DNA of 52,907 nucleotides, the filler included, from Sphacelaria rigidula (Eukaryota), in the NCBI GenBank assembly GCA_964200075.2. It is 3 parts of 3 records of this genome, joined end to end, with 100 filler letters (N's around TTAATTAATTAA, not from the genome) between each part and the next. Parts side by side here need not be neighbours in the genome. Positions count along the whole stretch, not along the records: positions 17,679 to 35,243 come from CAXNAA020001040.1; 2 more parts are not named here. The stretch is one strand, 5' to 3'. A program made the translations under genes and the position numbers. Below, piece after piece: positions 1 to 52,907 of this stretch (the first letter of the stretch is position 1; every line of letters starts with the position of its first letter). The notes beneath the pieces were generated by a model. That model was not told the origin of the DNA. It searched no databases and worked only from the letters and a program-made list of their open reading frames with translations.

Positions 1-839
1 TATCATGATGTCGCTCTCTCTCTCATCTCTCACTACTCGTCGCGTGGTCGAGTCTGCGTGACTTGCCACTGCCAGCTCGGAAACGAAAATGCTTTGTGTT
101 GATTACTTCAAATTTTAAGATTACATGGTATTTCACTGTTTGTGAGTGACGCCATGTGTGCCGTGTCATCTCTACAGCATCCGTCCGCTGTTTGAAAAAC
201 ATGAAGAACGTGTCACACCGAGGGTGGGTCCTCTGTTCTTTCGGAACAATTTTCACTTCGAAATGCCCACCCTGGCGGTAAAAAGGGGTCACGTTTCCCG
301 GAGCTTTGGTGGAATCTGATCCTTCAGTAGTCCTGATGAACGAAGAGGGGAACGCAGCGGGAGGACTTGAAAAAAAGGACAAAAAAAATGAGTGCACTGT
401 CTGTACTGTTGTTTTATTTAGGCTCCCGTGTACATACAACAGTACATTGTCATGTGTACAGTCCTGTCTGTAGGCCATCACTCACTTTGCTGTAGAGACG
501 GCGCAGCGCACATGGTGGTAGCGATGGACTAAACAAAAGTAACGAACAGCAGAACATGGTATCGTCGCCATGATGTTGTCTGTCCTGGTACACGCCACGC
601 TCTCTACCTCGGTTGTCTGTGCTTCTCCAGGTATACAAAGTAGCACCTACTCCTTTCCCTTCATAATTTGTCGGTGTGCATCATACATGGATGGAGGATG
701 GAAGTAAGCGAGTACAGAATCTTCAAATTTCGAACAATGAACACCCAGCATTTTCGTTTTCGAGCCGGCAGTGGCAAGTCACGCAGACTCGACCACGCGA
801 CGAGTAGTGAGAGATGAGAGAGAGTGCGACGTCATGATA
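1..839. mobile_element. Long inverted-repeat (TIR/foldback) element; left arm probably extends beyond the window start
   Basis: Bases 1-~120 (tatcatgatgtcgc...ctcactactcgtcgcgtggtcgagtctgcgtgacttgccactgcc) are the near-exact reverse complement of ~720-839 (ggcagtggcaagtcacgcagactcgaccacgcgacgagtagtgagagatgagagag...catgata). No credible ORF lies between the arms. Confidence 0.75.
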
Positions 840-934
840 CTGTTGTACTAATATACCCTGCGTTGGTTGTGCTGGCTTGAATTGAAAGTGTGACCCAGGT
901 TGCACCACGATCGGGGTCGTGGTCATGCAGCCCT

Positions 935-986
935 GACTAGCCGCAAGTGTTTTTGCCATTGACTAGCCGCAAGTCTTTTTGCCATT
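935..986. repeat. 26-bp tandem duplication
   Basis: gactagccgcaagt(g/c)tttttgccatt x2, inside a short segment bounded by ataccctg (~853) and cagggtg (~991) that resembles the CACACCCTGG MITE ends. Confidence 0.85.
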
Positions 987-1195
987 ATCCCAGGGTGCAC
1001 ATGAAGTTTGAAAAAGCAGTTTGCGGCTCATGATGACAGGTGGCATCTCGAACGTTCAAACCGAACCCGTAGGAACTTCCTCACCCACGCCACAGAGCGC
1101 GGAAAGCTCGTAAAGTATAGAGTGTTTGCACTCCAAACCCTCCAAACGCATGACTAGAAAAATGGAAGCGAAGATGCTGACATGAAAAACGTGTG

Positions 1196-1760
1196 TAAAA
1201 TCAAGTAAGAGGCAATGCTGCGTTCTCAGATGTTGAGAGAACGATATGACCCCGTTTCGGTGTACTCTAAAATCGAGTAAGAGGCAATACTGCGTTCTCA
1301 GAGCTTCTGGGAGAATGAAATGGGCGCGAAAAAACTTACTCTAAAATCAAGTGAAAAAGATGAAAAACTCTTCAACGGCGAAAAAGATAAATGAAATAAT
1401 TGATATATGTTCATGTATTGTGACTTGTGATACTTTGAATTTTGGTCAGAACCCTCTACTGACTGTAATTTTATGTTTTTTTCTTTCTTAGTTCACTCGT
1501 ACGTCGTACACGTCAAAACGCAAAAAGTCACTACTGTGAAAATCAAAATTATAAACATACATTCCTTAACTTGTGAAACTTTGAATTCCTGACAAAATCT
1601 TCTACTACTGCTTCTTTCCTCTGTTCCTTCATCTCTCAATTTTACACGTACTTTCTACACGTCAAAACGCAAAAGCTCACTGCGGAAGCCAAAAGTATAA
1701 ATGTATGTTTGTTGAGTTGTGACAATTTGAATTTTCGTCAGAATCATCCACTGGTTCTAG
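1196..1760. repeat. Degenerate tandem repeats (72-74 bp unit x2-3, then 146 bp unit x3)
   Basis: taaaatc(a/g)agtaagaggcaat(g/a)ctgcgttctcaga at ~1196 and ~1268, partial at ~1342; ttgtga.a.tttgaatt at 1425, 1571 and 1717, with cacgtcaaaacgcaaaa in the first two units. Confidence 0.8.
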
Positions 1761-2989
1761 TTTGCTGTTTCTTTCACTTCTTTTCGGCTACCGCACAACG
1801 TTTCTGCTTTTTGATGATGCAATCTTCGTGTAAAGATTTCAGGTTCTCTTTCCTCTTGAAAACGGGCGGTGAAAGCTGGTTGGGCTTCAAAACATCGTTC
1901 AAACTGACCCAGCTCGAAGAAGCGATCCAAACGAAGTTGATTTATGACTGTTTTCGAAAACATTCAGCTTTCGTCCAGTTATGTGTTTGTATTTCATTTG
2001 CACCCGTGGAGAAAAAAGCAACGAAAGTTTCGTGGTGGACGGTTTTCACCCTCGTGCCGCCTACATCTCACATGCACTTTTAGTAACATGTGATCATATC
2101 GGAGCACCTGTAGCCACCATCATCATCATGATCACACTCCACAACCGCACGATCACATGTATATCACAGTGCAGTCGTGATGTGTGTAGCATGATGCTGT
2201 GAGTAAATCAAACTGAGAAAGAGTCCAACTGACTGTACACTCTTTCTTGAGGGGGGAGAGGGGAAGGGGAACGCCGTAACAGTCGCGGATAACACACCAA
2301 AATCGCTAATACCAACGGGGGGAAATTGCCCATACAATACGGGCCCGTCGATGAGAAATTCTTATATCGGCTAACGCTCGAAACCCCGACGTGGAGGTTA
2401 CCATGAGCACAATTTCTCAGATGGCCACTTCTTGTTGTCAGCTGCGTTGAACCCGATAATTTCTTACATCGTCCTTTTCCTAATTTAGCACTTCGCCACC
2501 CCGCGATGCTGCAGAATGTATCATCTCAATCCATTGTACCTCTTACAAGGCAGGAAGCTCATCTGGGCTGACCAAGGAAGCCTTGGGACTTCAGTTTTCC
2601 TGAGCAAACTACTTTCGAGCGAAGCCATTGGCCACTTTATGGTTCGCCAGCAGATGCTCCGTTGCAGACGCGACTGCACCCTTCATGTTTGTCTGGGAGT
2701 CAGCCCTTACCAGCTGCGAGCTGGGCCAGCTTCAAGCATTTTGTGGCGCTTGACCAGCCTTGTTTGGCCCATTTTCAAGAGCTAGAAGCTGAAATTTTGA
2801 CTCACGGTTTATATCGTCAATACGCAAAAACGTATTGTAGCAGCCAACTCCCCCCGCCCCCCCCTTGCAAATTAAAGCCAGCTCAAGATTCTGAAAGATT
2901 AACAATGTTAAAAGGCAACATATGTTGATATCTTCGGCTGCTGCATGACTTTTTTGCGTATTGAGGGGTAGAACATACCACAGGCACCG

Positions 2990-3565
2990 TAGGTAAGGTA
3001 CCGTACCGAGCGTACCCCCGGTATTTAACGGGGTATCCCATACCGTGCTATGCGTAGGTATCGTAGGTATGACATTTGAAAATACCGGATTGGGCGGTTA
3101 CGGTAGGTACTGAAATCTCTAAATATCCTGGTATCGTAGGTATCGTAGGTATGAGTTTTGGAAATACCGGATTGGGCGGATACGGTAGGTACTGAAATCT
3201 CGAAATACCCCGGTATCGCAGGTATCGTAGGTATGACATTTGAAAATACTGGACTGGGTGGGTACGGTAGGTATCGAACTATCGAACTATCGTGGTATCG
3301 TAGGTACAGTATCGTATGTATGACATTTGAAAATACCGGATTTGGCAAGTACGGTAGGTATTGAACTATCGAAATACCGTGGCATCGTAGGTATCGTAGG
3401 TATGACATTTGAAAATACCGGATTTGGCATGTGCGGTAGGTATTGACATGTCGAAATACCGTGGTATCATAGGTATCATAGGTATCATATTTGAAAATAC
3501 CGGATTGGACCGGTATCGGTAGGGTATGAGATGCCCCAAATACCGGTACCGGGTGGGTATGGAAC
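2990..3565. mobile_element. Non-autonomous element with six ~82-bp internal tandem units and imperfect inverted ends
   Basis: The g(a/g)aaatac core recurs at 3078, 3160, 3242, 3329, 3411 and 3493. Left cggtatttaacggggtatcccatacc resembles the reverse complement of right ggtagggtatgagatgccccaaataccg. Confidence 0.75.
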
Positions 3566-3637
3566 ATAGCGTGTAGGTTTTTAGCTCAAAAGTCCTCTTA
3601 ATTAGATTGTATATGACAACTTTCGTCTGACACCACT

Positions 3638-3717
3638 GCACCCCGTTGTCTACCTCGTACAGGAGACGTCCATAAGGGTAGGAGGTCACGAGTTCGAATC
3701 TCGACAGATACTTTTTT
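3638..3717 (+). other. tRNA-like / SINE-head sequence (T-arm/B-box plus oligo-T)
   Basis: ggaggtcacgagTTCGAATctcg forms a T-arm (cgag/ctcg) and is followed by cagatac-tttttt; no complete cloverleaf. Confidence 0.5.
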
Positions 3718-4050
3718 CGTTTTTGTTTGCAGAATCAGTTCCCGTCGTTTAGGGCATATATTTATGCCGTTCATTTCTTCTTCAATTATTTCCAGCGACA
3801 GCGCGCATCAGCATGTCGCTTTTTTCAGCGACAGCGTGTGCATCAGCACATTGGTCTGCACTTGACAGCAATACACGAGCTAGGCCGACCTACACCCCGA
3901 AAACCTTCCACCGAACATGTCTCAAGAATCGCGGCGATATATTGCCAAGTAAACATATCCCTGTGATCGAGAAAACGCCATGCATGTGCGTCGACAGCTC
4001 TTAATGTACTCAGGGTGCTCATACAAAGCATTCATACAGATATATCGGAG

Positions 4051-4135
4051 AAAAAAACCTGCATCTGGTAGGAATCGAACCCACTTTCTTTCCACCCCAA
4101 TGGTGACAGTCTGATCGCTAGACCTGCCGCTGGTA
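4051..4135 (-). other. tRNA-like / SINE-head sequence (T-arm/B-box plus oligo-T)
   Basis: Minus strand reads gtgggTTCGATTcctac-cagatgcagg-ttttttt; no complete cloverleaf. Confidence 0.45.
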
Positions 4136-7100
4136 TGATCACTCGAAAACGTCGATGCGCGGCGCAATTTTTCGATTTTCGGTATGAAAACATCACATCG
4201 TCAGATGAACAATACTTGGGCCTACTCTGTCAAAGCGATTATGCAAATTTTTACATTTTTTTACTCAAGAATATTGCATCGCCCTGAGTTTGGGTTAAGA
4301 GAAGAATAAAGCAAGATGGCTTTGACAGGGTAGCTTTATGTGTTGTTTCCTTGGTGTCCAATTTTCACCCCGACATTCAAAAACTCACGCCGCGCATGGC
4401 CCGTGCCCTGTGGCGACGGAGCCTTGGCCGGCCCATCTCGTACTCGCACCGGGTTAATTCAGGAACCTGGAAAAAAAGTATCGTGTGCTAGAGAACTGTG
4501 AGCTTGTACGCTGGCCCAGCTCGTAGGCCTTCCAGACTGGTCAAGCGATCAACTGCTCTCCGCGACGATGTCATTATCCACTTACCGTTGAGATGAGGTC
4601 TGCACTAGGAATGACATGTGGGGCACTTAGACAACTCCTTATTGGTATGGAAAAAAGTCTCTCTGACAGTCAAGCAACGTCTATTTTAGCGTGTCGGCAC
4701 CGAGTTTTGCCCGAAAGAGAGGGCTGGGCAGATTGTGCCGCCTTGGAGAGGCTTGCTGCCCTCTCCGAGAGGATTCCAACGAACTTTTCCGACCTTTTGT
4801 ACGCCCAGTTTGACTGTTGACGGGCATCAGCGACGAAGCTTTGCTGACTCTAGTTTAAGATGGTACAGAGAAATGTAGTTGCACTGTCAATGCGGTTAAA
4901 CAGTAGAACAAAACTCCGCCGTAAAGAGTGTAAATTGCGATGATCAATATCTTGACTGCGAGTATCTATGCGGACAGCATCCGAATTTGACGGATTATTG
5001 TGGTCGGTGTAGAACGGAGCAGAGCGATTGGAAAGTGACCCGTAAAAATTGAAGTGTCAACGTTGCTGCAAAGAGCATCAACGTGGAATTGATTATCATG
5101 CTTGGGAATAATAGAGATTATAATAGCACTTGTCAAACATTCGAGTCTGAGTTATACGCTGTATACAGTTACCCTTGTCGTTCGTAGGTCTGTGACGATG
5201 CCACATCCATCCGTCCGCGAAAACAATGATTCGAATGAAGCGGCGTTTTCAACCGCGATCAGAAAGAGGAGAATCAAAGTCACCCACTTCTCCTGTTTCT
5301 CGTCGGAAGAACTCGATGTTCCTTCTGTGCCTGTGATACAGCTACGGAAACAGACATTTGGGAGGGCATGTAATGTTTGTTCTGCGTGCTTGAATACAGC
5401 CGTCATGGCGATTCGAATGTGCGTACGCGTTACCCGTTGGAGCTGGTGCGAACGGTTTGATCAGCTGACAACGTTGATCAGGATCCAAGTTATTGGACTA
5501 ATATCACTTTCGCTGCATACCATAACGCCCGCGATTTCCATATTTACACCAGGCCTAAGCTAGCGTTGCAGTGGTTTTTGCTAGTGCACGTATCGAAATT
5601 CATGTCGAGTAGGCGGCTCAAGACTTTCAAGGCCATCTGCATATGTCAGGCTTCCCATTGCGCCGCCGCGCCCCGGTGGTCAAACTGCAGAAGCTCGCTC
5701 ATCAACGCTATACTCTCCTACAGTAGCTGTGGGTGGACTTTGGGGGGTGGAATACCGAAAGTAGTGTAGAGTCTTTCCCTGGTCTCCGAGCTCCGAAACC
5801 GTGACAATACAAGGAGAGTTGAAGATAGATACTGTAGACTAGTTCGATGAAACTTGCCGATACCATGGTCATGACCTCACGCTCGACAACGCTCGACACT
5901 AGAGTAGAATGCGAGGCAGGGCGGGTACCGAGGGAGAGATGAGAGGAGAGTTGATCCCTTGACACCACGGGCTCGTCATGAGGAGGAGGGGGTGCGGGGG
6001 GGGCTATGAGTATGACCAAATACAAAAATACATCGTTATTTCCGCATATCAGCCCGTTCTCTCGAACGCATGGCCATGGACACAGTACATGATTTTGCAC
6101 ACACGACACATCCCTGAAACATATTTTCGTCATTCGTACTTTCACAACCACATATATCGTACATCATCTATGGTACATGGGTTGACAGCGCGTGGTTACC
6201 TTGTATCGCCCCGCTGACTCGGAGCAGGATCTCAACGGGCTTCGATCGCGGACTTTCAGGAAGGCAGAGGATATACCGCAAGATGCGGCAGGGTATTTCC
6301 TGCAAGAGCTGATCAACTCAGCAATATATCAACTGTCGCTTCTGGCTCTTCTGGTATTCGTTCGGCCCGAGGCGGAAGAGCCGCAATGTTTGCCCGAGGA
6401 CCAGTATCGACGCTCGGAGGAGGTTCGGGCTTCAATGATGTTCATATGCTTCCAGTTGTACCTCTTCGCCCTCGCCTACGCGGTTGAGATCGACATCGTG
6501 TTGGTGAGCTACAGTAGAAAATATGTTCAGGATGCATGTATTTCCTACTGTTCCTCTGGGCGGCCCCTCGATCGGGTCCATGCTCGCGTGTGAGTGTTCT
6601 GTTATATTTCATATCTTCTTTGTGCATTTGTTTTTATGGCATTTCGAGAAGATATATATCGTGAAATTTTGTGAGGTGGTGGTTATGTTTCGCGGTGGCG
6701 GCACATTGGACAAAGCATGTGCTTCCGAGAGGCACCTGACCCACCCATGACAGGAGCATTGCGGCGTGTCGACAACGTTATCGCGCGGACTGGCCCATGC
6801 ATTGTGTCCGAATCAAAGCTTTATCTGCCGCTATATGCGATGGGTTCCCTCTGCTTTCAGTGGGTACAATAACCCCAGTGTTGGAAGAAGTGCGGCCACG
6901 CGGGATTTGTGCCAAGCTATGTTTCCTCGCGCATCCCCCCGTCACTTTGAACATCGGAAGGAGTAAGGTACGACGTCATTCAGATGGAGATCATTTCAGG
7001 TTTTTCCAATCTTTCTTTTTATTTTTCCAGTCCTCCAATTTATCTGTTTTGGCTGCGACGGTCTATTATCTAGTCTGTTGATTCAGAAGTGATCACCGAT

Positions 7101-7502
7101 GTGAAAGAAGGCTAGACTGGCGCCGTTTGTCCCCAACTGAACAAAAACACGAACCGATTTTCCTGAGAGGGAGTCACGCGGATTTCACGTTCGAAATGTT
7201 CGTGCGGTTCAGCAAAGGCGATTGGCAGTTCTGATTCTGTGAGATGAGCTTGAGTGTACGGGATCGTCCCGCTACTTGACTTGAAGCAGTGTCTCGGGCT
7301 ATTCATCACTCGAGGTTTGAGAATTCAAAGCCGAAATTAAGTGGAGAGCTGCGAAAAATTATCGGAGGATCCGTCACTGGAGCATCTATTTTGTTTCGGC
7401 AGTTTTCTGGTTTGTATCTTCTCATATTTACGCATCATGTCTTACCTTTGATTTCATTATAAATACGAGCTGGGCCAGCCCAAAAGCGGATTTGTAGTTT
7501 GC

Positions 7503-7774
7503 AGGCGAATTCGTAATTTTTCACGTAGAGTTGGACACTGAAAATTGGTACGGACAATCAACAGGACATACAAAAAGGGTTATGGCGAGTCCAAGAGTTA
7601 TTTTATTTTCTGGTGATTTAACGGCATTTTACTAAAACCTGAAAACTGATTATTGCCCCTAACTCATGAAAAAAGAAAAAATATTTGAGACCCGGCATCA
7701 TTTTTTTTATGCCCTGTTGATTGCCCGTACCATATTTCAGGGTCCAACTCCAAGTAAAAAGTCGCGAATTCGCC
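7503..7774. repeat. Inverted repeat with ~75-bp arms and ~125-bp spacer (DNA-transposon-like palindrome)
   Basis: aggcgaattcg...gagttggacactgaaaattggtacggacaatcaacaggacata versus tatgccctgttgattgcccgtaccatatttcagggtccaactcc...cgaattcgcct. Confidence 0.8.
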
Positions 7775-7980
7775 TTTTTCATACCCCAGCCGATGGAAAT
7801 TCGGAACAATATTTTGTAGGCCGTCTACGGGCTCACGTTTGGTGCTTGTGTTTTGAAACTCTGTGCGGGACCTCGGTAGGTCCTGATGAACCACGAAAAA
7901 TGGATCACGTTGGTTTTGATATTTTTTCCCCCGCTGGTTTATGGTTTAGGGCATTTAAGTATGGTAGCGACCATTTTTTC

Positions 7981-8970
7981 ACACGTCGGACGAGCACGAG
8001 TATGACTCGTGGCACTCGCACTCGTTGGGCTGCTCGTTGGCCGTAAAAATTAACAGGGCGAGCACTCGAGTCGTTGATCGTTGTGAAAAAAACTAATAGG
8101 GCAAGCACTCGATTCATTGCCCGTTGTGGCAAAAAAGCTAGTAGGGCGAGCACTCGAGTCATCGCTCATTGTGGAGAAAATTAGTAGGGCGAGCGCTCGA
8201 GTCAGTGCTCGTTGTGAAAAAAATTAATAGAGCGAGCACTCGAGTCATCGCTCATTGTGGGAAAAATCAGTAGGGCGAGCACTCGAGTCATTTCTCCTTG
8301 TGGAAAAAGGTAATAATTAGGCGAACACTCGCCGGTCGCCCCGGTGGCTCAGTTGGTAACCTCGAAAAACCTTTTGACGGTTGGGTCGTGGGTTCGATTC
8401 TCAAAGGGATCTAGCTTCTCACACAGTGCCCAACAGTGAAGAGCGACTATGTCGTTGGTACACAAACTCGACCCAACGGTCGACGAGGGGAAGGGATTCC
8501 TGGAGCCCTCTCGCGATAAAAAAGGAAGGCGAGCACTGCAGAAGGAAAGTGAAGAACTGAAACAAATAAAAAGAGCTCATGTGTAGACCTTCCTCCTGTG
8601 TGACACCGCCTGGTGCGTCCACATTTTCCGAAATGTGTAGACCGATGTTCACAATAAATGGGACGACAACACAACACACTCGAGTCATTGCTCGTTGTGG
8701 AAAAAAAATAGTAGGGCGAGCACTCGAGTCGTTGATGGTTATGGAAATCAATTAATAGGGCAAGCTCTCCAGTCCTTGCTCGTTGTGGAAAATATGAATA
8801 GGGCGAGCATTCGAGTCATTGCTCTTCGTGGGGAAAGAATAATACTGTAGGGCGAGCACTCGAGTGATTTCTTATTGTAAAAAAAACTATTGACTCGAGC
8901 GCACGAGTCATTGCTCGTTGTGAAAACAATTAATGACTTGAGCGCACGAGTCATGCTCGTTGTGTTTTTT
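7981..8970 (+). mobile_element. Interspersed element carrying a ~43-bp palindromic tandem array (copy 1), interrupted by a SINE
   Basis: Unit gggcgagcactcgagtcat(c/t)gctcgttgtggaaaaaattaata starts at ~8056, 8099, 8144, 8187, 8230, 8273 and 8319 and resumes after 8676. The same leader and array occur at 41750-42595. Confidence 0.85.
8332..8675 (+). mobile_element. tRNA-derived SINE, apparently full length
   Basis: A-box tggctcagttgg, B-box ggttcgattc, 3' tail gggacgacaacacaac, 7-bp TSD acactcg (8325-8331 and 8676-8682); three further copies in the window. Confidence 0.85.
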
Positions 8971-9767
8971 GAAAGGGCAATGGCCTGTAAAAGCTACACC
9001 TTCTCGTTTTTTGCCCAAGAGAGGCAAGAAACATGGCCAGAAACGCGAAAACAGCCAAACACGCCATTTTGACCGTTTTCGCTCCGAATTGTTCATGCAC
9101 AACATTCAGGGGGGCATTGACTCCCGGGCCTCTATATAAAAATGGAAAAAAACAGGTTACTCGAAAGATATGGCCACGCGAAAACGGACGTCTCGCCTCC
9201 AGAAACCGCTCACCTTTCGTAGGCAAATTCCGCCAAGGTATACCTGATCTAGGAATTCTTTTTCAGTAGTACCTTATCTGGGCCACCGATCGGCGGAGAA
9301 CGTACCTTCGCTGGGCCATCGCTCTCTACACTGTACCTGATGCGGCACATCGCGCGCAAGGGAGTCTACGCGCCAACTCCAACCATGGCGCCCACACAGT
9401 CAGCTTTTTTCCCGCTCATTTGCCGTTCACGGACGCCACAACGACCACGCCCCTTTCTCGCCGGGAACGGTTCCCGAGTTTCTCCGCATCGACACAATAA
9501 CTGGACACACAACTCACAGCGCGTCGGTCTTTTGTGATCCGGTGGGTTGTGGAACACTGTTGTACTGTTGCGATCTCGGGGTGTCAGGGTCAAGCTAGGC
9601 TCTCCCACCACCAACGGGCGGTTGTCGCATCATCGATGGTTGGTTCAAGCAAAGGATACAGTACTGGTCGTCACGCATATAGAGATGGGGACAGAGCAGT
9701 AACACCGTTCGGCACTACAGTACAGAGCAACGTGCACCCAACGAAAACACCCGTTGAACGAGGATAG

Positions 9768-9882
9768 TTAACCCTATCTTATTTGACGGCGAGGGTAAGT
9801 CACCTGCTGAATCGCCATCAATTTCACCGGGACAAGTATGCGTGATCCATATCGGATAACCGCATCGTGGTCTAAGGGTTAA
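9768..9882 (+). mobile_element. piggyBac-like MITE
   Basis: TTAA-ccct...aggg-TTAA ends; internal sequence shared with copies at 10177, 13833 and 50993. Confidence 0.8.
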
Positions 9883-10176
9883 CTAGCGTCGGGATACAAG
9901 TGTTCATGTTGACAAAACTTCACGAGTACCGCTATCCCTAACTCTAGCCCCGACCCAACGCATACCGAGAACCTTCGGGCAATGGCGGTACATAGGATTC
10001 CCTTGGCAAGGTCGTGGTGGACCCTAAATTGGTGCCTATGGCGCCGATTTCAACGAAAACGCGTTTTGCGCATGCGAGGAGCGCACGGGACTGTCAGCCC
10101 CACTGGAGATCCGATTCTCGTTGTACACACTCAAATAAAGTAATATCAACCATGAACATTATTTGTAGCTCAAAGG

Positions 10177-10277
10177 TTAACCCTTTGACCGCAACCGTAG
10201 GTCACTTGCTGAATCGGCATCAATTTCACTTGAAAAAATATCGTGATCCAGGTGACTACCCGCATGCCAGTCCAGGA
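10177..10277 (+). mobile_element. piggyBac-like MITE, right end decayed
   Basis: ttaaccctttgacc...ggtcacttgctgaatcggcatcaatttcac...cgtgatccaggtgacta matches the family. Confidence 0.7.
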
Positions 10278-12273
10278 CCCTTTTTTTTCCAGTTCAGCAT
10301 ACTTCTGTGGTTTTCCATGCTAAGCTTAAAAGCACAATTCTAAAAATTAAGCTAAAATAATAAGATAGGGCCTGAGAGCAACGTTCATATCTCCTCAAAA
10401 CTCCCCTAAAAGTACGGAAAATAATATAAAAAATCGAAAGAAAGGTAACAGGCTTTGTTTTTCTTCTGGTTTTATTTAGGGGCTAGCGGCTCTCTAAACC
10501 ATATTTCATAGCACAACTCTCAAAAACTGAGACGCGATATCAAGATTTAGGGCATCCAGTGCCTCTGCTCGTAATATATTGACTTTAGTATAGAAGATTA
10601 TGTGCGCCATATCTCGAGATAGATTACGAATCTAGTGAAGGTGAGGGTATCTATCGTCCCCCCGTGCTCCAGGAAAGGTCCACACCAAAAGTCGTCATCA
10701 TCCGCTGAATGTATCGTTCGGGGTTTCATATAGATTTTAGGGTGGACGCTATCTCCATACGGTATAGGAATTACGAAAAATGGAGTTTAATCAACGAGAA
10801 AATATTGGCCCAAACTTTCGAGAAGACATCTTCCCCTTGATTAGACGATTGATACGATATGCGGGTCACGGCCCAACTCGTCTGTGTCAATGAGATGTTG
10901 CCTTGTCTTTTTTAGGCCGACCCAGCTCGTACGGAATTTCGAATTCGATTATTGAGCTCTGAACCTCGAATCATGAATGTAGTCGCGTGAAGAATACAAA
11001 GTACGGTTCCGTGTTGCACTTAACTAAGGGTTGTGCTCATCATAGCTGAAGATAGTGAAGGCAGTCATGGCCAGTAATTGATTGTTACACAAACAGTAGC
11101 TGAGTATCAATTGCTGAGCAACGTACAGTGTCACAACGGTGTGATGTAGTCTTGTATCGTCCCTGTAAAGTTCTCGGAACAGATTATGAAAATAAGCACA
11201 ATTGCGGAACACCCATTGATTGAAATGGAAAAAATAGGTGATTGGGCAGTATAGCCACATGCAAGTAGGAATCCCTCAAAAGTAATGGAGAATTATTATT
11301 TTTGTGGAAAGTAGTCCAACTGTGATTGAATATGACTGTCGGATATTCAGTTCGAGGTAGGAAAGTAACAAAGACTGGTATTTGCGAATATAGCAAGTGA
11401 CTGAAACTTGATCCTGGTCGGATATTTGTACTGAGAATATTCTGAGACTTTTCATGAGGTTGTAATGTACCGAGTAATGAGCGGGAGATATATATTTGTT
11501 TTGCTTTGAACAGCTTTTGGGTACGCCCACCTTCGGCATTCTCCCTCTTTACCATCTTCTGCCCTTTTCTTCAAATCTCTGTGCGTGCTGTTTGTATTGG
11601 CCGAAAAGCGCCACCTTTAAAACCAATCTGTGTCTTTGCTTCCAGTGTGCATTACAGCATGCTGTGCGCCTCTGAGGAATTGTTGGAGTCCATGTCACAT
11701 ACAGTACTGTAAGCCCGCTCACTCAAGAGTTTGACCTTTGAAGTTTCTATTTCCAAACCTTCAAGTTTGGTTTTAATTTTCGTTCTTTGATCTTGGTGCT
11801 CGATTTTTGATTTTGGGTTTGGATTTCTGACTTTAAATGTGTGACGTTTGATATTGTTATTTCGATTGTCAATTGTTTCATCATAATCCTGCATCTTTCA
11901 GTCTTCATTCCTCATTTTGCGTTTGTAATGAGGGGTGGTATATTTTTCAGTTTAACCCCGCCGCCGCCCAACACCACCATCCCCTTTTTTGGCCTTACAC
12001 CCAACAGGTTTCCTGTAAATTGATAAATCTTGTACGGATTTTTCTCAGTGAAGGTGCCCTTTTTTCCGTGTAAGGTGATTTTTCTAGCGTTCCTGTCTTG
12101 ATCTTTTGGTTTATGGGCACGGGTGATAGTCCCCCTACACTCGGTGACCACGGGTTGGGGACATCGAGCTGATGTGGAGGTAATAAGAGTAACAATGATA
12201 TGTATCCCCACGTCTACTTCCACTATTGCTACTACTTCCAATATTGATAATGATGATACTAATAATAAAAATG

Positions 12274-12550
12274 CACACCCTGGACAACACAACACGCTTC
12301 CAATATATTAGTCGATCATATTCGAATATTGCGATATATTGCCGGCGGAATATATATTGGTACCCTTGGACTGCACACGTGTTGCCCGCCCAATATACTG
12401 GTACCCCTCGACCGCAAAAATATTGCCCACCAATATATATATATATATTGGTACCGTGGGATTGCAAACATATTGTCCTTTCAATATATATATACAAGGT
12501 CCCTTGCCGGCCTTCGGCCGGTGGCGGTCCCTTTTTTAGCGGGTCACGCC
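12274..12550 (+). mobile_element. End of a CACACCCTGGACA-terminal element with caatatat-rich repeats and a GC hairpin
   Basis: Starts cacaccctggaca; shares atattgtcctttcaatatatat with ~15652; hairpin ccggcc-ttc-ggccgg at 12507-12521. Confidence 0.6.
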
Positions 12551-13832
12551 TGACGCGTTAACAACAGCCAAGCCCTCGTGTCTCGTTGTATAGTAAGGAG
12601 TTTGAGAAGGGAAATGTGTGTTACGGGTGGTGGCGGTTATAGGGACGGAAGCACCATCATGTTTTTGTAATAGAGTTTCCGTGTTGCCGTTGTCAGATCG
12701 ATCATATTCTACTCTTCCTGTTTTGTCATGATGATCCGTGTCTTGGTTGGGAGAGGGTGTAGGAATGTGTCGTCGAAAATAAAATGTTGGGGATGCGTGT
12801 TTCATTAGAAGAAACATGTTGAAGGGTGTGGAGAGGGTAACACAATCCGGGAAGAAAGAATCGATTGCCCACCTCAAGAAGGTGTAGCGTTGAACATATT
12901 AAGAGAGAGAACGACAGTACATAATCGAAGGAAAACAATCGCAATAGTAGATGGCTATAAAGGAATGCCCTCTCAAGCTTACATAGTCGCAACACGCGCC
13001 GTCCTCGTACGTCGAGTGAGAAGCGACAACTTACACATTTATCCCCCCGAGTTCGGTAAATTACGCTCGCCGTTCACTAGTTTGACCTAGAAGTCATTGT
13101 TAACACAACAAAACATCAATAGAGCGCGAGTGACCGACGAAAGAAATGGGGAGTTGCGTTGACGTGTATAAATTTACAAGCAGACCGCTCTCAGATGCTG
13201 TTCGACTCTACGGGTACGACAAAGCAACAAAGCGGACTCCTTCGAAAGGAGGATAATCTAAGTAACGCAACTTTTAACTTGAATATTAGAGGTATCTCAA
13301 ACTCGAAATTCTCGTTATCTTTCATAGTAGTTGACAGTCAAATCTATCGGGAAAGTCGACATTAAGATACCTCTACGAAGGGATAATCAGCTATCCAGCG
13401 ATTTTTGCCATCCCGAAAACGGGAGAGGAAGAATATATAAAACATAATTTCTTGAAATATTAGGAATGTTGGGTTTTGGGTTGGGGTTGGGGTTGGATTC
13501 GTATTTTTTCCAAAGGGAACACAATACAAATACATAGATACTATTAATTTATTTTATATAATTCGTTTGTTTGTGGGGAGTGGTTGGGGTTGTTGGTTGA
13601 GGTTGGATTATCATTTTTTTGAAAAAGGGAACACAATATGAGTACGACAACAGAATAGTTGCAGGCAAGCAAGGCAGAAAAAGACAACATCACAATAGCA
13701 CATTATGGAGGAAAATAACCCGGAATTCTAGGAGAGCATTTTTAAAGAGAGAACATAACAGAATAGAATCAAAGGAACACAAAAGAAAAGTACATGCTCG
13801 GATGAGAGCGAATAACGAGAGCAAACTGAAGA

Positions 13833-13938
13833 TTAACCCTTAGACCGCGAACATAGTCCATTTGGACTATGCATACTGTTTTCAAGTGAACTTGATGTCG
13901 ATTCTACAAATGACCTACTCTCGCTGTCCAAGGGTTAA
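13833..13938 (-). mobile_element. piggyBac-like MITE, inverted orientation
   Basis: ttaacccttagac...gtccaagggttaa; its reverse complement aligns by eye with 50993-51101 and 9768-9882. Confidence 0.85.
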
Positions 13939-13980
13939 CAAGGTATAAAAGCAACGATGACCCGTAGCGCTAAGAGTTTT

Positions 13981-14780
13981 CCGGTTTTCCCACGGGGACG
14001 CGCGGGCAACATTTCAACGCGTATCTGCTCTCAGCCACATTCATCACATCTTGAGTGCGTATCAGTTCAGCTCATTCATATATTCAGCGCACACCGAAAT
14101 GATGAAGCGAGCGGTTCCGTTGCGTGCGGGTTCTTACATTTTCCCGTGCGCGTCCCTGCCGACGTAAACCATCTCTGATGTTTCCGCCATGTGGTTGATA
14201 TACGGCCTCACCCGACGGGAAACAAAATGGATCAGCGGAGGTTCAAGCTCACCTTAACATACTGCACCACCAACGGGAAACACGAAACGTGTTCTACCCG
14301 GTTCTGTACTCAGTGTTGTGTTGTGCAAATCATCACCGTACCGTACCATTCTCGGCGTACAGGGCCCGTCCCCTCGTCACGCGGATATCCGCTCTATTTC
14401 GGCGTCCCCTCACGCGCAGGCCCGCTCTATTTCGTTGATGATGAAGGCATATACGGTACGGTGTGACAGACGCGTTGTGATGAAATAGACTTGAACCCAA
14501 CTTGGGGGGCGTGAGGAAGGAGTCAATCTCTAGAGTTTGCCCTCGGATCAGCGCACATCGGAATGATGGAGGGAGCGGTTCAGGGAAGGCACGGGCAGTA
14601 ACGCGCAACGAATCCGCACATTCGACCCCCAGCAGGCACGAGGAATTCACCGTTTTTTCCGCGGGGATGCGCGGGCAGCATTTTAGCGCGTATCTGCTCA
14701 GCCGAATTCATCACACCGTGAGTGCGTATCTCATTCGTATATTCAGCGCACACCGATATGCTGAAGCGAGCGGTCGCGAA
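13981..14780. repeat. Dispersed ~135-bp direct repeat (13981-14117 and 14650-14778, partial at ~14548)
   Basis: cgggga(c/t)gcgcgggca...cgcgtatctgctc...ttcatcaca...gagtgcgtatc...tatattcagcgcacaccga...tgaagcgagcggt in both copies. Confidence 0.75.
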
Positions 14781-15413
14781 CGCAGGTTGTACACCCATAC
14801 ACAAAAGCAGCACGAACCCGCGCACCGGACCCCTAGCATTGGCGTTCGCCCGGATAGTAATCCCTCGACGCGGGCGCGGTGGGATCTGCAAACTCATTCC
14901 AGTGTCACTCGCGTGGACGCCTCCTTACGATAATCGCTGCGCTCTTGTGCGCCCTGAAGATCCCATGTATATACGTATATATATTGGAGCAGTGCGGGCG
15001 ACGGCATACTGTACGACCAACATATATTAGGGTATCATTGGTGAGAACATATTGACCGGTCAATATATATTGGGGCCGCGCGGGTGCCAATGTATCGGCC
15101 GGTCAATATATATATATATATATATAAGATATTATAAGTATGGTGTAGGTTTTGAGAAAGATTCAGATGCGATGGATGCCGGAGCCCGAGCAGACTGGGA
15201 AAGGCTTGAAAGGAAGCCGCAGAAGTTTGCGTGCATGGCTACGGAGAGTTCTCAAATGAGTTCGATATAAATATATCAGCCGAAGAATATGGTGACAGAA
15301 GAGGCGAGCCGACATATATGCCTTCTGATATCTATCTGGCCACCGGTGCGGTGCCGCCCCTTCCCTTCACAGTATGTGATATATCTTGGCTAAACAGTAC
15401 GACGGCAGAAAAT

Positions 15414-15550
15414 CACACCCTGGACAATAGATTCTATTGCAAAACAATTTACTGCGTACAGTATGAAATCTATTATCTATTGCAGTAGGCGCAACAGTCG
15501 ATACTGTACTCAGTGCACTTTTTACAGTGTATTCTCTTGTCCAGGGTATG
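15414..15550 (+). mobile_element. MITE with CA(C/T)ACCCTGGACAA terminal inverted repeats
   Basis: cacaccctggacaatag...cttgtccagggtatg; reverse-complement copy at 32266-32403. Confidence 0.85.
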
Positions 15551-15588
15551 CCTTTTGGTACCCCCCTGGTCACCGGTGTTGTGTAGCT

Positions 15589-15800
15589 TATACCCTGGAC
15601 ATACAATATGTTCCAATATGATACCAATACTTCGTATTGAAGACAGAGCAAATATTGTCCTTTCAATATATATTGTGTTGAGATGTCCTCGGAGACATTG
15701 AAACAACAATATGTCTTTCGCGTCGACATATTGAGCGGGCAATATATATTACATACAAGCCCCTCCTTCGGGAGGTTGGTACGGGCCTCCCGGAGGTGAC
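15589..15800 (+). mobile_element. End of a related (T/C)ACCCTGGACA element with caatatat repeats and a TTCG hairpin
   Basis: Starts tataccctggaca; shares motifs with 12274-12550; cctcc-ttcg-ggagg at 15762-15775. Confidence 0.55.
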
Positions 15801-16242
15801 GCAAGTCGAAAATATATGGTCAGGAGAGGCTGTTGGTGTGCGATGCCGTGCCCAATTTGTGGTACTTTTGGCCGAAGCTTCACCAGGATGTCCTTGACGC
15901 GAGTGCCCGTATGTGTTGGAGCGTTGTCATCGTTTCCATCAATTTGTAAGGAAGGTATGGCATTTCTCCTGCTTTTGCTGAAACTTCAACTCGCTCGAAC
16001 TTCCTGTTTGTTCTTGTTTTTCCTCTGCTTTCCCAATACGGTTGCGAATGTTGATAATAAATTTTTTCGTGTCAAAATTTGAGCGCCTAACTCTTCGAAT
16101 TACCAATGTCATCTCCACTTTTCGTTGAAAAATCACTGTCAGCTGGCCCAGCTCGTAGCAGTTCATATTGCTAATACATCTACATGTGGTGTAGCCCTGT
16201 ATGCAGGACCATATCTGGTGCACCTGTTTACATTCTGTGAGC

Positions 16243-16693
16243 TTGATGGCATCGTGTGCGTTGGCTTTGAGCTTGGGAGTAAACATTGCTCTGTGGTTCC
16301 CAAGGCGCACATGCAGGTCAACAAATCTCCTAGAGCAGTCTAGTCGACACCCTATTGATGGCATCGTGTGCGTTAGCTTTGAGCTCGGAGCGTGAACATA
16401 GCTCCGTGGCTTCTTAGGTACGCAGACAGGTCAACAAATCTCCTAGAGCAGTCTAGTCGACACCCTATTGATGGCATCGTGTGCGTTAGCTTTGAGCTCG
16501 GAGCGTGAACATAGCTCTGTGGCTCCTAAGGTACACATACAGTTCAACACAGTCTCCTAGAGCAGTCTAGTCGACACCCTATTGATGGCATCGTGTGCGT
16601 TAGCTTTGAGCTCGGAGCGTGAACATAGCTCCGTGGCTCTTAAGGTACACAGACAGTTCAACAAAATCTCCTAGAGCAGTCTAGCGGACACCC
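16243..16693. repeat. ~114-bp tandem repeat, about 4 units
   Basis: tcctagagcagtctag recurs at 16328, 16441, 16555 and 16669; units are nearly identical. Confidence 0.9.
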
Positions 16694-17258
16694 GAGGAAC
16701 TTTCCCCGTGGTTGGAACTCTGGACCCAAACTACGCAGATATGACGGTGTCAGAGGCTTCACGTCAAACCTAAATAATCAGGGATCTCAGATCATTCGAC
16801 TTGTGTTTGCTGCTGACTGAGGTCAAGGCACCGTTCACTTGTTTTCAACTGCTTTCCTCTCATGTTCTCGTGACATTCGCTGCATGACCGCTGTCTTCAT
16901 GCTCCCAAATCCACGAGAAGTCACTGTGTAAAAATACTTCGCCAAAATTTATCCTGTTCGAACGACGATCTTCAACAGGCTTTCGTGGTTTGGGTTCCTG
17001 TTTGAAGTTTTCCATGATCTTCAAGAGGCTTTTGTGGTTCGGGATCGACACCCCGCAAGAAAGAGCCAGTTTGAGCGACTTTCGGTGGCGAGAACACGCG
17101 CCACAGGTATCAGATGACACCCAAACCTGAACGGTAATATACCGCTGCGCCTTCTTCGTGCACTGCAAGAAAAAGCGCGGGATAAGATGTGTTGCTGCCA
17201 GAGAAAACTCGGCAAAATAAGTGAAAAATACCAAATGATACATGTACATATATATATT

Positions 17259-17578
17259 GTTGTAACCTCGAAAGCTTCTCACGGTTGGGTCGTGGGTTCA
17301 ACTTTGGAGCGATCTGGGATTTGTTTCTCACACAACGCCCAACAGTGGAGAGCGACTATGTCGTGGGTACACAAAATTCGACTTAGCGGTCGACGAGGGC
17401 AAGGGACTGCTAAACTCCTCTCGCGATGAAAAATAAAGGTAAGCACCGCAGAAGGAAGGTAGGGTACTCAAAACAAATGAAAAAAGAAAAAGCTCATGTT
17501 TTGACCTTCCTCCTGTGTGACCCCGGCTGATGCGCCCACATATACCGAAAAGGTGTAGACCGGCGCCCAGAATAGATG
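17259..17578 (+). mobile_element. tRNA-derived SINE copy 2 (A-box lost; runs into the gap)
   Basis: gtaacctcgaaa...cggttgggtcgtgggttc...cccaacagtg.agagcgactatgtcgt.ggtacacaaa...gaccttcctcctgtgtgac is colinear with 8332-8675. Confidence 0.85.
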
Positions 17579-17678
17579 NNNNNNNNNNNNNNNNNNNNNN
17601 NNNNNNNNNNNNNNNNNNNNNNTTAATTAATTAANNNNNNNNNNNNNNNNNNNNNNNNNNNNNNNNNNNNNNNNNNNN
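17579..17678. other. Assembly gap with artificial TTAATTAATTAA linker
   Basis: N run, ttaattaattaa, N run; identical structure at 35244-35343. Confidence 0.95.
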
Positions 17679-18017
17679 GTTGTGCTCGACTTTTCCCATT
17701 TCGATTTACGTGAAGATTTCGCGTCCCAAAACCATGAACTCTTGGGGGGGGGGGGCTATCGTAGAAAGTGTCGTGTGCAGGTAAATATTTCGGCGATTGT
17801 TTCACCTGCAGTTCACCCTTATGTTGTGGAGTTTTTCCACGATATCACTGGGTAACATTACATACATTTACATGTGGAGAAGGGCCAGACCCTCCGTTAC
17901 ATTATAAGTCGAGATGTACCAGATCCTTCATTATGTATGGAAATGTACCCAGCCGTGGACGAACGATTTTTACAGTCAGTACAAACACGTTGTTGAAAGT
18001 GTACTGCGCAAAGTCAA

Positions 18018-18096
18018 TGTGTTGTGTGTGTTGTCGTCCCATCTACTCTGGACGCCGGTCTCCGCCTTTCGGTATATGTGGGCGCACCAGCCGTGG
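18018..18096 (-). mobile_element. 3' fragment of the SINE family
   Basis: Minus strand reads cggctggtgcgcccacatataccgaaaggcggagaccggcgtccagagtagatgggacgacaacacacacaacac. Confidence 0.8.
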
Positions 18097-21000
18097 CTGT
18101 GTTACCATACAGCTTCGCTCAAGATACAGGCAGCCATTACAGCGGCGGAGGCAGCCTTTCACCCCTGCGTGCGCCACCTGGGGCAAACGCACGCTGTAGC
18201 TGCAACACGGGCAGCTTTACAAAATGTGAAGTAGCGATATACTGTAGCGCGTAGCAAGGGGTAATATCCCGCGTACACGTTGGCCGCGATACAAGCGGCT
18301 GCGTTCATGATGTGGCGGACTGCATACGACAACGCGAAATTAATGCAGGACAGGAATAGGCTCAGGGTGTCACGTCCTGCGGTGTACTTTGTCACCCTGC
18401 ACCCTGCCGCTGTGCAGTGAGCAGGTAGTACCGCCACAGGCGTCACGCTGCGGTTGGTACGCAATGTCGGCTCCACACCCATAGGGTAACCTCTGTATTG
18501 GATTAAATAAAACGCATTGACTTGAATTACACGGGCGGAGCGTGATATTTTCGAGCAGCACGCACGCTAGCGCGAGCGAGATTTTCCGTGTTGCCGACGT
18601 CGTGACAGTGCGCTGTGCACTATAGCGTTGTACTCCCCTGTGGCAGGCCGTCACGGTATTGCTCCTCATGTTCCATCACGCTTTATTCGAAAACACGCAG
18701 AAAAGATACCAGCGAGTCCGTCGTCGTTGTTTTTTCGATCGAGTACTGCCACATGCTCCGTGCTGTACCAAATAGTATACCCCACCACTGAAGAAACGGA
18801 TCTGCATGATATAGAGGTCACCGTCATGCTCTGGTTATCATGAACTGTGTACGAGGCGCGGGAAGCGTAGTTTTTGGCAAGGAATGCAAGGACGCAACCA
18901 TACTGTAATACAGGAAGTTTTGATTATTAGCATGCAACACGTGATTCGAACGAGACACGAGACAAGGTATTTACATTATAATACCTGGGCGTTTCGGTAT
19001 TGACACGAGTCCACCAGTCTCTCCACTACCTACCGTAAGGAGACAGATACCACGTGAAAATACAAAATAAGTTACGGGCAGATCTTCATTTTAGAGTAGA
19101 AGGGCCCAGCCGAGACAACTCGGGTTTCACCGCCGAATCCGAGACCGCAACGTCACAAACATCGAAATAATTTGAAATTGGAAGCGCCCTGAACACAGGG
19201 CAGTCTAGTATGTTGAGTTCTTCCTACCGTCGGCAACGGTTACCGAGGGTACCGGAGATTCGTCTGTACAGAGATGAGAGTTTCGGGCCACTCAAGAATG
19301 TCACTGTTGTTGAACCTGCTCCTGTAACACCGTCTCCATGTCACAGGTGCATACAAGTCATCACCCTGCACACACAACTAGGATTGCTTCCACAGGTTCG
19401 GCCAACATAGTGAAGATACGCCCCCTGTAGAGACCATGATTTCTGCGCACATCACTTTCAGACGACTGTTCGCGTGTACTCAAGGCATTTGGGTGCCTTT
19501 TCAGGCGCCAGAGGGAGATTTTGGGAAGTTGTTGAAATGAAGCAAGAGTTTTCCGCGCAAGCTCGATGCCCTGGACAATGTTGTCCATCAGCAATTAATG
19601 TGTGCACAGTACTTCAATTTAGATCAATCTTGATCATGCGATCGCTTGATTTGCGCTCAAGACACTCGACGAAACAAGCCAAGGCTCCCCTACTCTCGCC
19701 CACGATTCATGACGAAAAACTGTAAAACCTTAAACAAACGTACCCAATGTTTCCACCTCTTGTGTATCCCAGCCCCCACTCTTTGCACAGCTGCCTCACT
19801 CTTTCCTCATACGAAATCAGTACATTCAAACAGGTGGTCGAAAGCGAAGCGGCTCAATCATGGTAACTAGCACACGAAGATCGCCCCTTGATAATTAACA
19901 AGAGCGAAAAAGTAAACTGCACAATGAAAAAAACGAAAAAACAAATCTAGCTTACACCTTAATCGGCAAAAGCAGAGACACGCACGCCACCTATTTCTAC
20001 TCCTTTCCACCTCCCGCGCTTGGTTGAGGTTAACAAGGAGGAGTAGAAAAAAACATTTGCAAGAGTAGACAAAACACATACGCGGGTGCGTACACACAGG
20101 ATCTCGACCGTCTGCTGCCTATTTCTACTCCCTCCGACCTCACGCGCTTCGTCAGAGAGACGGGAGCAGAAACAGAACACGTACACGAATCACCCGTTCG
20201 CTGCTCGTTTGCCCGCGCCTGCCCAACGAAAACAGCGAACGACCCAACCTTTAGTGTGAGAACAAGTATCATGAGACATGGAGAAACCGCGATTATTCAT
20301 CACTCTTCTCAGTATTTTGATACCCACGGAACAGAAATGAACCACCCTTCCGCTTCCGAGCGGGTGTGGAGACCATGACATTTTGCTGGAGATCAAAGGT
20401 GCATCCACCACCATACCCCATCACCGTGCAGTGCCAACGGGAGGTACTACAGAATGTAACCGTCGCCGACACCACCACCAACAACACCACCACCACCAGT
20501 TGTTGAGACACGTATCATTTGCTCGAGCTCTACCCTTGTATCTTATTTTCTCGTTCTTTTTAGTTCCATTAGTGGACATTCGAAGTTCCCAGTTCAATGA
20601 AAACCTGACGAAGTTCCTTCTTTTTTTCTTTCCGTCGTACAAATTTTCTCACTTAGTCATGCTCGGGTGTAAAGGTGAAGGCCCAATCCAGGTGTGACGG
20701 CTAATGATCTCTACTGCAGAAAAAAAACATAACTGGATCCATAGGCATGGACAACAGTGAGGTCATTCTACCGATGGATAGCATATCGCCACAACTTTCA
20801 AGAGTGTGCCTCCGGGAAAAAAACAGCCGAAAACGGCCAAAATAAATGCATCAATCGACACCAAACGATTTCAGCTACTTCGCAGCTGGGCATTCCTCCT
20901 GAAGCGCCAGGTAGTCATCAAATAACAATCGTACTCCATCACATAATAATCGTACATCATAACATCATCCCCCGCAGCATGACAAGCGAAAATCAATAAT

Positions 21001-21645
21001 TTTCCGCCAATGAGATACATCCTCTGCAAGAAATCCAGCCAATGGAAAACGACAGCTATATTTCCTGTCCACCTCTGCCTACTCGTGATGAATGATGGCG
21101 CGGATACGGTCCACCCGGACCTGCGCCAATAGTCTCCCAGCGAATAGCCATCCCAACCGATGCACGTAGACCCTTTTGAGCACAAAACGACGCAAAGTGT
21201 TCGTATGAAAACCAGAGAGTATATCCTACCCCTCTCCGCTGCCTTACATGGGCATCGAATAGGACAAAAAGTTTGTTAAGGTTCTTTGAAGTTGAAAATA
21301 TGTGCGTTTGCGGGTGCACACGCAGCCCGTAAGACCGCAGTCTCGCAAGGCAAGATAGTCTGCCTCCTCCCTGCATTTCTTCCGTATAAATCTTCCAGCC
21401 GCATAGCGTCCGTATCGAGCTCAACATCGCCACAGAAACCCCCTCTTCTCTCGTTATACGCTGCGATACGGAAAAAACGCCTCCTCCCACAAAAGCACGA
21501 CATTGCCAAGCGAGGCCAATGTAAGTGACGCCACAACATCCACCATCAGTACCGAACCGACAACAACAAGCACTCCTTGCAACAATAAAATCTGAAACCC
21601 AGACACAACTACACACACACGGCGCCACCGAACCACCACATCGCA

Positions 21646-21834
21646 TCACTGCGATGATCCTGTCTTGAGAGTGCGCAGGCGAGACCCACGCCACCGCATA
21701 CCCTCCGCGGAGGCATTCGGTAGACCGACGCAACCGCCCGCCGCCATAGATCCGGAATGGGGTGGGTACTGGTGTCGGCCCACGCCAGTCCCTACTCCAG
21801 GTAGACCGGCGTGGTGGCGTCTCGCCTTCCACAC
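21646..21834 (-). CDS. Last exon: end of the SANT domain (VWKARR) to the stop codon
   Basis: Acceptor cctcag|GTG TGG AAG continues ...YYYCIWKFAPQYQ in phase 0; ends at TGA. Confidence 0.75.
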   Translation of the reverse strand: MWKARRHHAGLPGVGTGVGRHQYPPHSGSMAAGGCVGLPNASAEGMRWRGSRLRTLKTGSSQ

Positions 21835-24800
21835 CTGAGGATAAACGGGTCGATCGGTGGGTGGGTGCGGTGAGTAGGAAGGTGGGTGCGGTGAGTAGGA
21901 AAGTGGGCGGGGTGAACATGTTTACCGTCGAGTCAGTTCATGAAAATTTCAACACTTGTACCCAAAAGCGAGTACACGTGCGGAACATAAAACCTGTGTG
22001 CATTCCATTGGAGGGTTTTCACACCGAGAGTTGTTACTGTGTGCTACTTGGTGTGCTCATGGCGGGATGGGAATGAGCCTCAAATAACTCTCGGTAAGAC
22101 TGAGACGCTGGTTACGGAAATCGAGAGGCAGAAAACATTCGAACATCCAGTCTTTTTACATTTCGTCTGCAATGGTTGAATGGACAACCACAGGACAGAA
22201 AGTGCAACACAGTATCTCCACGTCTGTTGTCCCCATGAGCCTTAGCTGAGTCGACAAAAAGGCAGACGCTCAACCAGTAAAATTCTTCAAGACAGACACG
22301 AGCAGACCCAAGCACACCTGATACTGGGGAGCGAACTTCCAGATGCAGTAGTAGTACTCCACCACGCGCTTTTTGCTCCACCCAAGCGTACTCTGTACAG
22401 CATTCAGATCCCGCCCATACCGCATGAACGCATCATTGGCCTGCTTCGTATCTTCTCGGCTGAAACCCTGCGCATCCGCGTCCCTCCCAGCGCTCCCCGC
22501 CCCACGACCAGCCCCTCCAACCCCCCCCGCCACCGATGAGCGCGACCCTCCAGGCAAAGTCACGGCACCAACCCTGCCGCCACTAGCATCACTGCCACCA
22601 CTGCCGCCGTCGTTGCTGCTACCAACCGCAACAAATGACGAGGACGACGACGCCCCGCCACGCCAAGGCAACGCCGAGCGGGCAGAAGTAGGCTCGATCA
22701 ACCTCGCGGAAGAACTCGAAGGCTGCTTCTCCACGCGAGAATGGCGAGTTGTCCGAATGCCTAGCCCTTCCACCTGGATGCCCAGTCGAACCGTGAGCAT
22801 CTGTGCAGCCCGGTCGACATCGTGTCTACACGTCTGCAGCACAAGCATCGCTTTCTCAAGGTGCGCCGGTGCCACCCGCTCGAGTAGAGTGCCGTCCCTA
22901 TCCCACATCGCCTTCTCCAACCGCGCCAACCGTTCGCCAGCTGCGGCGGCGACAGCATCGTTATTTTTCGTTCCATCCGCTGCGGCTGTTGCTGCGGGTT
23001 CGACCCCTCGAGGTCTCGGCCCCGCGCGCGGGTCCCACACGAGTTCCGCCACATCATCCAAGGACAGATCAGGGATAGGACCCTTGCTATTTCCAATTTG
23101 CCGTGATGCGCCTTCACGAATAGTGTTCCTATCACCGTTTGTTGTGCCGCGGTCGCCACCACTTCGAGGCACAACCAGGGACACATTCGGCGTAACAGCC
23201 GCCGTAGGAAGTTTGCGCTTCCGATTCGCCGTGGCCTCGCTCGCGGGGATCACCAAGGACTGCGACATCGTCGAGGGTAGACTCACCGTTGCACTTGTAC
23301 TGCAACTACTACCTTCATCACTATCAACTGCCGATCGCGTGTCGACCACCTGTCCTGCTGCTTCAGGTTTTTCATCCACCCAACCCGGCACGGGTGCAGC
23401 AGAGGTCGAAGGAAAGGTTGGAGATGGCAAAGCAGGCGATGAAACGCGCATACTTTCAACGCCGGCGGACGCAGCTTGAACGGTTGCGATCGGTGTTTGT
23501 AGCAGCGAATGTACTGGTCCAGGGACAGGAGAAGCAGAAGGACCGAAAGCAGATGTTTGTAACATTCCCTCCCCATCACCAGCCGTAGTATTCACCTTGG
23601 ACGAGAACAGATCACCTGGTCCGTACCCGTACCCGTTGCCTGAAACCGCGGGGACTGGGGTCTCATTTGTTTCCAAAGGTATTTCGTTTTGTGTCCCGAC
23701 TTTTGAGCACTGCTTGGACGGCGAACGAGGCGATAGCATGGGCTTGATACCGATAGAAGAACTCTGACTAACATCGGCCACAGGTGTATCGACTCTAGCT
23801 TGCGTGGCTGCTGCAACCGTGGTCCCCTGCGCCAGTATACCTGAGAGCTTGTTGTTCACGCTCTCATCATCGTTGTTGCTAACATCGAGATGATCTTCAA
23901 TTGACGGCAGTACGGTTCTGGCGTGCACGGTCATTCCTGCGAAGGAACCAGTCGAAATGGATTCTGTTTTCCTGTGCATGACAGCATCGATATCGCTCGA
24001 GCCCTCGATAACTTCACCTTCGGACTCTTTGCCCTGTTGATCAGTAATCGATGAGACAGCTAGTCTTTCTTCCGGATTCGGGCTCAACGCTTCACTAGAT
24101 GTCTTTGTGTCCGGAGTCTCAGGATCCGTGTCAGGCAGCGTGTTCTGAGACGCCGTGCTGGCCGAGGGCTGTTCGACGTTTACTACCTGGCATACAGTGG
24201 TGGCCGCGCTGCTAGCGATAACCGCTCCTTCAACAATCCTCATGTCTCTGGCGGAACTAGATTCCTCGATGTCCGCAGTTGCATTATAGTTTCCACTTGT
24301 TGTCCCCCTACACGCATCAGGTGCAACGCCTGATGAGGAGTGATTGTCCGGTCCCACCGGTGACAGCGTAGCGGTGTCTTCTTCCACTGAACCACTCTTA
24401 CATTGCCCTACTGATGGAGCAGCAGAAACTACAGCAGCAGCGGCTGCAGCGGCTCCATCCCCACCACTGTTACCACCACCGCCACGAGCGGTGTAAGCGG
24501 CGCCCTGCTCGCATTTCATTCCATCTTCCAGCTTTCCGGGTGTGCTATGGTCATCGCTCGGACTGGCCGGTCCGGCAGAAGGCAATACAACCGCCCCACA
24601 TCGCCCGCCTGCCACTTTTTCCACTGTAGCCTTAACTGCTACACAGATGACCTCCGCCACATTACGTGCTCCTTCGTCCACTGCACCTAATGTATTTTTA
24701 GCGATATCTGAGCCAGTCGCTGGAGGAGCTACCGGGGGTGGAGGGCGCCACGGTCGCGACGGCGGGGGCAACGGGGGCAACCGCGAAACCTGGTGCTCTT

Positions 24801-27800
24801 CACCGATAAGAGGCTCGTGATACTTTCCTGCCATCTGTAGTCTGCGTCGCGCGAGCAGGGCCTTGTCCCACTCACTTCCCCCTCCAGCCTGAGCACGATA
24901 ACAACCAATCGAATGAGACGTTCGGGTGTTAAGAGTGTATGCATTTCAGCCCTGACGCTAATATGCCGCATATTCAGAGTCACTGCTGCTCTGCGCAATT
25001 TGTAAAAATCGACAGTTCCAACGAAGCAGCACACACCTGTCACCAGATGATGGCTTTCAACACAACATCCCTCATCTTTTTGACACCCATCGACCATATT
25101 TTCCACAAACGCAGCCATCCGTGGTGAGACTAAAGGGTTGCACTTAACACAGGAGGTCTATCCATCGTTAGAACCACAAAGCAAGCCAGAAGTACGCACC
25201 TGCACCTCAACAGTACAATCACGGGACACCAAACAACATCAGCCACGGGACCGGTCGGGAACAAGGAACTTTGAAACTGAGTACTGAGCCAATTTAGTCG
25301 GCGCTTCACATACCGTGCCAGGCAGCCCGAGTTTCCCCTGCAGCTGCCCTTGCAGCTGCTGAGCAAACATCTTGTTTCGCGGAACCCTCACGGGCAGCCC
25401 TGTCGGAGGCGGTGGGATGTAGCCGTCCTTAATGGGGTTCAGCGGGGTGTCCGCTCCATTCATGTACACGGCTGCTCGGTTGTAGGCGTACGACGCGTCG
25501 TCCACTGCGCAGGAAGTTGTCAATGGGTGATGCGTCATAGGGGTACAGGATCCAATGGGGTTGGCGCGGGGCGCTCGTGGCGGAGGTGAAAGCACAAGTG
25601 GAAGGAAGCAACGTCCGTGAGGGCTACAACTATCTAGCTTTCAAACAGACAGGCTGGTGCGGTAAGCGAGGAGTTGAGGTCAGCTCACGAGAGCTTGGTA
25701 GCTCACGAGACGCGGTCGTGAAAGGCTGAGCAAATGTATCAAGAGCCTGCGGGCGTCTCCGCTCGGTGAGGTGGTCCAGGGGACATATTCCAGATAGGAG
25801 CAAGGAGCTAAGGCAGACCACTCACATCTTTCAAAGAACCCCAAATGCCGCTTCTTGTTCCCCCACTGCATCTCTGCTCGCCACTGGTGAAAGCTCCGGA
25901 CCACTCCCTGCAACGCAGAGAAGCATCGCAACGCACAAGAGAGAAGGACACACAACAAGGAGGATATTCCTCGCGCGGCTGTAACTCGAGGCTATCCAGT
26001 CAAAATAGCGATAGAACTCTTGGGCCGTCATTAGGACCACGCTCCTGTGAAGCGGCGTTTGACAATCAAGGGCCTGAGAGCGCAAGAAGAGGGAAAGCAC
26101 ATCATTGTAATCTTCTCTGCAGATGCACACCTTCACCGTGTTCCCGTCAGCCCCGACGCCTTCGACTTCCACTTGCTCGTCTGCGGAAAAGTTACACACA
26201 GCCGCGTCCCCAAACAGGCTCAAAGCCTGCACAGCGAGCCGAAACGAGCAGGGGTAACAAGTGGGACACGGCGACGGTTTCCACTCAGATCACAGAAAGA
26301 GCCACGGACGTGAATAAACCAGATGCAATGCGCTGTACAAAGAGTGCCTGCAAAACCTGTCATTGGTGGTTTGTCTCTCAGCGTTACCGGAGGCGATAAT
26401 ATGACAGAAGGAAGGCTCATTGAGTGCAGCGAGTGGTGCCTTTTGGCCTAGTAACCGAGGAACGTTCGACACCTTTGCTGCCCGCTGCCACGCACTGCGT
26501 CATCGGATAGGCCGCAGCAATAAAGTCTCTATCTCGTAATCAGGTTGACAAAAGTTCGGAGTCTTTTCCAACCGAACTCCGCCTAAACTAGAATAGAGCA
26601 TGGCCGCTGTTCCTCGCTCCCCTCTACCCCAAATAGCGGAAGGGGCACGGCGAGTGGCAGACCAACCCAAAGGGAGAGTCACTCCCCACACCCCTTTCCC
26701 GCCCCCCGGGTGTGCTGACGCCCGAAACTTCTCCCTGTCGCCGCTGCACACAAAGCCATATCCCAACGGCCGTACCTTACGGTCGTACGCCCTCGCAGCA
26801 TCCTCAGCAGTCGGATAGAGTCCAGCGTCCACGGCTTGGTTTTTGTAGATCACTATTGCTCGGAATGCATCGTTCTCTGCCTTAACGCCGTGGTAAATCG
26901 TGGGTCTCTCCCCTAGTGCAGGCGATGCTGCTCTGCTCCCATCGTCCGCCGTGCGCCTCCGCTTGTTCAACTTCAGAGAATATGCAGGACCATTTTGGAC
27001 GCGTGCACGAAAATGCGAAAAAGCCATCGCTTGTTCAACAGACACCCTTCCAACACAAGCGTGTACTATTTCTGTTCTGTGTCACCAAGATATGCGAGGC
27101 AAATATGAAGCATGCATCTTGTCGTTCATTTCTTCCACGTGGACCAACCGTGTGTCTATGTACTTGCACTAGATCGAGGGCGAGTCTGTGTAGACCTTGA
27201 AAATCGACGCATGTCCTGTCCAACGGCATTCTAACATGTAACACGGCTACAGCACGCCTCATCTCGAAGACGCCAAATAGAATTTCGTTGGCAAGGCCCA
27301 TGAGGCTATCCGCGTGTCTATTGACTGCCAAATTTGTGACTGGTGCAACTTTGTAGTGTTTCGTATGGCGTGCCATGCGAGGTTTCCGCGCAGATCCGAC
27401 AGCGTTTGGTACTCGGTACATGCACCGATCGTATCTCACCATGTAGACTTCTCTCCAAGCCAGTGCTGGTTTGGGGGGGAACTGGAGCCATGACCCTTGG
27501 GGCAAATACACTACGCCAACATCGTGGGAGGAGGCGAGGTCCACAGCCCAGGGGGAAAAACAGAGCAATCGGCTGAGTTTATGTGCCTCGATGGCCAGTA
27601 GTATTTTTTGTTGACGGTGTCCGTTGTACCTATGCGTGCTGTGTCTCGCTCGGCATGGTATACATAAATACACACTATCAATTACATCACACCTGTCGTG
27701 CGGTGAGCTCTGCGGTGCACGCCGGGCATATCCACAGCTCCTCGGTCGGTGTCTGACCGGATTGGATAAAGGGCAACGAGCAGGATGACCAAGGGCGGGG

Positions 27801-30045
27801 ATGAGGGCCTAGATGCATGATCCACATTGAGTATATTCGTGCACATAGCCCAGCCCCGAATATTAAAACAGGGAAACGAAGTGCAAGAGTTCCAGGCGTG
27901 TGTATAGAAGCACCTCTCTCTACTCGGTGCAACGGTATCTGGGAGCAAGTGGCGCCTTGGCCTTCTTTGAAAAAACAGTTCCAGCCACGTGTGTCAAAAC
28001 AGGGGTGCCGGGGAAAGGATGATGGAGGGTTGTTTGAATTGCCCTACTCGCATATGTTCCATGAACGATGGCCCTACGTACGGGAGTATGCTACAAGAGA
28101 AATATGGCTAAATAGTAGCTGGTCCTGCTTTAGCGCAGGGGTCGCCGATTGCCCAGGTATCCCGTAAAGCATCGACAATACCCCCACTGAATAGCACTGT
28201 GGTATTAAATATATGATATAGAGCACACTTAATATCAAGCCATTCAACCGGCACTTTGGTTTGCTGAGGTTCCATCTGTTTTCTCTTGTTCCAGTCATCC
28301 CATCTCGCCGGCAACGCCACACGAATTACCCAATGACCCAACACCGGGCGCAAAGTTTGTCTTTCGCTTACCTCGCTTAGCTTGATACAGCCCAAGTGAT
28401 ATACCTGGACAGCGAGAAACGGCAGACACGTCACGGGCAGGGGTGGGGAGAGGAAATGAAGGATCGGTTGAACACTACACGGAAGCTTTGCTCGTGCTAG
28501 GGGCGCAAACACCAGGACCTGAACATATCCAGACGTTACCGAACGTTGAACTTTCGTGAGGTAGAACTGTGAACTTTATTATTCAATGTCAACGTCACCA
28601 TCGCTGCATGTCCATTACAGGGGGGAAACAGCTACGCAGCGTGGAGTCACTACCAAATATTATACCCCTTTGTGGACAATCAGCGCTCGTCAGTACAGTA
28701 CAAGAGCACAGCGATTCGTCCCTGTACGTCGTGGTCCTCTAAAGGTGTGAGCGACAGAGTATGCATACCATACATACGAGCTGTTTGCTCCTTGTAACCC
28801 AGCTGCCGAGATTATTATGAAAAACGTCTCCAGCGGTGCACTAGAGATCTACGATAATGTCCGCGACGGTGTAGCCCTACTGCCATAGCTACGGTCGAGC
28901 TGTAACGAGAGGATCGAGACCGAGACCGCTGATTCACCGGAGCCCACATCATACAGAGGCGGGCCAGCCGTCCTCGGTGGAATACGATCACTACGGGCAA
29001 CATTCGTCGGTAGTACACGGAAATAAGTCGCTCACCAAATTGCAGAAATCGCAGCAGAGAAGGGGGCCGCCTTTGTCGCACACCTCACAGATGTCGTTGT
29101 GGTCTGCCAGAAAGAGTCCCAGCAGAGCAAAGCAGGCGCCGGAAAGTAAACCGATACCGGATGAAGGTCACGAGGTTAGTCGATCGTATGCATGTGTGAG
29201 GCATCTGTGTTTTCTTGATGAATGCCACGACTTGACACTTGGTCGAGAGCGTTGTGGAGTCGTAAGCACCGTTACGACGGAAGATGATGCGGGATTTTTC
29301 ACCGGCCAGCCAAGTGTCGTTCATTGTTGCCGCCTTTTCCCTGCTGGCTTTACTGAATAGCAGGAACAGTAGGGAGGACTACTAATCCCACAGCGATCGT
29401 ATGGCATCCACGAGGGCGCGCATAGACTACGGGCATCGTCATGCCCAGCTAGAGCAGCTCTGCCAGCACGTCCCCGACCACCCATGTACCCGCATGACGG
29501 TATGACCATAGCGGTAATGCAGAAACCAAACCAACCAGAGCGGCCGCCGTTGGGTCTGACAACAGCAGCGTAGACACACATCCCTCTCTCGATCGCTGTC
29601 CTCGCAGAAAACTGTACACTACAAATGCGGCGAAATCTCGCTCGCGCGCTCTACCTCCGTCGCTGTATCTCGCTTGCCTATACCCTCATATTGCTGCCAT
29701 GAACGTACCTCCTGTATACGGCTGCAACATGACCGTAAACTCGCCCAGCTTCGGGTCGACGATCCGGACGCGCTTGCGAGCAGGGGTGGACTTAGTCGTA
29801 GCGCCCCCACCTCCACCGCTACTGGCACTGCTACTGGCACCATTGTTCCTCTTGACGCCGCCGCCGGGGATGCCTTGTCCTACCGAACTCTCACCGGCGG
29901 TGCCCCCGCTGCTTGCACCAGCGCCGCCGGCCCCTCCTCCTCTTTCTCCGGCGGCGGCGCCGGTGCCACCTTTGGCGCTGGTGTTGGCAGCCTTTTTGCG
30001 GGGCACAGATGAAGAAGCTGTGGGTGGCGTCTTCGGTCGTAACGC
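21646..30045 (-). CDS. Multi-exon chromatin regulator / transcription factor: PHD - AP2 - AP2 - ELM2 - SANT (about 1355 aa, start uncertain)
   Basis: Manual model complement(join(21646-21834,22318-24834,25314-25504,25826-25907,26131-26226,26776-27046,27258-27481,27693-27752,28372-28404,29036-29103,29709-30045)) = 4068 nt. All junctions are in phase and the domains reconstitute across them. One junction needs a GC donor. A possible first coding exon is ATG CGC ACC|gtaggc at 30250-30258. Confidence 0.85.
22318..24834 (-). CDS. 2517-nt exon: split ELM2 domain, long low-complexity insert and SANT/Myb-like domain
   Basis: ctacag|ATG acceptor and CAG|gtgtgc donor. Motifs: PLIGEEHQVSRLP, ELVWDP, EKAMLVLQTCRHDVDRAAQML and FSREDTKQANDAFMRYGRDLNAVQSTLGWSKKRVVEYYYCIWK. 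Confidence 0.9.
25314..25504 (-). CDS. Exon: helix of the second AP2 domain (DDASYAYNRAAVYMNGADTPLNP)
   Basis: gcgcag|TG acceptor (phase 1) and ACG|gtatgt donor. Confidence 0.8.
25826..25907 (-). CDS. Exon: beta strands of the second AP2 domain (GVVRSFHQWRAEMQWGNKKRHLGFFER)
   Basis: ttgcag|GGA acceptor and AGA T|gtgagt donor; AP2 GV...W.A......HLG.F pattern. Confidence 0.85.
26131..26226 (-). CDS. Exon: end of the first AP2 domain (ALSLFGDAAVCNF) and linker
   Basis: gtgcag|GCT acceptor and AAG|gtgtgc donor, both phase 0. Confidence 0.85.
26776..27046 (-). CDS. Exon: first AP2 domain (YHGVKAENDAFRAIVIYKNQAVDAGLYPTAEDAARAYDRK)
   Basis: AP2 signature TAEDAARAYD; AAG|gtacgg donor; acceptor less certain. 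Confidence 0.85.
27258..27481 (-). CDS. Probable exon between PHD and AP2 (FPPKPALAW...FGVFEMR) with a GC donor
   Basis: ctccag|TTC phase-0 acceptor; ATG AG|gcgtgc restores phase with the next exon; open frame. Confidence 0.5.
27693..27752 (-). CDS. PHD exon 3 (TPTEELWICPACTAELTARQ)
   Basis: ggtcag|ACA acceptor and CAG|gtgtga donor; W.CP.C motif. Confidence 0.85.
28372..28404 (-). CDS. PHD micro-exon, 33 nt (VYHLGCIKLSE)
   Basis: gtccag|GTA acceptor and GAG|gtaagc donor; H..C zinc ligands. Confidence 0.85.
29036..29103 (-). CDS. PHD exon 1 (DHNDICEVCDKGGPLLCCDFCNL)
   Basis: tggcag|AC acceptor and TTG|gtgagc donor; C..C..GG.LL.CD.C motif; absent from the supplied ORF track. Confidence 0.9.
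29709..30045 (-). CDS. N-terminal Gly/Ser-rich exon with basic NLS-like motifs (PRKK, RKRVR)
   Basis: ttccag|GCG acceptor; GGA G|gtacgt donor in phase with PHD exon 1. Confidence 0.8.
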
Positions 30046-30985
30046 CTGGAAATTTCGCAAACGGCGGCAGCATGTCGGTAAGTTAAGAGAATTAGCGACA
30101 GTAAGGGATGAGAGTGATGCTGATGGAGTATAGGGGGGGGAAAATAGAGCGTGACATTTACACTCTTCAAGTCGACATTAACAAACTATCATACTCAGTC
30201 GCACTACTCGGGCCAACTTGATTTCACACGAGGTTCTTTACGTGCCTACGGTGCGCATTGGACACACAAGATCTTCGACCAAGGGAGGCCCCAATCAGGT
30301 GGTAAATCCTTAACTGAAGGGCTCTAGCCTTTCCATAGTCCGGGGAAATACGACCAGCTGTTTTTCGGTGTAGGGAGGTACGCGAGGCTACCAGAGGCAA
30401 CGATAGTTGTGGAAGTCCCAACAACAGGTGGTACCGGACCATCACCCGACCCAACACCACCACAACGCATCGGCACAATAACTAGCCCCCTGTCCCGATG
30501 AGGACGCAGTTCTGGTATCAAACTGGTCACGAGGACACATGTTAGCCATCCATAGTTCGCGCAAAGGCGGCGCGCGCGTGATTATCAGCGATAGCACGTC
30601 CGACGTCTCGCGGACGACCGCGGGCGCACGTGGGCGCACACGAAAATTCACATATGTAGAGTCTGAGTTGAGGTGCTCAAAGTTTTTTGCCAACACATAC
30701 CACTCACATTTTTAGTGTCTGTCGGTGGAGCACGCTGAGGGAGCGCAGGGCGTTGGTGAGTCGGGGCGTGCTGGACCCCCGAATCCATCCTGAGCGCCAT
30801 TTATGGCCTAGATATATCACAGAGGTCTTATCGAATGGAAACAAGACTAACGAAGCGATCACTTCGTACCACACTAGGATCGTGTTAGGGTAAATCATTC
30901 AGTACCCGCAATCCACGGACGACTAGGGGGGCCAAGGGGTAGACGAGAAGTAGGGCACCTCTAGCACTACAAGACTGAGATAGAG

Positions 30986-31210
30986 ATGCCGTTCACTGCA
31001 AGAAATTCTCTACTTGCACTGGCAAGCCTGACTGCTGTGTGTGGGCTGAAGTTCGACCTTGGCCTTACCGCCGAGAGCAGTAGTAGTTGTTTGTCATTGA
31101 AGGACGCAGACATTTGCCGTGCCGGCAAGGATGACGAGACCGGGGAAAAGTGTGTTTGGTGCACGTGCAAGGCTGTCCCTTCTGAGTGCTTGAGCTCATC
31201 GCTAGCGAAG
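30986..31210 (+). CDS. First exon of a putative secreted Cys-rich protein; downstream exons not identified
   Basis: MPFTARNSLLALASLTAVCG resembles a signal peptide; Cys cluster C...C...CVWCTCKAVPSECL; AAG|gtatgt donor at 31211. Confidence 0.65.
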
Positions 31211-32265
31211 GTATGTTCGTCTATGTGTGTTTGTTTGTATCTGCGACCATCAGTGCATACGTGCGTGTGTACGTGCTCACACGCGATCGTGTCTGGTGTG
31301 TTCACACGACTCGGATGCCGTAGCATCATCTGAGAATTGATACAACCGATCAAGGGAGACAGGTAAAACCGCTGTGATTCTGGCGGAAGTACGCAATATC
31401 CGGCCTTTCCGGAACTCAAAAGCAAGGAGAAATTTCAATTGTGGTGAGAAAACTGGTATCTGTTGTGGGAGTCAACTTTGTGTACACTTAAGGGCTTCCA
31501 TCAACAACTTGAACAACGTTCGATGACGGGGTGAAGGGCGCATGTAAGCTACTGCCATCACAATTGCTTTGAATTATGCAGTGGAGTGCACCAACTTTTC
31601 TGACTGTCCCAACTCAAACTGGGTGTAGTAGTTGTGGTACGAACGAATGCCCATCCCTCGTGATCATAGTCATACCGTAGTGGTGTACGGCTTATACATA
31701 GCTACGGTGATGCAGCTGCTTAGGTTCCCCGCGCGTAATAAATCAGTGCTGCCAGATGATGGAACGACATCTGACATCTGACAGAAATCGAAATTGTTCC
31801 GAAAATATCGGGAACGTGAAAGGGTCGGACGAATCATCGCTGGTTCGAATAAACAAAGCCACCATTTCTGAAGCCTGTTAACTCGAAAAGAGAGAAAAAC
31901 ATCGACCGCGGGTCGAGAACATCCTGTGCTACTTTTGCGCTCCTCCACGTGCCTGGAGTGCGCATACTTGGGGTGCAATGCCGACAGCAAAGCCCAAGGA
32001 TTGATGCGTACGGTGCGAGTCAATCTCACTAAAGGCAAATGATTTTTAGACAAATCATTATCCGTCCGATCCTGTCCGACCCTCGAACCTTCACTTTCGG
32101 CACCCAAGGAAAGTTTTCCTGCGAGCGACGGGATTTAGGCGCCGCTACGCGATGCAATCAACGAAAATACGGGCCCTCCAAACGTATCGATCCGTACCGG
32201 TGGAATTAGCGACCTTGCACCACTTCAGACCAGAGCGCGATCCTAGACTTTTCGCTCGAGGTTTG

Positions 32266-32403
32266 CACACCCTGGAAAATATAATACACAGTCAAAAATG
32301 GTACTGCATACAGTATCGACTATTGTGCCTATTGTAACAGACGGTAGATTCCTTACTGTACGCAGTACATTTTTCGACAATAGAATCTTCTGTCTAGGGT
32401 GTG
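32266..32403 (-). mobile_element. CACACCCTGG MITE, inverted relative of 15414-15550
   Basis: cacaccctgga...tctagggtgtg; the reverse complement aligns along its length with 15414-15550. Confidence 0.85.
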
Positions 32404-34596
32404 GTGGAGGTTTGAGAGTTGGTATTGTCCGAAAGAAGAAATCTCCTGAAAAGCTCCCCTTTTGGTCATTCTGTGGCGTTGTACGCCGGAAGAGAGGGCT
32501 AGACGGATTTTGTCACCTCGGAAGGACGTGCTACTCTATTTCAGACGGTTCCAGGGCACTTTTGCGTTTTCCTGTGACCACAGTATTTGTATTGGTCACA
32601 CTTCGATATCTCGGACAGGTGATCAATTGCAAGATAACTTTCGATGTTTTTGTTTCATTTCCGCACAGATGGCAATTCGGGGGGATTAGCATGGCAAGTC
32701 CTTATCCCCCCTCCAAGGACAAACTGCGTGCACCAAATATTCCGAGTGACGTTGGCAAGTGTTGACTGTCATCGTTACCTGTAGATGGGATGCTCTAAAA
32801 ACTTCAACTAAAGTCACGGAGAACTGAGAAGACCATGTCAGGCGATGCCCTACCCGAAGGACAAACGTTCGTGCTGCGCCGGTAGTTTTGTCATACAAAT
32901 TTTTGCGTATTGTCAAGGTAATCGCGGTTGTGGGCCTGAACGCGGCACGCTTGACCTCCATTTCATCAGGGCAAAGTGCTGCACGCATCGAGTGTGGCCG
33001 ATGATGAAAACGATTGTTGATAGAATAGGTGGAGGGCAAAGTATAGTCGGTATTAGAGCAAAATGAGATGGAGTAGGAGTAAGGAGAGCGGAATTCGTCG
33101 CCACTTCGGCGTCTAGCACTCCTCGCGCGGATCAGCTTCATGGTGTTGCGAGAGAGTTCTTACTCCTACGCCAGTATGGCGACGCTCATAGTCTCGCGGT
33201 CTTCAGTTTTCTATCGCAAGAGGTTGAAGAGGTTGACATGGACCTCGTCAACCAAGCACCTTGGTTGAAGTCCGTTGACGTTTCAAAAATTGGCTCGGGA
33301 ATCACATTCGGCATGACTTCAGCGCACACTACGTAACAAGATAAACCCGCCTGCTGTCGATTGCTACGACGCATACCCGCCAGTGCGCCAGGCGACACCC
33401 CATTGACACAAATAAGAAAACGAAATCGCACGACTGTGTGACAGACAGCAAGAGCACAGTCTTGGCGTCGAACGATAGCTGCCGACGTGCCCTACTCTCG
33501 TGTGTGTAGGGACAGCATTCGCCGGGTGGAACGGTATTAGTTTCGGGCGATCGCGTTTCGTATGCCGGAATTGAACATGACTCGTGGGTCACGTGTGCAG
33601 GCGACTAGGACGGGACCTGTGTCGGTCCTTGTGAATCGCGTGTGTGCGACAAGCGCGTCTGCTACTCCAACCTTCGCGGAAGAACACTCCTCAGTATGTG
33701 CTTTGTACTGATTAGAACCGAATCGGAGTTCAAGGAGGAGGTAGCTGTGGGGGTTTTCTCTTCTGTGCCGGTATGACCGTGATAACATGCTTGATCGAGG
33801 CTGCTGACTCGACCGTGTCCTCTGTTCCGTCGTGGCGTGACGAACGTGATGATAAAGTAGGCTCGACACTGACTGATTACTCCTGTTTACTGACACCCGG
33901 GGCGACACTGCCATGCCTATACTGAAGTTGGGGAGTGACTTGGCGTATGTCAAGCAGCAACCAGGATTTTAACTCTTTATGAAGTAGGGTCCAAAAGACA
34001 CTCGTGCCTTCGAGTTCCGCGAGTTGTCCACGTGTCGCTCGCGCACACGATGATAACCATGGTTACCGGATGTGATGGTTCGTCCTGCTTTCATTCACGC
34101 TCAATCAATTCTCACACACTTACATGTTTGATGTATCAAGTCGAGTCCGTTTCAAGATCGCGTTCGGTGCCGAGTTTGTTAACCTCAGATCTGCAAGAAC
34201 AGGTGTTGAAGAGAGTACCACTCCTGCTATGCACTTTTTTTCTCGTCCGTTTAGTTTCCACCTTCCTGGGGAAGATTCTGTAGCCCCCCAAGGGATTAGC
34301 CCTCACTCCCGCAGCTCATCAGTTTTCATCGGATTCTTTATGAACCCTTCGGCTGTATGCTTCACCTCCGAACAGTTTCGCTGGGTGGCAGTTCGGGGAC
34401 ATCCAAGTGTCTCCAGCGGGCGTAGGGGGGCGTGGAGGGGGGGTGATAGTGCGTGTTTCTAGATGAGCCGAGAAGCCTTCAAAGTCAACCATGTGTGTTT
34501 GAAAGTTCCCAAATGAAGAATATAGGCCAGGAACGGAGCCCGAAAGGAGGGTTATGCTCATTTTGGTTGTTGTATCGATCAATTTGGACATTTGTT

Positions 34597-34722
34597 CCCC
34601 TCCATGACACCTACGTGCTCCGTCTCTGACACCTACGTGCTCCGTCTCGAAAGGGATGCGTGGTCAATGGTCAGACGACTAAGGCAAGCAACACATGAAC
34701 GCCCCCCCTCCATCACACCTAC
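34597..34722. mobile_element. Short interspersed repeat flanked by an 18-bp direct repeat; second copy at ~38021-38090
   Basis: gtgctccgtctcgaaagggatgcgtggt.aatggtca.acgactaaggcaagcaaca is in both copies; cccctccat(g/c)acacctac at 34597 and 34705. Confidence 0.65.
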
Positions 34723-35243
34723 AAAACACGTACCTCGCAATGTTTGACAATTTGGGTACCTCCACTCAACCATGGAAATACACAGAGAAGGGGAGCCCTT
34801 TTTGCTCTGTGCGTAGTCTTTGCGCCCTGTCTGAGCCATGTTGTGCTGCCAAGATAGCTGCACACTGCCTGTAGTGTTGTGGAAAAGTTCGCAGAGGTAG
34901 CAACGGCGTGCAGTAGGCTATGTGCAGTGGAGAGCGATGACGCGCTTGTCCTTTTATACCGATGTGTTCTACCGCTGATGAAAAACGTTTGTATGTATGA
35001 TACAGCATATCGCCACCACCAGCAGTATGAACAGTAAAAAATGAAGTGCAGGTGAGACAATGTCACATGCTTTTCGTTCAAGGTCGAAACATATTCGAGC
35101 TATGCCAGCACTGCCTCGCAAGTACCAAGACTCGACGGCATGGTAAGGAGAAAGTTTCCTCTTCTTTTTTTTCCTCGCACTTTGATCCCCTCCCCTTCCT
35201 CGGGATGAGTCCGTGGTCTCAAGGGATCAACGCATCTCTCCCC

Positions 35244-35343
35244 NNNNNNNNNNNNNNNNNNNNNNNNNNNNNNNNNNNNNNNNNNNNTTAATTAATTAAN
35301 NNNNNNNNNNNNNNNNNNNNNNNNNNNNNNNNNNNNNNNNNNN
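35244..35343. other. Assembly gap with TTAATTAATTAA linker
   Basis: N runs around the linker. Confidence 0.95.
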
Positions 35344-35533
35344 CCCCCCCCCCCCCCCCCCGGCCACCGCCATTAGTTTCCCCCTCTCGTCTTCGGCCAA
35401 AAGGGCCAGTACTATTCACATGCTAGCTGTGCCTGCAATACGCCTTCACTGCTGATGGCTGCGGCATAAAGATCGTGACCGACAGGCTAAACTTGCGGCG
35501 TCTGCATCCCTACCGTCCTCGTTGTGAAACCAG

Positions 35534-38500
35534 AGCGGATTTCGTGGTGGGCGCCCGAGACGGGTTCACGCCGTTACATTTCTGCGCCCAGGCGGGTTGT
35601 GCGGAAGGATGTCAATTGCTTCTAGAAGCCGGTGCAGATGTTAACGCCCAGCTCACCAAAACCAAGAAGGTGGGCCAGAAAACGCAACAGTATCGGACAG
35701 TACCCCCTACGGTACTGTCCTGTTGTACTGCCGGTATTGAGGAACTGTATTGTTGGGTTGCATCTATTTATCTGTCAGGGGTAGTAGGCGGGATATGTTC
35801 CATTTTCCCGATTCGTAATAATGACAAATGACATGGGTTTCGGGGACGGGGAACGATGATCGGTGATGCCTTGGTTGCGCGCTTATTTGTCCGAAGTTGT
35901 CCTAGGAACGTTCTTGACTACTTCTAGGGCACTATGCGGAGGGTTCGTTAAGTTCTATGTGGCGGTAAATTCCCGACCAGTATCGCGCGTTAATCCCGAA
36001 GAGCGGGCAATGATGGTGCCCGCGCTCGCAAGGCGCCTGATCACAGAGTCTGTTTCGAAGATAATTATCCGAGGCTTTTCGTTTTTCCCGACCCTAATTT
36101 CTCCGAAAATTGAGAGGATGTGACCAGACGGGCGCCCGTTCGCTCCACGACAATATCCCGCCCCGCTTCGCGTCCCCCCTTCCTCCGCCGCCGCCATGGT
36201 TGCGAATTTCTCGTCGAGTATGGTGATCTTTTTATGCTTTATCTCCAAAAAATAGTAATCCAACCCCAACCCATTTTTTTATTTTGCCCCCATAGGTCCT
36301 TTTTAGCATCAATAACTGCTCAATTGTTCATATGTTATGTCTGCTGCTTGGAAGATGTTGCGTATTGCTTGTAGTATCGTGATATTTTACACGGGTATTT
36401 GTACGAAACATGAAAATAGATGTGGCGTTTGCGTGGTCGTGTTGTTCTTTCTCCGTCCGGACCAATCAGGAGCAGACAATTGGCACAAGGACCCTCCTAC
36501 AACAGACAGTGTGCAATCGTACGTTTGCCTACACAAATGAACGACGCGTTCCATGATTTTGATACTTTTTCGGGCCCCCCGAAAATTTACTCGATAGAGC
36601 ACACCAGTTCAGTCGTGCGTCATGCTTCTGGTGGATCGTACGTACTTACATCACCCCATGGTTGCTGGTTGCTGGCAAAGCAGAATAAAACAGTCAGCAC
36701 AATATATTCAAGCAGTACAGCAGTGAAGTAAGAAGGACCAACTTGATTTAAGGCTCATGTAAGGACGTCATCGTTTGAAGTGCTGGCACAATGTCTGATG
36801 GGCCGTTGACGACTGATAAAACAGGGGATTCTCAAGAGTAGGAACGAACTATTTTTCACGAGAGTGAAATTTTTTCACACCGTGGGTATTGGACAAGTAA
36901 TAGTTGCAGATAGATAAAAATATACTGCGTGTGACCCCGGCTGGACCCACACATACCGAAAGGTGCAGACCAGAATTGATGGGACGACAACACTGCGTGA
37001 GAGATCGACCTATTATCTATTGCTGCAATAGGCGATACGTAGTAGACGGATACTTAACGCAGAACACATTTTTGGTCATTGCAACTATTCGTTGTAGTCC
37101 AGGGTGTAAAAAAAATCGATGGTGTGTTCGGGATTGTGGGGAATGGTACCCCCTCGAAGGCACCTCCAAGGGAAAGGTTTGGCGGTAACTGTAAGTGTTT
37201 TTATGTTGTTCAAGGGTTATCATCACCACAACTCCGAACATCATTGGGAGAAAAAAGTTCCCATGAGAGAAGTTCAGTCCCACTTTTCAAAATTCCCTGT
37301 TATACGTCGTTAAAGTGGTGCTGCATGTCGCCAGTCAGGGAAAGAGAGAGCGTTTTTCCAAACTTCTGTCTTGAGAACACAACGTTTTTGTATATTTTGA
37401 AAACTGTCGTTGTCTTCCACACACGGAGGGAATAAAATATATGGTGGCTGACCATGCCTTGTCGTGAGGACTTGATCTTTTGCCCACTCGTCCCGCCCCC
37501 CTCCCCTCACATCCAAGGTAGTCATATTTTGTGAACACACATGATGCGATTCGGTTACCGTCTCAGAAATATAGGCTCACAAGTGCCATCTGGCGATTAT
37601 TGGATGATGACTAATTGATGTCATAATTATGACGAATTATCTTTGTTGGCTATTATACGCACGCGTTCTTGTTCGTCGTTCAATTCATGAATCACACACG
37701 TAAATTTATCATATATTGACTTCAATATAAATATTAAATCGCAGTTGCAAGTCAGTAGTGTTGAAAAAAAAAATCGCTCGACAAACCTCAGTTTTTGTTG
37801 TCCCATTATACCAGTAAAGTGCAAGCACCCCCCCAAAAAGGACGAGCAATAAATGGTTGTTCCATAATTTTTTCTCCGCGATCCACTCTTATTGGTAGTC
37901 GTGGTACCTCTCGTAAGAGAACACATGAAAACCAGTTCCTCCCGTGTTTCGAAATATACTTCGACAGATCCGACGTTTTACGTTGCCCCCCCCGCTCTTT
38001 CTCAATTAGGAATAGGAACGGTGCTCCGTCTCGAAAGGGATGCGTGGTAAATGGTCAAACGACTAAGGCAAGCAACAAATGAGTACGCTCCCCTCTCCCC
38101 CCCCCGCTTTGATGAGACCGTTCAACCTTTTTCCCGGTTGAGTTGAAGCCAATACCCGTCGACGCAATAACAAGGAATGGCGGTCAAAGCACACGCGCGC
38201 AACAGACACAAGGCGTACGTACACCGCGCTGACGCATGAAACGCGTAGTTTGTTCAAATTCCCCCCTTTTTGGCCATGATTACGTGCAACTTGAAGTCTT
38301 TAGTGTATCGAGTGGTTGAAGTAAGCTGTTACAACAGACCGACGGGTATCCAGCAAAATCTGCATGTTCGCAGCCATAACGTGCACACCGTAAGGTGCAG
38401 GTCCAGTCTCGGAGTAATTATGCCAAACGCTCGCGTAACTTAGGTGGGTAGGTGGGCCTTCGTCAACTGTGGGTGTGTTACAACAGTGTGAAGACACTCT

Positions 38501-39303
38501 TAACCTGGGCCCATTATCATCGACACTGATTTTTTAGAGATATCAAAAATATTTCGATGTTTCGGACTATGCGTCCAGACAGTTCTGAGAACAAAGCGGC
38601 TTGATTATTTTCCCCCGAAGCTCTATTAGTCGAGGAATCCGAATGTAAGTCGGACTGAGACTAGGCCTTGTCTTGAAAATAATAATGGATTCCGTTTCTT
38701 TTTAACCGTGCCAGCCGTAGTAAGTAGAAGCCTAACTGCGACGCATCATTTCGGATAGCTGCTACGTGGATAAACCGTGCCGCTCGCAAGCATTTGAGAG
38801 TCATGAGGTGCCTTGCCAGTCCCGAAAAAAAACTTGCGATAATAATGGGGTATAGGCGACGAGTTCTTGGTTCGGAGAATGCCCGTACACGAACTACTCC
38901 AACGACCAATAATGGTTCCAAAGCGGTGTATAGGTAGCGTCACCACTCAAGAACCAGACAGTTGAGAACCTGAGCCTTGCACTTTTCAGAATGCAAAAAC
39001 GTGACCATAAATTGTGATGCCTGAATAAGAACGCCACACTAAAACAGAAATATTGTAGGGGGTGTTCGTAGCCGACAGAGGAAAAAAGAAGTCGAGTCTC
39101 ACGCCAAACGAGAGGTCATTGAGAGGTGGCGTTACCTATACCTGACACGAGACGTACTCCGTCATCAGTCTAACCGTAGTGTATGTAGGCATGATTCACG
39201 TAGTTTCAGGTACTGTAAATTGATGTGGAGCATCAGTTGATTGGGGCGCCTGTTTCACGATGTCCGGATTCTATCGTGTGGCGCTTGTCCATGTTTCATG
39301 CAT

Positions 39304-39337
<34 letters not shown>

Positions 39338-41313
39338 CCCTCCTTTCTCTTTTTGTTTTCTTGATTTTTTTTAACTATCTAACTNNNNNNNNNNGTTGAT
39401 GGGGGGGCCTGTTTCTAGTTTTCCTGATTTTTGCTTGTGGCGCTTTTTCATGTTTCTTTCCTGTCTCCCCCCCCCCCCCTCACCCCATATAGTTAATGGT
39501 TTTATGACTATGGTATGCAAGATCATGAGTACACTTCCCTCACCCCTCATTTTTTCTTCAAGGGCGAGGGGAAGATACTTGTTCATGTCTGTGCGTTTTT
39601 TCGTCGCGCCTTCGCTCACGTCACGCTGCTCATATGTACCGCTCGTCTTGCGGACTCTTTCTGCGGTCTTGTTTTTTTCTATTTTCGTCGCTGTTTTCCG
39701 TTTTTGTTTCTTGTCACCCATTCATGTACTCCGCCTGCTCATGTCGTATTCGTTCTCGATGCCGTTGCCTTCTGTTGTTCCGTTTCCATCTTCCCCGCGT
39801 GCGGTCGAATGTTGATGGGCGTCATGATGTGTGTGTGTGTGTGTGTGTTTCATTTCGACCCCTTCGTTTTTCTGCCCGCGTTTCTTTTTTTCTTCAGACA
39901 CCGCTCCATCTGGCCGTCGCAAAAGGACACCCGAAGGTGCGAGTCGATACTCGTCAGGTGTAACGTCCATTTTTTATTTTTTTTATTTAACGTTTCCTGT
40001 GGAGTTTTTTGTTTTCCCTCTCACCCCTATATTTTGCTGTACATAGCACGCACTGCTGTCCTGTTTCTTGTTTTCGTTTTTAGATAGACTCGGATATCTC
40101 AGTACAATAGTTGCTTTGTTGTTTCGTAAGGTGGCGTTTTCCGTTGTTTTCTGGACAACTAGGAAAGGAAAACAGAGCAGTTTAGTTGAGACATTTGCGC
40201 TGAATTTTCGCTTCTACGTGACGACTGCGCATGTGGGAGGACCCATTGCGAATTGCCTTAGCTTGCGCGCAAACAATGACAGTGAGGAGACAAAAGTCCG
40301 CGGCGGAGATCGGGATAAGCTCAGTTGTCGTTTCCTTCGTTGCCTGTCTTGGAACACGAACCGCTCTTTCATGGCAACTGTAACGGATATCCAACCCAGC
40401 ACAGATACAACGCGTTTTTTATTTCGGCAGGAAGATTAAAAACGTTTTTTTCTGGCAACCGGCGTGGCTGTTCGGCCGGCCGACACAAGACTACAACAGT
40501 GGTAGTCGCGGTCTCCGTCGTTACACGAAAACAAAGTATCGCCCCCGCCGCCACAACGTCTTGTTGGACATTTCCTTCATGCGTTCAACTAATTTCTTCT
40601 CGCGAATGCACCTCGAAACCCCCCCCCCCGGAAAACAAAAACAGGCGGTGCTGGTCCTTGTTCAAGCCGGCGCGGACAAATACATCGAGAATAATAAGGG
40701 CGAAACCCCGCTACACCTGGAATTGAGCGAACCGGTCAAAGCCGCGCTCCACGCCCAAGCGGCCCCCTCCCAACCCCCTTCGCACGCCTCTGACGATGAA
40801 AGCCAGCAAAGGCCGAACCCGACCGCCGCAGCCGCCGACCAAAACCAGGGCAGTCTTGGGCGGCAGGAAGGCGGGCAAGAACAGAAGGAGTGTGGTGATG
40901 TTGAGTCGACTGCTGATGCTGGCGAGTCGGAGCCGATGTCATCGGCAGGGATCGCGGGAACGGCATCGGCGGGTGCCGGCGGGGTTAGTGTCGCAGGGCT
41001 CGAAAGTGTTGTGACGCAGCCGGCGGCTGTCGTCGTCGATGGAGTTGGGGGACTGCCTACTGCGGGGGATGATGTTGCTGAAGCGGGAGTTGTTGGAGAC
41101 GGGGAGGCAATAGGAGCGGGATCGGAAGCGGCTGGGGGTGAGACTGAGGGACAGGATGGAGAGAAGGCGCAGTCTGGAATGAGCCTTGCTGAGCGGCGGC
41201 GAAAAAAGAGGAAGTTGATGGAGGGCGGTGGCGGGGTCAGCTTGTCGCATTCGGGAGGGGACGGGAAGGAAGTTGAGGGAGAGGAGGCGAACGGTCTTGA
41301 GCGTCTTGAGTGA
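35534..41313 (+). CDS. Ankyrin-repeat protein with an acidic low-complexity tail and basic NLS-like motif (5' part not resolved)
   Basis: Exons ~35534-35669 (DGFTPLHFCAQAGCAEGCQLLLEAGADVNA..TKK|gt), 39898-39936 (ag|TPLHLAVAKGHPK|gt) and 40645-41313 (ag|AVLVLVQAGADKYIENNKGETPLHL...RRRKKRK...stop). The phase-0 joins rebuild consecutive ankyrin repeats. Confidence 0.85.
36876..37108 (+). mobile_element. Degenerate CACACC MITE containing a nested 3' SINE fragment (36932-36991), inside an ankyrin-gene intron
   Basis: cacaccgtgg...tccagggtgt ends; internal tactgcgt and ctattatctattgc are shared with the 15414 copy; the SINE tail gatgggacgacaac is flanked by the duplication actgcgtg. Confidence 0.7.
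39385..39394. other. Assembly gap
   Basis: Run of 10 N. Confidence 0.95.
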
Positions 41314-41749
41314 AAAAGTATGCTGCGGTGATGTTGGACGCAGCATGATGTGTGTGAGGCGGGTGATCGCTTTGACTGATCGCTTGATCGTCAACTGATT
41401 GTCCCAGAGATGTGTGGCGGATGTTTGCAGAAGCTGTAGCACGGGGTGTTTGGTGTGAGTGCGTGGGCTGTGTAGGGCCGGCGTCGGGGAAGACTGAGTG
41501 TAGATAAACCGCTTGGTTGGTGCACCGTTTTTTCCTTCAGTTAGTTCGGAAAAGAATCAGAGAGAAGCGGTTTCGCTGTGATTCGGTGGCTTTCGGTAGT
41601 CTCCCTCTGTGTTGCGGCATGTTGCTCTGAACCTGGCTTTGTGTAAAGAGAGGAAAAGTCCAATGATTATTCAGATCTACCGCTATTCTACGCAATTTCC
41701 TCGACCGCTCCAACAGTTCGACACGTGCACAACTTTGGCGGAAGGGTGC

Positions 41750-42595
41750 ACACATCGGACGATGCACGAGTATGACTCGCGGCAGTCGCACTTTTTGGGC
41801 TGCCCGTTGGCCGTAAAAATTAATAGGGCCAGTACTCGAGTCATCGCTTGTTGTGGAAAAAATTAATTGGGCGAGCACTCGAGTCATCGCTCGTTGTGGA
41901 AAAAATTAATTGGGCGAGCACTCGAGTCAATGCTCGTTGTGGAAAAAAATAATAGGGCAAGTGCTCGAGTCGTTGCTCGTGGTGGAGAAGTAAGTGACTC
42001 GAGCACACGAGTCGTTGCTCGTGATGAACGAGTTGAGTGGAGGAGACAACAATCCGACGAGCAAACAATTAGAATGAGCTCTTCGACGAACTTGAACCTG
42101 GAATTTTCAAGTTCATATGCATATCTGCACATGTACAAGCGTCAACCTCCATAGCTCGTTTTCATTTTGTCCAAGCATCCCCCCCCCGACACACACATCA
42201 GAGTTCCACTAAAGCGGCGGAGGGTATCTCTCGGGCCGTAAATTTATAGGACGAGCACTCGAGTCATTGCTCGTTGTGGACAAATGATTAACTCGAGCAC
42301 ACGAGACATTGCGCATTGTGGAAAAAATTCATGACTCGAGCACACGAGTCATTTCTCGCTGTGACAGAAAACCATGACTTGAGCACACACGAGTCAAAGC
42401 TCGTTGAAAAAGATCATGACTCAAGCACACGAGTCATCGCTCGTTGTAAACAAAAAACATAACTCGAGTGCACGAAGCATGGCTCTTTGTAAAAAAAATC
42501 ATGACTCGAGCACACGAGTCATGCTCGTTGTTTTTCCAAAAAACACCCGCGACGAGTGCACTCGTGTCGACGAGCAATGACTCGTCCGTCGCGCG
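41750..42595 (+). mobile_element. Element with the ~43-bp palindromic array (copy 2, with an internal restart at ~42234)
   Basis: Leader cggacga.gcacgagtatgactcg.ggca.tcgcact...ggccgtaaaaattaa is shared with 7981; same repeat units. Confidence 0.85.
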
Positions 42596-45500
42596 GGATG
42601 ATGTGGCAATGACACCGCGAGCGCTAGATGAGTGAAACAAAAATAACGTCCACCTCCTGTTACATGGCGTCATGTCAACCGGAATCATAAAACAAGGTGG
42701 TTTCGCGACGTTCGAAAATCGATGCTCATTCAGCTTGAGCCGCGACCATGCGATGACACCAAACACTGCACACTCGTCCCAATATGCCTGTTCTATTCGG
42801 ACTGCCCCATCATGAAGTCGACGAGCGAGTCAACACGGCGAGAGCCGGAGTCACTGCCATCACACGCGAGATCGCTCGAAGTCGAACCGGGTTGTTGAAA
42901 ATGTTGCCCCAGGAGGATATATTTCTCCTTAAAGGGCGGAAAAATGCCCAGGAGCGAGCACCCACACGGAAAGTGTGTTTCGCTGAGGAAAAAGCAACAA
43001 TGGACATCACGTGCCATTTTTTTTATTTCTTATTCGTGAATGGTTTGATCCACCTTTTTTTTTTCTTCACATCGCCAAAATATACACCACAGTCATGTCC
43101 ATAGTATTGCAGCACACGTTAATGCCAACGCCCAACCCGTCTGTTGCGGCTGCTCTAAACAATGGAGCAACGTTTGCTCCCTCTACCAGACACAAACTGG
43201 GTTCGTGCCTCCCCGCCCCGCCCCTTTTCTTGTACACCCTGCCCCAGCTGCTTTGGTATAAAATAAGGATACAAGATGCGGACAAGGACATGCCGGTTGG
43301 GCTCACATACCGCACAAAACCAAACCTCTCCACATGTAGGTCGCGTTCTTCAGGCTTCAAAACACGGACTCTAGAACCAAAGCACTGATTAATCACCCCC
43401 GAAGAAGAAAGACAGGACCAAACCACAGCACACGATATATCAAAATTATCAATTCCACAGTAGAAAACGACCTGTTCTTCCTCATAATCCTCTCTTGACA
43501 ACAGGGTCGCTTACGGTACAAGGCTACGACAACAAGCACCACTCCACCACCATGAACAAAACGTTCTTACTTATTCTCCGACTCGTATGTCTTCCGTCTC
43601 GACAAGAGTTTTCTTTTACTACAAGTGTTCGTACCCACACAACACGAAATCATGACGCATGCACAACACAAGAGCATCAGCAGCTGAAATAAGCAGAGAC
43701 GCAAGCTCAATTCACCCACTATTGCCAATACATCCGGAAAAAAAAAAACAGAAGGGAACCTAAACAACCGCAGTTCACAGCACGAAGAAAAATTACGCCG
43801 CGCAGCACAGTAGATACAGGCACGAGCAATTTTCTTCCCGCATCAAGTTTTTTCGGGTGATGGCCCATCCATCCTATTATTCCGATTTCCCGAATTTTCG
43901 GCATACAGTTCGTCTACCGCAGGCGCCAACAAATGAGCAGGGGAGACTTGGCCGGAGGGTACAAATCCTACAGCCGCCACCAGCGCACAGTCCGCATCAC
44001 GTCAACATGGGGGAAGCCCGAACGCAAACCACATTTTATCGTCCCTTCCGAGTCACAAAACAAGCTTGACACGCCAATCGTACCAGTAGCGGTATCACAC
44101 ACGACGAAACGTTCCATCCAACGAAAAATATATATCCAGATAACACAAAACGACAGATAAACATATGCCCCTCATACCCCCCGCTACACACAATCATCAG
44201 CGACACCCTTTCCTCTTGTAATTCAAAGTAGTACCAGATGCAAAACACACTCAACACACAACGCCAAAAAGAAAAAGCACCAGTGACTTCTTTCCTTTTC
44301 ACGCAAAAACCAGCCCCTTTTATACTTTCATGATTCACTTCACTCTCTCGCCTCTCTTACCGCAAAAGGTCATCAACGAGCAAGACAAGAGAAGAGATAA
44401 GCGGACCTAACGAGGAAAAAAAAAAAGAAGGAAAAAATCACGTTGAATGTAGCACTGAAATCAACAAAAGAACGAAAAAATAAAGTTTTCAAGAAAAAAA
44501 AAAAGATAAAAAACAGTTGAAACGCTACACTCACGACGGCAGCACATTCGCGGACTCCGACACACTCAGACAAACAGCTGATGGTGACACATGATAACAC
44601 ACAAAACGGCACCTCACACGACAGAAAACACATTTTTCACGTACCAAAATGAACCCCAACAACTTCCCCTCGACGACGCAAAAAAAAAACGCCGAAATTA
44701 CAAAGAAGCCTATAAGTGGGTTGCTGGCGGGTGTGCATGGACACCCCTCCACGTTCCTGATTGGCCCAAGCCCTTCACGAAGCGCACACAACCTCTTTCT
44801 AAACCTCCCATGGGCAAGCCACGGCCTTTTTTTCATGCCACAATATCACCGAGTCACCAATTCGATAATCAATCACCCCCCTCAACCCTCACCCGATCTG
44901 CCTGCTCGAGGACAAACGACGCAGATGCAACGGCCCTCAAGATTGCCGAACACACACAGCGACACGAGGGGAGGGAAAAGGAGAGGGAGGAGCGAGGAGG
45001 AAAGGGGAGGGATGGGGGGGGGGGGGGGGGGGGGGGGGGGGGAAGTCGCACCGCATTCCCAAACGTACAAGATGTAGCTCGTCGTGCGAGACAACAATCA
45101 TGTGTAGTTCGGGAATTTCACTGCTCCCCTGTCAACATATGGGACTGTAACAACCCCATCCTATACCCACCCCCCAGTCTCGCATCCCTACCCTGTTCCA
45201 CCTAACAGCAAATTCTATGTACACTTGAGGGGTGAGGGGGGTCACGTCACGTTGTATTTACAGTTGTATTAGTGAAAAAACAGTAATAGCACAAACCATA
45301 CGGTCACGACGGCGAGCCCCACGAAGCTTCCCCTCTCGAAACAAAAATGGCCATGTCTGCGCACCACTTCAAGTCGACCGAAAGGCAAGAAAATAAATAA
45401 TGAATCTCCATATACGCCACCATGACCACCACCTCAATCCATGATCTCATGCTGTGATGCAGACGTGGACGCTGCAGGGCCTGGGGTATCATTGGCTCAT

Positions 45501-45682
45501 CAAAACCCCGTAGTTCAACAGTGCGAGTTGAATTGAACCCCCAAGGAAGTTGAAACGCCTCCTCCGGAAATTTCGTGGAGCACTCTTCCCGCTCTGCGTA
45601 GTCCACGCAAGAAAAAAATGCCGCAACACACAGCACACGGCCGGCAGGCCACGGCCTTCCCGAAGGTCGAGTCATCGTTCGT

Positions 45683-48080
45683 TCACCTCCGACAGTTTTT
45701 CCACGGGCTGTTATCGCACACCCACTCGTCGTCATGGTAGCGGTCATTGTACGAGCGCTTTTGTCCACGATTGCTACTGCTGTATTCATCGCTCGTATCG
45801 GCCACGTTCTCCAACGGAGGAGGGGTTGCTGCGCGGGCAGCAGCCGCCCCTCCGGATCCCCCGTGCGTCGGCGACGAAACCTGTACTGTCGGCGCCCTGG
45901 CGGCTGCCTCCAGTTGCTCTTTCAAACCTCCGGGAAAGTTGAGCTTGGCTCCTTCGGCAAAATGTTCCACGGCGGCATGATCGTAGGCACGCGCTGCGTC
46001 GAACTCGCTGTCGAACACGCCAAGGTACTTTTGCTTGCGCCCGATGTAAATCACCGCGCGCCATTTGCCCGCGCGCGTGATGCACACGCCTTTGAAGCGG
46101 GACTGTCCACGAGGACCACGACGGCCCGATGCCTGAACGCGGGGTGGACCTCCGGCGGCCGGCGACGAGACCGGTCCGAGTGACGGAGAACTGTTTGCGG
46201 AGCTGGGAGCAATAGCGGCAGCGGCTACGGCTGCGAGGGTGTCCACGCCGCCGGGGTGCTGTTGCGCGGGCACGCCGGCGAGCATGCGCTGTGGGAGGGT
46301 GGCCAGCAGGCAGGCAGCATCGGCCGTGCTGCCGCTGTAGGCCGGACCCCCGCCCGCCGCCTCCGCGCCGCCCCGGCGGTGGTGCTTGGGCTTGGGCTCT
46401 GCCGCAGCGTCGTAGGTCGGTGACTGGTAAAAGGAGCTGGAGCTGGAGGGACTGTAGGACCTACCGCCGCAGCTGGGGTGTAGGGGGGTGCGGTACATGC
46501 TGAGGTTGGAAGAGGACACATGTTCAGCGTGGTCAGTCTTGGGTCTCTTGGACGGGCTGGAATTACCAACACCCCCTGCCCCAGCGACTCCCGCGGAGTT
46601 ACTCGTGCCACTGGCACCAACCAGCTCCTCCTGCGCACGAAGCTCAAGATACACCGCACCCAGCAGGTTCTCCCAGTCAGACTTCTTGCGGAGAGGGGAC
46701 TTGCTAGCAACCCCAACGTCACGCGCCGTTCGGGTGCGGGCGGCCGCCGGAGACGACGCAGCCGCTGTGTATTTCTTGACTGCGGGGGTAGTGTCGTCTT
46801 CAACAGAAATTACACCCTCTGTTGCCGAACCCCGCGACCGATCTTTGCCCCACCCGCCGCTTCCACCACTGGTCTGCGAGTCGTTGTCGTTGTTGGCGCC
46901 AGAAACTTGGCAGGAGATCGGGCGGGTGGAGTTGGAGCGGGGAATCCGCGTCGGGGCCGGCGCTTCGGGCTCATCGTAGGGGAACGATTCCGTCACGTTT
47001 GCATACCCGGGCCCAGCGGCTCCGCTGCGGGGGTACGGCGAAGCTGTCTGGCCGGCAGTGGAGAAGGCTCTCGGGGACGGGGATTGGCGCTGTGAGATGC
47101 TGCGTCCCTCCGCTCCCAGATATCGTGCTGTGTAGGGCATCGAGCCGGTGGGGAATCCAAATGACCGGGTGTCCATGCCAGGATCGGACGGAATCTTGGG
47201 CAGTATTGATGAACTGAGGGCATGAGGGCACGCAGGAGGATAGAGGGGAGGGGGGGGGGGGGGAAGGTGCCAAGGTGAGCATGGTGACGCGAGTGAATGA
47301 CTTCTGACTGGGTATCAGTGCGGTTTGAGACGGCAAGTTTGTGGTGACATGGAAGAGGGCGCGAAGGCAAAAAGTACTGATGTTGGCGTCACATGCATCC
47401 TGCTCAAAGAAACAGTAAAAATGCTGAATATGTCATCTCGAGCATGTGTAAACATGATCAGCTGAAGGGATACACGTGGAGCAGCTTTATCTACCAGATC
47501 GGCACAAAAACCGAGCTCAACTTGAAACATGTACAGCTGTGTCCACCCCCTGTACTACTGCAGCCGGGCCGTGGCGGTGGTGGCGGAGGCTGCGGCGCAG
47601 GGGCTGGTTGTGAATTCGAACAAGAAGTCACAACTATTTGGCCTGGCGGGTACCAAGGTCATCCTGGTGCATATTGTTCCCCGCACTCTCCGCTGTAGAA
47701 GTACCCCTAGAGAATACAATCGTACCCCGAGACACTTTAATCAATCGGTGAGAAAAAAGATTGTACCGAGGCCAGACCTCGGACCGCAAATTAATGGAGG
47801 TCTTCTCGGAGGACGTACAGGTCATGTATCCACGGCGCATGGGTTGATTAGGCCCGGGGGGGGCGACGCCCGACCAGGAGAGCACAGCACGCTTTTTTAC
47901 CCGTCGCTCCGACAAGGAGAGAACACGAATTTCAAACGATGATGATTTTCCATTCATTTTCGGTGGTTGAGTTTTACTTCTGGTGTCTCCAAGAAAGCAG
48001 GATTAGCCAGCGGAGAGAAATAAAAACGAACCTGAGGAAGTTGTTTTGGAGGCTCACCTCTCTGCGATGAGGGCGGTCAT
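45683..48080 (-). CDS. AP2/ERF-domain transcription factor (single AP2 domain, about 517 aa)
   Basis: Main exon 45683-47213 contains SRFKGVCITRAGKWRAVIYIGRKQKYLGVFDSEFDAARAYDHAAVEHFAEGAKLNFP. The probable first coding exon 48058-48080 (gccATG ACC GCC...GAG AG|gtgagc) joins in phase 2 to cctcag|T TCA TCA. An alternative start is the ATG at 47176. Confidence 0.9.
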
Positions 48081-50992
48081 GGCTTGTAGTTCTCTGGACT
48101 TGTTCACGGTTATCAGGTGATGCTTGTGGTGGTATGGCTGGTGCTTGCTTTCGCTGGTGCTTTCGCTGGTGCTTCTGCTGATGTCTTGCCGTGTTCGTTG
48201 TTTTTGGCTTGTTCACCTTGAAATTGAGAATTGATGAGTTGTGTGTTTTGATGGGGAGGGGGGTGGTGTTCGGGGCATAAGCCGAGAATATTTAATCATG
48301 AGGTTTTAGTGTGTGATACTAATTTCTCGTATCATTTCTAGAATATGGAACTACACCTAGCGGTTTTTTCAAAAAAATCGAACATTTTTCTGTGGTGGTC
48401 TCTCCGCGAAACATGCACCACATGACCGCATTTTTTTATTGATTCATGATTATACATGCAGCTCTTGGACCAAACCTCTCCGCACATAGTGCAGCTCTGG
48501 GTCTACAGGAAGAACGCATGTGATCAGTTTCTCCTCCAGATTTAGCATCTGTCTCTCCTCATACGGCGCACATGAAAGCATGGCATGCAGCAGGATCATC
48601 TACTGCGTAAGCTTGAGGGTCGTCTTTTCTCAGTTTCAACTTTTGACGTTCTATTTTTTACCCGTTCACCATTCAAATGTTCAATTAATTTGGTTCCTGG
48701 GGTAGCATCACCGGTCGGTATATACAGGCATGTTTGCAAGCCCTTGATGTCTTGGGAAATTGAACAGTCATCACGTCATAACGGAGCAGTATTTGGTCGC
48801 TGTGTCATGATCTCATCGGTTTGTTTGTTCTTGCCAGTACGAGTGGAATAATAAAGCTGGCCAAAAGATCATGCGCAGAACAGACGTAGACGCCTGGAAT
48901 CATTGTGCGCTCCACGTGGATGTCCGATACGGGGAAAGTGTACTGTATAGGGATCCCCATTACGTCAGCAACCAAACACGTTGTCACGATTTGTTGCGCG
49001 AGCGCTCATCACCACTCAGCGAAAATGGAGACAGACAAAAGGAGAGTCCCCGCATCTTCATGTTCTCGCTCGTCAGAATAGTTGTTTTTCGGTAACGGCT
49101 TTTGTTTTGCCACCTTGCCCAGCCACGAAGGGCTACTGTCTGTACATGCATCATCACTGATTATGCTCTCGTATACTGTTGTCACTCAATGGAAATGGAC
49201 AGGTCAAAAGGTCATTGTTGTTTTTCAAATAGAGAGGAGTTGGGTAACATCACTGTAAGGCAGAAGCCAGGAGCTCAACCTCTGGCTCGACAGCGAATTA
49301 TTCCCCTTCCTTGATTGCTTCGTGAATCTTGTCCATCGCATCGCATCAACATGTGCTACATGTGTTCCACATGTCAACCGAGGACCAATGATTTCAGACA
49401 GCGGACAAAATACGTACCCCGCTGGACCAAAAAATGGTTCTTGTTTTGTGGACACCATTACATGATGCGTCAACGAATGCGTGCTCAATTTCGAGGGTGT
49501 GGGGCCTCGCCTCTCGCGAAAAAATGAATCTAAAAATCTGTCCGCAGAACTTCTTCTTTACTGCCAGGACACGTGGATCATACTTGCGGCAGACCCACCC
49601 ACGTCTCTCGTTCGTTCAGGTTCTCCCGCTCGTTCGTTGGATGCTACTGCTCCTCTCCTGTCTGTATTACCATGCATACCAAGGGGCTGGCTACCTAAAA
49701 TACGATGAACCCTCTCAGTTGGTTAGAACGCAACGGAACATACATGAACATCCGCTCTGGGGATGATGTGCGTGACCCAGCGTGCATGATGGAGCGGGTA
49801 AAACTGCCTCGCCAACAACATGTTACACATGTACGAAGAATATGCTGTAGCAAGCTCATGCCCGCGCACACGTGTTAGCTGTGCTTAAAAATATCGTACC
49901 CCTCTCATCTCTGTCTGCGGTTTTGCATGTTTTCATGTTTACCGGTAACCACCGGGAAGTTTTCCTATCTCACCTGGCCCCAGTCTAATAATGACAGTTC
50001 GGTAGCTAAATCACTGTAGCACCTACTTTTATCTCGAGAGTGGTGAGTGCAATGATACTTCGTGATGGCCGGGTGATGGTTTCCGGTCAATGAACGGTGA
50101 ACGTTCGCTGCACTTCGTGCATGACCGGAGTATCATCCCGTATGCATTACAACTCAGCAACGCCCACCATCGATTTATTATAATTTTTCTCCATCATCAA
50201 TGAATAACACCAACGCAATACCTGTAACCAGTCTACAGGGATTTTCTGGAGGGCACCAAACTCAATTGCGCGTTGATCTGATTGATCGTTCGGTCGGCGC
50301 AAATTATGAAATACTCAGTAATGTATTCGTCCGTTATTCCTTTCGAGAGTGAGGTTCATACATCTATACAATGATGATTCAACATGATCACAATTGAAGA
50401 ACGAATTGAAGGGGAGCGAGCGATGCTGGGGGGAAGCAATTATACCTGGCAATGCTGTTGTTATTACTGTTGTTGTAGCAGCAGCAGTTGTTCCACGTGG
50501 TGACCGTACGACATTATCAGCTTTTACTTCCGATATAATTGGTGCATTTGTACAAGCCAGTCATTTCTGCGATTACTGCGGTGGTAGTAATAGCATTAAA
50601 GTATTACTACTACTCGTACACCGGTGCTGCCCACTATTCGAACCCATACGTACTTGTCGGTCGGTGGTACGAAGTATCCCTCAAATAGACTACACGATCG
50701 TGTGGACTGCAGACATAACGTCTGGACCAATACCTGCGTCTACCCACCCACTTCTACTACATTACTACTACATTAACACTAATATTTACTACAGCGGCGT
50801 GATGCCTGTACTTCTCGTATACCCTCCACCAATCTTGAATCTTGCTACCATCTCTTGTACGGGGACCACACGACCGCGGGAGGCACGCGAAATGCCGCAC
50901 ACGCACAACGACAGTAACAATGAGCAGTTCATGTGACATGAACGCGGTGTACTGCGTACAGTTTGAGAACACTGGAAATAATGTAACCTATG

Positions 50993-51101
50993 TTGACCCT
51001 TACACGGCGAGAGAAGGTCATCTGTTGAATCGACAAAAACTTCAGTTGAAAAATGTATGCATGATCCAGGTGGACTATTCTCCTCGCGGTCTAAGAGTTA
51101 A
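50993..51101 (+). mobile_element. piggyBac-like MITE (diverged)
   Basis: ttga-cccttacacggcgagag...cgcggtctaagag-ttaa; aligns with the other three copies. Confidence 0.75.
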
Positions 51102-52907
51102 AAATGGTAATGGTATGTCTGTATTTTATGAGCCAATTGGAGAATTGCATACATGGTGCATCCACGGCTCGGGCTGCTAGCGAATCTTGACCCTCGAACT
51201 TTGTTCAGCAGACCCGAATAAACAGTATTATTTCGCGTATTGGGGGGGTCATGCTACATGTGAACGCCGTTCTACGTTCATGAGCGGGGTATTTTTCTCT
51301 CTACCCTCGAAGTTCCGGTTGGTGTCTACCGTTTGTTCCATCATTCGGTTGTCAAACTACCGACGGGTGCAATTTTCCAATTTTGTGCATGACTTCATTA
51401 ACGTGAGAAAATCCACCGAATAGCAATAATACAGCTCTATAACTTGAGAGATATTAGATCTTGTCATGGAGAGGAGGACTCGAACTTAAAAAAATACATA
51501 CATACCTGTACATCGTATAATAGTTGAAAAAAAGAACAAGCAGGCGTTCCTTTGATTGACGTACATGAACTCAAATTCAACGACCATTATTATAGTGCTC
51601 CTTCGCAGTGAACAAACGTCGACCGTCAGGGTGGGCATTTGAGTTGTTTTTCAAGTGAAAATGATGCCGACTCGACAAATGGCAAGCCCTGTCGGCCAGA
51701 AGGTCAAGAGTTACAGATTGCCGGAGCGGTCACTGCTTGCCAACCGACTTCAATTGGAAATGATTTTTTAGTTTCATTCAAAGTTCAGGGTAGTGGCACA
51801 TAGATGATGAACATGAACGAGAGATTCGTTCAGAAGCTCATGACAATCAAACAACAAGCGGTTAATCAAAAAGAAATCATCACACCGTACAGTACCCCGA
51901 ACCCGAATCTCAAATCTCCTCTGCGTCTCGAGAAGTCACGTCAGTAAATGATTGAGAGGGCAGGCGTGATACGCGAACAATCTTGACACAATCCAGCTCG
52001 CGACCAAACGTACCATTAATAGACAACACGAGCGACGCCTATGTGCATGCATGAAATACTGCATACATAAAACGACGGTAATGACAACAACAACAACAAC
52101 GACAATACAGTAACAACACCCAAGGATCAATGTACCATGCGAGGTTCACTGCGTTACATAGACCGTTGTGCATAGCCTCGTCAACGAACGTGTCACTATA
52201 TTTGCACACCGATGAAACATATCTTGTTATAGAACATTATACAACCTCATTATTTGAATTACTCCTGCGCTACGTTCGTTATGAACTCGGTCGAGGACAC
52301 ACATGTCAGCGACAAGCTCACGTGAACTTGTATGCATGCCTGCAAACATCGTTGTTTCTTTTCCGCGATGTGACGTGGGGCACGAAGAAGCCTGAACACT
52401 TGCAAGTACGCGAAAATTAAAGTTCAACATTCGTTCATTCTCCGTCACTCCGCTTCCTCTTCGGGCCGCCAAAGAATACACCGTCGAGTATTCACGTAGG
52501 CTTTTCTCGGTCGAAAATGCACACATGCGTACGTGCATGATCCGTGGAATCGTCCGAATTTCGCTACCTAGTTTCATGAGTCAGAGACTCGAACATCCGT
52601 GTCGACATGACAAGCCTGAGGACGATAACGAATGCCCCGCTCGTACCTCCCGCTGGGCAGTTGACACGACAAGCGCGGCAGCACGCAGGTGTTCTCGACA
52701 GTCAGCACACTCTGGGAATATGCATACGCCGCAGGTGTACACAATGAGTCGGACGCCCGAATAAAGCTTTGATCGGCGAGGTGACACAAACTTTAATCGA
52801 GTACAAACAGCGCCGACTAAGTTCTTCGCGCCCGACCGCCCCCGATCGCAAGCCCAACAGAGAGGGGAGCCGGACGCGCACGCCCCCTCCCCCCGACCAC
52901 GCCTGCC

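Follow-up and report, generated by a model that had tools for sequence, protein, structure and literature searches.

Animal ELM2-SANT proteins with a DNA-binding domain of their own are known, among them the MTA proteins, with a GATA finger, and TRERF1/ZNF541. In plants, AP2/ERF repressors bring in histone deacetylases (HDACs) by an indirect route that runs through EAR motifs and TOPLESS. Four kinds of described protein or complex come close to the gene presented here: (i) MTA1 and MTA3 of NuRD, whose ELM2-SANT sits on HDAC1 (4BKX, 5ICN, 2CRG), (ii) the animal LSD1-CoREST-HDAC complex, in which separate proteins provide PHD reader, ELM2-SANT scaffold and DNA binder (REST), (iii) the plant double-AP2 factors (WRI1 and the ANT/AP2 subfamily; 7WQ5), which have tandem AP2 domains with a short linker and neither PHD nor ELM2-SANT, and (iv) the apicomplexan MORC complexes, which are repressive and contain ApiAP2 factors, ELM2 proteins and HDAC1 (PMC11620747, PMC12891473). 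A protein of the green alga Cymbomonas tetramitiformis (P0024) also joins several AP2 domains to a PHD finger, both over the Pfam cut-off.

The window analysed here is the whole 52,907-nucleotide stretch of Sphacelaria rigidula DNA, filler included. A gene on its minus strand places PHD, AP2, AP2, ELM2-like and SANT domains in that order in one chain, followed by a C-terminal RWRGSRLRTL motif. Like MTA, the product has its own DNA-binding domain beside ELM2-SANT, and among solved proteins MTA1 and MTA3 give the best sequence match of the C-terminal module and MTA1 the best structural match of the SANT. Unlike MTA, it carries a PHD finger and paired AP2 domains in place of the BAH domain and GATA finger, its ELM2 is silent in Pfam and split by ∼570 aa, and a linker of ∼108 aa precedes the SANT domain. 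The SANT matches SANT1 of CoREST (RCOR1) and the PHD lies near PHF21A/BHC80 (4.5e-12), whereas a second SANT and an LSD1-binding linker are not seen here; the parts that animals spread over several proteins share a single chain. The AP2 tandem and its short linker resemble those of the plant factors, but the domains have diverged too far to be recognised by the Pfam model. The PHD of P0024 shares 41% identity with this one, but the order is reversed (AP2 repeats first, PHD C-terminal) and Pfam shows neither ELM2 nor SANT.

In the apicomplexan complexes, in another SAR lineage, AP2 DNA binders, ELM2 protein and class I HDAC likewise meet, as separate polypeptides that co-purify with MORC, whereas AP2 and ELM2-SANT are fused here. 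In the literature searched, the papers that join ELM2, ‘AP2 domain’ and HDAC all concern Plasmodium MORC complexes; among the listed papers combining ELM2, AP2, PHD and SANT, no title or abstract opening describes a PHD-AP2-ELM2-SANT fusion, and no paper pairs ELM2 with stramenopiles or Ectocarpus. The principle is not new, because animal ELM2-SANT proteins with their own DNA-binding domain are known; the AP2-plus-PHD version of such a protein is.

Exon structure and transcript evidence

Ten stretches of the locus are skipped in contigs of runs X1 and X3 (study P1) and X8 (study P2), taken as cDNA from the behaviour of their contigs, as the label reads only ‘RNA? (a guess)’. All ten end in CT..AC on the plus strand, that is, they are GT..AG introns of a minus-strand gene. 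Nine of the joints, including 21834/22318, are seen in all three runs and the 5′-most, 30045/30708, in two (X1 and X3); none of the ten occurs in the DNA run X5, which has the whole stretch in one piece. The joined exons give a single minus-strand open reading frame of 1304 aa in 11 exons, with an in-frame stop just 5′ of the ATG at 30800. This model equals the annotated Sphacelaria rigidula protein P0002, whose N-terminal residues are those of the exon 1 translation, except for four in-frame pieces that the annotation dropped. The locus is a real, expressed, spliced nuclear gene of a brown alga. An earlier note on this DNA had proposed a splice model of 11 exons within 21646..30045. Spliced contigs from three runs and two studies bear the model out, and the limits are exact, the stop ending at 21646 and exon 2 at 30045; there are indeed 11 coding exons, but only 10 lie inside the span, exon 1 (30708-30800, 31 aa) being upstream. 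The features are as follows.

30708-30836, minus strand: exon 1, part of the 5′ UTR and the first 31 codons, ATG at 30800 (joint 30045/30708)
29709-30045, minus strand: exon 2, Gly/Ser/Ala-rich N-terminal region (exon map)
27693-29103, minus strand: PHD finger, aa 149-189 (Pfam PF00628, phmmer), on exons 3 (29036-29103), 4 (28372-28404) and 5 (27693-27752) (exon map)
26131-26970, minus strand: AP2 domain 1, aa 222-275, on exons 6 (26776-26970) and 7 (26131-26226) (profile A3, BLASTP)
25314-26226, minus strand: AP2 domain 2, aa 293-345, from the end of exon 7 through exon 8 (25826-25907) into exon 9 (25314-25504) (profile A3, BLASTP)
24772-24813, minus strand: ELM2-like N-terminal motif PLIGEEHQVSRLPP, aa 411-424, near the 5′ end of exon 10 (2571 nt)
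23059-24771, minus strand: variable low-complexity insertion of ∼570 aa between the two ELM2 parts (alignment columns)
22789-23058, minus strand: ELM2-like C-terminal part, DDVAELVWDP then three helices, aa 996-1085 (hhalign, AF2)
22318-22464, minus strand: SANT domain, aa 1194-1245, its last three residues on the last exon (21826-21834)
21646-21834, minus strand: last coding exon with the C-terminal motif MRWRGSRLRTLK (21664-21699), stop ending at 21646
20000-21645, minus strand: 3′ UTR (X1 record 1, X3 record 5)

The basic stretch ARKRVRIVDPKLGEF in the exon 2 region is kept in the aligned orthologues. As the earlier note had seen, the N-terminal domains are fragmented, the PHD over three exons and each AP2 over two to three. 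Pfam run on the raw open-reading-frame pieces (14 pieces; eight at E ≤ 10) finds no PHD, AP2, ELM2 or Myb match, because introns cut the domains, and the sole matches are spurious and below cut-off. At the other end, X1 record 1 and X3 record 5 span 20000-21829 unbroken; as the same contigs continue past 20000, the 3′ UTR would measure at least ∼1.9 kb. An overlapping neighbour transcript may be an alternative source of this stretch.

One contig per run (X1 record 2, 3518 nt) carries the PHD, both AP2 domains and the ELM2 helices across eight introns. The SANT sits on a second contig, after a break of 7-61 nt at 22484-22546 that no single contig of X1, X3 or X8 bridges. The linkage of the SANT therefore rests on the open frame, on P0002 and on the orthologues. 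The unbridged break, together with several Ectocarpus and Logan gene models that hold the C-terminal half only, would fit a long frame that artefactually fuses two neighbour genes, one PHD/AP2 and one ELM2/SANT. This is very improbable: the eight-intron contigs tie the PHD, both AP2 domains and the ELM2 helices together, the break falls inside an uninterrupted open exon of 2571 nt, in a Gly-rich repeat, and the Ectocarpus model P0013 begins in the middle of AP2 domain 2 and is therefore truncated. Both halves moreover occur together in the annotated Sphacelaria P0002, in Undaria P0019 (JGI code Undpi1), in a 575-aa protein (P0038) and in a compact 516-aa Chrysoparadoxa protein with all modules (P0039); the partial Scytosiphon P0018, which stops before the SANT, has both as far as the ELM2 helices.

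The N-terminal half: a PHD finger and two AP2 domains

The PHD finger is complete, as had been claimed: residues 149-189 of P0002 score 27.8 bits against the PF00628 cut-off of 24 and show the Cys4-His-Cys3 pattern (C..C, CC..C, H..C, C..C). In a phmmer search of solved structures CHD4 (1e-16), PHF21A (4.5e-12) and PHF12 (2.4e-10) are the best of 92 matches at E ≤ 0.01, and TAF3, an H3K4me3 reader, reaches 1.6e-7. PHD fingers of the CHD4, BHC80 and AIRE type are readers of unmethylated H3K4 that have no aromatic cage. By sequence likeness, the closest solved relatives of the PHD belong to this H3K4me0-reading subclass.

The AP2 pair is less easily recognised. The Pfam AP2 model (PF00847) finds nothing in P0002, even at E ≤ 10, nor in P0018, P0019 or P0020, and the homologue P0038 reaches 31.2 bits, slightly under the cut-off of 33.3. 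The two AP2 domains of the earlier note stand nevertheless, since both copies match solved AP2/ERF domains with profile A3, built from four sequences. Run against solved structures, this profile has AP2/ERF proteins as the best five of its 34 matches, among them WRI1 in the lead (E 5.2e-8) over one stretch spanning both domains, ERF096 on copy 1 (2.1e-5), AtERF1 on copy 2 (9.1e-4) and TEM1 (2.2e-3). BLASTP pairs the region with the Pfam-positive Coccomyxa AP2 protein P0021 at 4e-19, and AP2 domain 2 with its Pfam-verified AP2 stretch at 5e-6. An AF2 model of the N-terminal 307 aa has a mean pLDDT of 37.7 (four sequences in the alignment).

AP2 domains also occur in homing-endonuclease-like proteins: P0048 combines GIY-YIG, NUMOD3 and AP2, and the Atlas contains an HNH/AP2 cluster (a lead only). 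With the negative Pfam AP2 result, this would suit a relic pair, derived from an AP2 once associated with a mobile element or endonuclease, that no longer binds specific sequences, targeting being left to the PHD and to partners. Such a relic is improbable. Both AP2 domains, with long invariant runs, belong to the best-conserved stretches of the protein (the N-terminal region is 59-73% identical over four brown-alga genera), the solved matches, from 5.2e-8 to 2.2e-3, are DNA-bound plant AP2/ERF structures, and Pfam shows no nuclease domain in the protein.

The C-terminal half: an ELM2-like part and a SANT domain

The preferred reading takes this half as a divergent ELM2-SANT that would hold an HDAC. 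In a rather unlikely alternative, the PHD and AP2 domains are as described, but the C-terminal helices and SANT form a lineage-specific chromatin module that works without HDAC, perhaps as a histone-tail SANT or one coupled to a remodeller or demethylase; in that case the protein could activate genes or act according to context. The alternative draws first on Pfam, in which both domains are negative: ELM2 (PF01448) has no match in P0002, even at E ≤ 10, nor in the 12 family members scanned, and Myb_DNA-binding (PF00249) none in P0002, P0013 or P0014 at E ≤ 10. The C-terminal module is matched by only 30 proteins in a library of 1.84 billion; among 14 library matches scanned with Pfam, ELM2 appears only in a canonical ELM2 + Myb protein, P0046 (84.4 bits; matched at 8.4e-4), and Myb in two.

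More sensitive comparisons point back to ELM2-SANT. The hhalign alignment of the wider profile A4 with P0046 (residues 332-469) runs in order through LVWxP (LVWKP), a helix and the SANT, with a probability of 96.5% and an E-value of 8.2e-10 over 129 columns, which argues against a module of another kind; the other two of the three hhalign runs, with the compact-only A5 and with A2, aligned the SANT alone (72.7% and 92.5%), in keeping with the HDAC-free alternative. The helix preceding the MTA1 SANT gives a weak in-order match to the ELM2-like part with A4. AF2 predicts the helices of that part at pLDDT 78-91, and neither Foldseek nor VIA-align finds a structural match over them. A complex prediction with two copies of the ELM2 helices (aa 1-112 of A2) scored 0.00 and gave no answer on a homodimer.

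The N-terminal motif of the ELM2-like module is near-invariant in brown algae (its G, P, G, Q, V, S and P columns at 90% or more) while the neighbouring region is hypervariable, which again speaks for the ELM2 reading. It aligns with the compact homologues in the conserved form PL(I/V)Gxx(H)QVSxLPP, to be compared with a canonical pattern of (I/V)xVGxx(Y/F)QAx(I/L)P near LVWxP; its likeness to INVGSEFQAELP, with which the Pfam ELM2 match in P0046 opens, is by eye only. The distance from this motif to LVWxP is ∼570 aa here against ∼20 aa in P0039, which like P0042 (VGDKYQATRLPP) has the ELM2 motifs at canonical spacing. The insertion consists of poorly conserved columns, yet includes a conserved basic RKRKLP patch. 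The split may have disabled the ELM2, as the module without HDAC would have it.

For the SANT, trimmed alignments were used, because the whole-length alignment A1 drew mainly low-complexity matches among solved structures. With profile A2 the best 14 of 18 solved matches are the SANT domains of MTA3, NCoR2, MTA1 and RCOR1; A4 gives MTA1 (5icn_A) at 9.5e-5, MTA3 at 2.7e-4 and NCoR2 at 3.3e-3, with CoREST SANT1 also matched. The best solved matches of both profiles are thus HDAC-binding SANTs, not those of Ada2, ISWI or Myb type, which counts against the alternative. So do the positions shared with MTA1: the alignment has YGRD in place of YGKD (YG(K/R)D), keeps YYY and WK, and carries one residue extra before WK, with the same spacing in the canonical P0046. 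In HDAC corepressors, the inositol phosphate at the HDAC interface is held by basic and aromatic SANT residues. The first aromatic residue of this SANT is F instead of W.

AF2 folds the SANT into three helices (pLDDT 83-95). Its best chain in VIA-align is MTA1 (4bkx_A; Z 6.4, rmsd 1.8 over 48 aa, 27% identity); CoREST (8vpq_D) has Z 6.0 and rmsd 1.1, and generic Myb/SANT chains such as CDC5L lie within one Z unit of MTA1. The fold alone does not single out HDAC-binding SANTs, because these Z scores tie, a point on the side of the HDAC-free module. Foldseek on the C-terminal model has MTA3, CoREST, MiDAC and MTA1 in its top rows, with none of 91 at E ≤ 0.001. Among the named clusters of the Atlas, the one closest to the C-terminal segment is ‘REST corepressor 2’ (score 0.88, with 175 features in common; a lead only). 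Finally, P0040 joins the same SANT tail to a JmjC/Cupin_8 domain; the tail is therefore used in other contexts, as the alternative would expect.

The proposed ELM2-SANT pair is supported, with an ELM2 that is atypical and split. In terms of domain profiles, the PHD is recovered by Pfam and the AP2, ELM2 and SANT domains by more sensitive profiles, Pfam itself being silent on these three.

Occurrence of the architecture

The domain order is conserved in brown algae and Chrysoparadoxa. The C-terminal motif is kept in Ectocarpus, Undaria (Undpi1), Choristocarpus, Chrysoparadoxa and P0037, and a search with alignment A6 returned three proteins among 8000 candidates, including P0039. Brown algae have added two disordered insertions, one of ∼570 aa inside the ELM2 and one of ∼108 aa between ELM2 and SANT, to an ancestrally compact module. 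The suggestion that the architecture may be specific to stramenopiles is borne out only among the named sources, which are Phaeophyceae and Chrysoparadoxa.

A probable self-targeted repressor

The 1304-aa protein probably, though far from certainly, is a chromatin-targeting transcription factor that finds its own target genes and represses them. By analogy, such self-targeted switching-off is probable because one chain joins a histone-tail reader, two AP2 domains and a corepressor-like module. The AP2 pair would bind specific DNA sites, like the double AP2 of WRI1- and ANT-type plant factors; the PHD would dock on the N-terminal tail of H3, most likely with K4 unmethylated, like CHD4 and BHC80; and the ELM2-SANT would hold a class I (RPD3-type) histone deacetylase, like MTA1, CoREST, MIER and MIDEAS. 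Taken together, these proposed steps would lead to the deacetylation and repression of the genes bound. Judged from sequence relationships, all modules seem to point towards repression, the PHD lying near CHD4 and PHF21A/BHC80 and the SANT near MTA1/MTA3, NCoR2 and CoREST. The term ‘silencing system’ used earlier overstates the case, as this is a single transcription-factor-like gene.

A fuller version of this repressor reading is offered tentatively. In it, the protein would be an ‘all-in-one’ NuRD/CoREST-like repressor of brown algae and of the lineages nearest to them, Chrysoparadoxa at least, with the AP2 pair binding DNA, a PHD of the CHD4/BHC80 type reading the H3 tail and an ELM2-SANT engaging a class I HDAC; the ∼570-aa insertion could be a regulated tether that controls when the HDAC is engaged. 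Alveolates reach the same AP2 + ELM2 + HDAC logic through separate proteins, so that, on this reading, an old AP2/ELM2-HDAC repression partnership would have been fixed here by gene fusion.

Implications for brown algae

Pfam overlooks three of the four modules of the protein, and inventories of stramenopile transcription factors therefore probably list too few proteins of this sort. Between them, the compact version in Chrysoparadoxa and the expanded one in brown algae make a natural experiment on how far disordered insertions can stretch an ELM2 that stays functional. Brown algae, in which complex multicellularity arose independently, have few regulators that are understood so far. A single chain that is predicted to bind specific DNA sequences, to read histone tails and probably to recruit a deacetylase would make targeted gene repression in these organisms easy to approach.

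Gene structure and transcripts

The minus-strand gene lies in intron-rich DNA with a G+C content of ∼50–57%. Among its raw open reading frames are fragments of a PHD finger, a pair of AP2-like stretches and an 891-aa ORF with a SANT-like end, and Pfam detects none of the PHD, AP2, ELM2 or SANT domains on the unspliced pieces (14 pieces; 8 pieces at E <= 10). The evidence for splicing comes from contigs of three cDNA-like runs, X1, X3 (study P1) and X8 (study P2), none of them recorded as RNA. These contigs skip ten stretches bounded by CT..AC on the plus strand, equivalent to GT..AG for a minus-strand gene; after small shifts allowed by the tool, all ten introns are GT..AG. Nine of the ten splice joints are present in all three runs and the 5'-most in two; none occurs in the DNA run X5, in which a single piece contains the entire stretch. 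Joined, the 11 coding exons form a single ORF of 1304 aa:

30708-30800, minus strand, exon 1 (coding)
29709-30045, minus strand, exon 2
29036-29103, minus strand, exon 3
28372-28404, minus strand, exon 4
27693-27752, minus strand, exon 5
26776-26970, minus strand, exon 6
26131-26226, minus strand, exon 7
25826-25907, minus strand, exon 8
25314-25504, minus strand, exon 9
22318-24888, minus strand, exon 10
21646-21834, minus strand, exon 11

The earlier note had placed an 11-exon model at 21646..30045; the stop codon at 21646 and the exon-2 boundary at 30045 are exact, but the ATG at 30800 lies in an exon outside that span. The PHD finger, the AP2 pair and the ELM2 helices share one contig per run, and the SANT domain is on a second, the break between the two (22484-22546) falling within an open exon of 2571 nt. 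It is highly improbable that the PHD/AP2 and ELM2/SANT halves are two genes fused by artefact.

The break is common to all three cDNA-like runs and coincides with a Gly-rich, GC-rich repeat, and loose contig ends occur nearby in X3 and X5; it probably arose in assembly, from repeated words. Downstream, cDNA-like contigs are unbroken from the stop codon past 20000 (20000-21645, minus strand), with X1 record 1 reaching ∼312 nt further; therefore the 3' UTR is at least ∼1.9 kb long, unless these contigs run into an overlapping neighbouring transcript. Five positions in X8 (20853, 20946, 21356, 23820 and 24826; two A>G, three T>C) depart from the window sequence, which X1, X3 and the DNA run X5 match at all five, and these differences are probably strain polymorphism rather than editing.

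The annotated protein P0002 (1199 aa, 'unnamed protein product [Sphacelaria rigidula]' in NCBI), found as an identical match of the big exon, agrees fully with the transcript model apart from four in-frame pieces (6, 17, 52 and 30 aa) that are removed by the annotation. All four fall in 22318-24888 (minus strand) and are retained in the transcript contigs, so that they are probably introns wrongly predicted within low-complexity sequence. Conserved blocks recur in the same order in Undaria (JGI code Undpi1), Choristocarpus, Scytosiphon (a partial model that stops before SANT) and several Ectocarpus species (truncated models). This is a single expressed gene, and its domain order is conserved.

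Other features of the window are recorded here:

30965-31333, plus strand, small Cys-rich ORF with a signal-peptide-like start
17579-17678 and 35244-35343, each two runs of 44 N's with 12 bases between them, filler between the joined records
39385-39394, run of 10 N's, a masked stretch or scaffold gap
45683-47314, minus strand, 543-aa open frame in the window's most G+C-rich part (0.657 at 46001-47000)

The small ORF is covered at very high depth (X3 1240, X8 1519) by contigs that show splicing beyond 31210. Its start lies ∼140-170 bp away from the PHD-AP2 gene's 5' exon, on the opposite strand, so that a divergent promoter may serve both.

The PHD finger and the AP2 pair

The complete PHD finger rebuilt in the earlier note is recognised by Pfam on P0002 (27.8 bits, cut-off 24). 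It matches 92 sequences of solved structures at E <= 0.01, the best being CHD4 (1e-16), PHF21A/BHC80 (4.5e-12) and PHF12 (2.4e-10), followed by ZMYND8, NSD2, CHD5 and AIRE. Most of these belong to HDAC complexes and are readers of unmethylated H3K4; the H3K4me3 reader TAF3 is also matched (1.6e-7), and so the specificity of the finger can only be inferred.

Pfam gives no AP2 match on the brown-alga proteins. The two adjacent AP2 domains are borne out by A3, a profile built from four brown-alga N-terminal regions, for which the best five of 34 matches to solved sequences at E <= 1 are all AP2/ERF domains: WRI1 (5.2e-8), aligned in a single stretch spanning both copies, ERF096 (2.1e-5), AtERF1 (9.1e-4 and 1.6e-3) and TEM1 (2.2e-3). 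By BLASTP, residues 214-320 match a Coccomyxa protein (4e-19) that itself scores 77.3 bits for Pfam AP2. The AF2 model of the half carrying the pair has a pLDDT of 37.7.

The SANT domain and a stretched ELM2-like region

With A2, a profile of 12 sequences covering the C-terminal region, the top 14 of 18 matches to solved sequences at E <= 10 are the SANT domains of MTA3 (0.012), NCoR2, MTA1 and RCOR1. Adding compact homologues (profile A4) improves these matches to 9.5e-5 for MTA1, 2.7e-4 for MTA3, 3.3e-3 for NCoR2 and 0.052 for RCOR1. AF2 on A2 predicts the three SANT helices with pLDDT 83-95, preceded by three helices at 40-99 with pLDDT 78-91. Foldseek with this model returns no match at E <= 0.001, its first rows being MTA3, CoREST, MiDAC and MTA1. 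The top VIA-align match is 4bkx_A, MTA1 with HDAC1 (Z 6.4, rmsd 1.8, 48 aa, 27% identity), with generic Myb/SANT chains within 1 Z unit.

The ELM2-like region is atypical. Pfam finds no ELM2 on P0002 or the family members, and the one positive among 14 proteins scanned is the canonical ELM2-SANT protein P0046 (ELM2 84.4 bits, Myb 84.3 bits). By hhalign, A4 aligns to P0046 with a probability of 96.5% (E 8.2e-10) over 129 in-order columns that take in the LVWKP motif, the helix and SANT; the narrower profiles align SANT alone (A2, 92.5%; A5, from compact homologues only, 72.7%). HMMER also gives a weak match of the helix 'LEKAMLVLQTCRHDV..' to the helix immediately preceding SANT in MTA1. Directly after the second AP2 domain, and adjoining a hypervariable region, stands PL(I/V)GxxHQVSxLPP, which is nearly invariant in brown-alga sequences and by eye resembles the first positions of P0046's Pfam ELM2 match (INVGSEFQAELP). 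In the Sphacelaria protein this N-motif (aa 411-424) is ∼570 aa from the VWDP motif (aa 996 onward), and the linker from ELM2 to SANT is ∼108 aa; in the 516-aa homologue P0039 of Chrysoparadoxa australica the corresponding lengths are ∼20 and ∼27 aa. Another homologue, P0042, carries VGDKYQATRLPP, still nearer the canonical ELM2 motif. Of the proposed ELM2-SANT pair, SANT is supported by profile and fold and the ELM2-like part by the in-order alignment of A4 with P0046; the ELM2 is split and negative in Pfam.

At the C-terminus, the motif MRWRGSRLRTLK (21664-21699, minus strand) is kept from brown algae to Chrysoparadoxa and the homologue P0037. It matches no known family, and might serve as an additional signal for interaction or localisation.

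Range of the family

A2 retrieves only 30 proteins at E <= 0.001 among 1,835,955,588, and the taxonomic range is read from a few named sequences. The 30 comprise brown-alga sequences and others, among them the five below.

Domain content of selected proteins
P0037: AP2 domain 2, ELM2-like part and SANT
P0038 (575 aa): PHD 26.0 bits; AP2 31.2 bits, just below cut-off; ELM2/SANT matched in one stretch
P0039 (Chrysoparadoxa): all modules
P0040 (580 aa): JmjC/Cupin_8 (84 bits), with the SANT tail and WKxxPxYQxWK ending of this family
P0046 (canonical ELM2-SANT protein): A2 match at 8.4e-4

In P0040 the SANT tail and ending are joined to a JmjC/Cupin_8 domain, so this tail might be a portable chromatin module. 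P0047 (1168 aa) combines several AP2 domains with a SANT-like C-terminus (Pfam DUF7952, 27.2 bits, below cut-off), a second type of AP2 and SANT fusion. In the green alga Cymbomonas, one protein carries AP2 repeats and then a PHD finger, without SANT. Atlas comparisons, as leads only, put the C-terminal segment nearest a 'REST corepressor 2' cluster (score 0.88) and P0039 nearest PHD and PHD+SANT clusters, mostly oomycete or diatom (0.80).

A candidate self-targeting repressor

On balance, the domain content favours a protein whose AP2 pair would select DNA sites, whose PHD finger would dock on H3 tails and whose ELM2-SANT region would hold a class I HDAC, leading to local deacetylation and repression. 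The main rival, that the C-terminus is a SANT-based chromatin module without HDAC binding, is less likely; in its favour are the negative Pfam results, the splitting of ELM2, the occurrence of this tail on a JmjC protein and the structural tie with generic SANT folds. As an HDAC-recruiting repressor, the brown-alga protein may work like MTA1 in NuRD, but with a single chain serving as reader, scaffold and DNA binder; it can be likened also to CoREST with BHC80, again as a single chain and with AP2 domains for targeting.

For apicomplexans, two reports describe AP2 factors, ELM2 proteins and HDAC1 co-purifying with MORC as separate proteins (PMC11620747; PMC12891473). The brown-alga protein, in contrast, unites AP2 and ELM2-SANT. 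Our literature search found no paper linking ELM2 to stramenopiles or to Ectocarpus, and no description of an AP2-ELM2 fusion among the papers listed. In principle, ELM2-SANT proteins that carry a DNA-binding domain of their own are already known from animals; the version with AP2 and PHD domains and a stretched ELM2 is, as far as our searches reach, new.
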